Assembly (NCBI GenBank): GCA_039028615.1 | Contig: JBCCHT010000049.1 | Coordinates: 1-64,000, forward strand | Source of the DNA: Myxococcota bacterium | Lineage (GTDB): Bacteria > Myxococcota_A > Polyangia > Nannocystales > Nannocystaceae | Direction of reading: 5' to 3' | Length of the DNA stretch: 64,000 nucleotides | Part shown: positions 1 to 64,000 of the stretch, piece after piece | Layout of the letters: each line of letters begins with the position of its first letter | How positions within the stretch are numbered: the stretch's first letter is position 1 | Translations under genes and position numbers: made by a program | The notes under the pieces: generated by a model | The model's input: the letters and a program-made list of their open reading frames with translations, nothing else | What the model was told of the DNA's origin: nothing | Database searches by the model: none

Positions 1-180
1 AAGAAGACGGCGCAGCGGAAGACCGCGAAGAAGAAGGCGACCAAGAAGAAGGCCGCCGGCAAGAAGACGGCGCAGCGGAAGACCGCGAAGAAGAAGGCGA
101 CCAAGAAGAAGGCCGCCGGCAAGAAGACGGCGCAGCGGAAGACCGCGAAGAAGAAGGCCGCGGGCAAGAAGACGGCGCAG
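1..180 (+). repeat. 60-nt coding tandem repeat (KKTAQRKTAKKKATKKKAAG)
   Basis: 1-60 and 61-120 are identical; shortened variant copies follow. Confidence 0.9.
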
Positions 181-231
181 CGGAAGACCGCGAAGAAGAA
201 GGCCGTGAAGAAGAAAGCGAAGAAGCGCTAG
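1..231 (+). CDS. 3' end of a Lys/Ala-rich, histone H1-like (HC2/AlgP-type) tail protein, truncated by the window edge
   Basis: Frame 1 reads KKTAQRKTAKKKATKKKAAG repeatedly and ends KKKAKKR-TAG at 229-231. The identity of the N-terminal part is not visible. Confidence 0.75.
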   Translation, partial: KKTAQRKTAKKKATKKKAAGKKTAQRKTAKKKATKKKAAGKKTAQRKTAKKKAAGKKTAQRKTAKKKAVKKKAKKR

Positions 232-298
232 CGGCATTCGGGCGAGGACGTCCTCGCCGCTTCGATCTCGCCGGGTCCGCCCCGGCGACTCGACTCCG

Positions 299-327
299 AA
301 GCCTCGCCCCGTCACGGGCGGGGCTTT
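299..327 (+). terminator. Probable intrinsic terminator hairpin
   Basis: AAGCCTCGCCC / GGGCGGGGCTT stem (one G-U pair) with a short T-run, downstream of the Lys-rich gene. Two more hairpins lie at about 241-258 and 268-289. Confidence 0.5.
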
Positions 328-505
328 GTCGATCGTGGGAGGCCATCGGTCGATGCGCACTCGCCGGGCGGTCGGGCAGGGGTCGTGAGCACGGAAGTCC
401 GATGTTCTCGGAAGCCCGTTTTCGCCGTGATTGGCGTACGCCGAGGCCCCTCGGCATCGTTCGGACGAACCGGTTCCTGAGCCGGTTCGATAGACTCGCT
501 GCCCG

Positions 506-1798
506 ATGATCCGGCCGCCCAACGCTACGGACGTCCTCGATCTACTGGAAGTCGCGTATCGCCCGCACTCCGACGTCGGGCAGTGGCTGCGGTGCATCTC
601 GGAAGCCGTGCACGAGCGCTTCGACGTGGGCGGCGGCGTGCACGGGTACTTCTTCGATCTGGGTCACGGCTCCTACGCGGCTCGCGATCCCTTGTTGGTC
701 GGCTCCTCGCCGGAGTGGCAGCAGGCGTGGCGCGAGTCGTGGTGGAAGCCGTTCAGCTCCGCCCTCAATACGCGCGACGGACGTTGGCTTCACCAAACGG
801 GCGCGTGCTGGTTCACCTCGGAGGTCTGGGGCGAGCTGTGTGCCCGCAGTGAGACCTTCTCGGAGCGCGTGGAACAGGTCTGGGGCGACACCTACGCGGA
901 GGCGATCGATGCCGAGCCCGATCCGCCGAGCTCGGGCATCTATCCCGACTCGTTCAACCTGGTCGGCGTCGATGCGTCCCAGCGCGGCTTCGCCATGACC
1001 GTGAACATGCCGGCGATGAACGAGCAGGCGCTCACCCCCTCGCTCCATGCGGTGTGGGAGCGGGTGGTCGCGCACCTGATCGCGTCGCTGCGATTGCAGG
1101 CCCCTTCGGTGCAGGAGGCAATCTCGGCCTCGGATGCGATCTGTGACGCGCGAGGCCGCCTGCTCCATGCCACGGGAGGCACCGAGCTCGGCGAGCAGCG
1201 GGCCCTGGTGACCGAAGCGACGCGTCGGGTGGACACGGTTCGTTCGCGGCGCATGGACGTGGACACCAGCACCACGATGTGGCGAGCCATGACGGCGGGG
1301 CGCTGGACCATCAGTCCCACGACGGATACCGATGGCAAGCTGTTGTACCTGGCCCGGCCCAACGTGCCCGAGGCTCGGCACGAGCCGATCGGGCTGTCGG
1401 CGCGCGAGGCCCAGACCGCGACCCTGGTGGCGCACGGGCACTCGAACAAGCTCATCGCCTACGAGCTGGGCCTGAGTGAGTCCACGGTGGGCGCCCATCT
1501 CCGCAGCGCACGGGCCAAGCTCGGCGCCTCCTCTCGGCGTGCGCTCATCGAAATGCTGCGCAACCCGGCCGGCGAGGTGCCGACCGGGTCACGCATCTCG
1601 TTCGAGGGATTGACCCGGGCCCAGCGCGACGTACTGAAGCTCTGGTCGAGGGGCGCCAGCGTCGACGAGATTGCAGCCGCTCGCGGGTGCAGCCGACGGA
1701 CGGTCGACAAGCACATCGAGAACGCCTACCGAGCGCTGGGGGTGCACTCACGCGCCGAGCTGGTCGCCCGCCTCGAGCCCTCGACCCGAGGCGAGTGA
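506..1798 (+). CDS. LuxR-family transcriptional regulator with two tandem C-terminal HTH domains
   Basis: LSAREAQTATLVAHGHSNKLIAYELGLSESTVGAHLRSARAKLG and LTRAQRDVLKLWSRGASVDEIAAARGCSRRTVDKHIENAYRALGVHSR are both LuxR/GerE-type HTH patterns. Confidence 0.88.
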   Translation: MIRPPNATDVLDLLEVAYRPHSDVGQWLRCISEAVHERFDVGGGVHGYFFDLGHGSYAARDPLLVGSSPEWQQAWRESWWKPFSSALNTRDGRWLHQTGACWFTSEVWGELCARSETFSERVEQVWGDTYAEAIDAEPDPPSSGIYPDSFNLVGVDASQRGFAMTVNMPAMNEQALTPSLHAVWERVVAHLIASLRLQAPSVQEAISASDAICDARGRLLHATGGTELGEQRALVTEATRRVDTVRSRRMDVDTSTTMWRAMTAGRWTISPTTDTDGKLLYLARPNVPEARHEPIGLSAREAQTATLVAHGHSNKLIAYELGLSESTVGAHLRSARAKLGASSRRALIEMLRNPAGEVPTGSRISFEGLTRAQRDVLKLWSRGASVDEIAAARGCSRRTVDKHIENAYRALGVHSRAELVARLEPSTRGE

Positions 1799-1808
1799 AG
1801 TCCGGGGT

Positions 1809-2435
1809 TCAGATCGGGGCGATGACCGTGCGGTGGACGTAGTCCACCGATGCTCGATGGGCCGCGCAAGCGTTGGAGGCCACCACCGGGTCGGACCCGT
1901 TGATCACGATCTCGGTCATGACGCAGGTCATGCCATCGGTGAAGTACTGGAACTGCGAGACGAGCGCGCTCGTCTGCGGGACGAGGTGAGCGGTGACGAC
2001 ACAGTCGTTCTCGAAGACGAGCGCAGTGTCCTGGTGCAGCCGAGCGACCTCGAGCCAGTCCTGGGCGTCGGCCATCTCGGGGAGATCGGCACCATCTTCG
2101 AAGCGGTACCAGGTGTTGCCGTTGGCATCGGTCCATCCGCTCGCCTCCGAGGTGTACTCCCGCACGCTCAGCGAGCAGGTCGAGCCCTGCGTGGTGGAAG
2201 ACGCTACGACTCCGGGGGTGGGGTGAGTGCAGGCCATGGCGTCCACCAGGTTGCCGGGGTCGCCACACCCGTTGGGCGCGTTGATGTTGAACTCCCAGAC
2301 CTCGTGGATGTCTTGGGACGCGAAGTTGGTGAAGCCCTCGACGCCCACGTCTTCGGGGATTCCGTCGCGGCCATAGCAGCCGGGGAGCAGCGAGAGGGTG
2401 GTCGCACAAAGAGCGAGGATGGTGGTGGTCTTCAT
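1809..2435 (-). CDS. Hypothetical Cys-containing lipoprotein
   Basis: MKTTTILALCATTLSLLPGC signal peptide/lipobox; GC3-biased frame. Confidence 0.7.
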   Translation of the reverse strand: MKTTTILALCATTLSLLPGCYGRDGIPEDVGVEGFTNFASQDIHEVWEFNINAPNGCGDPGNLVDAMACTHPTPGVVASSTTQGSTCSLSVREYTSEASGWTDANGNTWYRFEDGADLPEMADAQDWLEVARLHQDTALVFENDCVVTAHLVPQTSALVSQFQYFTDGMTCVMTEIVINGSDPVVASNACAAHRASVDYVHRTVIAPI

Positions 2436-2621
2436 GTCTAGTTCCGAGCGCGGGCACGACGGGTCGACGCGGGAGCCGCGAGCCGACCGCCCACGGCACC
2501 CATGGCGCCGCCGGGTCGGACTCACGTCCGTCGCCGTCCGTGACCGATGGCGAAGATGTAGGCCAACCGGCCCAAAAGCTTCAATACGGACTTCGGTTAG
2601 CGAATTACGTACGTAGCCACA

Positions 2622-5057
2622 TCACCAGTCGAGTCGGACGCCGAGGCTGGGGAAGATGGGCAGGCCCACGAAGCCCGCCTGACGCCGGAAATCGGCGCTG
2701 TAGAGGGCGAGCTCGGGGTTCACTCGGTTGTAGACGTTCTGCACGTCGAAGTACGTCGTGACGCTGAGCTTGTCCCGGACCCAGCGCTTGTCGATGCGGA
2801 TGTCGAGCTGGTGCGAAAGCGGGAGTCGGGCGCCGTTGCGCTGCCCGAAGATCGGCTGGTGCCCGCCCGGCAGCGCCACCGAGCCCAGCACCGCGCTATA
2901 GGGCAGGCCGCTCACGAGCCGGAATCGTCCGCCGATGCGCCAGCGCTTGGGCAGGGCGTAGCTCGCGAGCGCGACCAGGTTGTGGCGCTGGTCGTAGTCG
3001 GAGGGGCGCCGGTCGTAGGGAAACCCGACGGGGGTCTGCAGGAACACCAGCTCGGCGAAGGTGAGGGTGTAGCCGATCCAACCGTAGAGCTTGTTGGTGA
3101 CGCGCCGCCGGACGAGGGCCTCGAGCCCGTAGGAGCGGCTGATGCTGTCGAAGGGGTTGAGGCCCCCGTTCGACAGCGGCGGCACGTTGTTGTTCTGGTT
3201 GCGGAAGAACGCGGTCAGCTCGGCCATGTCGCCCTCGCCGAAGCGGTAGCGGACCGAGGCGCTCGCCTGCAGGGCCTCGCGGGCGTTGAGCTGGGAGTCC
3301 TGGGGGGCGAAGGTGGCGGCGGGATCGAGGCTGCCGAAGGCGCTGGGCAAAAAGGCGCTCGCCCCCGCGATGCCCGTGCTCTGGTCGACCAGGTCGACGT
3401 CGTTGCGATCGGCGATGCTCCGCACCTGCGAGTAGCGACCCAGGCCGACATTGACCGCCCAGTGGTCGTTCGCGTCGATGGTGGCCACCGCTCGCGGATC
3501 GATCGCGAAGGCGCTACGAGGCCCGACGGTGAAGGCCGAAAACCGCGTGCCGGGGCGCAGCGTCAGGCGTCCCAGGCGGATCTCGGCGCTGGCGTAGAGC
3601 CCCAGCGAGGCCTGCAGCCCGCGGTCGGTCTCCTGGCGGAACTGAGGATCGGGCGAGACGAACGAGAACTCCGCCTGCTCGTCGACGGCCGAGAACCGAT
3701 CGAGTTCGAAGTCGGTGCCGACGGTCAGCTCGGCGCGGCGACCCACCGCGTGCATGACCTCGGCCCGGGCGGATCCGATGTAGTCGTTGCGCCGGCGCCG
3801 AAAGGTATCGGAGCCCGCGACGAGGCGGTTGAGCTCGTAGCGGAACGAGGGCGTCAGGCGGACCGTCCAGCCGTGGGCACGCTTGCGGTAGACCAGGTCG
3901 GCGCGGTGAAAGTCGGTGCGGAGCTCGAAGGTCGACGCTTGGGCCGCGAACGGGGAGGTGCGGGCTCGCAGCACGTCGCCGGAGCCGAACCCTCGGGCGC
4001 TCAGCCACGCCCCGCCCGGCAGCGGGTGATCGAAGAGCACCTGGTAGTCGAAGTAGCGCGGCAGCAAGACGCTCGAGGGCTCGCTCGTCACCCGCTCCGC
4101 CACCGCGGCCCCGGTCGCCAGCGCGATGTCGACGTAGCCCCGCTGACCGGCCACGATATAGGAACCCTTGCCCAGCGGGCCCTCGACCATGGCACTGGCC
4201 GCGCCGATGTCGACCTCGGCGAACCCGTGCACCCCGTCGCGTCGGCCTCGGCGCGGCTCCACCACCACGATGCCCGCGCTCGCATTGCCGAAGGCGGCGT
4301 CGAAGTTGCTGGGCACGTACTGGAGCTCGTCGAGGATGTCGGCCGGGAACACGCTGGCCAGCGACAGGATGTGGAAGGCCCGCGGCATGGCGTGCCCGCC
4401 CATGAACACCCGCGATTGGCCCGGGGCCGCGCCGCGAATGACGAGCACGCCGAGGCCCAGCGGGGGCCGGGTCACCCCGGGCAGGTTCTGCAGCGCCCGC
4501 AGGGGGTCGCCCTGGCTGCCGGGGAGGGTGGCGATCTCCTCTTTGGTGAGGCGGTGCTCGGTGACCTTGGCGCGACTGATCGGCCGGGCCGAGACCACGG
4601 TACGAAACGGCGAGTCCGCGAGCGGCGGCAGATAGAGCGGCACTCGGACGGTGGCGTTGGGCACCACCTGCACGATCTCTTCGCGGCGCTCGTGCCCCGG
4701 CGCCACGATGGCCACCCGAACCATCCCCGCGGGCAGGTCGTCGAAGCGAAATCCTCCGTCGGCTTCACTGCGCTGCGATCGGGCCCAGGCTGGCTTCGGC
4801 TCGCGCGCGGGCGCCTCGAAGGGCCCGGGCTCGGCCCCCTCGGGGGCGGGCAAGACCACCACCACGGCATCGGGCAGGGGCACGCGCTGACCCGCGATCA
4901 TGACCTCGCCGATGACCCGCCCGCACTCGCCCTTGCACTTCGACCCGGGCGCAGACGCGGGGGCGGCCGCACGCGCGTGCGAGCGAGGTGCCAGGCCCAG
5001 GGCCAGCACGGCCCCGAACAGGGCCCATCGAGCTCGCTTCGCGCCGGCCGTCGTCAC
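2622..5057 (-). CDS. TonB-dependent outer-membrane receptor with N-terminal carboxypeptidase-regulatory-like domain
   Basis: Signal peptide; DGGFRFDDLPAG domain; plug motifs LPGSQGDPLRALQNLPGV and LVIRGAAP; C-terminal FDVQNVYN...LGVRLDW ending in an aromatic residue. Confidence 0.88.
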   Translation of the reverse strand: MTTAGAKRARWALFGAVLALGLAPRSHARAAAPASAPGSKCKGECGRVIGEVMIAGQRVPLPDAVVVVLPAPEGAEPGPFEAPAREPKPAWARSQRSEADGGFRFDDLPAGMVRVAIVAPGHERREEIVQVVPNATVRVPLYLPPLADSPFRTVVSARPISRAKVTEHRLTKEEIATLPGSQGDPLRALQNLPGVTRPPLGLGVLVIRGAAPGQSRVFMGGHAMPRAFHILSLASVFPADILDELQYVPSNFDAAFGNASAGIVVVEPRRGRRDGVHGFAEVDIGAASAMVEGPLGKGSYIVAGQRGYVDIALATGAAVAERVTSEPSSVLLPRYFDYQVLFDHPLPGGAWLSARGFGSGDVLRARTSPFAAQASTFELRTDFHRADLVYRKRAHGWTVRLTPSFRYELNRLVAGSDTFRRRRNDYIGSARAEVMHAVGRRAELTVGTDFELDRFSAVDEQAEFSFVSPDPQFRQETDRGLQASLGLYASAEIRLGRLTLRPGTRFSAFTVGPRSAFAIDPRAVATIDANDHWAVNVGLGRYSQVRSIADRNDVDLVDQSTGIAGASAFLPSAFGSLDPAATFAPQDSQLNAREALQASASVRYRFGEGDMAELTAFFRNQNNNVPPLSNGGLNPFDSISRSYGLEALVRRRVTNKLYGWIGYTLTFAELVFLQTPVGFPYDRRPSDYDQRHNLVALASYALPKRWRIGGRFRLVSGLPYSAVLGSVALPGGHQPIFGQRNGARLPLSHQLDIRIDKRWVRDKLSVTTYFDVQNVYNRVNPELALYSADFRRQAGFVGLPIFPSLGVRLDW

Positions 5058-5063
5058 TCGTTC

Positions 5064-6098
5064 TCAGTCGACAATCTCGAAGTCGAGCCAGCCCCAGGCC
5101 TCGCCTCCGCGGCTATCCCGGAGCGCGACGTAGCCTCGAACCCGTTGCTCGATCCCGTTGGCGGTCCAGCGGGCGTTCAGCGACCCGGGCAGTTCGTCCT
5201 CGAGATCGATGTCCTCGTCGAACCACCACTCGGCGGACAGGTCGTCGCTGATGATGGCCAGCTCGCCGGAAAACTCCAGGGTGACCTCGAAGGAGTCGAG
5301 GTCCTCGTCGGTCGTGGCCACGTTGACGGTGACGAGCTGACCCTTGGGGACCTGGATGCTGTCGCCCTGCGCGACGGTGCGGATCTCCGAGCCGTAGCGC
5401 ACGATGAAGTCCTCGACCGCGGGGTTGCGGTTGCGGGGCTGCGCCAGCAGGGTCTCGGAGCCGAACTCGATGCCCGGGTCGTAGCCGAGGCTGTCGAGCA
5501 GATCGACCACCTCGCCCAAGGGCCCCAGGCCCAAGAAGCGCTCCATGAGCAGGCAGCCCTCGAGGCGCTCGCGGCCGTCGAAGCGGGCGATGCAGGCGTC
5601 CAGCCCGGGCCCGCCCGGGGGGCTGCCGATGAACGCGACGGTGGGCCCGGACAGCAGGTCGAAGATGCTCGCCTCGTCGGCGGGCAGGTCATCGGGGATG
5701 TCGCCCACCGTGAGCTCCGCCCGGCCGCCGTCGGCGAAGCGGCAGGACTCGACCGGCTGCACCCGCAGGTCTTCGCAGGGGGGGCGGTCGGCCAACGTGT
5801 CGCGGAGCAGACAGTTCCCTACGCTGGCGCAGATGAACCACGCCCCGTCGAGCTCGTCGAGGTCGACCCGCCCCTGCGCGTCGATGATCACCGGCTCGAG
5901 GCTCAAGCGATCGAGGGGCAAGGCATCGCGGTAGCTCCGGGGCCCGGGCACGATCGGCTCGCCGTAGGGGCCCTGTTCCTCCACCTCCACGAGCAGTGCG
6001 ATTTCGGTGGCGTCCCTAATGAGCCAAGGCGGGTCGAGCGGCGGTGAACAGGCCGTCAACCCCGCCAAGACCAAACCCAGGGGCCCTGCTCGAGTCAC
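5064..6098 (-). CDS. Hypothetical lipoprotein, co-transcribed upstream of the TonB-dependent receptor
   Basis: LVLAGLTAC lipobox; 6-nt gap to the receptor gene; acidic, Cys-containing sequence. Confidence 0.75.
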   Translation of the reverse strand: MTRAGPLGLVLAGLTACSPPLDPPWLIRDATEIALLVEVEEQGPYGEPIVPGPRSYRDALPLDRLSLEPVIIDAQGRVDLDELDGAWFICASVGNCLLRDTLADRPPCEDLRVQPVESCRFADGGRAELTVGDIPDDLPADEASIFDLLSGPTVAFIGSPPGGPGLDACIARFDGRERLEGCLLMERFLGLGPLGEVVDLLDSLGYDPGIEFGSETLLAQPRNRNPAVEDFIVRYGSEIRTVAQGDSIQVPKGQLVTVNVATTDEDLDSFEVTLEFSGELAIISDDLSAEWWFDEDIDLEDELPGSLNARWTANGIEQRVRGYVALRDSRGGEAWGWLDFEIVD

Positions 6099-6227
6099 TC
6101 CGCCAACTTAGCAGTCCTGGCTACGGGTCGCGCCCTCGTGGGTCGGCTCGGTCGTCGTCGGTGCCCTGCGGGGGCCGAAAATGCCGGGCGGGGGTGTAGC
6201 CGGGCGCGCTATCATTACGGTCGCTTC

Positions 6228-7274
<1,047 letters not shown>

Positions 7275-7287
7275 TAGCATCCCCGGC

Positions 7288-7830
7288 ATGCGCATCCTCA
7301 GCACCTCGCTGCTCGCTCTCTTGATGGCCACCACCGCCTGCGACTCGGGCAAAAAGGAAGGCCCCGACAAAGCCCAGGCCAAAGCGGCCGAGGACGAGGC
7401 GGCGGAGGCCAAGCGCATCGAGGAGCGACGCAAGGCCCGCGAGGCCAAGGCGGCCGCCAAGAAGAAGGCCGAAGAGGACAAGAAGAAGGCCATCGACGAG
7501 CTGTGTGTCATCCCCGAGGACGTCAAGAAGCCCAAGAAGCTCGCCGACGCCTGCGAGGCCACCTCCGAAGCTCAGGTCGCCTTCTTCAAGCGCCAGTACG
7601 CGGGCGAGCCCGACAAGCTCGCCAGCATCGAGTCCAAGGCCGAGATGCAAAAGCAGAACCTGATGCGCATGTGCACCTCCATGGACATCGCGCTGGGCCT
7701 CAAGAACGCCTTCGACAAGGCGCCCGAAGGCATGGGCCCCGAGCTGAACGAGATCATCGCGACCTGCATGCGCAAGCTCGGCACCGCACCCAAGGGTGGC
7801 GCCGCCGTACCCGCCAAGCGCCCCGGCTGA
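7288..7830 (+). CDS. Hypothetical Lys/Ala/Glu-rich lipoprotein
   Basis: MRILSTSLLALLMATTAC lipobox; charged helical body with four Cys. Confidence 0.75.
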   Translation: MRILSTSLLALLMATTACDSGKKEGPDKAQAKAAEDEAAEAKRIEERRKAREAKAAAKKKAEEDKKKAIDELCVIPEDVKKPKKLADACEATSEAQVAFFKRQYAGEPDKLASIESKAEMQKQNLMRMCTSMDIALGLKNAFDKAPEGMGPELNEIIATCMRKLGTAPKGGAAVPAKRPG

Positions 7831-7880
7831 TCCCCGCTCGCCGAACACCACGCCGGTCACCCAATGATCGGTGAGCACTG

Positions 7881-7909
7881 CAAAGGCCGCATCGAAGGTG
7901 CGGCCTTTG
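7881..7909. terminator. Hairpin between convergent genes, probable bidirectional terminator
   Basis: CAAAGGCCGCA / TGCGGCCTTTG perfect 11-bp inverted repeat. Confidence 0.6.
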
Positions 7910-7911
7910 GT

Positions 7912-8208
7912 TCATCGTCGTTTCGATAGTCGAGCGGGGCTCATGGCTTGGTGAAACACGGCGAGCACCACGACCCGCTCGCCCTCGTCGACGAAGAACA
8001 CCGAATACGGGAAGGTCCGGACGACGGCGCGGCGGATGGTGTCCTCGACCACCGCATAGGCCCGCGGCTGTTGCTGGATCAGCAGCAGCGTGCGATCGAC
8101 CGCGTCGACGAATCGCCCGCCGAGGCCGGGCTCTTTGCTCTCGTACCAACGCCGAGCATCGTCGATGTCGTCGAATGCGGGCGCTCTGAGGACGAGAGCC
8201 GGGCTCAC
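7912..8208 (-). CDS. Type II toxin, RelE/ParE family
   Basis: AFDDIDDARRWYESKEPGLGGRF...RRAVVRTFPYSVFF...VVVLAVFHQAMSP pattern; overlaps the antitoxin stop by 4 nt. Confidence 0.88.
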   Translation of the reverse strand: MSPALVLRAPAFDDIDDARRWYESKEPGLGGRFVDAVDRTLLLIQQQPRAYAVVEDTIRRAVVRTFPYSVFFVDEGERVVVLAVFHQAMSPARLSKRR

Positions 8209-8417
8209 TTACCCGAGAGCCTTCGCCTCGCTTCGTCCCAGCCGATCACTGCGGTCGGGCTCGCCCGATGGTCCTGCAGGCGCTGGCGAAGTTCGGCTCG
8301 TTGTACATCCGAGATCGGAAGCTCGAAGCCGTCGTCGATGAGCGAGTCCCACAGCGTCTCGATGAGATCGAGTCGCTCGCCGGGCGCCAGCGCCAGTGCC
8401 TGCTCGGTCACGGTCAC
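8205..8417 (-). CDS. Addiction-module antitoxin (TIGR02574 / 'unstable antitoxin' type)
   Basis: ALALAPGERLDLIETLWDSL...QRAELRQRL...WDEARRRL pattern, directly upstream of the ParE-like toxin. Confidence 0.85.
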   Translation of the reverse strand: MTVTEQALALAPGERLDLIETLWDSLIDDGFELPISDVQRAELRQRLQDHRASPTAVIGWDEARRRLSGK

Positions 8418-8596
8418 GTCACTCAGTATGACCCACCTCGAGCGGGGGAGAGGGGAAATTCGCGCATGGGGGCGGTGGGAGCGGTGCCGGTCGTGGAGGG
8501 AGGCGGACCGCTGGGGTTCGCCTCTCGACCGGTGGGGGTGAAGATTCGTCGGGGATTGTCAGTCGGTGCGGAGGTCTTGCTAGGCTGACGGCCACC

Positions 8597-9013
8597 GTGG
8601 CGAAGCTCGGCAGCATCTTTACGGAGTCCCCGAAGGGGGGGCCGCGCGCGAAGGGTCCCGATCTTCGGGTCGAGGCGACGCTGACGCGCTCGCAGCTGCG
8701 GAGCTCGGCGATCGAGGTGACGGTGCCCGATCGCGTGCCGCACGATGGCGGCACGGTGCCGCGGCGCCGTGGCCCCGACGATCCGCCCGGCGCGGTGCGC
8801 TTGCACCTGTCGCCGCAGCTGCAAGACGGGGCCACGCTGCGCCTGCGCGGCCAGGGCGGGGAGCACCCGGACTCGGGCACCCCCGGCGATCTGCTGCTCA
8901 CCTTGACGGTGGTCGAGGGCGGAGCGAGCCGGGGGTGGATGTTCGTTCTGTTGCTGGGGGCGGTGGCCGCCGCAGCCGCGTGGGGGACCCACGGCCAACT
9001 GTGGGGCCAGTAG
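8597..9013 (+). CDS. DnaJ C-terminal-domain-like protein with C-terminal TM helix and no J domain
   Basis: KGPDLRVEATLT...QDGATLRLRGQGG...PGDLLLTLTV resembles DnaJ_C; followed by WMFVLLLGAVAAAAAW. Confidence 0.65.
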   Translation: MAKLGSIFTESPKGGPRAKGPDLRVEATLTRSQLRSSAIEVTVPDRVPHDGGTVPRRRGPDDPPGAVRLHLSPQLQDGATLRLRGQGGEHPDSGTPGDLLLTLTVVEGGASRGWMFVLLLGAVAAAAAWGTHGQLWGQ

Positions 9014-9036
9014 GTCCCGGGCAGCGACGCGCGCGC

Positions 9037-10641
9037 TCAGCCCTTGAGGGTCTTCATCACCAGGTTGTCGCCGGTGATGGCGGAGACGGTGAGGAAGCCG
9101 GCGAGCAAGGCTCCGCCCACGCCACAGGTGCTGATGTCCTGACCGGTGAGCCACAGGTTCTTCACCGGGGTCTTGGGGCGCAGGAACTTGTGCTCGAAGC
9201 GATCGGGGTCGTGGGTCAGGCCGTAGATTTCACCGGTCTGGTAGGCGGTGAAGTGCTGGGTGCTCAGCGGGGTCGAAAGCTCGCGCAGCTCGATGTGGTC
9301 CTTGGTCTGGGGCTCGAAGCGGAACAGCTGCTCGAGCAGGCGCTGGGACAGCTGCTCCTTGATCTCGGAGTAGTCCTCGCCGCGCTTGCCCCACTTGCGA
9401 TCGGACCACTTCGCGAAGCGCTCGTAGGGCGCGAGGGTGACGATCTCGATGGTGGCCTTGCCGGGGTGATTGCTCTCGAACTCGGGATCCTTGGCCGAGG
9501 GGAACGAGATGTACGCGACCGGCAGCGGCGCGTTCTCGTCCTTCATGAAGCGCTCCACGGTGAGGTCGTGGTCGTACTCGTCGGGGTAGATCCAGTAGTT
9601 GGCCTTGGGCAGGTTCAGCTCTTTGGAGGTCTTGTTCAGGCCGATGTACAGGCTGACGTGCGAGGCGGAGGGGTGCAGCTTGGACAGCGAGTCGTTCAGG
9701 TCGAGGCGCCCGCGCTCTTCCTCGTTGATGAGGCGACCGAAGGTGTTGAGGGCTCCGGCGTTGCTGATGACGATGGGGGCCCGGATCTCGCGGCCGTCCT
9801 CCATGCGCACGCCGATGGCCTCGCCGCGCTCGGTCAGCACCTCGGCCACCGCGGCGTTGGTGAAGGCGGCTCCGCCCGCGGCCTCGAGCCGGGGGATCAT
9901 GGTCTCAGCGATGCGGCCCGAGCCGCCCACGGGATAACAACCGCCGGCGAAGTAGTGCTTGACCAGCGACGCGTGCATGCCGAAGGCGCTCTGGCGCGGC
10001 GGCAGCCCGTAGTCGCCGTACTGCCCGGTGAGCACGCCGATGAGCTTGGGGTCGTCGGTCAGCGAGCTCAGGACGTCGTAGGTGGTGCGTCGGGTATGCG
10101 CCAGGTACTTGCGGCGCATGAGGCCGCCGGCCACGAACGAGCCGACGCTGCCCAGGGCCTTCTCGGTGAAGTAGCCACGCGAAGCCTTGACCGCCTCGAA
10201 CACGGCGTCGACGTAGTCGTCGAGCGACTTGGCGTGCGCCTTGGTGGGGAACTTCTCCCGCAGGCCCGCCTTGAACTCCTTGACCCCGGCCCGGAAGGGG
10301 TACTCTTCCTCGCCGATGATGATGCGGTCGTAGACCTCGCCCATCTCGGCCCAGTGGAGATCGCCACCCGTGACGTAGTCGAAGAGCTGGCGCAGAACGC
10401 TCTGGGGGCGGTGCATCTCGCCCACGTAGTGCACGCCCACGTCCCACTCGAAGCCCTTGCGGCGGAACACGTGGGTGAAGCCGCCCAGCACGTAGTGTCG
10501 CTCGAGTAACAGGACCTTCTTGCCCCGTTCGGCCAGCAGCAGGGCGCTGGTCATGCCTCCGAGTCCAGAGCCGATGACGATGGCGTCATAGCGGTCTTCT
10601 AGGGTGGCTTGCTTATAGGAACGACCGAGACGAGCAGGCAC
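9037..10641 (-). CDS. FAD-dependent oxidoreductase, phytoene desaturase / retinol saturase-like
   Basis: YDAIVIGSGLGG, LLERHYVLGG, FEWDVGVHYVG, YPVGGSG, STPLS...GEIYGL, TPVKNLWLTGQD. Real start is probably GTG 10641, inside the long 1409-aa track ORF. Confidence 0.88.
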   Translation of the reverse strand: MPARLGRSYKQATLEDRYDAIVIGSGLGGMTSALLLAERGKKVLLLERHYVLGGFTHVFRRKGFEWDVGVHYVGEMHRPQSVLRQLFDYVTGGDLHWAEMGEVYDRIIIGEEEYPFRAGVKEFKAGLREKFPTKAHAKSLDDYVDAVFEAVKASRGYFTEKALGSVGSFVAGGLMRRKYLAHTRRTTYDVLSSLTDDPKLIGVLTGQYGDYGLPPRQSAFGMHASLVKHYFAGGCYPVGGSGRIAETMIPRLEAAGGAAFTNAAVAEVLTERGEAIGVRMEDGREIRAPIVISNAGALNTFGRLINEEERGRLDLNDSLSKLHPSASHVSLYIGLNKTSKELNLPKANYWIYPDEYDHDLTVERFMKDENAPLPVAYISFPSAKDPEFESNHPGKATIEIVTLAPYERFAKWSDRKWGKRGEDYSEIKEQLSQRLLEQLFRFEPQTKDHIELRELSTPLSTQHFTAYQTGEIYGLTHDPDRFEHKFLRPKTPVKNLWLTGQDISTCGVGGALLAGFLTVSAITGDNLVMKTLKG

Positions 10642-10755
10642 GAGCGGGTTATACGCCAAACCTCGGCAATGGCGAGCCGCTCGGCCGGTGACAAGGCTCC
10701 AATCGGCGTTGTTCGGCCTTACGCTGCGCTTGCGCGCGATCCATGCCCGGTTATC

Positions 10756-13323
10756 ATGGCCCGTCGCTTCCCCATGAGTGCTCGCGATCCGCAATCCCCC
10801 GCGGGCCCTCCGGGACCCGCTGCTCCTCCCTCTTCCCCCGCGGGTGCCCCCATGGGTCACGGTGCTCCGGTTGTGCCTAGTGCGCCCGGGATGCCACCCG
10901 GTGCGGGAATGCCGGTGGGAGCGGGTCCGCCTCCGGTCGCGATGCCGCCCGGCGCGATGCCTCCCGCCGGGATGCCTCCGGGTGCGGTGCCGCCCGGCGG
11001 TGGGATGCCACCCGGTGGAGGGATGCCGCCCGGCGGAGGCGAGCCCCCCGGCGGTGACGGGCAGGCTCCGCCGACGGGCGAGTTGAGCGATCCCAACGCC
11101 CCCGTCGCGGGCCGCTTCGGCACCTTCGGTGGCGTGTTCACGCCGGTCGTCCTGACCATCCTCGGCGTGATCATGTTCATGAGGGCCGGCTTCGTCGTCG
11201 GCTACTCGGGGCTGTGGTTCGCGCTCATCATCCTGGCGCTCTCCAAGCTCATCACCAGCCTCACTACGCTGAGCCTGTCGGCCATCGCCACCAACCTCGA
11301 CGTTCGGGTCGGCGGCGTCTACTTCATGATCTCGCGGGTGCTGGGTCCCGACTTCGGGGGCAGCATCGGGATCACGCTGTTCATCGCGCAGGCGGTGAGC
11401 GTGGCCTTCTATACGATCGGGTTTACCGAGGCGATCTTCGCCATCATCGGGAACTTCTCGCCCGACGCGGCGGCGAGCATGACCGCGGCCATGGTGCCGC
11501 AGATCATCTCGTCGATCGTGACCGTCGGCCTCTTCGTGCTGACCTTCAAGGGGGCCGACGTGGCCCTCAAGGCGCAGTACGTGGTGTTGGCGGTGCTGCT
11601 GCTGTCGGTGGCCGCGTTCCTCATCGGCGGGCTCATCGAGTTCGACAGCGCCACCTTCGAGGCCAACCGCTCCAGCGCGTTCACCAACGAAATCGGGTTC
11701 TGGACCGCCTTTGCCATCTTCTTCCCGGCGGCCACGGGCATCTCCGCGGGCGCCAACATGTCGGGCGACCTCAAGGACCCGGGCAAGGCCATCCCCTCGG
11801 GCACCATCCTGGCGATCATCTTCACCGCCGTCATCTACGTGGCGCTGATGATCCTGACCGCGGGCTCGAGTCCCCGCGCCGAGCTGCAGGGCAACGCCTT
11901 CGGCGCGCTCCAGGAGATGAGCCTGTGGGGTCCGCTCATCGTGGCGGGTGTGTTCGCGGCCACCCTCAGCTCCGCGCTCGGCTCGTTCCTGGGTGCCCCG
12001 CGCATCCTCCAGGCGATGGGCCAGGACCGCCTGATGAAGCCGCTGGAGTTCTTCGGCAAGGGCTCCGGCCCCGCCAACGAGCCGCGGCGAGCCACGGTGC
12101 TCACCTTCATCATCGCGTTCGCGGTGATCTGGGCGGGTGACCTCAACGCGGTCGCCGAGGTCATCTCGATGTTCTTCCTGATCGCCTACGGGATGATCAA
12201 CACCTCGGCCTTCGTCGAGAGCAAGAGCGCCAACCCGAGCTTCCGCCCCCGCTTCCGGGCCTTCCACTGGACCCTGGCCTTGGCCGGCGCCATCGGCTGC
12301 CTGGTGGCGATGGTGAAGATCAACGAGACCTACGCCCTGGTCGCGTTCGGCATCACCGGGGTGCTGTACTTCTACCTGCGCAACCGCGACATCAAGACCA
12401 ACTGGGGTGATGCCAAGCAGGGCTACATCTTCCAGCGGACGCGCGACAACCTCATCTATCTCGGCGAGAGCAAGACCCACCCCAAGAACTGGCGACCCAT
12501 CCTCGCTGCGGTGGGGCCCGACCCGATCAACGAGGCGCGCCTGGTGCAGATGGGCGCCTGGCTCGAGTGCCGCCGCGGCCTCTACACCGTGGCGCACATC
12601 CACGAGACCGAGGAGCCCAACCTGAGCGACCGGCTGCGCTCCCGCGATGGTCGCCGCGACGAGCTGCGCCGTCACTTGCAGTCGCTGGACATCGTGGCCT
12701 TCCCCGAGGTGGTGGGCGTGCGCGACTACGCCGAGGGGCTCACCACCTTCATGCAGGCCTATGCCATCGAGGGCGTGCGGCCCAACACCGTGCTCGCCTC
12801 GATCCCGCCGCCCACCGACATCGAGGGCCGGGCGCGGCTGCTCGAGACGGAGGCCACGCTGCGGGCCTTCAACACGAACCTCGTGCTGCTCAAGGCGGCC
12901 GACATGGCGCTCGACAAGCCACAGCGGGTCATCGACCTGTGGTGGCGCGGCGATCGCAACGGCAGCCTGATGGCGCTGCTGGCCTACCTCATCACGCTCG
13001 ATCGAACCTGGCAGCGGGCGCGCCTGCGGATCTTCCGGGCGGTGGCCGACCCGAGCGCCGAGCAGACCGCCCGGCAGCGCCTCAAGGAGCTGCTGGTCAA
13101 CGCTCGCATCGACGCCGAGATCCACGTGTTCGTGGCGAGCAGCCACCCGCACGAGTTCATCCCGGAGCACTCGGGCACGACCGCAGACATCGTGATGTTG
13201 GGGCTGTCGACCGTCGACATGGACGGCTTCCCCGACTACCTGCAGGCGATGGAGCCGATGCTGCAACGCCTGCCTACGACGCTGTTGGTGCGCAGTAACG
13301 GCGAAGCCGACTTGTTCGCATGA
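10756..13323 (+). CDS. SLC12/cation-chloride cotransporter (CCC)-like APC-fold permease with Pro/Gly/Met-rich N-tail
   Basis: FGTFGGVFTPVVLTILGVIMFMR, GGVYFMISRVLGPDFGGSIG, FFPAATGISAGANMSGDLKDP, PSFRPRF, KNWRP and IDLWW are SLC12 hallmarks. Start 10756 or 10774. Confidence 0.85.
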   Translation: MARRFPMSARDPQSPAGPPGPAAPPSSPAGAPMGHGAPVVPSAPGMPPGAGMPVGAGPPPVAMPPGAMPPAGMPPGAVPPGGGMPPGGGMPPGGGEPPGGDGQAPPTGELSDPNAPVAGRFGTFGGVFTPVVLTILGVIMFMRAGFVVGYSGLWFALIILALSKLITSLTTLSLSAIATNLDVRVGGVYFMISRVLGPDFGGSIGITLFIAQAVSVAFYTIGFTEAIFAIIGNFSPDAAASMTAAMVPQIISSIVTVGLFVLTFKGADVALKAQYVVLAVLLLSVAAFLIGGLIEFDSATFEANRSSAFTNEIGFWTAFAIFFPAATGISAGANMSGDLKDPGKAIPSGTILAIIFTAVIYVALMILTAGSSPRAELQGNAFGALQEMSLWGPLIVAGVFAATLSSALGSFLGAPRILQAMGQDRLMKPLEFFGKGSGPANEPRRATVLTFIIAFAVIWAGDLNAVAEVISMFFLIAYGMINTSAFVESKSANPSFRPRFRAFHWTLALAGAIGCLVAMVKINETYALVAFGITGVLYFYLRNRDIKTNWGDAKQGYIFQRTRDNLIYLGESKTHPKNWRPILAAVGPDPINEARLVQMGAWLECRRGLYTVAHIHETEEPNLSDRLRSRDGRRDELRRHLQSLDIVAFPEVVGVRDYAEGLTTFMQAYAIEGVRPNTVLASIPPPTDIEGRARLLETEATLRAFNTNLVLLKAADMALDKPQRVIDLWWRGDRNGSLMALLAYLITLDRTWQRARLRIFRAVADPSAEQTARQRLKELLVNARIDAEIHVFVASSHPHEFIPEHSGTTADIVMLGLSTVDMDGFPDYLQAMEPMLQRLPTTLLVRSNGEADLFA

Positions 13324-13617
13324 CCGGCCCGTCGTTGGCGTGACGCTATCTCGTCGTCACGTGAAGTCGGTCTTCGTGCGAGCGCGCCGACCGCTGGATT
13401 CGGTCGTGTGCACGGCCATCGCGAACCGATGGTGTCACGATGGTCCCCTTTGATTGTTGAGAAGCATGTAGCCGCCGTCGCCGCCCCTTCAAGGAGGGGT
13501 CGAGCGAGGTGAAGTTCACTGCCCCTTTCGTCAGACCCGAGAGATCACGCACTCACAGTTCGATGGGCTTGTGAAACTATGCCGCCTCTGTTCCGAGACA
13601 AAGTGCGAATCAAGCCG

Positions 13618-16494
13618 ATGAAGCTACTGTTTCACTCGATCCTGGCGACGCTGGCCCTGGCCGCGTGTACTCCCAAGTCCACCACCGATGGGACCGACAC
13701 TCCCGGCGACGGGACGGTGCAGCAGGGTGATGCAGGCGCCGCGAAGGACGACTCGCCCGCGCTGGCGCTGGACTCCGCGGTCCGCACGGGCACGCTGGAC
13801 AACGGGCTGACCTACTACATCCGCAAGCACAACAAGCCCGAGAAGCGTGCGGCGCTGTGGCTCGCCGTCAACGCCGGGTCCGTGCTCGAGCAGGACGACC
13901 AAAAGGGCCTCGCTCACTTCGTCGAGCACATGGCCTTCAACGGAACGGAGCGCTTCGAGAAGAACACCATGATCGACTTCTTCGAGAAGTCGGGCATGGA
14001 CTTCGGCGCCGACGTCAACGCCTACACGTCGTTCGACGAGACGGTCTACATGCTTCAGGTGCCGACCGACGACGCCAAGCTGATGTCGACCGGCATGGAC
14101 GTGCTCGAGGACTGGGCGGGGGCGGTGAGCTTCACCCCCGAGGAGGTCGACAAGGAGCGCGGCGTCGTCATCGAGGAGTGGCGGCTGGGTCGTGGCGCCA
14201 GCCAGCGCGTGTTCGACAAGCAGTGGCCCGTGTTCTTGGCCGGCAGCAAGTACGCCGACCGCAAGCCCATCGGCGAGAAGAAGATCCTCGAGAACGCGCC
14301 CGTCGAGCGCCTCAAGGCGTTCTACACGGACTGGTACCGCCCCGATAACATGGCGGTGATCATCGTCGGCGACGTCGATCCCGCCACGATCGAAAAGGAC
14401 ATCCAGCAGCGCTTCGGCGACCTGAAGAACCCCGACGGGGCGCCCGAGCGCGTCGACATCGAGGTCCCGCTGCTCGACGAGACCCGCATCGACATCCAGA
14501 CCGACAAGGAGATGTCGATGACCCAGGTGACGGTGGCCATCAAGGGCCCCCGCACCCCCTACGAGACCGAGAACGACTACCGCGCCAAGCTCACCGAGGA
14601 GCTCTTCCACGGCATGCTCCGCGCCCGCTTCACCGAGATCGGCGAGCGGCCCGAGGCTCCCTTCGCGTTCTCGTTCTCGTTCACCAGCGCGATGGGGCGC
14701 TCGGTCGACGTGTTCCGGCTCTTCGCCGGGGCCAAGCCCGGCCAGGCCGAGGGCGCGCTCAAGACCCTGATGGTCGAGCTGGAGCGCGTGCGTCGGCACG
14801 GCTTCATCGCGTCCGAGTTCGAGCGGATCAAGGTCGAGCACATGCGTGACCTCGAGCGCTCGGTGGCCGAGGCCGACACCGTGCCCGGCCGCGCCTACTC
14901 CCGCGGCCTGGTCAGCCACTTCCTCGAGGGCAACACCATGATCAGCCGGGCCAACGACCTCGAGCTGGCCAAGAAGTACCTGCCCTCCATCACCCTCGAA
15001 GACGTCAACGCCGTCGCCGAGACCTGGACCAACCGCAAGGACCGCGTGCTCTCGGCCGCGGGCGCCTCGACCGACAAGATGCCCACCAAGAAGGGCTTGC
15101 TGGCGATGGTCGACGGCATCTCCATGCTGCCCGTGCAGCCCTGGGAGGACGGCGGCACCGGAGGCAGCCTCATGGCCAAGGCCCCCGAGGCGGGCAAGGT
15201 CGCCAAGAAAGAGAAGATCGAGGAGCTCGACGTCAGCGTGTGGACGCTGAGCAACGGCGCCACGGTGGTCATCAAGCCCACCGACTTCAAGAACGACGAG
15301 GTGCTCTTCACCGCGTTCAGCCCCGGCGGTCACTCGCTGGCCGACGACAAGCTCTTCGCGTCGGCCCAGTTCTCCGACGCGGTCGTGTCCGAGGCCGGCA
15401 TCGGGGACCACGACTCGAGCGAGGTCCGCAAGCTGCTCACGGGCAAGGTGGCCAACGTTCGCCCGTGGATCAACGAGCTCGAGGAGGGCCTGCGCGGCAG
15501 CGCGTCCCCGCAGGACCTCGAGACGCTAATGCAGCTGACCCACCTGTACTTCACCGCGCCCCGCAAGGATCAGAAGTCCTTCGACGCGTGGAAGGGGCAG
15601 ATGAACGCGTTCTTCAAGAACCGCGACCTCAACCCGCAGGCGGCGTTCTTCGACGAGATGTCCAAGGTCTCCACCAACGACCACCTGCGGCGTCAGCCCC
15701 CGTCGGTCGAGAAGATCGAGGCCGTCGACCTCGAGGCGGCCTACTCCTTCTACCAAGACCGCTTCGCGGACGCGGGTGACTTCACCTTCGTGTTCGTCGG
15801 CAACGTCGACGAGAGCCGGCTCGAGGAACTGTCGGCCACCTACCTCGCCTCGCTGCCCAGCAAGGGCCGCAAGGAGAAGTGGAAGGACGTCGGCGTCAAG
15901 CAGCCCAAGGGCATCAAGAAGGTCCGCGTCAACAAGGGCCAGGACCCCAAGAGCTTCGTGATGCTCAGCTTCCACGGCAAGGCCAAGTGGTCGCCCGAGG
16001 CCGAGGACGACATGGACATGCTCTCCGAGGCGCTCAGCATTCGCCTGCGCGAGATCCTCCGCGAGGACATGAGCGGCGTCTACGGTGTGTTCAGCAACGG
16101 CGGCATCTCGCGCCGACCCAAGCAGGAGTACCAGTTCTTCGTGGGCTTCGGCTGCTCGCCGGAGAACGCCGAGAAGCTGACCAAGGCCGTCTTCGAGCTG
16201 GTGGAGAAGGTCAAGAAGGACGGCATCGAGCCCGAGGTGGTCGACAAGCTCAAGGAGCAGCGTCGCCGCGGCCTCGAGACCGACAAGAAGGAAAACCGCT
16301 TCTGGCTGCGCCAGCTCTCCGAGCACTACCGCTACGGCACCGACCCGCGGAAGATCCTCGAGATGGAGAAGATGATCGACCGGGTCAACTCCGATCGCGT
16401 GGAGAAGGCGGCGAAGAAGTACCTCAAGAAGCAGTACATCGACGCCCTGCTGATGCCCGAGGCCGGGGCCGAGGCGGCCGCTCAGAAGAAGTAG
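13618..16494 (+). CDS. M16 (insulinase/PqqL-like) zinc protease, lipoprotein
   Basis: LALAAC lipobox; LDNGLTYY; inverted zinc motif GLAHFVEHMAFNG; NAYTSFDETVY; second half LSNGATV and LREILREDMSGVY. Confidence 0.93.
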   Translation: MKLLFHSILATLALAACTPKSTTDGTDTPGDGTVQQGDAGAAKDDSPALALDSAVRTGTLDNGLTYYIRKHNKPEKRAALWLAVNAGSVLEQDDQKGLAHFVEHMAFNGTERFEKNTMIDFFEKSGMDFGADVNAYTSFDETVYMLQVPTDDAKLMSTGMDVLEDWAGAVSFTPEEVDKERGVVIEEWRLGRGASQRVFDKQWPVFLAGSKYADRKPIGEKKILENAPVERLKAFYTDWYRPDNMAVIIVGDVDPATIEKDIQQRFGDLKNPDGAPERVDIEVPLLDETRIDIQTDKEMSMTQVTVAIKGPRTPYETENDYRAKLTEELFHGMLRARFTEIGERPEAPFAFSFSFTSAMGRSVDVFRLFAGAKPGQAEGALKTLMVELERVRRHGFIASEFERIKVEHMRDLERSVAEADTVPGRAYSRGLVSHFLEGNTMISRANDLELAKKYLPSITLEDVNAVAETWTNRKDRVLSAAGASTDKMPTKKGLLAMVDGISMLPVQPWEDGGTGGSLMAKAPEAGKVAKKEKIEELDVSVWTLSNGATVVIKPTDFKNDEVLFTAFSPGGHSLADDKLFASAQFSDAVVSEAGIGDHDSSEVRKLLTGKVANVRPWINELEEGLRGSASPQDLETLMQLTHLYFTAPRKDQKSFDAWKGQMNAFFKNRDLNPQAAFFDEMSKVSTNDHLRRQPPSVEKIEAVDLEAAYSFYQDRFADAGDFTFVFVGNVDESRLEELSATYLASLPSKGRKEKWKDVGVKQPKGIKKVRVNKGQDPKSFVMLSFHGKAKWSPEAEDDMDMLSEALSIRLREILREDMSGVYGVFSNGGISRRPKQEYQFFVGFGCSPENAEKLTKAVFELVEKVKKDGIEPEVVDKLKEQRRRGLETDKKENRFWLRQLSEHYRYGTDPRKILEMEKMIDRVNSDRVEKAAKKYLKKQYIDALLMPEAGAEAAAQKK

Positions 16495-16518
16495 TCCAAA
16501 CGTCGTAGAACGACGTAC

Positions 16519-16560
16519 CGGAGGGCTCGATGCCGCGCGCATCGGGCCCTTCGTTTTTTT
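16519..16560 (+). terminator. Rho-independent terminator of the M16 protease gene
   Basis: CGGAGGGCTCGATGC / GCATCGGGCCCTTCG stem (G-U pairs) followed by T7. Confidence 0.85.
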
Positions 16561-16645
16561 GCCCTCGGCAGTGATCGAAACTCGGGAGGCCCGGTCTACC
16601 CCTGCGAGCCCGACAAAAGGGCCCCTCACCGAGCAGGACCGGCCG

Positions 16646-17302
16646 ATGGCACAGTTTTCCCAGACAGTGGTGCACCCGAGCTTCGATGACGTCTCCGACG
16701 GCGACGTCGAGGGGGTGTGGAGCAGCCTCAAGGCCGCGGCCAAGGCGGCAGCGCCCGTGCTCAAAAAGCACGTCCCCGTGATGCTCCAAGCCGCGGGGTC
16801 CTCCGGTTTGCTCGGTCCCTACGGCGCGCTGGCGAGCGCGGTGCTGTCCGGGATGACGGGCGCGCCCAATCCCGCGCCGATGCGACCGGCCCTGCCGGGG
16901 GCGGCCACGAAGACCCCCGCCGTCAATGCACCCGCCGCTCTGCTAGCTCAGGCACTGACGCAGCAGCCGGTGCTGCAGCTGCTGGGCGCCGCGCTCGGAG
17001 GTGCGTCCGCCAAGCCGGCTGCCACCGTCGCTGCGGGCGGCAAGATCATTCCCGCGTCGTCCGTGTTCCAGCTGCTGGCCGCGCTCGCGAACGAAGCCGC
17101 CAAGGCGGCGCCCAAGCCCAGCGCGAAGGAGAGCCGAGACGCCGAGGCGCTCGCGCCCGGGCTGGATGGGGTCGCGACCCTGCTGGACCTGCTGCAACGA
17201 GACGGCGACGAGCCGAGCGATGCGCTCGTCGGCGAAGACGACGACTGGCTCGAGGACGACAGCAGCGCCTGGTACGGCGCCGAGCCCTTCGCCACTCCCT
17301 GA
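16646..17302 (+). CDS. Hypothetical protein (operon gene 1): short acidic leader, cationic amphipathic helix, Ala/Leu-rich body, acidic Trp-containing tail
   Basis: ATG 16646 after CAGGAC; FDDVSDGDVE-GVWSSLKAAAKAAAPVLKK...EDDDWLEDDSSAWYG. Confidence 0.7.
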   Translation: MAQFSQTVVHPSFDDVSDGDVEGVWSSLKAAAKAAAPVLKKHVPVMLQAAGSSGLLGPYGALASAVLSGMTGAPNPAPMRPALPGAATKTPAVNAPAALLAQALTQQPVLQLLGAALGGASAKPAATVAAGGKIIPASSVFQLLAALANEAAKAAPKPSAKESRDAEALAPGLDGVATLLDLLQRDGDEPSDALVGEDDDWLEDDSSAWYGAEPFATP

Positions 17303-17349
17303 ACGATTCACTGCCCGGGCCGCGACCGGCCCCGAAACGAGCACGAACC

Positions 17350-17817
17350 GTGGAACTCGACTCCCTGCTGGGGCAGGGGAGTGGGGCCCTTGCGGCCTCC
17401 GCCCTCCCCGACGCCCTCCTCCCTCTCCTCGAGCAACGGGGCATCGCGCCCGACAAGGCCCAGCTGCTGGCCCAGCTCTTTGCCGGCTCCCGCGACACGG
17501 CCACGTCCGAAGACACGCCGAGCGTCGAGTCCATGCGCCGACGCATCGCCCGACTCGAGTCGGTCAACGAGATGCTCCGAGACACCAACGACGCGCTCGC
17601 GGCCGCCCTGGGGGCCTGCGAGGTCTGCTGGGGCACCGACGACGACTGCGAGGCCTGCGAGGGCCATGGCACCCCCGGCTCGTCGCTTCCCGATCCCCGC
17701 CTGTTTTCCATCTTTGCCCTGCCGGCCCTGCGCCGCGTTCGGGCCGCCCGAAAACCCTCTGTTCATCGTGGGCATCGACGCCCCGTACCCCCAACCAAGA
17801 AAGACCACCAAAGGTAA
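17350..17817 (+). CDS. Hypothetical protein (operon gene 2): coiled coil plus four-Cys putative zinc-binding motif
   Basis: GTG 17350; MRRRIARLESVNEMLRDTNDALAAALG-ACEVCWGTDDDCEACEGHGTPG; stop 4 nt before the next ATG. Confidence 0.7.
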   Translation: MELDSLLGQGSGALAASALPDALLPLLEQRGIAPDKAQLLAQLFAGSRDTATSEDTPSVESMRRRIARLESVNEMLRDTNDALAAALGACEVCWGTDDDCEACEGHGTPGSSLPDPRLFSIFALPALRRVRAARKPSVHRGHRRPVPPTKKDHQR

Positions 17818-17821
17818 CGCC

Positions 17822-18442
17822 ATGCTGGATATCGAAGAAGTGAACCTGCTGCAGTACGCCGACGCTCCCGACGACGACGAAGCGATCATCGACTGGGACG
17901 ACGAGGCCATCATCGACTGGGACGACGAAGCGATCATCGACTGGGACGACGAGGCCATCATCGACTGGGACGACGAGAGCGCGGAGCGTCGTCGCCGAGG
18001 CCGAGGTCGCCGAAGCCGTCGCGGACCCGCCCGTGGCCGCGGCTATACCCGGCCCCGCGCGTCCAGCCGCCGCAGCGCGTCGCAGCGCGACGTTCAGCTC
18101 GCGCTGGGCCGAGTCGCCAAGGACATCCGCAAGAACGCCAGCTTCGCCCGCTCGGTCGACCGTCGCGTCACCGCGCTCGGCCGCAAGACCGCCAAGGAGC
18201 TGAAGAAGATCCAGGACGAGCTGCAGAACAACCAGCAGATGGCCCTGCTCACCACCATGCTCTCGAGCGGCAAGAAGACCTACGACATCGTCTCTTCCGA
18301 CGAGGACAACAAGCAGATCGTGCTCGACGAGGTCGAGGACAAGTTCTCGCAGCTGCTCCCGCTGCTGGCCAACAACAAGGGCGGCAAGGGGCTCTCCGAC
18401 AACCCCATGATGCTCATGCTGATGCTGGACGCCTTCAAGTAG
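17822..18442 (+). CDS. Hypothetical protein (operon gene 3): acidic repeat leader, Arg-rich tract, coiled coil, Met/Leu-rich C-terminus
   Basis: ATG 17822; (DDEAIIDW)x4-DDESAE-RRRRGRGRRSRRG...KELKKIQDELQNNQQ...NPMMLMLMLDAFK; strong GC3 bias. Confidence 0.8.
   Translation: MLDIEEVNLLQYADAPDDDEAIIDWDDEAIIDWDDEAIIDWDDEAIIDWDDESAERRRRGRGRRSRRGPARGRGYTRPRASSRRSASQRDVQLALGRVAKDIRKNASFARSVDRRVTALGRKTAKELKKIQDELQNNQQMALLTTMLSSGKKTYDIVSSDEDNKQIVLDEVEDKFSQLLPLLANNKGGKGLSDNPMMLMLMLDAFK
17873..17977 (+). repeat. 24-nt coding tandem repeat, 4 full copies plus a partial (DDEAIIDW)
   Basis: GACGACGAAGCGATCATCGACTGG alternates with GACGACGAGGCCATCATCGACTGG, forming an exact 48-nt unit present twice. Confidence 0.95.
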
Positions 18443-18451
18443 GAGTGAGTC

Positions 18452-18730
18452 ATGAACCTGTTGTTCCTACAAACGATGCGCCTGCAGAAGATGGGCCTGT
18501 CGACCTCCGAGGCGATCAAGACCGCCTACCTCGGCAAGATGATCGCGGGCGACGACGTCGGCATGTCCTTCTTCGTCACCGAGACCCTCGGCCGACGAGC
18601 CCTCGAAGACGACAAACCAAGCGTAGAGCCGCGCGACGAGCAGCCGCGCGACGAAGAAGTGCCCGACGGCAGCACCACGCCGGACGGCGGAACCGGAGCC
18701 GAGCCGATCGGAGTGGTCGGTCGCGACTGA
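18452..18730 (+). CDS. Small hypothetical protein (operon gene 4)
   Basis: AGGAG Shine-Dalgarno at 18441-18445 overlapping the previous stop; hydrophobic/helical N-half and acidic disordered tail. Confidence 0.7.
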   Translation: MNLLFLQTMRLQKMGLSTSEAIKTAYLGKMIAGDDVGMSFFVTETLGRRALEDDKPSVEPRDEQPRDEEVPDGSTTPDGGTGAEPIGVVGRD

Positions 18731-18751
18731 CCGCCGGACTGGACGCGAGAC

Positions 18752-21700
18752 ATGACCATGGACCCGGGCCTCCGAGAGCTCCTGCACGGTAACGCGGACG
18801 AAGACGTCGCCGTCCTCGTTCGTCGCCGACCAGGCACGTCGCTCCCTGCGGGGGTCCGGGTCGTCGCTCAGCTGGGCGACATCGCGAGCGTCCGACTGCC
18901 TCGACGTCGACTCGTGGAGACCCACGGGTCGGAGGCGGTCGCGAGCATGAAACCACCACGACCGGTGGCGTGGGAGCGCAGCCCCGACGAAGGGCCGCAC
19001 CCGTCGAAGTCCCGGACGCACGCCCGGCCTCGTCACCCCGGTACGTCGCAGACCGGGGCAGGGGTCGTCGTTGCGCTGGCAGACTGGGGCCTGGACCCCT
19101 GGTTGCCCAACTTTCGCCATCCCGACGGGAGCACGCGCCTTCGCTGGCTGTGGAACCAGCGCGAGCCCTGGGATGGTCACAATCGCTACCAGCGGGGCCG
19201 CGTGTACTCGCGCGAGGAGATCGACGCGGCGCTCCGGGGGGAGCCGGGCTTCGAGCAGCTGCGCGAGGTGGCCACCCTCGGCGGGCCCGAGGGCAACCAT
19301 GGCACCCACGTCGCCGACATTGCGGCGGGCCGAGCCGTAGCGGGGGCTGGCGGGGTCGCGCCCGAGGCCGAGCTCGTGTTCGTGCAGATGGGCCCCTCCG
19401 CTCGCCACCCGCAGCAAGATTTTGGCGACTCGGTCAGCGTGGTCGAGGCGGTGCACTTCATGCTCGACCGCACCGAGGGTCGCCCCTGCGTCATCAACCT
19501 GAGCATGGGTCGGCAGGGCGGAGGCCACGACGGGCAGAGCCCGGCCGAGCAGGCCCTCGATGCGGCAGCGCGCTCGCGCCCGGGCGTATGCATCGTACAG
19601 AGCGCGGGCAACTACCTCGACCTGGGGCACCACGCATCGGGCTGGCTCGAGCACGAGCCGCATGACCTCGACTGGCAGGTGCGGCGCGAGGACGACACGC
19701 GCTCGGAGCTCGAGGTCTGGTACTCGGGCCGCGATCGCTTCGGGCTGGAGCTGCGAGCGCCCGATGGTCGCGTCGCGGGTCGCTTTGGCCTGGGAGAGCA
19801 CGGGCCGATCCGCGAAGGGTCGCGCGTGGTCGGTCGCGCCTACCACCGCGCGTTCGATCCCAACAACGGCGATCACCACATCGACATCTTTCTCGAGCCC
19901 AATGCGACCCGGGGGGCGTGGCGCGTCACGCTTTTTGGCGAGCAGATCGAGTCGGGGCGCTTCCACGCGTGGATCGAGCGCGAGCCCGGCTCGCGGAGGC
20001 TCCAGAGTCGCTTCCGTCGGGCGCAAGCCAACCCGCGCGCCACCATCGGCACCATCGCCAATGGTCGCGAGACCATCGTGGTTGGGGCTTACGAGGCCAT
20101 GCCGGACGCGATCGAGCCCGCCGGGTTCAGCAGCGCGGGGCCGACTCGTGACGGTCGACCCAAGCCCGACCTGGTGGCGCCCGGCGTGGACCAGTGGGCC
20201 TCGCGGTCCAATCCGAAGAATGCTGGCCAGGCGCTCGTGTCCAAGTTCGGCACCAGCATGGCCGCGCCGCACGTGGCGGGGACGGCCGCCCTGATGCTGC
20301 AAGCCAACCCGACGCTCGATGCCCGACAGATCCGCCGGATCCTCGTGGACACCACCCGTCATCGCGAGGCCGCGGCCGGTCGACGTCTGCGCATGGGCGC
20401 GGGCGCGCTCGATTCTGCCGCGGCCGTCGCGGTCGCTCGCGACCTCGCCCCCCAAGGAGCCACCATGCCCGGAGTTTCCCTGCACCCCTCGTTGCCTCTC
20501 GCGCTCGCGGCCCCTCATCGTGCGCTGCCGGTCGAGCTCGAGGAAGACGACGCTCCGCCGCCGCGGCTGCGCATCGCCGATCTGCCCGAGGCCGAGCCCG
20601 CCTTCACCGCGAAGCTCGATCCCGACGACCTGCCCTACGCCATCCTGCAGCAGCTACCGGAACAGCAGCCCTCGGTGCGCGTGGTCGCCCATCACGAAGA
20701 GGGCACGCTGCGCTTGTTCCTCGTGGCACCGCAGGCTACCCGTGGCGTGCTGATCGAGGTCGACCTGAAGCAGGTCGCCGCTCGAGTCGCTCGCATCGGC
20801 CGGGCCGCGGTCGCTCCGATTCGGCGCTACCTCAGCCGCAGCCGCAAGGGGGGCTCATCGATCTTCAAGTCGTTGCCGGGGCGGTTCGTTCGGGTCTGGC
20901 TGGGGCCGGGCAAGGCCGATCGCAGCTTCGCCGTCTTCGACCTCGTGCGCGTGGTCCTCGGCCTGGCGAAGGGCAGCTACGCCGGGTTCCAGCCGGTCGA
21001 GGCCAACCTCGATCTCGGCGCCACCGGGGCGGCGATGCTCTATCGCGGCAAGACCCTCGACAAGGCGGCCGCGTTCGCCCTGGGCGGCGAGGAAATCGGG
21101 TCCTTCGAGCTCGAGTCGGCGCAGGTTCGGCAGCAGGTCTTGCAAGAGTCCGAGGGCGACGCGATCTGGGTGACGGTGTTTCGAGGCGAGGGCACGCTGG
21201 CCGTCGCGATCGCCTCGAACGAGGACTCCACGCGGGGGCTGGTGGTCCGCATCGGTGTTCGCTCGCTGATGGAGCGCATCGGCAAGGCCCTGCGGTGGCT
21301 GGGCAAGGTCGGCCGCACGTTGCTCGAAAAACTGCGCGCGCTGGTCGAGTCGGCGGGGCGCGTGCTGGCCAAGGTCAAGGACGCGCTGCTGCGCTTGAAG
21401 CTGCCCGGGGGCAAGGGCGGGGGTGGCTTCCTCGAGTTCGATCTCGAGCTGGCGCTGCCCCGGTTGGCGCTCAGCGGCTTCGACCTGCGCGGGCTGTTGC
21501 CCACCGGGTTCCGCATCGGTGACCGGGGCGGAAGCTTGTTCTCGCTGCCGAAGATCCCGTGGCGGCGAATCGACCTGGGGAGCTTCGACTTGGGGGGCCT
21601 CGGCCTGCGGGGGGACTTTCTGCGGGGGCTGTCGGACTACCTGCGTGGGCTCGGCCTCGGTCGCGGGGGCGGCGGGTCGTTTCAGTGGCCCAACGTGCGG

Positions 21701-24700
21701 CTGTTCGCGGTGGACCTCGACCGTTGGATCTTCGAGTTGTCGCTCGATCTGTCGGGGCTGTGGCCGGGCGGAGGCAAGCGCGAGACCGGCTTCACCTTCG
21801 ACCTCGGCGCGATCCTGCGACGCATCGCGGGCCGGAGTGCGCAGCTGGCCGCCCGCATCGGCGCGCTGGTGAAAAAGGCGATCGACAAGATCAAACAGCG
21901 CTGCTCGGTCGGCCTCGACGGGATCTTGCGCGTGCTCCTGGGGGCGAAGCCCGAGCCCGACGGCGCGCGGGTGGGCATCGATCTCAAGCGCTTGTTCGAC
22001 GGCGCGGACTTGGAAGATCTGATCCCGGTGGAGCTGCACCTCGCCCACTCGATGGCGACGCTGAGCTACGGCCAGGCCAGCCCTCCGGCGAAGTTCCGCG
22101 GCGGTCCCCCGGTCATCGTGCGCATGCCCGGGGAGGACGCGGGCGAGCCCGAGCATCAGACCACGATGAAGGTGCCGCGTGCGCTGGGGCGTCGACTGAG
22201 GGTCCCCGCCGACACCAAGGTCGCGCTGCAGGTGTTCTCCGGCGACACGCACCTCGACGTGTTCGGTCGGCTGAGCTCGGGGCAAGGCCTGTCGCTGTCG
22301 CTGCCCTTGGTCCAGTGGAAATCGGGGACGGCGACCCGGCTGTTCGAGCTGACCCCGCGCCAGTCGCAGTGGCTCGACGTCATTCCCGATCTCGAGGGCC
22401 TGTATGTCGGCTGGGACGGCACCACGGGAGACGCCGCTCCGGTCTTCGTGCGCTACCACTGGGGCACGATCCTCTCCATCGCGGGCGGCGAGACCGACCT
22501 GGCCGCGCTCGTGCCCGACGAGTTTCGGATCGAGCGAAAGACCTTGAGCCTCGTCGTGGCCGGCAAGAAGCGGGAGATCAAGAAGCTTCCGCTCGGGGGC
22601 ATCGCGCGGCCCGTAGCCAAGCTGCCCAAGGTCGTTCGCGATGCGCTGTCGTCGGTGGGTATCACCTCCAAGCACATCGTGCGGGTGGATGCGGCGCGCG
22701 GGCAGATCGAGGAGGACGGCGGGGCGACGGCACTGAAGCTCCGTGCGGCGGTCTATCGCCCCACGACGGAGGGCTACACGGGAGCGGAGCTGAAGCTCGA
22801 TGTCGACTTCGCGTCGCTCGTCGGCAAGTTCCTGGGCAATCGCACCGTGCAGAAGGTTCGGGCCAAGGCTTCGTCGCTGAAGCGGCCGCCGCTGAGCGTT
22901 CACGTGGCCGACGGCATGGCCCAGGTGCAGTACCGCTACGCCAAGAAGGGTGAGACGGCCGAGCTGTCGGCGAGCTGGAGCCTCGGGCGCCTGGTTACGA
23001 TTTTGCTCGAGTACGACGAGATCCTCGAGCATCCGACCCGGCTGGCCCCCGACAAGATCGTTGGGTCGCTCTCCAATGGCAAGTGGACGGTGTCCTTCCA
23101 GGGCGGCACGACCAAGGCCAACCCCGCCGGGATGTCGCTGCCGCTGGGCAGCACGCCGGGGCTGACCGAGGCGGTGGGCTTGGTGCTCAGCCCCGAGGTC
23201 CTCGATCGCAGCACGCTGTACCTGAACATCGACAAGTCCGATCTGGCCGAGCGGGCGGCCACGGCGGTGGCCCAGTGGGAACCGCTGCGGCTCGCCGATG
23301 CGGTCATCGTGACCAAGGGCCGTGATGCGTCCAAGGCGTTCGGCGTGAGCGTGAGCCTCGAGCCCGGCGCGGTGCTGGACCTCATCTCCGCCATCCCCCT
23401 GGGGTTTTGGATCAAGGCGGCGCGCAAGTTCTTCGAGTTCGCCAAGAACCCGGAGGAGGCCGTCGACAGCGTGTTCTACGGCTCCATGGGCGTCTACGAG
23501 GCGCTGCGGGCGATCTGGTCGGGCGACGTGGATTTCTCCAGCCTGAGCGGCGGCGACATCGGGCTGCTGGCCATCACCGCCCTCGATGCCGACATGGAGT
23601 ACCTGGTCGCGGTGGCGCGGACGACCCGACGCCTGCGCGAGACCGGCTTCATCACCAAGGCCGACCTGAAGGACGCCAAGCAGAACGCGGCGGACTACGC
23701 CAAGCACGACCAGGAAAAGATGCGGGAGTTCATCGCCCGCGTGGCCTCGATGTCCGACAAGCAGCTGCGCCGCCTCGGTCGCGTGCGCAAGGAGATCGGC
23801 AACGACGATGTGTTCAACCAGCTGGTGACGTGGTCGGATAGCCTGCCTCCGCAGGTGGTGCCGAAGCTGCAAGCCATCGACAAGGCGCTCGAGCAGATGG
23901 GCTGGGTCGCCGACTTCTCCCACTTGGCCGATGGCTTCGATCCCGCGGTCGCGGCGGATCGCGTGGGCGACATGCTGGTGGTGGCCGAGCGGATCGAGGC
24001 GGCCTCCACCGCGGCCGAGCTCCGCAAGGTGCTCCAGGAGGCGGGGTTCGGTCCGAAGGAGGCCTTGCGACGGGCACGAGAGGCCTACGACACGCGTCGG
24101 GGCAAAGGGCCCACGCCGAAGGCGGACCCGCTCGATCGCTACGCGGAGCTGAACGCCGACCAGCTGCTCGAGCTGCTCAGGGAGGGCTTCGTCTCCATCC
24201 CCAAGCCCCCCGACGGCATCGAGATCGTCGTCCTCGACTCCGCCCACGAGCAGGCGGTGGCCCAGCTGCTGGTGAGCAAGCTCGAAGAGGGCAGCGCCAC
24301 GGGCCCAGGCGGGAAGCCGGGCAAAGGCAAGGGCAAGGGCCTCGGACCCAAAGACGGCACGCCCGTGCAGGCGGCGGCGTTGCTGGCTCAGATTCGCTTC
24401 AACGATCGCAAAGCCAAGGCGAGAGAACTCGCCAAGGACTCACGGCTGACCGCGCGACAGATCTTGATCGCGCAGTACTGGAACCCGCGCTGGTACAACG
24501 AGCACGGGGTTGGCCCCAAGGACTTCGACGCGCCGAACCTGCACGTGCAATCGGGTTCCTATGCGGTGTTCATGGCGGAGTGGCAGTCCATGGCGGGCGT
24601 CCGGCCCACCGACGGCATCGCGGGCGACGACACGGTGGCGCGGCTCCGCCAGCTCAAAGAGGGGCTGAAGGGCACCAAGGGCAAGGGCCCGGGCAAGAAG

Positions 24701-25426
24701 GGCGAGGGCAAGCCGGACGAGTTCAACGGCAAGAAGGCGGCGCTGAAGCGCAAGCCGGGCTCGCTCATGAAGATCAAGTCCAAGATCATCATGGCCGCGG
24801 TGAAATGGGACCCCGCCTCGAAGCGCCCGGTGCTGAACGGAGACATGGGCGAAGCCTCGAAGTGGCAGAAGTTCGTGCTGCCCCAGCGTGGGTTCGCGCC
24901 GAAGGTCTCCGAGGTCGAGCTGTACACCCGTGATGCGACCGTGCCCGGCGGGCCGAAGACGATCTTCTTCCAGCTTCGTTTCCGCCTCGTGTTCCTGGCC
25001 ACCACGGACAACGGCGAGCGGATCCCCTGGGGGCGAGACATTCGAATCGGTCGCTTCGTGTTCCTGCCGAACATCCACGGGGAGGGCAACCACCAGATGG
25101 TTCGCCAGGAGACCCTGAAGCTGAGCCCGGCCTTCCACCGCGCCATCGACTTTTCCGACTTGAACGACCCCATTCGCGACACCACCGTTCGCTTCCACAT
25201 GAGCGACGGACCTGTGGAGTGGACGATCGACAACCTCGTGCTGCTCGATACGGGCGAGGACAAAGGCGGCCGCTACCACGACTTCACCGTCGACGTCACA
25301 CCGACGAAGCTGAAGAGCGGGCTCATGACCCTGTGGGATCACGTAACGGAAGGCTATCGGGTGATGCAGCTCGGTCAGGTGAGCCCCGCGGTGCGGCTGA
25401 AGGTCTACGAGCCCAAGCCCAAATGA
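18752..25426 (+). CDS. 2224-aa protein: N-terminal S8 subtilase (CspA-like, with insert) fused to about 1650 aa of unknown function with a late peptidoglycan-binding-like motif
   Basis: Triad D111 (ALADWGLD), H183 (NHGTHVADIAAG), S502 (GTSMAAPHVAG); SAGN oxyanion; FRHPDGSTRLRWLWNQ; FSSAGPTRDGRPKPDLVAPG; later AEWQSMAGVRPTDGIAGDDTVARL. No signal peptide seen. Confidence 0.85.
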   Translation: MTMDPGLRELLHGNADEDVAVLVRRRPGTSLPAGVRVVAQLGDIASVRLPRRRLVETHGSEAVASMKPPRPVAWERSPDEGPHPSKSRTHARPRHPGTSQTGAGVVVALADWGLDPWLPNFRHPDGSTRLRWLWNQREPWDGHNRYQRGRVYSREEIDAALRGEPGFEQLREVATLGGPEGNHGTHVADIAAGRAVAGAGGVAPEAELVFVQMGPSARHPQQDFGDSVSVVEAVHFMLDRTEGRPCVINLSMGRQGGGHDGQSPAEQALDAAARSRPGVCIVQSAGNYLDLGHHASGWLEHEPHDLDWQVRREDDTRSELEVWYSGRDRFGLELRAPDGRVAGRFGLGEHGPIREGSRVVGRAYHRAFDPNNGDHHIDIFLEPNATRGAWRVTLFGEQIESGRFHAWIEREPGSRRLQSRFRRAQANPRATIGTIANGRETIVVGAYEAMPDAIEPAGFSSAGPTRDGRPKPDLVAPGVDQWASRSNPKNAGQALVSKFGTSMAAPHVAGTAALMLQANPTLDARQIRRILVDTTRHREAAAGRRLRMGAGALDSAAAVAVARDLAPQGATMPGVSLHPSLPLALAAPHRALPVELEEDDAPPPRLRIADLPEAEPAFTAKLDPDDLPYAILQQLPEQQPSVRVVAHHEEGTLRLFLVAPQATRGVLIEVDLKQVAARVARIGRAAVAPIRRYLSRSRKGGSSIFKSLPGRFVRVWLGPGKADRSFAVFDLVRVVLGLAKGSYAGFQPVEANLDLGATGAAMLYRGKTLDKAAAFALGGEEIGSFELESAQVRQQVLQESEGDAIWVTVFRGEGTLAVAIASNEDSTRGLVVRIGVRSLMERIGKALRWLGKVGRTLLEKLRALVESAGRVLAKVKDALLRLKLPGGKGGGGFLEFDLELALPRLALSGFDLRGLLPTGFRIGDRGGSLFSLPKIPWRRIDLGSFDLGGLGLRGDFLRGLSDYLRGLGLGRGGGGSFQWPNVRLFAVDLDRWIFELSLDLSGLWPGGGKRETGFTFDLGAILRRIAGRSAQLAARIGALVKKAIDKIKQRCSVGLDGILRVLLGAKPEPDGARVGIDLKRLFDGADLEDLIPVELHLAHSMATLSYGQASPPAKFRGGPPVIVRMPGEDAGEPEHQTTMKVPRALGRRLRVPADTKVALQVFSGDTHLDVFGRLSSGQGLSLSLPLVQWKSGTATRLFELTPRQSQWLDVIPDLEGLYVGWDGTTGDAAPVFVRYHWGTILSIAGGETDLAALVPDEFRIERKTLSLVVAGKKREIKKLPLGGIARPVAKLPKVVRDALSSVGITSKHIVRVDAARGQIEEDGGATALKLRAAVYRPTTEGYTGAELKLDVDFASLVGKFLGNRTVQKVRAKASSLKRPPLSVHVADGMAQVQYRYAKKGETAELSASWSLGRLVTILLEYDEILEHPTRLAPDKIVGSLSNGKWTVSFQGGTTKANPAGMSLPLGSTPGLTEAVGLVLSPEVLDRSTLYLNIDKSDLAERAATAVAQWEPLRLADAVIVTKGRDASKAFGVSVSLEPGAVLDLISAIPLGFWIKAARKFFEFAKNPEEAVDSVFYGSMGVYEALRAIWSGDVDFSSLSGGDIGLLAITALDADMEYLVAVARTTRRLRETGFITKADLKDAKQNAADYAKHDQEKMREFIARVASMSDKQLRRLGRVRKEIGNDDVFNQLVTWSDSLPPQVVPKLQAIDKALEQMGWVADFSHLADGFDPAVAADRVGDMLVVAERIEAASTAAELRKVLQEAGFGPKEALRRAREAYDTRRGKGPTPKADPLDRYAELNADQLLELLREGFVSIPKPPDGIEIVVLDSAHEQAVAQLLVSKLEEGSATGPGGKPGKGKGKGLGPKDGTPVQAAALLAQIRFNDRKAKARELAKDSRLTARQILIAQYWNPRWYNEHGVGPKDFDAPNLHVQSGSYAVFMAEWQSMAGVRPTDGIAGDDTVARLRQLKEGLKGTKGKGPGKKGEGKPDEFNGKKAALKRKPGSLMKIKSKIIMAAVKWDPASKRPVLNGDMGEASKWQKFVLPQRGFAPKVSEVELYTRDATVPGGPKTIFFQLRFRLVFLATTDNGERIPWGRDIRIGRFVFLPNIHGEGNHQMVRQETLKLSPAFHRAIDFSDLNDPIRDTTVRFHMSDGPVEWTIDNLVLLDTGEDKGGRYHDFTVDVTPTKLKSGLMTLWDHVTEGYRVMQLGQVSPAVRLKVYEPKPK

Positions 25427-25489
25427 GCCGCTCGGCCGCCTTCGTCGAGCCTGGCGCTGGCGGTCCCTCGGCGCGTACCATCGGGGACC

Positions 25490-26059
25490 ATGCCCGAACC
25501 GCAGCGGGTCAAGATCGCGTTCATCGGCAGTCACGGCGTCGGCAAGACCACGCTGTGCTACGGCTTGGCCGCGCGGCTCAAGGCCCGCGACGTCTCGCTC
25601 GAGGTCGTGCACGAGGTCGCTCGCCAGTGCCCGCTGCCCATCAATGAGCAGACGGGCGTGGCTTCGCAGTCGTGGATCTTGCACACGCAGGTGGCGGCCG
25701 AGATCCTCGCGGCCGAGCGCTATCCCGCGGTGGTCTGCGACCGCAGCGTGCTCGACAACTACGTCTACATGCTGCTGGCGGCGGGGCGGCAGCGGGCGCT
25801 CGACGGCATGGTCGACGCGTGGATGGACACCTACGACTTGCTGGTGCTGGTGCCGATCATCGACGAGCCGAGCCCCGATGGATTGCGGGCCACCGACCCG
25901 AGCTTTCAGCGGGCGGTGGAGGACGGCGTGCGTCGTGAACTGGCGCGCCGCGAGATCGAGGCGATGGAGCTCGATCCGAGCAATCGAGACGGCTGGCTGT
26001 CGCGGGTGGAGACCGAGGTCATGACCCGCCTCGCGCCGCCGCAGCTGCCGCTGCTGTAA
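25490..26059 (+). CDS. P-loop ATPase/kinase, AAA_28 (NadR-like) family
   Basis: KIAFIGSHGVGKTT Walker A; EVAR; VVCDRSVLDNYVY; YDLLVLVP...DGLR. Confidence 0.8.
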   Translation: MPEPQRVKIAFIGSHGVGKTTLCYGLAARLKARDVSLEVVHEVARQCPLPINEQTGVASQSWILHTQVAAEILAAERYPAVVCDRSVLDNYVYMLLAAGRQRALDGMVDAWMDTYDLLVLVPIIDEPSPDGLRATDPSFQRAVEDGVRRELARREIEAMELDPSNRDGWLSRVETEVMTRLAPPQLPLL

Positions 26060-26068
26060 CGCCGCGGG

Positions 26069-26947
26069 CTACAGGTGCTTCTTCATCCAGTCGACGAAGA
26101 GCCGGTTGCGGGCGGACAGCAGCCGGGCGTGGGCGAAGATGATGTGCACGGGAATCGGCGGCGCCTCGAACTTGCGGAGCACCAGCCGGAGCTTCTTGGC
26201 GGCCACCAACGCTTCGACCTGATACGACAGAAACTGCCCGAAGCCGGCCCCGCGCACGCAGGCCTCGACGGAGGCGGGGACCTGGTTGCACTTGAGGCGA
26301 CCGTTCACCGGGATCGACAGCGGTCGTCCCTTGTCCACGAAGGTCCAGTGGGGCGCGGCCGAGCTGCCCTGGAACTGGATGGTGGGTAGCTCCTGCAGAT
26401 GGCGTGGATGTCGAGGCGTGCCGTGGCGCTCGAGCAGGGCGGGGCTGGCCGCCACCACGCGCCGTACCTCGCCCACGCGGGTGGCGATCATCGAGGAGTC
26501 GGGCAGGGGCGCGATGCGAATGGCGATATCGATGCCCTCTTCCACGAGGTTCACCACCCGATCGAAGAGCACCAGGTCGACGCTGACCGCCTCGTGAGCG
26601 AGCAAGAAGCGGGTGACGGCGGGGATGACCTTGAGCTGACCGTAGGCCACGGGCGCGGTGACCCGCAGCTCGCCCCGGGGCTCGGCCTGCTGGTGGATCA
26701 GAGCGTGCTCCGCCTCGGCCACCTCGGCGAGGATGGTGCGGCAGCGCTCGGCGTACTCGCGCCCCTCGGGGGTCAGCGACATGCGTCGCGTCGTCCGTCG
26801 CAGCAGCCGGGTGCCCAACGCCTGCTCGAGCGTGGACAGACTACGCACCACGGTGGGCGGCGCCTTGCCCAACGCGCGCGCCGCCCCGGCGAGGCTGCCC
26901 GCGTCCACGATGGCGACGAAGGTCTGCATGGCCGCGAGCTTGTTCAT
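26069..26947 (-). CDS. LysR-family transcriptional regulator (CrgA-like)
   Basis: FVAIVDAGSLAGAARALG...LEQALGTRLLRRTTRRMSLTPEG; RGELRVTAP; DRVVNLVEEGIDIAIR. Confidence 0.95.
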   Translation of the reverse strand: MNKLAAMQTFVAIVDAGSLAGAARALGKAPPTVVRSLSTLEQALGTRLLRRTTRRMSLTPEGREYAERCRTILAEVAEAEHALIHQQAEPRGELRVTAPVAYGQLKVIPAVTRFLLAHEAVSVDLVLFDRVVNLVEEGIDIAIRIAPLPDSSMIATRVGEVRRVVAASPALLERHGTPRHPRHLQELPTIQFQGSSAAPHWTFVDKGRPLSIPVNGRLKCNQVPASVEACVRGAGFGQFLSYQVEALVAAKKLRLVLRKFEAPPIPVHIIFAHARLLSARNRLFVDWMKKHL

Positions 26948-26959
26948 GCCGATAGATTA

Positions 26960-26974
26960 GTCAGCTTTCCTGAC
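26960..26974. promoter_or_regulatory. Candidate LysR recognition site
   Basis: GTCAG-N5-CTGAC inverted repeat containing T-N11-A (26961-26973), in the AT-richer gap between the divergent LysR and VOC genes. Confidence 0.5.
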
Positions 26975-27047
26975 GGAAGATATCGATTTTCGAGCATTGA
27001 TGAGCTTTGGCTAACGCCTCATCGTGAGGTCGAAACGCGAGCTCACC

Positions 27048-27458
27048 ATGTCCAACGCCTCCGATTCCATCACTCTCGGCGCTCACCACATCGGCTTTAC
27101 CGTGCTCGACCTGGCCCGTACGCGTGACTTCTTCACCCGCGTGCTCGGCTTTCAGCTGGTGGGCGAAAAACCGAGCTATCCCGCGGCGTTCGTCAGCGAC
27201 GGGGCGATCATGCTGACGCTGTGGCAGGTGACGGACCCAGGCGACGCGGTGCCCTTCGATCGCAAGCGGGGGATCGGGCTGCACCACTTCGCGTTGCGGG
27301 TGGCCGACGATACGGCGCTCGACGAGGTCCATCGGCGGCTGGGGGCCGAGGCCGACGTGGAGATCGAGTTCCCGCCCGAGCCGCTGGGGGACGGACCGGT
27401 TCGACACATGATGTGCACCATCCCGGGCGGCATCCGCATGGAAGTCATCGCGGCCTAG
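27048..27458 (+). CDS. VOC/glyoxalase-family protein
   Basis: HHIGFTVLDLARTRDFFTRVLGF, GLHHFALRV, PGGIRMEV. Confidence 0.9.
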   Translation: MSNASDSITLGAHHIGFTVLDLARTRDFFTRVLGFQLVGEKPSYPAAFVSDGAIMLTLWQVTDPGDAVPFDRKRGIGLHHFALRVADDTALDEVHRRLGAEADVEIEFPPEPLGDGPVRHMMCTIPGGIRMEVIAA

Positions 27459-27475
27459 GCCGAGCGAGGCGCACG

Positions 27476-28393
27476 ATGGACGACCGATTCGACGAGCCTT
27501 CCGAGGCGTGGCCGTTTCACACGGGGGAGCAGCAGGCCCAGGCCTGCGCGCAGGTGCATGGGCTCGCCTCGAAGGTTCGTCGCTTCGTGCGTCCCTACAT
27601 GCCGGACCAGCACCGAGAGTTCTACGCCTCGCTGCCCTTCATGGTGGTGGCGGCGCGCGACGAAGGGGAGCGGCCGTGGGTCACCTTCGTGTGGGGGACG
27701 CCGGGCTTCGTGCGCAGTCCGACGCCCACGACTCTGCACGTCGATGCACGCCCCGACGCCGCAGACGCCCTCGCCGACGCGCTCGTGCCCGGCGTGGACG
27801 TGGGGCTGCTGGGGATCGAGCTGGCGACGCGACGTCGGAATCGGATCAACGGTCGGATTATGAGCGGCGAGGTGGGGGCGCTCGAGGTCCAGGTGGGGCA
27901 GAGCTTCGGCAACTGCCCCAAGTACATCACCCCGCGCACGTGGCAGGCCGTGGCGCGGCCGGGCTCGCCGCCCTCCGCCGAGCGCCATGCCACGCTCGAC
28001 GCTCGCCTGACTCGCTGGATCGAAGGCGCGGACACCTTGTTCATCGCCTCGGGATACGCGGGGCAGCGCGGGGATCGACGTACGGGCATGGACGCCTCCC
28101 ACCGCGGAGGGGAGCCCGGGTTCGTGGTCGTGCGTGACGAACGGACGGTGGTGATCCCGGACTACGCGGGCAACAATTTTTTCAACACCATCGGCAACCT
28201 CATGGTCGACCCCCGGGTGGGTCTGCTCTTCGTCGACTTCGAGACCGGCTCGCTGCTCCAGCTCACCGGGCGGGCGGCGATCGACTGGGCCACGCCCGAT
28301 GCCGCGAAGTACCCCGGCGCCAAGCGCCTCGTCGTGGTCACCGTGGACGAGGTGGTCGTGCTGCCCGAGGTGCTGCCGATGCGCGCCGACTGA
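27476..28393 (+). CDS. Pyridoxamine 5'-phosphate oxidase-like FMN-binding protein (tandem split barrel)
   Basis: PFHTGEQQAQ, MPDQHREFY, TRRRNRING, QSFGNCPKYI, DASHRGGEPGFV, PDYAGNNFFNTIGNL. Confidence 0.88.
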   Translation: MDDRFDEPSEAWPFHTGEQQAQACAQVHGLASKVRRFVRPYMPDQHREFYASLPFMVVAARDEGERPWVTFVWGTPGFVRSPTPTTLHVDARPDAADALADALVPGVDVGLLGIELATRRRNRINGRIMSGEVGALEVQVGQSFGNCPKYITPRTWQAVARPGSPPSAERHATLDARLTRWIEGADTLFIASGYAGQRGDRRTGMDASHRGGEPGFVVVRDERTVVIPDYAGNNFFNTIGNLMVDPRVGLLFVDFETGSLLQLTGRAAIDWATPDAAKYPGAKRLVVVTVDEVVVLPEVLPMRAD

Positions 28394-28396
28394 GGC

Positions 28397-29752
28397 TCAG
28401 CCCACGGGCGGGCAGGTCGTGTTCTGCAGCGCCCACCCGGTCATGTCCGAGTAGGTGTAGGGCGAGGACAACCCGTTGTAGGTGCCCTCGAGCGCACCCG
28501 AGGCGGGGTCGAACTTGTGGGCCATGCCGTTGACCGCCCACACGAACCCGTCGCCGTCGATGCTGATGCCCTTCACCTCGCCGCCGCCCGCAGGGACGAA
28601 CACGTTGCCGAGCTCGAGCGTCTCCACGTCGACCTCGATGGCCCCGGTGCTGGTGCCGATCCACATCTGGCCGCTGGGGTGCTCCATCAGCCCGGCTTGG
28701 CTCGTGAAGCTGCCCGGCACGATGTCCCAGGTCTCGGTCTCGGGATCGAAGCGGGCCGCGCTCGCGCCGAACATGCTCGACAGCCACACTCGCCCGTTGT
28801 GATCGACGGTGATCCCGTAGGGCGCGACCTCGGCCGGGACCATCCAGATGGTGGCCTCGAGCGTCTCGATGTCCACGCGCACCAGCTGGTTGTTGCCGAG
28901 CGTCAGCGCGCCTTGGGTCGAGAAGTACAGGTCGCCGTCTCCGTTGACGGCCCCTCCGTAGGCGCCGAGCTGGGCGCCCATGAACTCGGGCACCTCGACC
29001 GTCTCGAGGATCGAGCCGTCGTCGCCATCGACGAGCCAGGCGGTGGCGCCTCCCGGGCCGCCGATGCCGGGCAGTCCGATGACGCTGCTGCCCACCGTCC
29101 ACAGCCGCTGGCTGGAGGGCGCGTCGCAGTCCACCGCCTTCGGGTCTTCGGGCGGAGCCCAGGCCACGGGACGCTGATTGGAAGTGGGGAAGTCGACGAA
29201 CCAGGCGCGGCACTCCTCTTGAGCAAACGGCAGCACGTCGCCTGCTCCGGACGAGGTCTGGATCCCGGGCGTGCCGTTGCTCTCCACGCAGTCGTTGGGG
29301 TCGGCGTAGAACTTCGCGAGGCCGCCGTAACGGTTGGCCACCACCACGTCACCCGTGAAGCTGACCGAGGTCCGCGAGGGACTGCCCGCCAGATCGGCGC
29401 GGGTCCGGTAGCGGCCGACCTCCTCCAGGGTCTGGGTGTCGATCTTGGACAGGGTGCTCTCCTCGGAGTTGGCGATCCAGATGAAGCCCCGCTGACAGCC
29501 GCACAGGTCCTCGGTGTCGCCCACGTCCAGGATCACGCCGGTCTCGTCGAGGCTGCGGGTGTCCGTGCTCTCGAGGGCGCCGCTGCTGCTGCTCGTCGCG
29601 GGGCTGGCCTGGCCCGTCGTGGCGTCCGTGCCGTCGTTGAACACTCCGCCGTCGCCGGGGCTGCCGTTGCAGGCCGCCATGGCCATCGTGGTGAGCAGCG
29701 CGGCGGCGTTCACACCCGCGCATCCACGTTTACGTCCTGACTCTTCGTTCAT
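28397..29752 (-). CDS. Myxobacterial lipoprotein with Vgb/streptogramin-lyase-like beta-propeller
   Basis: AMAAC lipobox; Ser/Thr linker; IWIANSEESTLSKIDT, SPSRTSVS, PYGITVDHNGRVW, PYTYSDMTG. Confidence 0.75.
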   Translation of the reverse strand: MNEESGRKRGCAGVNAAALLTTMAMAACNGSPGDGGVFNDGTDATTGQASPATSSSSGALESTDTRSLDETGVILDVGDTEDLCGCQRGFIWIANSEESTLSKIDTQTLEEVGRYRTRADLAGSPSRTSVSFTGDVVVANRYGGLAKFYADPNDCVESNGTPGIQTSSGAGDVLPFAQEECRAWFVDFPTSNQRPVAWAPPEDPKAVDCDAPSSQRLWTVGSSVIGLPGIGGPGGATAWLVDGDDGSILETVEVPEFMGAQLGAYGGAVNGDGDLYFSTQGALTLGNNQLVRVDIETLEATIWMVPAEVAPYGITVDHNGRVWLSSMFGASAARFDPETETWDIVPGSFTSQAGLMEHPSGQMWIGTSTGAIEVDVETLELGNVFVPAGGGEVKGISIDGDGFVWAVNGMAHKFDPASGALEGTYNGLSSPYTYSDMTGWALQNTTCPPVG

Positions 29753-29932
29753 CGTTCGACCCCCCCAGGCCTCGGTGGTGAAGGACGAGTATCGCGTGGG
29801 ACTGTGCAGACTCGATCCCCAGTACTGCGTGGGGATTCTCTCAGGTCGATCAGCGGTCCCGCCTGCCTTGCGTGCCCGGGGTGAGGCTGCGAGCATCCTG
29901 CTTCCGCCGACATGTTCTCGGAGGTCGACCAA

Positions 29933-31552
29933 GTGGCAGAATCCAAAGATCAAAAAGGGCATCCATCCGGCCTCTACGTCCTGTTCTCGGCCGAGATGTG
30001 GGAGCGTTTTTGCTACTACACGATGCGGGGTCTGCTGACCCTGTACCTCACCAAGGCCCTGGTGATGGGCGACACCAAGGCGTTCGCGATCTACGGCGCC
30101 TATACGGCGCTCGTGTACGCGGCCCCGGTGCTCGGCGGCCAGATCGCGGACAAGATCCTCGGCTATCGCCGCGCGGTGATCCTCGGCGGCGTGATGATGA
30201 TGATCGGCGAGTTCATCATCTGCTTCGGCACGCCTGACGCGATGTACCTCGGGATGGGGGTCATCATCGTCGGCAACGGCTACTTCAAGGCGAACATCTC
30301 GAGCATCGTCGGCAAGCTCTACGAAGACGGCGACCCCCGACGCGACTCGGGCTTCACCATCTTCTACATGGGCATCAACGTCGGCGCGGTGATGGCCACC
30401 CTGATCGGCGCTCCGGTGGGCGAGGGACTCGCGGCGGGCGAGCTGGGCAACGCCGGCTACCTGGTGGGCTTTGCTCTGGCCGGCGTCGGCATGATCGCCG
30501 GCCTCGCCTTCTTCATCCTCGGCAAGCACAAGCTCGAGGGCAGGGGCGAGCCGCCCGATCTGGAGAAGCTGCACGCCCCCGTGTTCGCGGGCATGAGCCT
30601 GCAGACGGTGACCATCGTGCTGTCCTTCGCCGTGGTCCCGGCGCTGTACTACCTCATCCAGTACAAGAGCATCGTCGACGTCGTGCTGCTGGTCGCCCTG
30701 GGCGCGGTGGTGGTCCAGCTTTTCATCGCCGCGTTCTCCGACGGCGGCAAGGTCCAGCGCGATCGCATCTTCGTGCTGATGATCCTGATGGTCTTCAACG
30801 TGGTGTTCTGGGCGTGCTTCGAGCAGGCGGGCACTTCGCTGACCCTCTTCGCCGACCGCAACGTGGACCGGGCCATCTTCGGCTGGGAGATGCCGGCCTC
30901 GATGACGCAGTTCTTCAACCCTGCGTTCATCGTGCTGTTCGGGTCGTTCTTCTCGGTGCTGTGGATCAAGCTCGACAAGAAGAACCTCAACCCGAACATC
31001 CCGATGAAGTTCGGCATGGGCATCATGCAGCTCGGCTTCGGCTACCTGCTGCTCCAGCTGGGCGCGCAGATGGCTGGCGCCGATGCTCGGGTGCCGCTGT
31101 TCATCCTGGTGTTCATGTACATGCTGCACACGACGGGCGAGCTGTTCTTGTCCCCGATCGGCCTGTCCATGGTCACCAAGTTGGCCCCCAGGCACATGAC
31201 CGGCTCGGTCATGGGGGCCTGGTTCCTGTCCTTCGCGTTCGCGAACTCGCTGGCGGCGTTCATCGCCCAGTTCACGGGCGGTGAGCACGGCGGCGGCGGG
31301 CCGATCACCAGCATGGTCGATCAAGCGGTGAAGATCGTGACCCCACCCGAAGGGGCTCTACACACGCTGGTCGGCACGGCGCAGACGATGGCCACCTCCG
31401 AGCACTGGGTGAAGGTCAGCGAAGAAGCGACCAAGAGCCTCGAAGGCTATCTCGGCCCCTTCACCACCATGGGTCTCATCTCGGTGGGAATCGGGGTCTT
31501 CCTCGCGGTGGCCTCACCGTGGCTCAACAAGATGATGCACGGGGTCAAGTAG
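29933..31552 (+). CDS. Proton-dependent oligopeptide transporter (POT/PTR, MFS)
   Basis: EMWERFCYY (ExxERFxYY), GNGYFKANIS, FTIFYMGINVG, GELFLSPIGLS. GGAGG precedes GTG 29933. Confidence 0.95.
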   Translation: MAESKDQKGHPSGLYVLFSAEMWERFCYYTMRGLLTLYLTKALVMGDTKAFAIYGAYTALVYAAPVLGGQIADKILGYRRAVILGGVMMMIGEFIICFGTPDAMYLGMGVIIVGNGYFKANISSIVGKLYEDGDPRRDSGFTIFYMGINVGAVMATLIGAPVGEGLAAGELGNAGYLVGFALAGVGMIAGLAFFILGKHKLEGRGEPPDLEKLHAPVFAGMSLQTVTIVLSFAVVPALYYLIQYKSIVDVVLLVALGAVVVQLFIAAFSDGGKVQRDRIFVLMILMVFNVVFWACFEQAGTSLTLFADRNVDRAIFGWEMPASMTQFFNPAFIVLFGSFFSVLWIKLDKKNLNPNIPMKFGMGIMQLGFGYLLLQLGAQMAGADARVPLFILVFMYMLHTTGELFLSPIGLSMVTKLAPRHMTGSVMGAWFLSFAFANSLAAFIAQFTGGEHGGGGPITSMVDQAVKIVTPPEGALHTLVGTAQTMATSEHWVKVSEEATKSLEGYLGPFTTMGLISVGIGVFLAVASPWLNKMMHGVK

Positions 31553-31578
31553 CCCCCGACCAGGAAAGAGAAGCACCA

Positions 31579-31884
31579 ATGCAAGCAGCAAAGGGCAAAT
31601 GTTTGGCCGGGGTCGTCATCGCGATGGCGCTGGCGGGTTGTGGCAACGAAAAATGCGACGCGCTGGGCAAGCACATGGCCGACGTGGTGCTGGCCGAGGC
31701 CGCCGACAAGGCGGCGGTCGAGGACAAGCGCGAGGACATCGTCAAGAAGACGATCGAGGCCTGCCAGGCCGAGCCGCCCGAGGAAAAGGCGCTCGACTGT
31801 GCCCTGAAGGCCAAGTCCACGGCCGAGATGAAGGCCTGCGAGGCCGACGACGAGAAGAAGGCCGACGAAGAAAAGAAGGACTGA
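31579..31884 (+). CDS. Small hypothetical lipoprotein
   Basis: IAMALAGC lipobox; four further Cys in a charged helical domain. Confidence 0.7.
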   Translation: MQAAKGKCLAGVVIAMALAGCGNEKCDALGKHMADVVLAEAADKAAVEDKREDIVKKTIEACQAEPPEEKALDCALKAKSTAEMKACEADDEKKADEEKKD

Positions 31885-31909
31885 AGTCCCGGCTTCGCGG
31901 GGAAAGGCC

Positions 31910-32521
31910 ATGGCACGGACGCCCAGGGGTCCCCCTTCGGTCGGACCCACCGTCGACTACCAGGAGCCCGAGCTCTCCGAGCTGGGGCGCCCCTGTCTCG
32001 AGGTCGTCCGCGGCGTCCCCTTCGGCAAGCCGGTGCTGCTGCGCGTCGGCTCGTCGCTGGTCGGGCGTGACCCCGAGGCCGAGCTGCGTCTCGATGTCAG
32101 CGGGGTGTCGCGCAAGCACGCCCGGCTCTCGGTGAGCGACGAGGGCGAGGTCCGCCTCACCGACCTGGGCTCGCGCAACGGCAGCTTCGTCAACGCGCAG
32201 CGGGTCGAGAGCGCGGCGCTGCGGGATCACGACGAGCTGCGCTTTGGCCCCGCGGTGCTGCGCCTGCGCTTCATCGGCCGCGAGGCGCCGCTGCCCGCCG
32301 CGCCGCAGCCGGTCCGACCCCCCGAGCTGAGCGAGCGCGAGTTCGAGGTCGCCTGCCTGGTCGCCGAGGGGCTGACCAACGCCGAGGTCGGCAAGCGCCT
32401 GTTCATCAGCCCCGCCACCGTGGGTCGGCACCTGTCGAACATCTACGAGCGTCTCGACATCCACTCGCGCGCGGCGCTGACCCGCTTCATCACCGATCCG
32501 CACGCGCGCCGCGGCTCCTAG
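31910..32521 (+). CDS. FHA-domain plus LuxR HTH regulator
   Basis: FHA motifs VGRD...VSRKHA...DLGSRNGSFVN; LSEREFEVACLVAEGLTNAEVGKRLFISPATVGRHLSNIYERL. Confidence 0.9.
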   Translation: MARTPRGPPSVGPTVDYQEPELSELGRPCLEVVRGVPFGKPVLLRVGSSLVGRDPEAELRLDVSGVSRKHARLSVSDEGEVRLTDLGSRNGSFVNAQRVESAALRDHDELRFGPAVLRLRFIGREAPLPAAPQPVRPPELSEREFEVACLVAEGLTNAEVGKRLFISPATVGRHLSNIYERLDIHSRAALTRFITDPHARRGS

Positions 32522-32645
32522 TGCGTTGCAGCCCCTGACTGCAGTCCATGGACTGTGGTGGACTGCGACGTTTCAGAATGCACGACCGAGACGGAATCAT
32601 TGGGTAAATCGGGGTGATCGAGTCTTGCTACCGTGGAGGGGCACC

Positions 32646-33464
32646 ATGCACTCCACGTCCCGCCTGCTCGCCGCGCCCGCCTTCCTCGGTCTTGCCGCTC
32701 TGACCTCGTCGGGGTGTCTCCCCGACAATGCATCGCGGTCCGAGATGCGCGAGGCGCTGGTCGAGATCGCGGCGATGGGCGATGGCCTCGGCGCGCAGGA
32801 CGACATCATCGAGCTGACCACCAGCTTCACGCTGGGGCAGGGCGTCGAGGCGGCGGCCGAGGAGATCCGGGCCTTCGTGGCCAGCCAGGTGCCGTGCTCG
32901 ACGGTGACGGTGAGCCCGGGGCAGGTCTCGATCGACTTCGGCGATCTCGAGGACGCCTGTGTCTATCGCGGTCGGACCTACGCGGGGGTGGTGACGGTGT
33001 CGGTCGAGCTGACCGGCGACGGCGCCCACGTGACGCACCTGTACGAGGGCTTCACGGGTGGCAAGGTGACGATGGACGGCACGGCGGACGTGCACTGGGA
33101 CGACGGCACGCGCCACATCGTGACCGACTTCGACTTCGTGACCGACGATCGCACGGTGGCGGTGGACTCCGATCGCACCCAGACCTTCAGCGCATGCCCC
33201 GATGCGGAAGCGGTCTGCGTGCACATCGAGGGCGACCGCCACTGGGTCAACGAGCGCGGCGAGTGGGACATGACCATCGAGGACATCCAGGCCCGCAGCA
33301 TCGATCCCGTGCCCGAGTCGGGTCGCTACGTGGTGGTGAACCCCGAGGACCGCGAGATCGGCCTGAGCTTCTCGCGGGTCGACGGCAACACCATCGAGGT
33401 CGTGCTCTCGGGAGGTCGTCGCGACTTCACGCTAGAGGTCACGGCGGCGGGGCAGGTCGAGTAG
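32646..33464 (+). CDS. Hypothetical beta-rich lipoprotein
   Basis: GGAGG before ATG 32646; LAALTSSGC lipobox. Confidence 0.72.
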   Translation: MHSTSRLLAAPAFLGLAALTSSGCLPDNASRSEMREALVEIAAMGDGLGAQDDIIELTTSFTLGQGVEAAAEEIRAFVASQVPCSTVTVSPGQVSIDFGDLEDACVYRGRTYAGVVTVSVELTGDGAHVTHLYEGFTGGKVTMDGTADVHWDDGTRHIVTDFDFVTDDRTVAVDSDRTQTFSACPDAEAVCVHIEGDRHWVNERGEWDMTIEDIQARSIDPVPESGRYVVVNPEDREIGLSFSRVDGNTIEVVLSGGRRDFTLEVTAAGQVE

Positions 33465-34907
33465 GGCGGCCTCAGCCAGTCGTTTCACGGCCTCGCGGAG
33501 CTCGTCTTCGTCGTGGCGGGCGAAGCCGAGGCGGGCGTAAGGGCGGCGCCGACCGTCGAAGCTGAAGACCCGCGCGGGCCGAATCCGAACCCCGCGCTGG
33601 GCCGCACGCTCGCTCCAGTCGTCGGGGTCGAGGCCATCGAGCCGTACCCACAGCGCCAAGCCCCCGGTGGGGGGCCGGATGTCCACGAAGTCGCCCAGGC
33701 GTGTCTGCAGGCCCTCGACCAGCGCATCGCGGCGCGCCATGTAGTTGCGGCGCGCTCGCCAGACGTGCCGCTGCAGGTCGCCGTCTTCCATCAGCTCGGC
33801 CACCGCCGCTTCGACGGCGAGGTCGCCCTGGCGATCGATGGTGGCGCGAAGGTCCGTCAGCCGTCGTAGCAAGGGCGCGGGGGCGACGACGTAGCCGATG
33901 CGCAGCCCCGGCGCGAGCACCTTGGACAGCGTGCCCACGTAGATGACGTGCCCGCCGCGATCGAGGGTCGCGAGCGGGAGCACGGGGGGCCCTTCGTAGT
34001 GGAACTCGTGATCGTAGTCGTCTTCGATGATCGCGAGCCGATGGGTCCGGGCCAGGTCGAGCAGCGCCAGTCGCCGCGGGCCGCTGAGCGTGACGGTGGT
34101 GGGGTACTGATGGTGCGGCGTGAGGTAGACGGCGCGCAGCGATTGCTCCTTCGCGAGCTCGGCCAGGCGCTCGACATCGAGGCCTTCGTCGTCCACGGCC
34201 ACGGGCACCAGCTCCGCGCCGTGGGCCTTGAGGGCGTCCCACGCGGGGCGATAGCCAAAGGACTCCACGGCCACCCGATCGCCTGGGCGCAAGACGGCGG
34301 CGGCCACCAGCCACAGCGCCATCTGGCTGCCGCGCGTCACGAATACGTCGTCGCGCTCGCAGGCCAGGCCGCGGGCGTCGGCCAGCATGGCCGCGAGCTG
34401 CTGGCGTAGCGCGGGCAGGCCGGACACGGGCCCGTAGTCGAGCAGGGTCTGCGCGTGACGCTTGAGCCCGCGACGGTACGCCCGCGCGAGCACGTCCCAG
34501 GGCACGAGTCGCACGTCGGGCAGGCCCCCGGCCAGGTCGTATTCGAAATGGGGAGCGGTGTACGCCTGCGTCGGGGGCAGCTCGCCCAGGGCGAACCCCA
34601 GCCGGCCCGGCATGGCGGCTCGTGGCCCGTCGTCGCGCCGCGGTGGTCGTTGCCCGGGACTGGCCACTCTCCGTCCCCGGGCGGGCTCGGTGCGGATCCA
34701 GCCTTCGGCATCCAACGCGTCGTACGCCACGTTGACCGTGTTGCGATTGACGCCCAGCTGCTGCGCGAGGCTCCGGGAGCCGGGCAAGCGCTGGTCGGGC
34801 CGCAGGCGCCCCCGCAGGATCTCCCGCCGAATGGCGGAGGCGATGCGCACGGCCAGCCCGCCCGCGTCTTCGGGCGGCAGCTCGAGCGCCAGGGTCCAAT
34901 CTCCCAC
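33432..34907 (-). CDS. MocR/GabR-family regulator (GntR HTH plus PLP aminotransferase-like domain)
   Basis: GRLRPDQRLPGSRSLAQQLGVNRNTV...AYDALDAEGW; YLTPHHQYPT; IEDDYDHEF; GTLSKVLAPGLRIGY. Confidence 0.93.
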   Translation of the reverse strand: MGDWTLALELPPEDAGGLAVRIASAIRREILRGRLRPDQRLPGSRSLAQQLGVNRNTVNVAYDALDAEGWIRTEPARGRRVASPGQRPPRRDDGPRAAMPGRLGFALGELPPTQAYTAPHFEYDLAGGLPDVRLVPWDVLARAYRRGLKRHAQTLLDYGPVSGLPALRQQLAAMLADARGLACERDDVFVTRGSQMALWLVAAAVLRPGDRVAVESFGYRPAWDALKAHGAELVPVAVDDEGLDVERLAELAKEQSLRAVYLTPHHQYPTTVTLSGPRRLALLDLARTHRLAIIEDDYDHEFHYEGPPVLPLATLDRGGHVIYVGTLSKVLAPGLRIGYVVAPAPLLRRLTDLRATIDRQGDLAVEAAVAELMEDGDLQRHVWRARRNYMARRDALVEGLQTRLGDFVDIRPPTGGLALWVRLDGLDPDDWSERAAQRGVRIRPARVFSFDGRRRPYARLGFARHDEDELREAVKRLAEAALLDLPRRRDL

Positions 34908-34941
34908 GGGTCATGGGTACCACGCCCTCGCCCCCGATCTT

Positions 34942-34987
34942 GAACTGGACTAGTCAAAAAATACGAACTGGACCTCCTGGATAGTCC
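34942..34987. promoter_or_regulatory. Candidate MocR-type operator
   Basis: GAACTGGAC direct repeats at 34942-34950 and 34965-34973 flanking an A-tract, plus an inverted partial AGTCC at 34983-34987. Confidence 0.65.
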
Positions 34988-35009
34988 GTTTGGATTCATC
35001 TTCCCCTGC

Positions 35010-36044
35010 ATGGAGTCGAGCCCCTTCGCGATGACCGACCAGGAGGTCTTCGAGCTGTTCCGACGCACGGGTGTGCTGCGCATGGCCACCGTCACCCCGC
35101 GGGGGCCCCTGATGCGCACCATGGATTGCGCGGTCGTGGACGGAACCCTGTGCTTTCACGGCGGCGATCGGGGCGAGAAGCTCGACCTGCTGGAGCAGGA
35201 GGTGGTGGCGAGCACGGACGAGACGGTGGCGCACCTGCCCAGCTGGTTCTTCGACGAGCGCCGGGCCTGCCCCGCCACGACCTACTACCGCAGCGCGGTG
35301 TTGCGGGGTCGAGTGGAACGGGTGGAGGTGCCCGCCGAGAAGGCGGCGATCCTGCGGGCGTTGATGGAGCGCCATCAGCCCGAGGGGCGCTACCAAGATC
35401 TCGTGGCCCACGACCCGCTGTACACCGCGGTCATCGACAAGCTGCTGGTGGCTCGCTTTCGGCCCACGTCGATCTCGGGCAAGGCCAAGCTCGGGCAACA
35501 CAAGGGACCACGCACCATTGCCAAGGCGGTCGCGGGGCTATGGCAACGTGGCGAGCCCGGCGACTTGGCGGCGATCCGGGCCATCCTCGAGGCTCACCCC
35601 CGCGCTCTTCCGCCGCAGTGGATGCTCGGTCCCGAAGGGTCGGTCTTCGAGGTGTCACCCGGCGAGCGCGAGCTCGAGGCCGCCGTCGAGCTGGTGCGCG
35701 ACGAGTACTGGAACGTGGGGGTGGAACCGTGGCGGATCCGTGATGCCCATCGGTCGAGCGCGGCGTGGGTCGTCGCCCGCGATGCCGCGGGGCGGGTGGT
35801 GGCCACCGCCCGAGCGATGAGCGACGACGCCAAGGCGGCGTGGATCTACGACGTCGCGGTGAGCCGCACGGTCCGGGCCCGCGGTGTGGGCCAGGCCCTC
35901 ATGGCGCTGCTGCTCGACCACCCCCGGGTTCGCCGCGCCCGACGAGTCGTGCTGCGCACCCGCGATGCGCACGGCTTCTACGCGAAGTTTGGGTTCGGTC
36001 ATGAGACGGGGCGCAACGACTTGCTCGCGGTCATTCGAACGTGA
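35010..36044 (+). CDS. Fusion of flavin-binding split-barrel (NimA/Pyridox_ox_2-like) domain and GNAT acetyltransferase
   Basis: LCFHG...CPATTYYRSAVLRG...EKAAILRALMERHQPEG...GKAKLGQ, then WIYDVAVSRTVRARGVGQALM...LRTRDAHGFYAKFGF. Confidence 0.82.
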   Translation: MESSPFAMTDQEVFELFRRTGVLRMATVTPRGPLMRTMDCAVVDGTLCFHGGDRGEKLDLLEQEVVASTDETVAHLPSWFFDERRACPATTYYRSAVLRGRVERVEVPAEKAAILRALMERHQPEGRYQDLVAHDPLYTAVIDKLLVARFRPTSISGKAKLGQHKGPRTIAKAVAGLWQRGEPGDLAAIRAILEAHPRALPPQWMLGPEGSVFEVSPGERELEAAVELVRDEYWNVGVEPWRIRDAHRSSAAWVVARDAAGRVVATARAMSDDAKAAWIYDVAVSRTVRARGVGQALMALLLDHPRVRRARRVVLRTRDAHGFYAKFGFGHETGRNDLLAVIRT

Positions 36045-36047
36045 CGA

Positions 36048-36072
36048 AGCCGACCCACGGCGTGGGTCGGCT
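36048..36072. terminator. Hairpin between convergent genes
   Basis: AGCCGACCCAC / GTGGGTCGGCT perfect 11-bp stem. Confidence 0.5.
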
Positions 36073-36108
36073 CCGATGAACCCCTGACTGGGGCAAAACG
36101 ACTCAGCC

Positions 36109-36705
36109 TTACTTGGCCGTCATCAGGTCAGCCGCGCCGACCTCGGTGTAGCTGTCGAGTTCGTCCTGCGAGATCGGCATGGGCGTGCTCACGTCGGACA
36201 GGGCGGTGGCCAGCTCCGGGTGCCCGCTGCGGATCTCCTGCAAGGACTCTTCGACGTTGTCGGGGTCGATGTTCCACTCTTCGAGGCTGTACAGCATCAA
36301 GGAGTGGCCGCCGTCGCTGATCTCGAGGCACAGCTCGAAGGGCTCGGGGGCTTCGCCTTCGCACTCCCAGCTCTTCACCGTCACTTTGCCCCGGACGCGC
36401 TCCTGGGGGAAGAACAGCGACAATCGGTTGCCCTCGAGGCCGTAGTGGAACAGCTCCACGAGGTGGCGCCACTGCGACGAACGGCCCGTAGCGCCGAGGC
36501 GATCGCCGTCGATGTCGATCAACACCAGGTGTTGGATCATCTCGCGGGAGTCCCCGGGGATGCGCTCGATCCAGAACTGGTTGAGCACGTGCTGGGTGCC
36601 GGCAGCCTCATCGTCCGCGAACAGGCATTGGCCCAGGGTGAACATTCCGTAGGCGCTCGCTCCAGCAAGCGCGAGTCCGAGCAGCTTCGTCGTCGTCTTG
36701 GCCAT
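36109..36705 (-). CDS. Hypothetical exported/membrane-anchored protein
   Basis: MAKTTTKLLGLALAGASAYGMF N-terminal hydrophobic segment; GC3-biased frame. Confidence 0.7.
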   Translation of the reverse strand: MAKTTTKLLGLALAGASAYGMFTLGQCLFADDEAAGTQHVLNQFWIERIPGDSREMIQHLVLIDIDGDRLGATGRSSQWRHLVELFHYGLEGNRLSLFFPQERVRGKVTVKSWECEGEAPEPFELCLEISDGGHSLMLYSLEEWNIDPDNVEESLQEIRSGHPELATALSDVSTPMPISQDELDSYTEVGAADLMTAK

Positions 36706-36865
36706 GGCGCACCGTACCAGGTTTGCCACGGCTACATTTCCGGCGCCTCGAACGCGAGGGGGGTTTAACTGGGACGCGCCTTCAGTGTCGGTTGGCTCGC
36801 ATGGCGCCGCTTGAGATGAGGCCCCGAGCCCGGCATGCTCGGCCCGAGGGAGAGGCCCCTCGAGC

Positions 36866-39667
36866 ATGGACTCGGGAGTCGAGAACAACGAGCTACTCAC
36901 CACGGGAGTCACGCCGACGCAGGTCCGCGACGCCCCGGGGGAGGGCTTCGTACAGGCTCCTGGGGCGGGTTCTCGGATGGGTCGCTATCTCCTGCTCCAG
37001 GAGGTCGGCTCGGGTGGAATGGGCGTGGTCATGGAAGCCTATGACCAAGAGCTCGATCGCCGCGTCGCGCTGAAACTTCTGCGGCCGCACTTGAGTCGAA
37101 CTGGCGAAGCCCGCATGCGTCGCGAGGCTCGGATGCTCGCGCAGCTGCAGCATCCTTCCGTGGTCACCGTCTTCGAGGTCGGTGTCTTCGATGGACAGCT
37201 GTTCATCGCCATGGAGTTCGTCGACGGCGAGACCTTCGATCGTTGGGTCGCCGCGCACCGACCTCCGTGGCGACAGATCCTCGGCGTGGCCATCGAAGCG
37301 GCGAGAGGCCTCGGGGCCGCTCATGCGGTGGGGCTGATCCACCGCGACATGAAGCCGAGCAACGTGCTGGTCGGCAAGGACGGGCGCGTGTGTGTGGCGG
37401 ACTTTGGCATCGCCACCGCGACCGAGCCGAGCGACGAGGCCGACGTACCCTCGCAGGCGTCGCGACTGGAGACCGGCTCGCAGGAGTCGATGGAGATCCT
37501 CGCGGCGGCCAGCGAGCGCTTCAAGGCCAACGAGACGACGCCGCATACCGAGCACGGCACGGTCGTGGGCACGCCCGCGTTCATGGCTCCCGAGCAGCAT
37601 CGCGGCCAAGGGGTCGACGCGCGCTCCGACCAGTTCGCGTTCTGCGTGACCCTGTACCGCATGCTCTACGGCGAGGCGCCCTTCGCCGGCGACGACCTCC
37701 AGTCCTTGCGGGCGCGGGTGTGTCGGGGGGCCATCAACCCGCCGCCGGCCGGCGTCTCGGTCCCCAACTCGGTGCGGCGGGTCTTGCTTCGCGGCCTGGC
37801 CGTCGATCCGCAGCGGCGCTGGCCGACGATGCAGCAGCTCATCGTGGCGCTCGAGCGTTGTCTTCGACGCCGCCGTCGTCGGCTCGGCGTAGTGATCGGC
37901 GGAGCGATCATCGGTGCGAGCGCGGCCACGTGGATGCTCTCGACCGAGCCGGCCGAGGGCGCATCGTGCAGCGCGTTGGAAGAGCCGTTGGTCGAGGTCT
38001 GGGACGACGAGCGACGCGCGTCGATGCGCGACGCCTTTGTGGCCAGCGAGCTGCCCTACGCCCTCGACACCTGGAGTCGCACCTCGCGTCGGCTCGACCG
38101 TCAGGCCAGGCGCTGGAGCGATCGCTACGGCGAGGTCTGCATGGCCATGGGCGACCAGGGAGCCAGCGTGACCCTCGACCTCGAGATGGGCTGCCTCCGG
38201 CAGCGTCGCGAGGAGCTGCGGGCGCTGGTCGAGCTGCTCATCGATGGTGAGGCAGAGACCATCGCCAAGGCCATCCAGGCCGCGGCCGAGCTCGAGCCGG
38301 TCGAGACCTGTCGCGCCCGCGGGGCGGAGGCGGCCGCCATGGCTCCGCCCGCCCCCGAGCAGCAGGCCGAGGTCGACGAGATTCGTCTGCTGCTGGCGCG
38401 GGCCGAAGCGGCCTACAAGGCGGGGCGGATCGCGACCGCGTTCGAGTCGGCCGAGCGGGCCCACACGCGGGCGCAGGCCCTGGGCTACCCGCCGGTCGAG
38501 GTCGAGGCGAGCTTCCGCCTGGGCATGCTGCAGGGCATCCGCAGCGAGTTCGAGCAGTCCGAGGCCAACCTCGGCTCGGCCGCGCTCCGGGCCGTGGAGG
38601 CCCGGCACGATCGCATCGCGGCCCAGGCCGCGATCATGCAGGCCTTCGTCATCGGCTATCAGCTGGGGCGGCACTCCGAGGGCATGACCTCCGTCCGTCA
38701 TGCTCAGGCCGCGATCGATCGACTGGGTCCCGACCCGATGCTCGACGCTCAGCTCCGCGTCACGCGGGCAGCCATCCTCACCGCGCAGGGCGAGTTCGAC
38801 GAAGCGCTGAGGGACTTCCGGCATGGCCTGGCCCAGCGGGAGAAGACCCTCGGCCACGACCACCCCGTGGTGGCGTCCTCGTACAACAACCTCGGCAGCG
38901 TGCTGGTCGAGCTCGGTCGCTTCGACGAAGCCCTCACCGCGCTCGAGACGGCCCGGGAGATCTGGGAAGGCTCGTATGGACCGCGGCACCCGATGATCGC
39001 CACCGCCCTCAACGGCATCGGAGCCGTGCTCGAGCAGATGGGGCGCTGGCCCGAGGCGCGCGACCGCATCGAGCAGGCGCTGGCCATCCGCGAGCAGACC
39101 TTCGGGCCCGACCACGTCAACGTGGCGATCACCCTCGACAACCTCGGCTCGGTTCTCACGTACATGGGTGAGTACGAGGAAGCCCGCAAGGCGAGCCAGC
39201 GGGCGCTCGAGCTCCGCGAGCGCACCCTGGGCTCCGACCACCCGCACATCGCCTCGTCGCTGGTGAACCTCGGGCTCGTGGCTGAAAAAGAAGCCCGCTT
39301 CGCCGACGCGGTCTCGTATCACCGCCGGGCCATTTCCCTGTGGGAAGAGACGCTGGGCCCCGACCATCCCTACCTGGGCTTTCCGCTGACCAGCGTGGGG
39401 CGCGTGGATTTCGCGCTGGGTCATCGGGCCCAGGCCAAGGCGGAGCTGGAGCGAGCGCTCACGCTGCGTGCGGAAGGGAGCAAGCCGGCCGAGCGCGCCG
39501 AGACCCGCCTGGCGCTGGCGATGGTGGTGTGGGCCGATGACCCCCAGCGTGCGCGAGATCTCGCGACCCAGGCTCAGCAGGACGTGACCGGCGACGTGCC
39601 GCGGGATGCCGCCCTGCGCGGCGAGATCGAGACGTGGCTGCAGGAGCATCCGGCAGCGCCGCCGTGA
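36866..39667 (+). CDS. Ser/Thr protein kinase with TM segment and C-terminal TPR repeats
   Basis: GSGGMGVV, VALK, HRDMKPSN, DFG, GTPAFMAPE, DQFAF; TPRs such as LGHDHPVVASSYNNLG and FGPDHVNVAITLDNLG. Confidence 0.95.
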   Translation: MDSGVENNELLTTGVTPTQVRDAPGEGFVQAPGAGSRMGRYLLLQEVGSGGMGVVMEAYDQELDRRVALKLLRPHLSRTGEARMRREARMLAQLQHPSVVTVFEVGVFDGQLFIAMEFVDGETFDRWVAAHRPPWRQILGVAIEAARGLGAAHAVGLIHRDMKPSNVLVGKDGRVCVADFGIATATEPSDEADVPSQASRLETGSQESMEILAAASERFKANETTPHTEHGTVVGTPAFMAPEQHRGQGVDARSDQFAFCVTLYRMLYGEAPFAGDDLQSLRARVCRGAINPPPAGVSVPNSVRRVLLRGLAVDPQRRWPTMQQLIVALERCLRRRRRRLGVVIGGAIIGASAATWMLSTEPAEGASCSALEEPLVEVWDDERRASMRDAFVASELPYALDTWSRTSRRLDRQARRWSDRYGEVCMAMGDQGASVTLDLEMGCLRQRREELRALVELLIDGEAETIAKAIQAAAELEPVETCRARGAEAAAMAPPAPEQQAEVDEIRLLLARAEAAYKAGRIATAFESAERAHTRAQALGYPPVEVEASFRLGMLQGIRSEFEQSEANLGSAALRAVEARHDRIAAQAAIMQAFVIGYQLGRHSEGMTSVRHAQAAIDRLGPDPMLDAQLRVTRAAILTAQGEFDEALRDFRHGLAQREKTLGHDHPVVASSYNNLGSVLVELGRFDEALTALETAREIWEGSYGPRHPMIATALNGIGAVLEQMGRWPEARDRIEQALAIREQTFGPDHVNVAITLDNLGSVLTYMGEYEEARKASQRALELRERTLGSDHPHIASSLVNLGLVAEKEARFADAVSYHRRAISLWEETLGPDHPYLGFPLTSVGRVDFALGHRAQAKAELERALTLRAEGSKPAERAETRLALAMVVWADDPQRARDLATQAQQDVTGDVPRDAALRGEIETWLQEHPAAPP

Positions 39668-39731
39668 GCCAAGCGGCGCAACCCCCCGATGCCCCTCCCG
39701 GCGATGGCGTGATTGTGGTACCTGCGCCGTC

Positions 39732-40832
39732 ATGGCGCTGTCCGTCGGGATCGTAGGCTTGCCCAACGTCGGGAAGTCGACCCTCTTCAATGCTCTGTCC
39801 GATGCCGGGGCGGAGTCGGCCAACTACCCGTTTTGCACGATCGAGCCCAACGTGGGCGTCGTGCCCGTGCCCGATCCGCGGCAGGACGCGCTGGTCGACC
39901 TGTACAGCCCCAAGTCCAACGTGCCCACCAGCGTCGAGTTCCTCGACATCGCGGGCCTGGTCAAGGGGGCGAGCCAGGGCGAGGGGCTCGGTAACCAGTT
40001 CCTGACCCACATCCGCTCGGTGGACGCCATCTGTCACGTGGTCCGCTGTTTCGAGGACGACAACGTGGTGCACGTGGACGGCAAGGTCGACCCCACCGCG
40101 GACATCGACGTCATCGACACCGAGCTGCTGCTGCGCGACATGCAGTCGGTCGAAAACCGCCGCGATCGGGCGCGCAAGCAGTCCAAGAGCGGCGACGCCG
40201 ACGAGAAGAAGGCGCTCGAGGTCACCGAGAAGGTGCTCGGCAAGCTGGAGGACGGGGTCCCCGTGCGCGCGATGGAGCTCGACGAGGACGAGCTCGAGGT
40301 GCTGCATCCGCTGGCGTTGCTGACGGCCAAGCCCGTGCTCTTCGTGGCCAACGTGGCCGAGGACGCGGCGGCCGAGGCCATGGACCAGCCGATGGTGCAG
40401 GCGGTCGTGGAGCGGGCCAAGGCGCAGGGCGCCGAGGTGGTCGCCATCTCGGCGTCGATCGAGTCGGAGATCGCGGGCCTCGAGGCGGACGACCAGGTCG
40501 AGTTCCTGGAGAGCGTGGGCCTCGAGGAGCCGGGCCTGCACCGGCTCATCCGCAAGGCGTACCGCTTGCTCGACCTGCTCACCTTCTTCACCGCGGGGGA
40601 GAAGGAGGTCCGGGCGTGGACCATCCGCACCGGGACCAAGGCTCCGGGCGCGGCGGGCAAGATCCACACCGATTTCGAGCGCGGGTTCATCCGCGCCGAG
40701 GTGATGCACTGGAAGGACCTCATCGACGAGGGCAGCGAGGCCGGGGTGAAGGCCAAGGGCTTGCTGCGGGTCGAGGGCAAGGACTACGTCGTCGCCGACG
40801 GCGACGTGATCCACTTCCGCTTCAACGTCTGA
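39732..40832 (+). CDS. ychF: Redox-regulated ATPase YchF (Obg family)
   Basis: GIVGLPNVGKSTLFNAL, ANYPFCTIEPN, DIAGLVKGASQGEGLGNQFL, AAGKIHTDFERGFIRAEV, C-terminal FRFNV. Confidence 0.98.
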   Translation: MALSVGIVGLPNVGKSTLFNALSDAGAESANYPFCTIEPNVGVVPVPDPRQDALVDLYSPKSNVPTSVEFLDIAGLVKGASQGEGLGNQFLTHIRSVDAICHVVRCFEDDNVVHVDGKVDPTADIDVIDTELLLRDMQSVENRRDRARKQSKSGDADEKKALEVTEKVLGKLEDGVPVRAMELDEDELEVLHPLALLTAKPVLFVANVAEDAAAEAMDQPMVQAVVERAKAQGAEVVAISASIESEIAGLEADDQVEFLESVGLEEPGLHRLIRKAYRLLDLLTFFTAGEKEVRAWTIRTGTKAPGAAGKIHTDFERGFIRAEVMHWKDLIDEGSEAGVKAKGLLRVEGKDYVVADGDVIHFRFNV

Positions 40833-40834
40833 GC

Positions 40835-40860
40835 CGCCCTCCTTTATTAGAGGAAGGGCG
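40835..40860. terminator. Bulged hairpin between convergent genes
   Basis: CGCCCTCCT-TTATTAG-AGG(A)AGGGCG immediately after the ychF stop. Confidence 0.4.
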
Positions 40861-40894
40861 ACTGTCGGCGGTCGGGCTGTCGCGCTTTGTGCGC

Positions 40895-42052
40895 CTAGGT
40901 CAGGTCGTCGAGCGCGGACGAGATGTTGGCGAGGGCCTCTTCGAGATCCGCGGGGTCGACGCCGAAGCTCAGCCGGATGAAGCCGGGCGCCTCGAAGAAG
41001 CTGCCGGGGACCACCTGGGTCTGGTAGCGCTCGCGCAGGTGCTCGACGAAGGGCCCGTCGTTCATGAGGTCGGGCAGGCGCACGCAGCCGCTGAGGCCCG
41101 CATGAGGCGCGACCCACGAGACCCGAGGCTCGTTGTCGATCCACTTCTGGACGATGGCCTGTCCCGCGCTTCCCACGCGTTTCGTCCATGCGGTGAGCCG
41201 CTCGGAATCGCGCAGGACTCGAGCGCCGAGCATGAGGGTCGAGACCGGCTCGTCGACGTGTAGGTAGTTGGTGGCCGCGCGGAGCACCCGGTTGGCCTCG
41301 GGGTTGCCGGTCACGATCCAGCCCGCGCGTAGTGCGGAGAAGCCGAAGCACTTCGTGCTCGAGGACCAGCTGATGCAGTTGGGCGCGACGCGGCACGCCG
41401 GTTGAATCGGCGCGTCGGCATCGGCCGGGAAGTCGTAGTCGAGGTAGACCTCGTCGACGAGCACGACCGCGCCGACCCGCGCCGCGAGCTCGGTGACCTC
41501 GAGCAAGGTGTTGCGATCGAGCGCGACCCCGCTCGGGTTGTGAAGGTTGCTGAGGATGACCGCCTTGGTGCGCGGAGTGAGCAGCCGGGCGAGTCGGTCG
41601 GGACGGACCGCCCAACCATCGGCGGCGTCTCGCTCGAGTCGCGACGTCGTGGCCCCGAGCATCTCGGGTACCCGATGCAATGGTTCGTACGTCGGGCGCT
41701 CGACGATGACATGATCACCCGAGCGGAGCAGAGCCATCAGCACATGGGTGATGGCCAGGCTCGCGCCGAGGGTCGGGGTGACCTTCTCGGGTTCGACCCC
41801 GTAGCGCGCCGACACGACCTCGATGAATTCTTCGCGTGCGCGACGGCGCACGTCGCGGCGACAGAGTTGCGCGACGTCGAGGGCGTCGGACCAGGAGCCA
41901 ACGATGGCTCGCGCCTCCTCGTCGTCCGACCCGTTCGTCACCGTATCGGCGATGCCACTGCCGGTGAGGTTGAGACGTGCCAACCCCTCGACCGATTTGG
42001 CCCACGGCAGATACTCCAGGGCTCGCAGCGCCGCCTTCACAACGGGCGGCAT
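40895..42052 (-). CDS. PLP-dependent aminotransferase class I/II
   Basis: ERPTYEPL, SNLHNPSG, LVDEVY, SSSTKCFGFSALRAGW, VVPGSFF. Confidence 0.9.
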   Translation of the reverse strand: MPPVVKAALRALEYLPWAKSVEGLARLNLTGSGIADTVTNGSDDEEARAIVGSWSDALDVAQLCRRDVRRRAREEFIEVVSARYGVEPEKVTPTLGASLAITHVLMALLRSGDHVIVERPTYEPLHRVPEMLGATTSRLERDAADGWAVRPDRLARLLTPRTKAVILSNLHNPSGVALDRNTLLEVTELAARVGAVVLVDEVYLDYDFPADADAPIQPACRVAPNCISWSSSTKCFGFSALRAGWIVTGNPEANRVLRAATNYLHVDEPVSTLMLGARVLRDSERLTAWTKRVGSAGQAIVQKWIDNEPRVSWVAPHAGLSGCVRLPDLMNDGPFVEHLRERYQTQVVPGSFFEAPGFIRLSFGVDPADLEEALANISSALDDLT

Positions 42053-42197
42053 GGTTTCAGATGTAGGAGAGCCCCGCAAGCGGCCGTAAACAGCGGTTTT
42101 CGGCCCTCTACGGGGCAATTGGGGCAGTGTCGGCGGGCGGACTACCCCGCGATGGGCAGCCGGACGACCCAGATCTGCGCGAAGCGCTCAGGCCTAC

Positions 42198-42464
42198 TCA
42201 GCGTCCGCGCCAGCGGGTCAACGACGATCGCGTGCCTCGGCGGAGCACTCGAGCGAGCTTGAGCGTCTCGGTCTCGGCCCACGAATCGGCGAGCGCGGGC
42301 TCGAGTCGTGGTCGACCTTCGGGCCAATCGAGACGAGTTTCGAGACGGCGACCTTCCGGTAAATAGATCGCGACGGTGTACACGGCGGGGTCGTCGGCGA
42401 CCCGAGTCGCCACGAACCGGCCCCCGTTGTCGGGATGAAGATCAGTACTCGAGCTTTCGACCAC
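42198..42464 (-). CDS. Possible small hypothetical protein
   Basis: Protein-like 3' part of a track ORF (GGRFVATRVADDPAVYTVAIYLPEG...LKLARVLRRG...LTRWRG) filling an otherwise empty gap; start uncertain. Confidence 0.45.
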   Translation of the reverse strand: MVESSSTDLHPDNGGRFVATRVADDPAVYTVAIYLPEGRRLETRLDWPEGRPRLEPALADSWAETETLKLARVLRRGTRSSLTRWRGR

Positions 42465-42485
42465 GGCTGTCCGGAAAAATCGAAG

Positions 42486-42522
42486 ACGACCCCGGCCACG
42501 CGCGGGCGCGAACCGGGGTCGT
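42486..42522 (-). terminator. Probable terminator after the Cys-rich lipoprotein gene
   Basis: ACGACCCCGG / CCGGGGTCGT 10-bp stem with T-runs nearby on the minus strand. Confidence 0.5.
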
Positions 42523-42552
42523 GAAAAGCGAGACGGTGAACGTCGATCCTCG

Positions 42553-43518
42553 TCAGGCGGGGCAGCCCTCTTCGCCCGCATCGCAGCAGGCGCACTCGGT
42601 CGCGCCCTCGTCGGTGGTGACGCACTCGCCGAAGTCGTAGGTGATGCCGTCGGCGTCACCTTCCTCGGTGCAGATGCGAAGGCAGCTGTCGCCGCCGAGT
42701 CGGTTGTCCTGGCAGAAGAGGATCTGATCCCCGTCGTCACCGCAGGCGTCGCAGTCGGGTCCGCTGCACGGAGTGCCCGGGCCGTCGCCGCAGACGAACG
42801 CGACACCGGAGCCGTCGTCGATGCAGCCGTAGGCGAAGTCGCGACCCTCGCTCTCGCACCAGACGGTGGGGAACCCGGAGTTCTCGACCCAGGTGCCACC
42901 CATGCACTCCCAGTAGCGGCTGCCGGCCGGGCCCTCGGACTCGACGTTGCTGCAGAAGATGAAGGTGTCGTCGGTGCAGTCGGCGTCGTTGGGCTCGACG
43001 CCGTTCCACTCCGCCTCTTCCATGGTGCACTCGCCGGGCGGCTCGGCCGTCTCGTCGGCGCCAGTGTCGTCGACGTCGTCCGCGGTATCCGCGGTGCCCG
43101 AGGTCATCGGGTCGCCCGTGGTGAGCGGAGCGTCGGTCTCGCCGGGGGCCTGGTTGGGATCTTCGCAGCAGCTCAGATCCGACAAGTCACTGGGATTACA
43201 CCAGTTAAAGCCATCGTCGCAGACGCAGACCTCACCCTCGAGGTGCACCGGGTTGTTCTCGTCGCCGCCGCAGCTGGCATCGCCACCGCGGCCCGGGATC
43301 TCGTCGCACTCGAAGTCGTTGGCGTCGTTGGGGTTGACCCACTCGTGGCCGGCGTCGCACACGCATTCCCCACCCACGAGTTGGCTGTCGCAGCCGGTGT
43401 TGCCGCACTCGCTGCAGTCGAGGGGGCCGACCGAGATGACGCAGCCGAGGCCGAGGCCACCGAGTCCGCCAAAGGTTGCAGTCAACAGGAGCGTGCGGAG
43501 GGTTTGTGTCATGCGCAT
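42553..43518 (-). CDS. Cys-rich acidic lipoprotein with EGF-like CxC units
   Basis: GLGLGC lipobox; about 30 Cys; repeated ECVCDAGHEW / VCVCDDGFNW units. Confidence 0.8.
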   Translation of the reverse strand: MRMTQTLRTLLLTATFGGLGGLGLGCVISVGPLDCSECGNTGCDSQLVGGECVCDAGHEWVNPNDANDFECDEIPGRGGDASCGGDENNPVHLEGEVCVCDDGFNWCNPSDLSDLSCCEDPNQAPGETDAPLTTGDPMTSGTADTADDVDDTGADETAEPPGECTMEEAEWNGVEPNDADCTDDTFIFCSNVESEGPAGSRYWECMGGTWVENSGFPTVWCESEGRDFAYGCIDDGSGVAFVCGDGPGTPCSGPDCDACGDDGDQILFCQDNRLGGDSCLRICTEEGDADGITYDFGECVTTDEGATECACCDAGEEGCPA

Positions 43519-43677
43519 GGGAGTAGGCCTTTCGACGGCCTGTACGGCCGCTTCATTCTTCCCACCTGTACCGCAAGGAGCCCCACTCGCGCGAGCCTGC
43601 GCTAGCACCGCAGTCTGAGCTGGGAGCCGAGCGCAACCGCGCGGGCGGGGCTTGTCGGGGGCGTCGAAGGCCGACGC

Positions 43678-44694
43678 TCAGTCGACGGTCCAGGTGTGGC
43701 CGGAGTTCAGCAGGGCGTTCATGTCGCCCAGTCCGTTCTTGGCCACGGCTTGCTCGTTCTGGGCCACGACCGCCGCGTCGTAGGCGTGGCGCGGTTCGCG
43801 ATAGAGCACGCCGAAGACCATCGGGAAGTCGGGCACGTACAGCTGCGCGAGCAGGAAGGCGAGGCTGCGGTTGGTCTCGTCGTGGACGGTGACCTCCGAC
43901 TCGGGCACGCCGCCCTCGCCGACCTGCACGACCTCGATTTCGCCCCCGACGACGCGCAGGCCCTTGTTCTTCTCTTTGCCGAACAGCAACGGCTTGCCGT
44001 GCTCGGCCCACAGCTGCGTGTCCGACGCGACATCGCGGGCGGTGACCCCGGTCCAGGTGCCGTCGTTGAACACGGGGCAGTTCTGGAGGATCTCGACGAA
44101 CGAGGCACCGCGGTGCTCGCGGGCTTCGACGAGCACGGAGCCCAGGGTCTTGATCGAGGTGTCGATGGCGCGTGCGACGAACGGAGCGCCCGCGCCCAGC
44201 GCAAACAGCGTGGGCACGACGGGGTAGTCGAGGGAGCCCATCGGGGTCGAGGGGCTGCGCTGGCCGAGCAGCGAGGTGGGCGAGTATTGGCCTTTGGTCA
44301 GCCCGTAGATGCGGTTGTTGAACATCAGCAGCTGGACGTCGACGTTGCGGCGCAGCACGTGCAGCAGGTGGTTGCCGCCGATGCTGAGGCCGTCGCCGTC
44401 ACCGGTGATGATCCAGACGTCGAGGTCGGGGTTCGACAGCTTGAGTCCGGTGGCCAGCGCGGGCGCGCGGCCGTGGATCGTGTGGAACCCGTAGGTGTTC
44501 ATGTAATAGGGGAAGCGGCTGGAGCAGCCGATCCCGGAGATGAACACGGTGTTCTCCCGTGCGACGCCCATGGTGGGGAGCGCCTTTTGGACGGCCGCGA
44601 GGATCGCGTAGTCGCCGCAGCCAGGGCACCAACGGACTTCCTGATCGGAGGTGAAGTCCTTTTTGGTGAGCTTCTTGGCAGGTGTATCGGGCAT
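43678..44694 (-). CDS. korB: 2-oxoacid:ferredoxin oxidoreductase beta subunit
   Basis: WCPGCGD, SGIGCSSR, HTIHGR, TPP motif GDGDGLSIGGNH...NN, YGLTKGQYSPT. Substrate is not provable from sequence. Confidence 0.93.
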   Translation of the reverse strand: MPDTPAKKLTKKDFTSDQEVRWCPGCGDYAILAAVQKALPTMGVARENTVFISGIGCSSRFPYYMNTYGFHTIHGRAPALATGLKLSNPDLDVWIITGDGDGLSIGGNHLLHVLRRNVDVQLLMFNNRIYGLTKGQYSPTSLLGQRSPSTPMGSLDYPVVPTLFALGAGAPFVARAIDTSIKTLGSVLVEAREHRGASFVEILQNCPVFNDGTWTGVTARDVASDTQLWAEHGKPLLFGKEKNKGLRVVGGEIEVVQVGEGGVPESEVTVHDETNRSLAFLLAQLYVPDFPMVFGVLYREPRHAYDAAVVAQNEQAVAKNGLGDMNALLNSGHTWTVD

Positions 44695-44719
44695 GGCTTC
44701 GATTCGCTCGGCGAGAGGT

Positions 44720-46591
44720 TCAGGCGTTGAGGGCGGCTTCGATGCCGTCGAGGACCTCGGCGACCTTGAAGGGTTGTCCCTCGACCTTGTCGAGGGGCTC
44801 GGCGGGCACGAGATATTCGGCGCGGAGCACTCGGCAGAGCTGACCGTTGTTGAGTTCGGGGACGAGGACCTTGTCGAAGTTCCGCAGCAGATCCCCGAGG
44901 TTGCGCGGCATGGGCCACATCTGACGGACGTGGATGTGCGAGACGTCCAGGCCCTTGGCCCGGGCGCGCTGCACCCCTTGGTTGACCGAGCCGAAGGTCG
45001 AGCCCCAGCTCACCACCGCCATCGTGCCGGAGTCGTTACCCAGCTCGACCGCCTGCTCGGGCATGTCTTGGGCGATGCGCATGATCTTGTCTGCGCGGAC
45101 ATCGGTCATCTTCTGGTGGTTCTTCGGGTCGTACGAGATGTGGCCCGAGTCGTAGTTCTTCTCGAGGCCGCCGATGCGGTGCTCGAGGCCGGGGGTGCCC
45201 GGCTTGGGCCACACCCGCGCGAGGGTCTCGTCGTCGCGCATGTACGGGTGGAAGCCCTCGGTGTCCGCGTGGAACGTCACCGGGAACGGCTTGAGCTCGT
45301 CGAAGTTGGGGATCTTCCACGGGGAGGCGCCGTTGGCGATGAACCCGTCGGACAGCACCATGACGGGAGTCATGTACTTGGTCGCGATGCGGCAGGCCTC
45401 GATGGCGTAGTGGAAGCACTCGCCGGGGGTGGCGGGCGCGAGTACGCACATCGGGGCATCGCCGTTGCGGCCCCAGATGGCCTGGAACAGGTCGCTCTGC
45501 TCCGTCTTGGTCGGCATGCCCGTGGAGGGGCCAGCACGCTGGACGTCGAAGATCACCAGCGGGAGCTCGGTCATGATCGCCAAGCCGATGGCCTCGCCCT
45601 TGAGCGCGATGCCGGGCCCGGAGGACGCCGTGGCCCCCAGGGCGCCGCCGAACGAGGCCCCGACCGCCGCACACACGGCGGCGATCTCGTCCTCGGCCTG
45701 GAAGGTGGTGACCCCGAAGTGCTTGAGCTTGGCCAAGCTGTGCAGGACCGACGACGCCGGCGTGATGGGGTAGGAGCCGAACATCACGGGAAGACCGGCC
45801 AGGCGGCCGCCCGCGGCCAATCCCCAGGCGAGCGCCTCGTTCCCGGTGATGTTGCGGTAGGTGCCCTTGGCCAGGACCGCCTTGGGGACCTTGTAGGTGC
45901 CGACGTTCTGGGGCAGCTCGGCCATCTGGCCGTACACGTGCCCGGCATTGAGCGCGGCGATGTTGGCCTCGGCCAGCTCGGGCTTCTTGGCGAACTTGGC
46001 CTTGAGCCACTCCACGGTGGGCTCGCGGCTGCGATCGAACATCCAGAACAGCAGGCCGAGCGTCCACACGTTCTTGGTGCGGGCTGCCGATTTGGAGCCG
46101 ATGTCGAGGTGCGCCACCGCGGCCGTGGTCAGCTTGGTGATATCGGCCTTGAGCACCCGGTACGGGGCCAGCGTGTCGTCCGTCAGCGGGTCGACCTCGT
46201 ACCCGGCTTTCTTCAGGTTGCCGCGCGTGAACGCGCCCGTGTTGATGATGACCAGCCCGCCGCGCGGCACGTCGGCGAGGTTCACCTTCAGAGCGGCGGG
46301 GTTCATCGCCACCAGCACGTCGGGAGCATCCCCCGGGGTCAGCACGTCGTGCGACGCGAAGTGGATTTGGAAGCCCGAGACGCCGAAGGTGGTGCCGGCT
46401 GGAGCACGGATCTCCGCCGGGAAGTCGGGGAAGGTGGCCAGGTCGTTGCCCGCGACCGCGGTCGCTTGCGTGAACTGGGTGCCGGCAAGCTGCATGCCGT
46501 CACCGGAGTCGCCCGCAAAGCGGATGACGACCGAGTCGAGAATCTCGCGATCCTCGGCGTTGGGGCTTTTATCGGAAACCGGGGTGTCCAT
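44720..46591 (-). CDS. korA: 2-oxoacid:ferredoxin oxidoreductase alpha subunit (fused gamma-alpha)
   Basis: FAGDSGDGMQ, PAEIRAPAGT, YPITPAS, QAEDEIAA, QRAGPSTGMPTK. Confidence 0.93.
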   Translation of the reverse strand: MDTPVSDKSPNAEDREILDSVVIRFAGDSGDGMQLAGTQFTQATAVAGNDLATFPDFPAEIRAPAGTTFGVSGFQIHFASHDVLTPGDAPDVLVAMNPAALKVNLADVPRGGLVIINTGAFTRGNLKKAGYEVDPLTDDTLAPYRVLKADITKLTTAAVAHLDIGSKSAARTKNVWTLGLLFWMFDRSREPTVEWLKAKFAKKPELAEANIAALNAGHVYGQMAELPQNVGTYKVPKAVLAKGTYRNITGNEALAWGLAAGGRLAGLPVMFGSYPITPASSVLHSLAKLKHFGVTTFQAEDEIAAVCAAVGASFGGALGATASSGPGIALKGEAIGLAIMTELPLVIFDVQRAGPSTGMPTKTEQSDLFQAIWGRNGDAPMCVLAPATPGECFHYAIEACRIATKYMTPVMVLSDGFIANGASPWKIPNFDELKPFPVTFHADTEGFHPYMRDDETLARVWPKPGTPGLEHRIGGLEKNYDSGHISYDPKNHQKMTDVRADKIMRIAQDMPEQAVELGNDSGTMAVVSWGSTFGSVNQGVQRARAKGLDVSHIHVRQMWPMPRNLGDLLRNFDKVLVPELNNGQLCRVLRAEYLVPAEPLDKVEGQPFKVAEVLDGIEAALNA

Positions 46592-46805
46592 GACGAAGAC
46601 GTGGGACGAAGAACGAAAGAGCGCGACGTCGCGAAGATGACGCTACGTCAGCGCATTGGACGGGAGTATGGCGCCGGGCCGAAACCTTGTCACCCCGTGA
46701 ACCCGTGGCGCCGCGCACCGGATCGTGAGCTGCCCGTACGTAGCGTGAGCTGAACCGCACCTGCGCGGACGTGGCACGTGGCTCATCCGCCATGGTGTTC
46801 GCGCG

Positions 46806-47447
46806 CTAGAAGGTCGAGTCGATCAGCTGCTGGATGTACTCACGGTAGGCAGCCGGAGTTGCCGCGGTCGGCTCGTCGGGGGCGCTGGCCAAGCCGGCGG
46901 GTGCATCGCTGCCGCCATCGTCGGTACGTGCTCCGGCCCATTCCAATAGATAGATCCGGCCGTGTTCGTCGCGGACGCGCTTGTCCCGCAAATCCAGCTC
47001 GGACAGCTCCTTGGTCCAGCGCAGCACGTCGCGCACGAACGACCGTGACCACGTTCGATGGCGGGCGGTGAAGGCCTCCGCCTCCTCCGGCCAGGCGTTG
47101 CGGAGATGATCCCGCACCGCGGCGCCCAGCTTGGGGGCATTGCGGGCATCGTCGAGGTACCGCCGCCGGTCGTGCCCCTGGCTCTTGAGCAGCAGGCGTT
47201 CGGCCACCGACAGCTGGGTCCCGCCGAGCTTGAAGGTGGCCACGGGAAGACTCGGATCCACCTGGAGCCGAAGCTCCGGCCCGACGATCGCCGAGACGAT
47301 GGAGCCGAACGCGAGGTGAGGCACCACCACCTCGCGGGGCTCGGCCGCCGCACTTCGCCGGGACCATCCCGTGATCGCGACGCCGGTCGACGCCGCTAGG
47401 AAGTGACGTCGAGACCAGGAGCGAGAGGCGGTGGCTTCGTCGGTCAT
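46806..47447 (-). CDS. Tat-signal exported protein, distantly ZnuA/TroA-like and shortened
   Basis: SWSRRHFLAA twin-arginine signal; FGSIVSAIVG and YLDDARNAPKLGAAVRDHLRNAWPEEAEAF resemble cluster A-I solute-binding protein segments. Confidence 0.6.
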   Translation of the reverse strand: MTDEATASRSWSRRHFLAASTGVAITGWSRRSAAAEPREVVVPHLAFGSIVSAIVGPELRLQVDPSLPVATFKLGGTQLSVAERLLLKSQGHDRRRYLDDARNAPKLGAAVRDHLRNAWPEEAEAFTARHRTWSRSFVRDVLRWTKELSELDLRDKRVRDEHGRIYLLEWAGARTDDGGSDAPAGLASAPDEPTAATPAAYREYIQQLIDSTF

Positions 47448-47642
47448 GCGCGTTTCACCCGTTGCGAAGGGAGTCTTCTGGCACCCCAAACGATCATCGG
47501 GCGTTCGTGCGTTTATGTCCATGTTTTTCGTGTGTCGGGATGACCATTGAGGACGCTCACGGGTCCGAACGGGCCCTTTGGGCCGCTCGCGATCTGCGTG
47601 AAGTCTCGCGCGAGGTCTGCGGCGAACTGCTAGCGTCGCGCC

Positions 47643-48680
47643 ATGGCAAAGGGCAACGACGTCCTCGAGGTCGCGGACGTAGACGAGCTGATCGATCGAG
47701 GGCTCCTGGCCGACGAGGAGCAGGACGCCGATCTCGCCGAGCGCATCCTCGATGAGGCGGGCGATCGACTGGGCGAAAACCACCCTCGGGTCCTCCATCT
47801 CGCCGGTCGTTTGGCGTGGGCCAGCGGCGACATCGAGCGCGCCACCGGGTTCTTCCAGCAGGCGGCCGACCAGACCCCGACCCGCGCCGACATCTACATC
47901 GATTGCGCGCGGTGCCTGCACCTGCTGGGCGAGGACGACAGCGCGGCCGAGGCCCAGCTGCGCGCGGCGCTCGAGCTGCCCAACATCGACGCGCTGCACA
48001 AGGGTGACGCCCTAGTGCTGCTGTCGCAGATCCGCCTCGAGGACGACGACGCCGAGGAAGCGCTGGAGCTGCTCGAGCAGATCCCCGCGAGTCTCAAGAC
48101 GCAGGCGCTGTACTTCAGCGCGAAGGCGGACGTGCTGGTCGACCTCGAGCGCATCAAAGAAGCCCTCGAGTGCCTCGACGCGGCCGTCACCGCCGAGCCC
48201 AAGGACCCCGACTATCACTACCAGCAAGGGCTTGCCCGACAGAGCATCGGCGACATCGAGGGCGGCATCGCGTCCATGCTGAAGGTGCTCGAAATCGAGA
48301 CCGAGCTGCGTGGGCCGAGCGAGGCGCCCTCGGCGAAGGAGGTCCAGACCCTTCGCAGCGTGCTCGAAGAGGTCATGGAGGAGCTGCCCAGTCCGCTGCT
48401 CGAGCTGGTGGCCAATGCCCCCGTTCGGGTGCAGGCGGGGGCTAGCCCAGAGCAGGTCCGCGAAGGCGCCGACCCGCGCACGGCGGTGTTCTTCGAGGGC
48501 ACGCCCAAGCTCGAGGAGGGCGAGGCCGAGCTCACCGGGATCGTGGTGGCGCGCGACGTGCTGCTCGACGAGATCGAAGACGACGAGGAAATCGGCGAGG
48601 CGCTGCTGTTGGCCATGGCCAGCGAGATCGCCGACTTCTTTGCGAAGGAGGACCTCATCTACGCGGAGGCGAGCTCGTGA
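47643..48680 (+). CDS. TPR protein with C-terminal degenerate zincin-like domain
   Basis: TPR-like helices (ALECLDAAVTAEPKDPDYHYQQGL); C-terminal EELPSPLLELVANAPV...DPRTAVFFEGTP...SEIADFF. Confidence 0.75.
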   Translation: MAKGNDVLEVADVDELIDRGLLADEEQDADLAERILDEAGDRLGENHPRVLHLAGRLAWASGDIERATGFFQQAADQTPTRADIYIDCARCLHLLGEDDSAAEAQLRAALELPNIDALHKGDALVLLSQIRLEDDDAEEALELLEQIPASLKTQALYFSAKADVLVDLERIKEALECLDAAVTAEPKDPDYHYQQGLARQSIGDIEGGIASMLKVLEIETELRGPSEAPSAKEVQTLRSVLEEVMEELPSPLLELVANAPVRVQAGASPEQVREGADPRTAVFFEGTPKLEEGEAELTGIVVARDVLLDEIEDDEEIGEALLLAMASEIADFFAKEDLIYAEASS

Positions 48681-49945
48681 CCGACGGCCGACATGTGCCC
48701 AACGACGACAGCGCGGCGCTGATCTACGACTGGAACGACAAAGACCGCCGGGGCCCGGTGCTGCGCAAGCAGCCGCGCTTCGTCGACGAGACCATCCGCG
48801 ATGGGCTGCAGTCGCCGTCGGTGACCGATCCGACCATCGAGCAGAAGATGGAGCTCGTTCGCCTGATGGATCGGCTGGGCATCGACGTCGTCGACCTCGG
48901 CCTGCCCGGGGCAGGACGTCGCGCCGTCGAGGACGTCGAGCGCCTGTGCCGGATGATCGTCGAAGAGAAGCTCGCGATCCGGCCCAACTGCGCCGCGCGG
49001 ACGGTGGCCGCCGACATTCGGCCGATCATCGAGATCTCCGAGCGGGTGGGGATACCCATCGAGGTGACCGCGTTCATCGGCTCGAGCCCGATCCGCGCCT
49101 ACGCCGAGGACTGGGACGTGGGGCGCCTGGAGCGGCTGACCCGCGACGCCATGAAGATGGTGGTGCAGGCCGGCCTGCCCGCGTCGTTCGTCACCGAGGA
49201 CACCACCCGCAGCCACCCGCGAACCCTCGACCGGCTGTTCCGCGCCGCGATCGAAGAGGGCGCCACCCGGCTCGTGCTCTGCGATACCTGCGGGCACGCC
49301 TCGCCCGATGGGGTTCGCAACCTGCTGCACTTCACCCGGGCCCTGCTGCGAGCGATGGGCATGGAAGATCAGGTCGCGCTCGACTGGCACGGGCACAACG
49401 ACCGCGGCCACGCGCTGACCCTGGCCCTGTTCGCCCTCGAGTGGGGGGTCGACCGCGCGCATGGCTGTGCGCTCGGCATCGGCGAGCGGGTCGGCAACAC
49501 CTCCATGGATCTGATGCTGCTCAACCTGTACCTCATGGGTGAGCTGGACTCGGACAAGCACGACCTGTCGTGCCTGGTGGAGTACGTGCACAAGACCAGC
49601 GAGTTCACCGGTGTGCCCATTCATCCCAGCTACCCGCTGGCGGGGCGCGATGCCTTCCGCACCGCGACCGGCGTGCATGCGGCCGCCGTGATCAAGGCCG
49701 AGGGCAAGGGCGACATGGAGCTGGCCGACCGGGTCTACTCCTCGGTGCCCGCGCGGCACTTCGGTCGGCAGCAGGAGATCGAGATCGGTCACTACAGCGG
49801 GCGCTCGAACGTCGAGCACTGGCTGCGCTCGCACGGCTACCAGGCCGAGGACGCGCTGGTCGATCGCATCTTCTCCCGGGCCAAGCAGGGCAACCGGACG
49901 CTCGAAGAAGAAGAGATCCGGGCGATCATCGAGCAGGCTTCGTAG
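48677..49945 (+). CDS. LeuA-family (2-isopropylmalate/homocitrate/citramalate synthase-like) DRE-TIM enzyme without C-terminal regulatory domain
   Basis: DETIRDGLQ, EDTTR, LCDTCG, HGHNDRG, GIGERVGN, GVHAAAVIK, IGHYSGRSNV. Confidence 0.88.
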   Translation: MTDGRHVPNDDSAALIYDWNDKDRRGPVLRKQPRFVDETIRDGLQSPSVTDPTIEQKMELVRLMDRLGIDVVDLGLPGAGRRAVEDVERLCRMIVEEKLAIRPNCAARTVAADIRPIIEISERVGIPIEVTAFIGSSPIRAYAEDWDVGRLERLTRDAMKMVVQAGLPASFVTEDTTRSHPRTLDRLFRAAIEEGATRLVLCDTCGHASPDGVRNLLHFTRALLRAMGMEDQVALDWHGHNDRGHALTLALFALEWGVDRAHGCALGIGERVGNTSMDLMLLNLYLMGELDSDKHDLSCLVEYVHKTSEFTGVPIHPSYPLAGRDAFRTATGVHAAAVIKAEGKGDMELADRVYSSVPARHFGRQQEIEIGHYSGRSNVEHWLRSHGYQAEDALVDRIFSRAKQGNRTLEEEEIRAIIEQAS

Positions 49946-49957
49946 CTCGCCTTCACC

Positions 49958-52138
49958 TCAGATCAGGTCGTCGACGGCGCCGACGCTCGACAGCGGCCCG
50001 TTGTAGCGCTGGCCGTGCGGGAGCTGCGATGCGCTCATCTGCATCGCGTGGGTCGTGGCCAGCTCGCCGCAGCTCGCGTCCGAGGGGCTCGCCCGGTTCT
50101 GCACCGAGTTTTGGTGCCACAGGTCGTAGAACTCGCGAATGTCTCGGGTGTCGCCCGGCACGCCGAGGTGCTCTTGCCACAAAGAGCGACGGTACTCGGT
50201 GACCTTGCCGCGGTGGTGGAGCGAGACGCCGATCTCGGCGTCGGTGGTCGACAGGCTGCGGCCGTTGAAGTTGGCCGAGCCGATATAGGCCCAGGTGTCG
50301 TCGACGATCATCGTCTTCGAGTGCGGGTAGATCATCTCGGCGTAGGCGTTGGGCGGCATGCAGCGGGCGAGCCCGAAGACCCCCACTCGATCCGCGGCAT
50401 TGGGGACGCCGAGCCAGCGCCGGAGGATGGACGCTTGGAGCCAGGTGGCGTGGGAGACCGCTCGGTTCTGCAGCTCTTCGGGGACCGGGAGCCACTCGTA
50501 GTGATCCCGTCGGTTCAAGGGGACCCCGAAGTAGCGCTCGCCGAAGCGGGGGGCGTTTTGCAGGCGCTCCATCTCCTCGGTCACGAAGGGGATGACCGCG
50601 ATGACCTGGAGCGCCGCATTGGCCCGCAGCGCGGCCTCGATGGCGTCGCCGAAGCCCTCGTGGTTGATGTACTGGTTTTCGATGTAGATGTAGTGGCGCG
50701 CGGTCTCGATGGCGCGCTCGAGCGCCTTCATGGTGCCCGTGTAGCGCATGCGTCGATAGCCATGGGGGACGAGATGAGCCTGGTGAAGGTCGTCCGTCTT
50801 GATCACCTGCACGTTGTGCCCGGTGGTCGGCCCTCGTCCCAGGCGGTGAGGGACTTCGAGGTCGTCCCAGAGCGCCGCCGCGTCGTGATACGTGATTTCG
50901 CCCGCGGGATCGGTGGTCTGATTGATTCCGATGCCCGCGTTCCAGCGGTAGGCGAAGTTGCGCTCGACCTGGCGGGCCCCGTGTCCGTCGATCTCGACGC
51001 CGCAGTCGTGCCACGGCCAGTGATCGGGGTGCAGGCGCGTGGCGTGGCCCGGAGCCGACTGGCGGTCGGGCATGAAGTCGATGCCGCCGAGCAGAGCGTA
51101 ACGACCGTCCACCGTGACGTACTTCTCGTGGTACGCGCCCATCTGCTGGAGGGCGAAGGTGTACGGGTGCTTCGATACCCGGCACGAGACATTGGCATGC
51201 GCGAGAAAGCGGAGGACCTCGGGATAGGCCCACGTGCCGTTGTGATAGTCGAGCAGGACGTGGACCTTCACGCCGCGCTGGGCCGCAGCGAGCAGGGCCT
51301 GCCGGATGCTGAGGCCGCCCCCGACAGGCGTGCGGTGGTCGAAGCTCCAGCTCGCCACGTACACGTGTTGCCGCGCCGTCTGGATGCGGCCCAGCACCGC
51401 GGCGAAGTAGTTCGAGCCGTCGATGAGCGGGCGCGGCCGAGCCGAGCGCGTGGGTCCGTGGCCCAGGTTGTGCACCGCGCGGATCCACCAGGGGCGCACG
51501 TCGAGGCGAGGGGAGCGGCCGCGGATGAGCTGTCCTCCGTCGCGGATGGTCACGTTGAACTGGAGCTCGAGATCATCGTGCTCGGTGCGACTGGGATCAC
51601 CGGGCAGGTTGATGGTGGTGAGGACGTAGCTGCAGTTGTGGGTCGCGTCCGCCTCGACCACGATGTGCTCGGAGGTCACGTCCCAGCCTTCGGCCTGGGC
51701 ATCCGACGAAGACTGGAGGCTGCGCTCGGAGACCCCGAGCTCGTAGTCGTCCGCGTCGAAATCCGAGGCCTGGGTGGTGACCGCGAGCATCGGGTCGTTC
51801 GGGTTGACGCCGACGTCGAGCTCGATCACCTCGAAGCTCACTTGCGCCGAGCTCGACAGCTGCACGCCGTTGACCTGCACGCGGAGCTGGATGTTGTCGT
51901 GGGCGAAGGCGCGGCGCGTGGGCCATTGCAGGAAGGTGCCTGGTGTCGATGGCACCTCGGCCTCCATGACCCAGTCCGGCCAGGCCGAGGCGCCGTCGAC
52001 CAGCGTGCTGCGAGTCGGCCCCAGGCATACGTTGCGCTGGATCTGGGCCGAGCGAGCGGCGTGGCCCGAGCCTCGCGGCGGAGGAGGGCAGGGCGGTGCG
52101 GGGGAGACGTCCCCGTCGTGGGCGGTCGGCTCGCTCAT
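49958..52138 (-). CDS. Phospholipase D with two HKD motifs and an unknown N-terminal domain
   Basis: HEKYVTVD...GGID (51107-51130) and HSKTMIVD...IGSANFNGRS (50300-50323); LIDGSNYF, PWHD, YIYIENQY. Confidence 0.9.
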   Translation of the reverse strand: MSEPTAHDGDVSPAPPCPPPPRGSGHAARSAQIQRNVCLGPTRSTLVDGASAWPDWVMEAEVPSTPGTFLQWPTRRAFAHDNIQLRVQVNGVQLSSSAQVSFEVIELDVGVNPNDPMLAVTTQASDFDADDYELGVSERSLQSSSDAQAEGWDVTSEHIVVEADATHNCSYVLTTINLPGDPSRTEHDDLELQFNVTIRDGGQLIRGRSPRLDVRPWWIRAVHNLGHGPTRSARPRPLIDGSNYFAAVLGRIQTARQHVYVASWSFDHRTPVGGGLSIRQALLAAAQRGVKVHVLLDYHNGTWAYPEVLRFLAHANVSCRVSKHPYTFALQQMGAYHEKYVTVDGRYALLGGIDFMPDRQSAPGHATRLHPDHWPWHDCGVEIDGHGARQVERNFAYRWNAGIGINQTTDPAGEITYHDAAALWDDLEVPHRLGRGPTTGHNVQVIKTDDLHQAHLVPHGYRRMRYTGTMKALERAIETARHYIYIENQYINHEGFGDAIEAALRANAALQVIAVIPFVTEEMERLQNAPRFGERYFGVPLNRRDHYEWLPVPEELQNRAVSHATWLQASILRRWLGVPNAADRVGVFGLARCMPPNAYAEMIYPHSKTMIVDDTWAYIGSANFNGRSLSTTDAEIGVSLHHRGKVTEYRRSLWQEHLGVPGDTRDIREFYDLWHQNSVQNRASPSDASCGELATTHAMQMSASQLPHGQRYNGPLSSVGAVDDLI

Positions 52139-52782
52139 TCGTTGTCGTGAACCTCGGTGAGCTTCGCGGCGGTGGCGTCGTCGAGCTCACCGGTGGCGTC
52201 GAGTCCATGGAGCTGTTGGAAGTATCGGAGCGCTTCTCGGGTCCACGGTCCCAGCTCGCCGTCGATGGCTCCCGGATCGATCTGGAGGTTGCGCAAGCGG
52301 GCCTGAGCGCCCTGGATGGTCGACACCGGATCGAGAGCGCCGACTTCGAGCTCGTACGTTCGCTCGTGCTCGTCTTCACTCTGCGCCGGGACACGGAGCC
52401 GCGCCTCTCGGGTCCGGGCCGGGACCGCGGTGATGACCATGCCGTCGCCGTCGGTCGTACCCTCGATCGTCGCGCCCTCGCACTCGATCTCGTAGGCCCG
52501 GTCGGCGAGCGGCTCGCCCTTGGTGTCGAGCAACTGCACGTGGACCTCGACGGAACGACGCTGCACTCGAAATCGGTGCCGCTGGTCGACGGCCGCGTCG
52601 TGCCAGCGCAGCTCGATGTCGGGGACGGTGACGGTATCGCCATCCTCGAGGCACTCGGGGGTCCGCCCCTGCTCGCGGAGGTGCTTGTTGGCGGGGTCGT
52701 CCCAGATCTTCTCCCACGGGACCTTCGCCTGCGCGGCGATGCTGTGGATGCAGTCTCGGGCTCGTGCCGTGTACCGGGGCAT
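52135..52782 (-). CDS. LysM-like plus transthyretin/CP-regulatory-like plus peptidoglycan-binding (PG_binding_1) protein
   Basis: DCIHSIAAQ...WEKIWDDPAN...LEDGDTVTVP; LLDTKGEPLADRAY...GTTDGDG; GAQARLRNL...GAIDGELGPWTREALRYFQQLHGLDATGELD. Confidence 0.85.
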   Translation of the reverse strand: MPRYTARARDCIHSIAAQAKVPWEKIWDDPANKHLREQGRTPECLEDGDTVTVPDIELRWHDAAVDQRHRFRVQRRSVEVHVQLLDTKGEPLADRAYEIECEGATIEGTTDGDGMVITAVPARTREARLRVPAQSEDEHERTYELEVGALDPVSTIQGAQARLRNLQIDPGAIDGELGPWTREALRYFQQLHGLDATGELDDATAAKLTEVHDNE

Positions 52783-52873
52783 GACTGTTCTCAGCCACGG
52801 CGGCGCCACGCCGACGGGCGGTCGTGTCGCCCGATGGCCGCGCCACCGCTCGCCGTCGTGCGCGGCGGTCGGG

Positions 52874-53428
52874 TCAGGTCTCGCCGCCGGAGGGGGCGAG
52901 GTCTTTGACTTTTTCCTTCAGGATCAGCCCGCCACGCCGGATATAGGTGCGGACCGTGGTGGCTTCGACCCCCAGGATCGAGCCGATCTCGGGGCTCTTC
53001 ATGCCTTCCCAGAACTTGAGCTCCAGGGCGACCTGCATGTTCACGGGCAGCTCTCGTAGCGCCTCGAGCAGCCGTGTCTTGGCCTCGTCGTTGCGCATCA
53101 TCGTGCTCGGCCCGGGTGCCATGTTCCACATCGAGCGCGACTCGAGCTGGTCTTCTCGCGCGTCGTACTTGCGCTGCAAGAAGCGCTGGAACCGGTTGTA
53201 GGCCACGCGAAACAGGTAGGGGCGAAACTCGCGAATGCGGTCGCGCTGCTCCACGCAGATCGCAAAGGTGTCTTGGATCAGATCCTCGTGGCCTTCGGCG
53301 AGCTTGTTGGCGAAGAACCGATCCAGCGCGGCATAGTGGCGATCGAGCAGGGCCCGTCCGGCGTCGGCATCCCCCGAGCGCCATGCATCGAGGAGCTGTG
53401 CGTCGCTGCGGGCGCCCGGCTTCGCCAT
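52874..53428 (-). CDS. ECF-type sigma-70 factor
   Basis: SDAQLLDAWRSGDADAGRALLDRHY...EDLIQDTF...FRPYLFRVAYN (region 2); LLEALRELP...LKFWEGMKSPEIGSILGVEATTVR (region 4). Confidence 0.9.
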   Translation of the reverse strand: MAKPGARSDAQLLDAWRSGDADAGRALLDRHYAALDRFFANKLAEGHEDLIQDTFAICVEQRDRIREFRPYLFRVAYNRFQRFLQRKYDAREDQLESRSMWNMAPGPSTMMRNDEAKTRLLEALRELPVNMQVALELKFWEGMKSPEIGSILGVEATTVRTYIRRGGLILKEKVKDLAPSGGET

Positions 53429-53765
53429 CCGATGAGGATACAACCAAGCGCCGCGGCCCGGGTGGAGCGGGTACGAGGTCGCGCGCGGTGGCCCGGCGGC
53501 CATGACGAAGGGGTCGCACTTGAGAGCGGCTCGAACCCGAAGTGCCGACGAGGGGCCCGACCGTTGCACCTCGATCGAAAAAAAACGAAGAGGCTCGAAT
53601 TCGCGGCGCGAGGGCGCTTCAGCGATGGAAGCGCCGGATTCGGATCGGCGCGGCCGAAGCGGGGAGCGACGAGCGGGGCACATCGCCACGCTCGGCCGAG
53701 CCTCGCCCGACAACCGTGAGAACAACCACGATGGATCGACGTGCACTCATCCGCGGCGGGAGCAA

Positions 53766-55931
53766 ATGAGCTATGCACCAGTGATGGCTGCGCCCGAAGA
53801 CCTCGGCGACGAGACGCCCGCGCTGGACACCGCGGTCGTGCAGGCGCTGCAAGGGGTCGTGGGAACGCCGGCCTCGGACATCGCCCGCGAAGCCAAGCGC
53901 GATGCGGTGCTCGACGGACTGGGTCTGTCCGAGCCCGGGTCCGCGCGTCGCTTGGGTCGCTACGTGGTCGTGGGGGTCTTGGGGCGCGGAGGCATGGGGA
54001 CCGTGCTGGAGGCCCACGACGAGCAGGCGGATCGGCGCGTGGCGATCAAGCTGCTGCACTCGGGGAGCGCCGAGCACCACGTGCAGCGGCTCCGGGCCGA
54101 GGCGCAGGCGCTGGCCAGCTTCGATCACCCCAACGTCGTCGAGGTCTTCGAGGTCGGCGAGGCCGAGGGCCAAGCCTTCGTCGCGATGCAGCGGCTCGAC
54201 GGGGTGACCCTGGCGACGTGGCAGACCGAGGCGGCCCGGGGCTGGCGGGCGTGTGTCGAGGTCTATCTGCAAGCGGGTCGAGGCCTGTCCGCGGCGCACG
54301 AGGCCGGGCTGGTGCACCAGGACTTCAAGCCCGCCAACTGCATCATCGACGGTCGTCAGCGGGTGCGTGTGCTCGACTTCGGGCTCGCCCGTCGCATCGA
54401 AGGGGCCGCCGAGACCCATGCCTACGCGCTGGGGACCCCGGGCTATATGGCCCCTGAGCTGTTCGACGGCGCGGCGGCCGACGCTCGGAGCGACCAGTTC
54501 AGCTTCTGTGTCGCGCTCTACGAGGCGCTCTACGGTCGTCGACCCTTCACGGGAGGCTCGCTCGAGGCCGTGATCGCAGCGACGCGCAAGGGGGTGGTCG
54601 AGGCGGGGCGAGTGAGTGTGGAGGTGCCGGCGTCGTTGCGGGCGATCATCGTCCGGGGGCTCGAGGCCGACCCGCAGCGGCGTTGGCCGTCGATGTCGGT
54701 GCTGCTCGAGCAGCTCGAGCGCTGCCTGGCCCCGGGGGCGCGACGATGGTTGACGCCGGGGTTGGTCGCGGGCATGGCCGTGGTCGCGATCGGCCTCGGC
54801 TTGGCCGCGGGGGACGACGCGGAGCAACGGGCTCGCGCGGGCTGTGCCCGGGCGGCGGAGGAAGGCCTCGACGCGGTATGGAGCGAGCAGCGGGGGCGCA
54901 AGGTCGCGACCGCCCTGTCGGCCACGGGGTTGCCCTACGCCGAAGACACCGCGCAGCGGGTGGTGCCTCGGCTGGGTGCCTACGCCGAGCGATGGGCCGA
55001 GGCTCACCGCCAGGCCTGCGAGGCGACGCAGGTGCGACGGGAGCAGAGCGAGCGGACCCTGGAACTACGCCTACGCTGCCTCGGGGACCACGCCGTGGCG
55101 CTGGCGGCCACCGTCGAGACTCTGGCCGATGCGGATGAGCCTGTCGTTCGAGAGGCGATGGCGGTGGTGACGATGCTGCCTCCGATCGAAACCTGCGATG
55201 ATGCCACGCGACTGCAGCGGCTCGACGATGCGATGCCGCTGCCCAACGAAGAGGCGCGAGCGCAGCAGGTGGCGTCGCTGCGCGAGCGGCTGGTCCGGCT
55301 GAAGGTTCGCAGCGACGTCGGTCACCACGCTCACGTCGCGCAGCAGCTGCCGTCGTTGATGGACGACGCGTCTGCACTCGACCACCCGCCCTTGCTCGCC
55401 GAGGTGCAGTTGTGGCGCGGCGTATGCCTCGGCCGCTCGGGTGACCACGAGGAGGCGGAGCGGCAGCTGCGGCAGGCCTACGCCACCGCCCTGGAGCAGG
55501 GTCACGAGGACATCGTCTTGGGGGCCGCGGCTCGTTTGACGATGGTCGTCGGCGTGCACCTGCAGCGCCACGCGGAGGGCCTTCAGTGGGGACGGACGGC
55601 GCTCCCCCTCGCCACGCGCCGCGGTGATCCGGTCGCTCGCAGCGTCGTCGAGCGCGGGCTCGGCCGGGTTTTCGACCACCAGGGGCAGCACCCCAAAGCC
55701 GAAGAGCACTACCGACAGGCCCTGCGCTCCGTGCAGGAGGCGGGACCGGGTCACGACCTCGCGACAGCCACCGTCCTCGACGCGCTGGCGACCGTGCTCG
55801 AGCGCCGCGGCGAGCACGGCGAAGCCCTCGAGCGACGCCGCGAGGCGCTCGGGCTGCGTGAGCGCATCCTCGGACCCCGTCACCCCGAGGTACTGCAGGC
55901 CCGGCGGCAGTGGGAGCACACGGCGCGTTGA
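53766..55931 (+). CDS. Ser/Thr protein kinase with TM segment and short TPR region
   Basis: GRGGMGTV, VAIK, HQDFKPAN, DFG, GTPGYMAPE; ends in ERILGPRHPEV. Start 53766 or 53784. Confidence 0.92.
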   Translation: MSYAPVMAAPEDLGDETPALDTAVVQALQGVVGTPASDIAREAKRDAVLDGLGLSEPGSARRLGRYVVVGVLGRGGMGTVLEAHDEQADRRVAIKLLHSGSAEHHVQRLRAEAQALASFDHPNVVEVFEVGEAEGQAFVAMQRLDGVTLATWQTEAARGWRACVEVYLQAGRGLSAAHEAGLVHQDFKPANCIIDGRQRVRVLDFGLARRIEGAAETHAYALGTPGYMAPELFDGAAADARSDQFSFCVALYEALYGRRPFTGGSLEAVIAATRKGVVEAGRVSVEVPASLRAIIVRGLEADPQRRWPSMSVLLEQLERCLAPGARRWLTPGLVAGMAVVAIGLGLAAGDDAEQRARAGCARAAEEGLDAVWSEQRGRKVATALSATGLPYAEDTAQRVVPRLGAYAERWAEAHRQACEATQVRREQSERTLELRLRCLGDHAVALAATVETLADADEPVVREAMAVVTMLPPIETCDDATRLQRLDDAMPLPNEEARAQQVASLRERLVRLKVRSDVGHHAHVAQQLPSLMDDASALDHPPLLAEVQLWRGVCLGRSGDHEEAERQLRQAYATALEQGHEDIVLGAAARLTMVVGVHLQRHAEGLQWGRTALPLATRRGDPVARSVVERGLGRVFDHQGQHPKAEEHYRQALRSVQEAGPGHDLATATVLDALATVLERRGEHGEALERRREALGLRERILGPRHPEVLQARRQWEHTAR

Positions 55932-55934
55932 CCC

Positions 55935-56468
55935 TCAGTCCTGGGCGTCGCGCGGCACGACCTCGACGTCGAGGTGCTTGCCGAGATCGGTGAGGTAGAG
56001 GTCGGCCATCTCGTTCGGCTCGTGGAAGGTGCGCGCCACGAGTCGGTACAGCGGGTTGCTGATCGTGCCGTTATCGGTGATCCGCAGCCGGGTGCCCTCT
56101 TCGACGGGCGTGAGCTCGAAGGTCCACTTCCCGCTGAAGGGCATGTCGGGGTCGGCGGTGGCCAGCACCATGCGCTTGCCGATCTCCTGCTCCTCCACCT
56201 GCAGCGAGGTCAGGCCATCGGCGTTCATCTCGATGAAGCGGATCGGGTCACCCGACTGGATCTCGATGTCGTCGACCTCGCTGCGCCACTCGGGAGTGAG
56301 GTCGAAGCGCGAGATGACCTGCCACAGCTCTTCGGGAGAGTGGGGGTAGACGGCCTCGCGCATGGCCAGGTGGTTGGCCTCCATGGTGGCGCCGACGCCC
56401 GCTGCGATCGCGGTGAGCACCGCGAGGCCGATGAGGACCCAGATGAGCGAGCGACGAATGAAATCCAT
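55935..56468 (-). CDS. SRPBCC (START/polyketide cyclase-like) protein with N-terminal membrane anchor
   Basis: SPEELWQVISRF...PEWR...FSGKWTFELTPVEEGTRLRIT. Confidence 0.8.
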   Translation of the reverse strand: MDFIRRSLIWVLIGLAVLTAIAAGVGATMEANHLAMREAVYPHSPEELWQVISRFDLTPEWRSEVDDIEIQSGDPIRFIEMNADGLTSLQVEEQEIGKRMVLATADPDMPFSGKWTFELTPVEEGTRLRITDNGTISNPLYRLVARTFHEPNEMADLYLTDLGKHLDVEVVPRDAQD

Positions 56469-56486
56469 GGTCCCGGCCTCCCGTGG

Positions 56487-57704
56487 TCAGCCGCAGACGC
56501 GCTGGAACGCGGCGAGCGCCCCGTCGACCGCGGCATCGTCGGCGGCCATCGACAGGCGCAGGTAGCCGGGCATGGCGAAGGCGGTGCCCGGCACCACGAT
56601 GGTGCGCTCGGCCAGCATGCGCTCGGTCAGGGCGACGTCGCCTCCCTGCTCGTCGCGCAGGCGCTCGGGTAGGCGGGGGAACAGGAAGAACCCGGCCTGC
56701 GGGGGCTGGAGCTCGAAGCCGAGGTCGCTCAGGCCCGCGGCCATTCGCTCGCAGCGTCGCGCGTAGACCCCCACGTCGACCTTGCCGTCCTCGTGCCCGA
56801 GCACCTTGGGCAGCACGCGCTGCATGAGGGCGGGCGCGTTGACGAAGCCGAGCACGCGGTTGTTGAAGGCGAAGGCCCGACCCAGCAGCCCGACCCCCTG
56901 GGCCCGCGGGGAGATGATGATGTAGCCGATGCGCTCCCCGGCCAGCCCCAGGTCTTTGGAGTGGCTGGTGATGTGAATGGTGTGCTCGTATTGCGTCATC
57001 ATCGACGCGACCGCGCTGCCGTCGTGAGTGAGGTCGCGGTAGGGGCTGTCCTCGATCACGAAGATCGGTGTGTCGCGCTTGCTGTTGGTCTCGCGCAGCA
57101 CCGTGGCCAGGCGCTCGAGCTCGGCCGCGCTGTAGACCACCCCGCTGGGATTGTTGGGGGAGTTGATGAGCAGCAGCCGGGTGCGCTCGGTCAGCCGCGA
57201 CGCGATGGCGTCGATGTCGAGGGCGAAGGTGTCGGTCGAAGGCGCAGGTACGAGCACCGCGCTGGCGTTTGCGCAGTAGTGGTCGTACTCGGCAAAGTAC
57301 GGCACGGGCACCACGATTTCGTCGCCCGCGTCGAGCATCGACCGCAGCAGCACGTTGATCCCGCCCGCGGCGCCCACGGTCAACGTCAGGTGCGAGCCCT
57401 CGATGGGCAGTGAGAACCGCTCTGCTTCCCGCTCAGCGAGGAATTGTCGGACCTCGGGGAAGCCCGCATTGGTCATGTAGCGATGAAGTCCGGGGGTCGG
57501 ATCATCGAGCAGCTCGTGCAGCGCTTGGGTCCAACGTTTGGGTGGCTCCAGGCTCGGATTGCCCAGCGACAGGTCATGCACCGGGCCTCCTCCCTGGCTA
57601 CGCAATTGCGCGGCCTGTTCGAACATTCGTCGAGTCCACGACTCTTTGGCTCCGAGCAAGGTCTCGGCTACGCGAGTGGCCAAAAGGGCACGTCCGTCGT
57701 CCAC
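56487..57704 (-). CDS. PLP-dependent aminotransferase class I/II (aspartate aminotransferase-like)
   Basis: SWTRRMFE, DLSLGNP, HRYMTNAG, INSPNNPSG, SHSKDLGLAGERIGY, VPGTAF. Start is approximate. Confidence 0.9.
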   Translation of the reverse strand: MDDGRALLATRVAETLLGAKESWTRRMFEQAAQLRSQGGGPVHDLSLGNPSLEPPKRWTQALHELLDDPTPGLHRYMTNAGFPEVRQFLAEREAERFSLPIEGSHLTLTVGAAGGINVLLRSMLDAGDEIVVPVPYFAEYDHYCANASAVLVPAPSTDTFALDIDAIASRLTERTRLLLINSPNNPSGVVYSAAELERLATVLRETNSKRDTPIFVIEDSPYRDLTHDGSAVASMMTQYEHTIHITSHSKDLGLAGERIGYIIISPRAQGVGLLGRAFAFNNRVLGFVNAPALMQRVLPKVLGHEDGKVDVGVYARRCERMAAGLSDLGFELQPPQAGFFLFPRLPERLRDEQGGDVALTERMLAERTIVVPGTAFAMPGYLRLSMAADDAAVDGALAAFQRVCG

Positions 57705-57950
57705 GACCGAACCATAGACCGGACCGTGGGGTCGCGGTGCACGCGGGGGGCGCGGCGAGCCGGGGCCGGCCTGGATGCCCGTGTTCCTCGAATTTCGGCC
57801 CATGTGAGCGGAGGGGGTCCGGGGCTCACCGGCCGATGGTGGTGAGACGGGGCGGCACCTCGTCAATGCGCTACACTCCGCGGCCCCACGGTCGTGGTGC
57901 CGGCCTTTTCCTGGGGCCTCGAGCCACGCCATGCTCCCCGCGTCGAACCG

Positions 57951-60703
<2,753 letters not shown>

Positions 60704-60707
<4 letters not shown>

Positions 60708-61909
60708 GCACCGAGATCCGAGTTCCGCAAATGGGAGAATCGGTCACCGAAGGGGTGATCGCACAATGGCTCAAGCGCAAGGGCGACACCGTCGCCGCGG
60801 ACGAGCCCGTCATCGAGGTCGAGACCGACAAGATCACCGTAGAGGTTCCCGCGCCCGCCGCTGGCGTGCTCGTCGAGCTGAGCGTCAGCGAGGGTGACAC
60901 GGTCGGAGTCGGCGACATCTTGGGCAAGATCGACACCTCGGCGCAGCCCACCCAGTCGGCGCCCGCCGCCGATACGCCCGCCCAGGCGGCCCCGGCGGCC
61001 AGCAGCGGCACCGCGCCCGCGATGCCGTCGGCCCGGGCCGAAGCACGCCGCCGTGGGGTCGAGCTCGACGGGGTGGCCGGCAGCGGCCGTGGGGGACGCA
61101 TCCTCAAGGAGGACGTCATCAAGGCCGCGCAGGCGCCTGCCCCCGCGCCCGCACCCGCCCCGGCGCGCGTCGTCAGCACGCCTCCGCCTCCGCCGGCCGT
61201 GACCGGCGAGCGTACCGAGGAGCGCAAGACCATGTCGCCCATCCGCCGTCGGGTGGCCGAGCGTCTGGTGCAGTCGCAAAAGGGCACCGCCACGCTCACG
61301 ACCTTCAACGAGGTCGACATGTCGGCGGTCATCAGCCTGCGCAAGCGCTACAAGGAGCAGTTCATCAAGCGCCACGGCATCAAGCTGGGCTTCATGTCCT
61401 TCTTCGTGAAGGCGGCCTGCGAGGCGCTCAAGGAGTTCCCGCCCGTCAACGCCGAGATCGACGGCGACGACGTCATCTACAAGCACTACTACGACATCGG
61501 CGTGGCCGTGGGCGGCGGCAAGGGCCTGGTGGTCCCCGTCATTCGCGATGCCGATCGTCGCGGCTTCGCCAACGTCGAGGCGGCCATCGCCGACTTCGGC
61601 GCGCGGGCCCAGGCCAACAAGCTGACCCTCGACGAGCTCCAGGGCGGCACCTTCACCGTGTCCAACGGCGGGGTCTACGGCTCGATGCTCTCGACGCCGA
61701 TCCTCAACCCCCCGCAGACCGGCATCCTCGGCCTGCACAACATCGTCGAGCGCCCGGTGGCCATCGACGGCAAGGTCGAGATTCGGCCCATCATGTACCT
61801 GGCGCTGAGCTACGACCATCGGCTCATCGATGGCCGTGAAGCGGTGCAGTTCCTGGTGCGGATCAAGCAACTCATCGAGGATCCCGAGCGCCTGCTCCTG
61901 GATGTGTGA
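60704..61909 (+). CDS. sucB: Dihydrolipoamide succinyltransferase E2
   Basis: Lipoyl motif [46 protein letters not shown]; 4-nt overlap with sucA. Confidence 0.97.
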
Positions 61910-61914
61910 GCGTC

Positions 61915-63324
61915 ATGAGCGAGTCCTTCGATCTCATCGTCATCGGCGCGGGCCCAGGCGGCTACGTGGCGGCGATTCGGGCCGCCCAGCTCGGCATGAG
62001 CGTGGCCTGCGTGGACAAGAACCCCCAGCTGGGGGGCACCTGCCTGCGGGTGGGCTGTATCCCAAGCAAGGCGCTGCTCGAGTCCAGTGAGCGCTACTAC
62101 GAGGCCCGGACCGGCGGCTTCGACAATCACGGCATCGGGCTCGGCGAGGTCTCCCTCGACCTCCAGGCGATGCTCGCTCGCAAGGACGAGATCGTCACGC
62201 AGCTGACCCGCGGCGTCGCCGGGCTGTTCAAGAAGAACGGCGTGAAGGCCTTCCACGGCACGGGGCGGCTGAAGGGCAACGGCCAGGTCGAGGTCACCCC
62301 GCTCTCCGCCAAGGAGTCGGCGCAGGTGATCACGGGCAAGCGCATCCTCATCGCCACCGGCTCCACCCCAGCCTCCATCCCGGGCGTCGACCTCGACGGT
62401 GACCGCATCGGTACCTCCACCGAGGCACTGTCCTTCCCCGAGGTGCCCGAGCGCCTGGTCGTCATCGGCGGCGGCGTCATCGGCCTCGAGATGGGCTCGG
62501 TCTGGAACCGGCTCGGCTCCGAGGTCGTGGTGCTCGAGTACATGCCCGACTTCCTGCCCACCTGCGACGTGGAGATCGCCCGCCATGCCAAGCGCGCGTT
62601 CACCAAGCAGGGGCTGAAGATCAACCTCGGGGTCAAGGTCACCGGGGCTCAGGTCGCGGGCGACAAGGTCACCGTCTCCTACGAAGAGGGCGGCGAGGCC
62701 AAGGTCATCGAGGCGGATCGCGTGCTCGTGTCGACCGGGCGTAGGCCCAACACCGAGGGGCTCGGGGCTCGCGAGCTCGGCGTCACCATGGACGCCCGCG
62801 GCTTCATCACCGTGGACGACCACTTCGCGACCAACATCGAGGGCGTCTACGCCATCGGCGACGTCATCATCGGCCCCATGCTCGCGCACAAAGCCGAGGA
62901 AGAGGGCGTGGCCGCGGTGGAGCTGATGGCCGGGTTGCCCGGTCACCTCAACTACGACGCCATTCCCGGCATCATCTACACGCACCCCGAGGTCGCGACC
63001 ATCGGCAAGACCGAGCAGGAGCTCAAGGCGGCGGGCGTGCCCTACACCAAGGGGTCCTTCCCCTTCGCCGCCAACGGTCGAGCCAAGGCGATGGCCGAGA
63101 CCGACGGCATCGTCAAGATCTTGGCCCACGCCGAGACCGACCGCGTGCTCGGGTTTCACGTCGTCGGGCCCCACGCCAGCGATCTTGCGGCGGAGGGCGC
63201 GGTCGCCATGGAGTTCTCGGCCAGCGCCGAGGACCTCGCCCGCAGCGTGCACGCGCACCCGACCCTCAGCGAGGTGGTCAAAGAGGCCGCCCTCGCCGCG
63301 GGGGGTCGCGTCATCCACATCTGA
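61915..63324 (+). CDS. lpdA: Dihydrolipoamide dehydrogenase E3
   Basis: GAGPGGYVAA, GGTCLRVGCIPSK, GGGVIGLE, MLAHKAEEEG, HAHPTLSE. Confidence 0.97.
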   Translation: MSESFDLIVIGAGPGGYVAAIRAAQLGMSVACVDKNPQLGGTCLRVGCIPSKALLESSERYYEARTGGFDNHGIGLGEVSLDLQAMLARKDEIVTQLTRGVAGLFKKNGVKAFHGTGRLKGNGQVEVTPLSAKESAQVITGKRILIATGSTPASIPGVDLDGDRIGTSTEALSFPEVPERLVVIGGGVIGLEMGSVWNRLGSEVVVLEYMPDFLPTCDVEIARHAKRAFTKQGLKINLGVKVTGAQVAGDKVTVSYEEGGEAKVIEADRVLVSTGRRPNTEGLGARELGVTMDARGFITVDDHFATNIEGVYAIGDVIIGPMLAHKAEEEGVAAVELMAGLPGHLNYDAIPGIIYTHPEVATIGKTEQELKAAGVPYTKGSFPFAANGRAKAMAETDGIVKILAHAETDRVLGFHVVGPHASDLAAEGAVAMEFSASAEDLARSVHAHPTLSEVVKEAALAAGGRVIHI

Positions 63325-63409
63325 ACGACGGCGAACTCGTCGCTCGACTCGCACCGCACTCACGCCGCCCGGGGGCTCGCTGGCTCGCCGGGCGGTGTAG
63401 AGTCGCCGC

Positions 63410-64000
63410 GTGAACAACGGTCGTCGGTTCCCGTTTGCCGTGCTGCTCTCGCTTGCCGTGGCGTGCAGCGGCGGCACGAGTGATGCCCCCAAGGACTCCG
63501 CCGAGGCGAAGAAGGCCGAGGTCGGCAAGGCCGACGCCAAAGCGAAGTCCGCCGACTCACCGCTGACGGTCGAGTTCCTGCGGCGGCACATCGAGGTCTT
63601 GTCCCACGACGACATGGAGGGGCGACGACCGGGCAGCCCGGGCGGGGCCAAGGCGGTCGCGTACATCAAGGCGCAGATGGAGGCGCTCGGCCTTCAGCCC
63701 GCGGGGGACGAGGGCGGCTTCACTCAGGCGGTGCCGATGCGAGCCTTGAAGCTCGACCCCGCGCGTTCGTGGCTGAAGCTCGGCGAGGGCAAGGCGGCGC
63801 CGCAGCCCCTGGAGATGGGCAAGGAGATCGTCGCGGGCAGCATGGGCCCGGCGGGCACGACCCAGCTCGACGCGCCGCTGGTGTTCGTCGGCTACGGCGT
63901 GACCGCGCCCGAGCACGACTGGGACGACTACGAGGGCGTGGACGTGCGGGGCAAGATCGCGGTGGTGTTCGTGGGTGATCCCCCGGTCACCGACGGTCGC
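63410..64000 (+). CDS. M28-family peptidase with PA domain, lipoprotein; truncated at window end and absent from the ORF track
   Basis: GTG 63410: LLSLAVAC lipobox; HIEVLSHDDMEGRRPGSPG...LGLQPAG...PLVFVGYGVTAPEHDWDDYEGVDVRGKI, open to 64000. Confidence 0.88.
   Translation, partial: MNNGRRFPFAVLLSLAVACSGGTSDAPKDSAEAKKAEVGKADAKAKSADSPLTVEFLRRHIEVLSHDDMEGRRPGSPGGAKAVAYIKAQMEALGLQPAGDEGGFTQAVPMRALKLDPARSWLKLGEGKAAPQPLEMGKEIVAGSMGPAGTTQLDAPLVFVGYGVTAPEHDWDDYEGVDVRGKIAVVFVGDPPVTDGR

Follow-up and report, generated by a model that had tools for sequence, protein, structure and literature searches.

What task is served by four small genes of no nameable family that are followed, in a single operon, by a giant subtilase fusion? 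The question is raised by a locus on contig JBCCHT010000049.1 of a Myxococcota bacterium of the family Nannocystaceae (assembly GCA_039028615.1), within a stretch of 64,000 nucleotides that was analysed as a whole and is called the window here. A first-pass annotation of the window had proposed a protease-matured assembly or toxin-delivery system, a reading that is partly supported by the analysis described below. The occurrence, across many bacterial groups, of four family-less small genes together with an S8 protease carrying swappable cargo that attacks cell walls and membranes points to an undescribed route by which toxic proteins are armed and delivered independently of known secretion machinery. 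No description of the cassette was found in the literature searched, which comprised main texts and few subscription journals; tables such as PMC3482391 Additional File 1 may list such fusions.

Layout of the cassette

Five co-oriented open reading frames, G1 to G5, occupy positions 16646-25426 of the forward (+) strand with intergenic gaps of 47, 4, 9 and 21 nt, the tight spacing first reported, and they are confirmed as genuine by ORF calls, GC3 and conservation. GC3 is coding-type in all five (0.81-0.94) and remains so along the whole length of G5; together with conservation, this rules out chance or shadow ORFs. The left boundary of the cassette is the intrinsic terminator of the upstream peptidase gene (16519..16560, +), a hairpin with a 15-pair stem and a T tail that had also been noticed at first pass; none of the other 5 terminator-like sites is as long, and the total of 6 does not exceed that in shuffled sequence (mean 5.2).

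The small genes, all on the + strand, are G1 (218 aa; 16646..17302; alignment and a profile of 16 homologues, 1e-11), G2 (155 aa, GTG start; 17350..17817), G3 (206 aa; 17822..18442; profile match 2e-25, alignment and structural model) and G4 (92 aa; 18452..18730). The impression that none belongs to a nameable family holds: in Pfam and NCBIfam there is no match to G1-G4 at E<=0.1 save a weak one of G3 to ComGA (E 0.073, with 12 bits where the cut-off is 300). PHROGs and PADLOC likewise give a family to none of the four, and in PADLOC G5 matches only generic subtilase models. A simple hydropathy and motif rule, used in place of SignalP, detects no Sec-like or Tat signal in 28 G1, 139 G2, 37 G3 and 24 G4 sequences, which extends to whole families what had been noted for the window proteins, and the maximum hydropathy of the four (1.34) is under transmembrane level. 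The genome itself holds no paralogues of the cassette genes; one S8 protein, on contig C35, is unrelated.

G2, the best marker of the cassette system, represents a family without a name that comprises 1,293 clusters when grouped at 50% identity (E<=0.001). Its members combine a helical N-terminus and a coiled coil with the motif LGACxxC(W/F)GxDxxCxxCxGxGxPG. The four-Cys motif recognised at the outset proves robust, since Cys 90, 93, 100 and 103 are invariant in 139 aligned sequences, and it is probably a zinc site. Against PDB sequences the G2 profile returned coiled-coil noise only, and in the Atlas search both G2 and G3 fell in unnamed clusters only. G4 consists of an N-terminal helical hairpin and an acidic tail, to which homologues add PASTA repeats (7 homologues) or a coiled coil. 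The window G4 is missed by the family profile at E<=0.001, and its match to an independent profile, built without it, is weak but real (0/1,000 shuffles reach the score; hhalign p 9e-4); it lies below the hydropathy peak of >=1.6 seen in 14/24 homologues. The window copy is a reduced member, with short G1 and G4 and without PASTA, shared cargo domain or regulator. Neither this reduced state nor the internal translation start described below figured in the first-pass annotation.

Leader boundaries in G1 and G3

G1, a divergent and shortened member of an unnamed family, is built of an acidic leader (aa 1-22), an amphipathic helix, a glycine-rich hydrophobic stretch, a Pro/Ala linker, a helix-hairpin-helix core and an acidic tail. 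G3 has an acidic leader (aa 1-55) with a terminal Glu, an Arg-rich stretch, a long helix (aa 88-149) that is probably a coiled coil and is modelled with pLDDT 92-95 over aa 91-140, and hydrophobic, Leu/Met-rich C-terminal helices. The abrupt switch from an acidic leader to a strongly basic segment, claimed for both proteins, stands for G3 (net -25 to +11) but not for G1, in which the helix behind Glu22 has a net charge of only +3, and between -3 and +4 among homologues. Amphipathicity is what G1 retains: in 21/24 homologues, the 18 residues after the boundary Glu are among the 10% of stretches with the highest hydrophobic moment in the protein concerned, in keeping with the suggestion that G1 is a candidate membrane-active part.

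The Glu at the leader boundary, also pointed out earlier, is conserved in both families. It is present in 21/24 G1 homologues and closes the G3 leader in 36/37, where Glu makes up only 49% of leader acids, a bias of about 1e-5 after collapse to 20 clusters. Were cleavage to occur at Glu22, the predicted new N-terminus of G1 would be the amphipathic helix at aa 23-40 (16712..16765, +). The G3 leader in the window contains four tandem 24-nt copies (17873..17968, +) encoding an 8-aa acidic repeat, against two copies in its closest relative (P0006). We also considered whether the Glu rule extends to acidic linkers inside cargos; this was unsupported, with a Glu end in 23/38, not above the Glu share of 0.65.

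Fold searches returned no PDB match for the G3 model and, for the model of a fuller G1 homologue (L028), a best Z of 5.7 to a single helix only, blanks that do not amount to proof of new folds; viral structures gave the latter no match at E<=0.001.

A Csp-type protease with a candidate internal start

G5 (2224 aa; 18752..25426, +) joins an S8 protease in its N-terminal part to a cargo in its C-terminal part. The former (aa 1-565; 18752..20446, +) comprises a prodomain and a Csp-type protease with the Csp insertion and no signal peptide, and it matches PF00082 at 2e-35. The S8 triad reported as intact is so (D111, codon at 19082; H183, 19298; S502, 20255; all +) and, with the oxyanion residue N287, is kept in >=24/25 aligned proteases. 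Protease N-termini, examined with the same simple rule, are acidic and polar. The S8 domain is 40-47% identical to those of other cassettes, and among solved structures it comes closest to clostridial germination proteases (5e-39), with a continuous match over aa 94-527 that includes the Csp insertion. Among the protease kinds that had been suggested by analogy, G5 is of the Csp type and not of the LanP or PatA/PatG type (PatA model, 21.9 of 421 bits, under cut-off); G5 is also under cut-off for CspC (89.5 of 675 bits) and far under it for CspBA (8e-41; 139.6 of 1250 bits).

Immediately behind the protease domain, 70 aa past the catalytic Ser, a Shine-Dalgarno sequence (AAGGAG) precedes an in-frame ATG at Met572 (20454..20467, +), a candidate second start for the cargo alone. 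The same arrangement is found in 12/22 proteases as compared with 23/430 background windows, and in 3/5 held-out loci; judged by this signal, internal initiation could give the cargo as a separate protein.

Polymorphic cargos

The cargo of the window (1,653 aa; 20465..25426, +) has coding GC3 throughout and is mildly hydrophobic in two places, near aa 1530 and near aa 1603. Six segments of it gave no Pfam match, sequence searches found no homologue, and it contains neither a recognisable toxin domain nor the 170-aa domain common to most cargos. Among homologous loci the expected variability of the C-terminus is plain, as cargos there include lysozymes, amidases, phospholipases, OmpA and an eCIS-type payload, and separate cargo genes encode DUF2272, patatin, tyrosinase or LodA. 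Domains that act on or bind the wall are present in 15/21 protease ORFs and a recognised wall hydrolase in 8/21 (several being cut by contig ends), none of the latter in the window. The protease has diverged in step with the scaffold genes (Mantel rho 0.42-0.82 over 18 loci) while cargo is shuffled between loci, and one cargo recurs downstream of an eCIS_core domain in another genome.

The shared 170-aa domain has no name, family model or matching fold, and no solved relative of it was found. It matches CHAP weakly in 2/19 cases (E 0.004), and that it is an inactive NlpC/P60-like fold is a guess only. No SleC-named family was matched among the cargos.

Distribution and mobility

Around G2, the order G1-G2-G3-G4-protease is nearly invariant in loci long enough to judge (G1 in 49/49, G3 in 50/51, G4 in 30/33 and the protease in 26/26), and when profile seeds are left out a hand count gives 33/33, 34/35, 15/18 and 15/15. 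Stop and start codons of the cassette genes often overlap in homologous loci. The metagenome loci, 80 of 319, were those most similar to the window G2, near-duplicates included. Homologues of genes 1-4 hence co-occur with an S8 protease and variable cargo in a fixed order, the outcome on which the first-pass reading had been staked, and no match to a characterised system emerged among those tested. One G2 without the other cassette genes was met (L095). In a related subtype the four cysteines are absent, and in 3/3 loci the gene immediately upstream of G1 is an orphan TcA-like one.

Complete cassettes reside on two named plasmids of two phyla, in three genomes of the family and in one further genome. 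Named strains that carry a complete cassette are Gemmatirosa kalamazoonensis KBS708 and Cupriavidus oxalaticus X32. Coverage of named genomes is thin because the pattern used to scan them was poor and only the matches listed were checked, among which at least one locus was confirmed. Incidence is patchy: 0/5 same-genus, 3/72 family and 1/300 phylum genomes, and 1/400 in the phylum sample around a Rubrivivax genome, with weak G2 matches confined to the coiled-coil part (G173, which was rechecked, G333 and nine genomes) left out of these counts. In three same-genus genomes the site is empty, the upstream peptidase gene directly abutting an AAA_28 gene; as these flanking genes are adjacent there, the cassette is the exact unit that was gained or lost. 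The insertion in the window consists of the five genes alone and is followed by the AAA_28 gene, an ancestral neighbour. Dedicated regulators lie upstream in 19/25 other long loci, and a small unknown gene that may confer immunity follows the cargo in 3/13 complete loci. The flanks of 26 loci contain no recurrent structural gene, and no export route or secretion genes are encoded. A phage origin was considered and rejected: 30 pattern matches in viral contigs yielded 0 confirmed loci, phage records contain no relative, and PHROGs is blank for the window proteins and gives homologues only weak coiled-coil or glycine-rich matches.

Comparison with known systems

S8-PTS (PMC9424270; 10.1101/2025.07.24.666436) likewise pairs an operonic S8 protease with polymorphic cargo, which the cassette usually fuses. 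S8-PTS is a three-part system of Gram-positive hosts with Sec signal peptides, a BetaH domain, immunity genes and, for the most part, nuclease toxins, whereas the cassette has no signal peptides, a Csp-type protease, four extra conserved genes and mostly envelope-attacking cargos. A general Pfam run found no BetaH-named match among protease ORFs or cargos, and the gene following the window cargo is AAA_28 rather than an immunity gene. With clostridial Csp/pro-SleC (PDB 4i0w, 9t7m, 9pr8; PMC3567191) the cassette shares the S8 subtype with its insertion and the coupling to hydrolases, but it has a single active protease without a pseudoprotease partner, hosts outside Bacillota and four unrelated partner genes.

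The N-terminal peptidase, swappable and OmpA-type payloads and frequent absence of immunity recall eCIS/PVC (PMC3482391), and one payload is common to the cassette system and an eCIS_core (DUF4157) protein; the cassette protease, however, is a serine S8 enzyme and not the eCIS metallopeptidase. No tube, sheath, baseplate or ATPase gene lies in or beside the cassette, and PF13699 (eCIS_core) is found neither in G5 nor in 21 homologous protease ORFs, the four matches in the window's genome all being on other contigs. Streptomyces umbrella particles (PMC11062931) are antibacterial and composed of several proteins, and the assembly proposed here would resemble them in its coiled coils, in a C-terminus that is polymorphic and in variable surface-binding arms (lectins there, PASTA here). 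The G1-G4 families show no twin-arginine motif, and Pfam gives no ALF repeats or inactive trypsin-like adaptor, the protease being an S8 enzyme with its triad. No cyanobactin or LanP-type modifying enzymes occur within the insertion. Type 10 secretion or lysis cassettes (PMC10847048) resemble the cassette in their regulator-led small operons, hydrolases, leaderless release and, for one cassette subtype, TcA-like neighbours. They differ in that the cassette matches no holin or spanin family (holins being diverse) and always has the protease, a recognised hydrolase not always.

Proposed mechanism and alternatives

The reading we favour, to which we give an even chance, is that of a mobile cassette for polymorphic effectors, equipped with a protease of its own for maturation and a four-protein, envelope-penetrating delivery assembly that is released by lysis. 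The operon would be switched on, probably in a subpopulation, by a dedicated regulator of the kind linked to other loci, and the five proteins, judged leaderless by our simple rule, would be made in the cytoplasm, with cargo produced as a protease fusion and, if the conserved internal start is used, also by itself. G1-G4 may co-assemble through short Leu/Met-rich helices and coiled coils, with G2 holding zinc in its four cysteines. The acidic leaders would cage membrane-active parts until the Csp-type protease cuts after the conserved Glu, freeing the amphipathic helix and glycine-rich hairpin of G1 and the Arg-rich stretch of G3. The assembly could then exit by lysis of the producer and dock to a target envelope by the Arg-rich stretch and by PASTA, OmpA or peptidoglycan-binding domains, after which G1 would breach the membrane and let in the wall hydrolases, phospholipases or long eCIS-type payloads that homologues encode. 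A precedent for the G1 and G3 step is the S8-Ntox35 toxin, in which uncaging of a cationic amphipathic helix by an S8 protease has been demonstrated (10.1101/2025.07.24.666436). CspB is tolerant at P1 according to PMC3567191, and Glu specificity would therefore be a new trait. Whether all this amounts to a new class of delivery machine is a bolder proposal, possible in our view although we lean against it: a tail-less, secretion-system-independent particle of four unannotated proteins with Glu-cutting Csp-type maturation, a payload pool common with contractile injection systems, an internal start that sets the ratio of bound to free cargo, and a TcA-like partner in one subtype. In such a particle, the uncaging of a membrane-penetrating helix and an arginine-rich docking arm would resemble the arming of penetration proteins in non-enveloped viruses.

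The main rival, which we regard as unlikely, is a cassette for self-lysis and export under the control of the protease, analogous to the holin-endolysin-spanin modules of type 10 secretion but not of phage kind. Cleaved G1 would permeabilise the producer's inner membrane, G3 and G4 would act on the outer layers, and the fused hydrolases would open the wall, releasing leaderless LodA, tyrosinase, lipases and TcA-like proteins. The missing signal peptides, few immunity candidates and upstream regulators fit this scheme, as do the phage-type lysozyme within one G1 homologue and the TcA-like neighbours of the related subtype, given that Yersinia Tc toxins are released by lysis cassettes (PMC10847048). 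Yet the hydrolase such a scheme calls for is recognised in a minority of protease ORFs and not in the window, holin and spanin families go unmatched, and several hydrolases per polyprotein, swapped between loci, would better fit an arms race.

A still less probable account dispenses with a stable particle: each neighbour would be matured separately, G1 and G3 acting as membrane-active peptides or pore formers and G2 and G4 as chaperone and anchor, with cargo freed as enzymes. The low pTM of monomer models (0.41 and 0.47) agrees with it, and cleaved G1 would resemble a stand-alone bacteriocin-type helix, one homologue matching Bacteriocin_IIc weakly (E 0.001). That all four genes are strictly retained, and in order, in different phyla, in many cases with stop and start codons that overlap, argues against it, and the long coiled coils of G2 and G3 suit a stoichiometric assembly. 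We consider it very improbable that the cassette is a switch of the Csp/SleC kind by which cells leave dormancy or remodel their wall, with G1-G4 as a coat that holds hydrolases in a resting cell, even though the closest solved relatives of the protease are germination enzymes, most recognised cargos bind or act on peptidoglycan, and Csp proteases activate the cortex hydrolase SleC by propeptide removal (PMC3567191). The cassette is patchy and mobile, absent from all five same-genus genomes searched and present on plasmids, and its cargos also include phospholipases, LodA and an eCIS-type payload. Cupriavidus and Paraburkholderia, which are among the named hosts, are not known to form spores.

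Implications

What is new here is the recurrent internal RBS/ATG behind the protease domain and the Glu-ended G3 leaders. The readings are directly testable because complete cassettes exist in named strains and the predictions are sharp: cleavage after G1 Glu22 and G3 Glu55, and a second product from Met572. More than 1,000 G2 sequence clusters exist, and the four scaffold families are still without name, family model or matching fold. If the self-lysis alternative were true, the cassette would be a non-phage lysis module. If the favoured delivery reading is true, the cassette would add to T6SS, eCIS, umbrella particles and S8-PTS another means of attack between bacteria or between kingdoms, and would explain how soil bacteria bring large leaderless wall hydrolases, phospholipases and oxidases to a target.

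Composition and boundaries of the cassette

Re-reading of the sequence bore out what the first-pass annotation reported: five open reading frames at 16646..25426 (+) with the stated gaps, a preceding terminator, four cysteines in gene 2 and an intact triad in the protease. Third-position GC is of the coding type in all five frames and stays so through the last 1,653 aa of gene 5, an S8 protease fused to a C-terminal cargo. The four small genes (genes 1-4) had been said to match no nameable family, and Pfam, NCBIfam, PHROGs and PADLOC likewise returned nothing credible for them. The contig (C49) is part of a 12.27-Mb genome in which no paralogues of the five genes were found; its size, GC and style of genes suggest that the host is probably a myxobacterium. 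The terminator is preceded by a gene that we take, from its motif, to encode an M16-type peptidase (13579-16494), and gene 5 is followed by an AAA_28 gene (25490-26059). These two flanks adjoin, about 90-260 nt apart, in three genomes of the same genus (G346, G348 and G349), and therefore the unit gained or lost is exactly the five genes; the remaining two same-genus genomes each lack a match to one flank.

Just 85 nt (16561-16645) separate the terminator from gene 1, and neither a sigma-70-like site nor a regulator gene was found there, in contrast to 19/25 other long loci, which carry a BTAD, LuxR-type or sigma-54/response regulator at most four genes upstream. Regulators apart, every gene family in the flanks of the long loci is limited to four loci at most, and none is recognisable as a secretion, ATPase or holin gene. 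At one locus a DUF3467 gene lies directly 5' of gene 1 (L009:8066-8350), and in 3/13 complete loci a small gene without a known family lies 3' of the cargo.

Conservation and distribution

A word search with gene 2 returned 22 proteins, and a profile built from these reached 1,293 clusters at 50% identity (1,113 at E<=1e-10). Gene order was counted in the best 80 of 319 metagenome stretches confirmed for gene 2, together with L001 and L085, using profiles made from 11-18 seed loci. The proposal that genes 1-4 and an S8 protease belong together is upheld by these counts, which include some near-duplicate loci: gene 1 lies upstream of gene 2 in 49/49 loci having at least 700 nt, gene 3 downstream in 50/51, gene 4 is present in 30/33 and the protease in 26/26. 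With seeds excluded, a hand count over the same set gave 33/33, 34/35, 15/18 and 15/15, respectively. The sole gene 3 miss (L032) has a gene 3-like gene by eye, and the three gene 4 misses belong to one divergent clade. Across 18 loci the pairwise distances of gene 1, gene 2, gene 3 and the protease track one another (rho 0.42-0.82, with the pair of gene 1 and protease at the top of the range), which we read as co-inheritance and not binding because kinship alone yields such correlation.

A plasmid of Cupriavidus oxalaticus and one of Gemmatirosa kalamazoonensis carry the cassette (the latter with a gene 4 of divergent type), as do a Rubrivivax MAG and four further genomes (G340, G350, G309 and G626); Paraburkholderia and Longimicrobium are named hosts for gene 2 alone. 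Leaving out weak matches confined to the coiled coil, the spread is patchy: 0/5 genomes in the genus, 3/72 in the family, and 1/300 and 1/400 in two phylum samples. Several loci depart from the standard layout. In the clade of L014, L025, L039, L049 and L087, gene 3 lacks the beta-hairpin, and gene 4 encodes a helical protein of 200 aa that looks different from the rest and escapes the gene 4 profile. On the Cupriavidus plasmid (L086:7393-11486, minus strand) a second, truncated gene 1 and, after it, a cargo with the shared domain described below point away from the full cassette, and look like a duplicated and deleted copy. Gene 1 and the protease of L093 (G340:C40) each seem split across two frames, and appear to be broken genes or an assembly error; L095:11485-11811 (G309:C146) is a short orphan gene 2 with no gene 1, gene 3 or protease nearby.

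The gene 1 profile also found a second subtype, at L115 (G368:C97), L116 (G349:C14) and L117-L118 (G361:C95). In 3/3 loci an orphan TcA-like gene (PF18276), whose open frame spans 3,392-3,456 aa and whose contig has no SpvB/TcB match, lies directly upstream of gene 1. Next come a gene 2-like coiled coil that lacks the four cysteines, paralogous gene 3-like genes (at most three) and a gene resembling gene 4 by eye. A protease of the same Csp type, with cargo genes, closes the array in 2/3 loci, the third contig ending earlier. Similarity to the main families is weak (hhalign p about 1e-4 for the gene 2-like and 2e-4 for the gene 3-like proteins).

Features of the encoded proteins

Gene 1 encodes a pro-region and a conserved Glu (21/24), then an amphipathic helix and a glycine-rich hydrophobic stretch; a linker leads on to a helix-hairpin-helix core. 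The helix after the Glu falls in the top tenth of its own protein's hydrophobic moment in 21/24, and presumably resembles viral penetration and antimicrobial peptides; one homologue carries a phage-type lysozyme (PF00959) within its own frame (L048:1488-2756). Gene 2 consists of short helices, a coiled coil and four invariant cysteines, and gene 3 of an acidic leader, an Arg-rich stretch, a 60-residue helix and a Leu/Met-rich end. The last acid of the gene 3 leader is Glu in 36/37, against a Glu share of 49% among leader acids (binomial 1e-10, or about 1e-5 after reduction to 20 clusters). Gene 4 opens with an N-terminal hairpin, and PASTA repeats often come after it; the window's copy is a weak family member. 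The gene 5 protease is Csp-type, with clostridial germination proteases as its nearest relatives. By a simple rule, no Sec-like or Tat signal was found in any family; fold searches with models were uninformative.

In the window, AAGGAG stands five bases 5' of Met572, 70 aa past the catalytic Ser of gene 5. A Shine-Dalgarno-like word with an in-frame ATG 55-110 aa past this Ser occurs in 12/22 protease frames, against 23/430 equal windows elsewhere in the same frames. Without the window, whose site prompted the test, the count is 11/21 (9/15 clusters at 65% identity), and 3/5 loci examined later carry the signal. Protease and cargo are separate genes in other loci; from this and the conserved signal, the giant fusion probably yields two products through the candidate internal start.

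Cargo blocks are shuffled from locus to locus. Wall-acting or wall-binding domains (GH25, GH46, Amidase_2, phage lysozyme, DUF2272, PG_binding_1, OmpA) occur in 15/21 homologous protease frames and phospholipase D in two, nothing being recognised in 6/21; separate downstream genes contribute DUF2272, patatin, tyrosinase and LodA. A further domain, unnamed and about 170 aa long, is a candidate loading or wall-binding adaptor; it is present in 24 cargo proteins, of which 19 served as profile seeds (alignment A9; for example L009:14689-15228 and L028:11523-12053). Its D, R and H are invariant, and it sits inside protease fusions or opens separate cargo genes. It was not found in the window's genome, the window's cargo included, and that cargo has no homologue and no Pfam match. 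In G360, an eCIS_core domain precedes a second occurrence of the L050 cargo. At L096:7486-10555 (G309:C209) a stand-alone protease precedes two enzymes that both start with an acidic leader, a tyrosinase and a LodA-type oxidase. Elsewhere in the window's genome, on contigs C2, C9, C15, C23 and C22, there are four proteins with eCIS_core, and a TcA-like gene adjoins an SpvB/TcB gene.

Proposed mechanism and relation to known systems

Given the linkage, order, mobility, motifs, polymorphic cargo and absence of signals observed here, we put at about even odds a polymorphic effector system with its own delivery scaffold, for which we infer cleavage, assembly, release and target. All parts would be made leaderless in the producer, the products of genes 1-4 would assemble, Glu-directed cleavage would uncage both a helix active on membranes and an Arg-rich arm, and producer lysis would release the assembly to attack the target's envelope. 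Against this reading, the cargo linkers have no Glu excess (23/38, at a Glu share of 0.65), CspB accepts varied residues at P1 (PMC3567191), and the cassette encodes neither an export route nor a regular immunity gene.

Of the rival readings, a self-lysis export cassette is unlikely, that the matured proteins act separately is doubtful, and a Csp/SleC-like dormancy switch seems very improbable.

The cassette resembles S8-PTS in principle but lacks its signal-peptide and immunity features (PMC9424270; 10.1101/2025.07.24.666436). It has its protease type in common with Csp systems (PMC3567191), payloads with eCIS (PMC3482391) and, with type 10 lysis cassettes (PMC10847048), the logic of a small operon led by a regulator; umbrella toxin particles (PMC11062931) are a further comparison. 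It is a member of none among S8-PTS, Csp systems, eCIS and type 10 lysis cassettes, and searches of the accessible literature turned up no account of it; it is apparently undescribed. Polymorphic effectors that come with a processing protease are already known as a broad class, and the mechanism is a proposal; what is new is the gene system, a real, conserved and mobile one built on four unannotated families.
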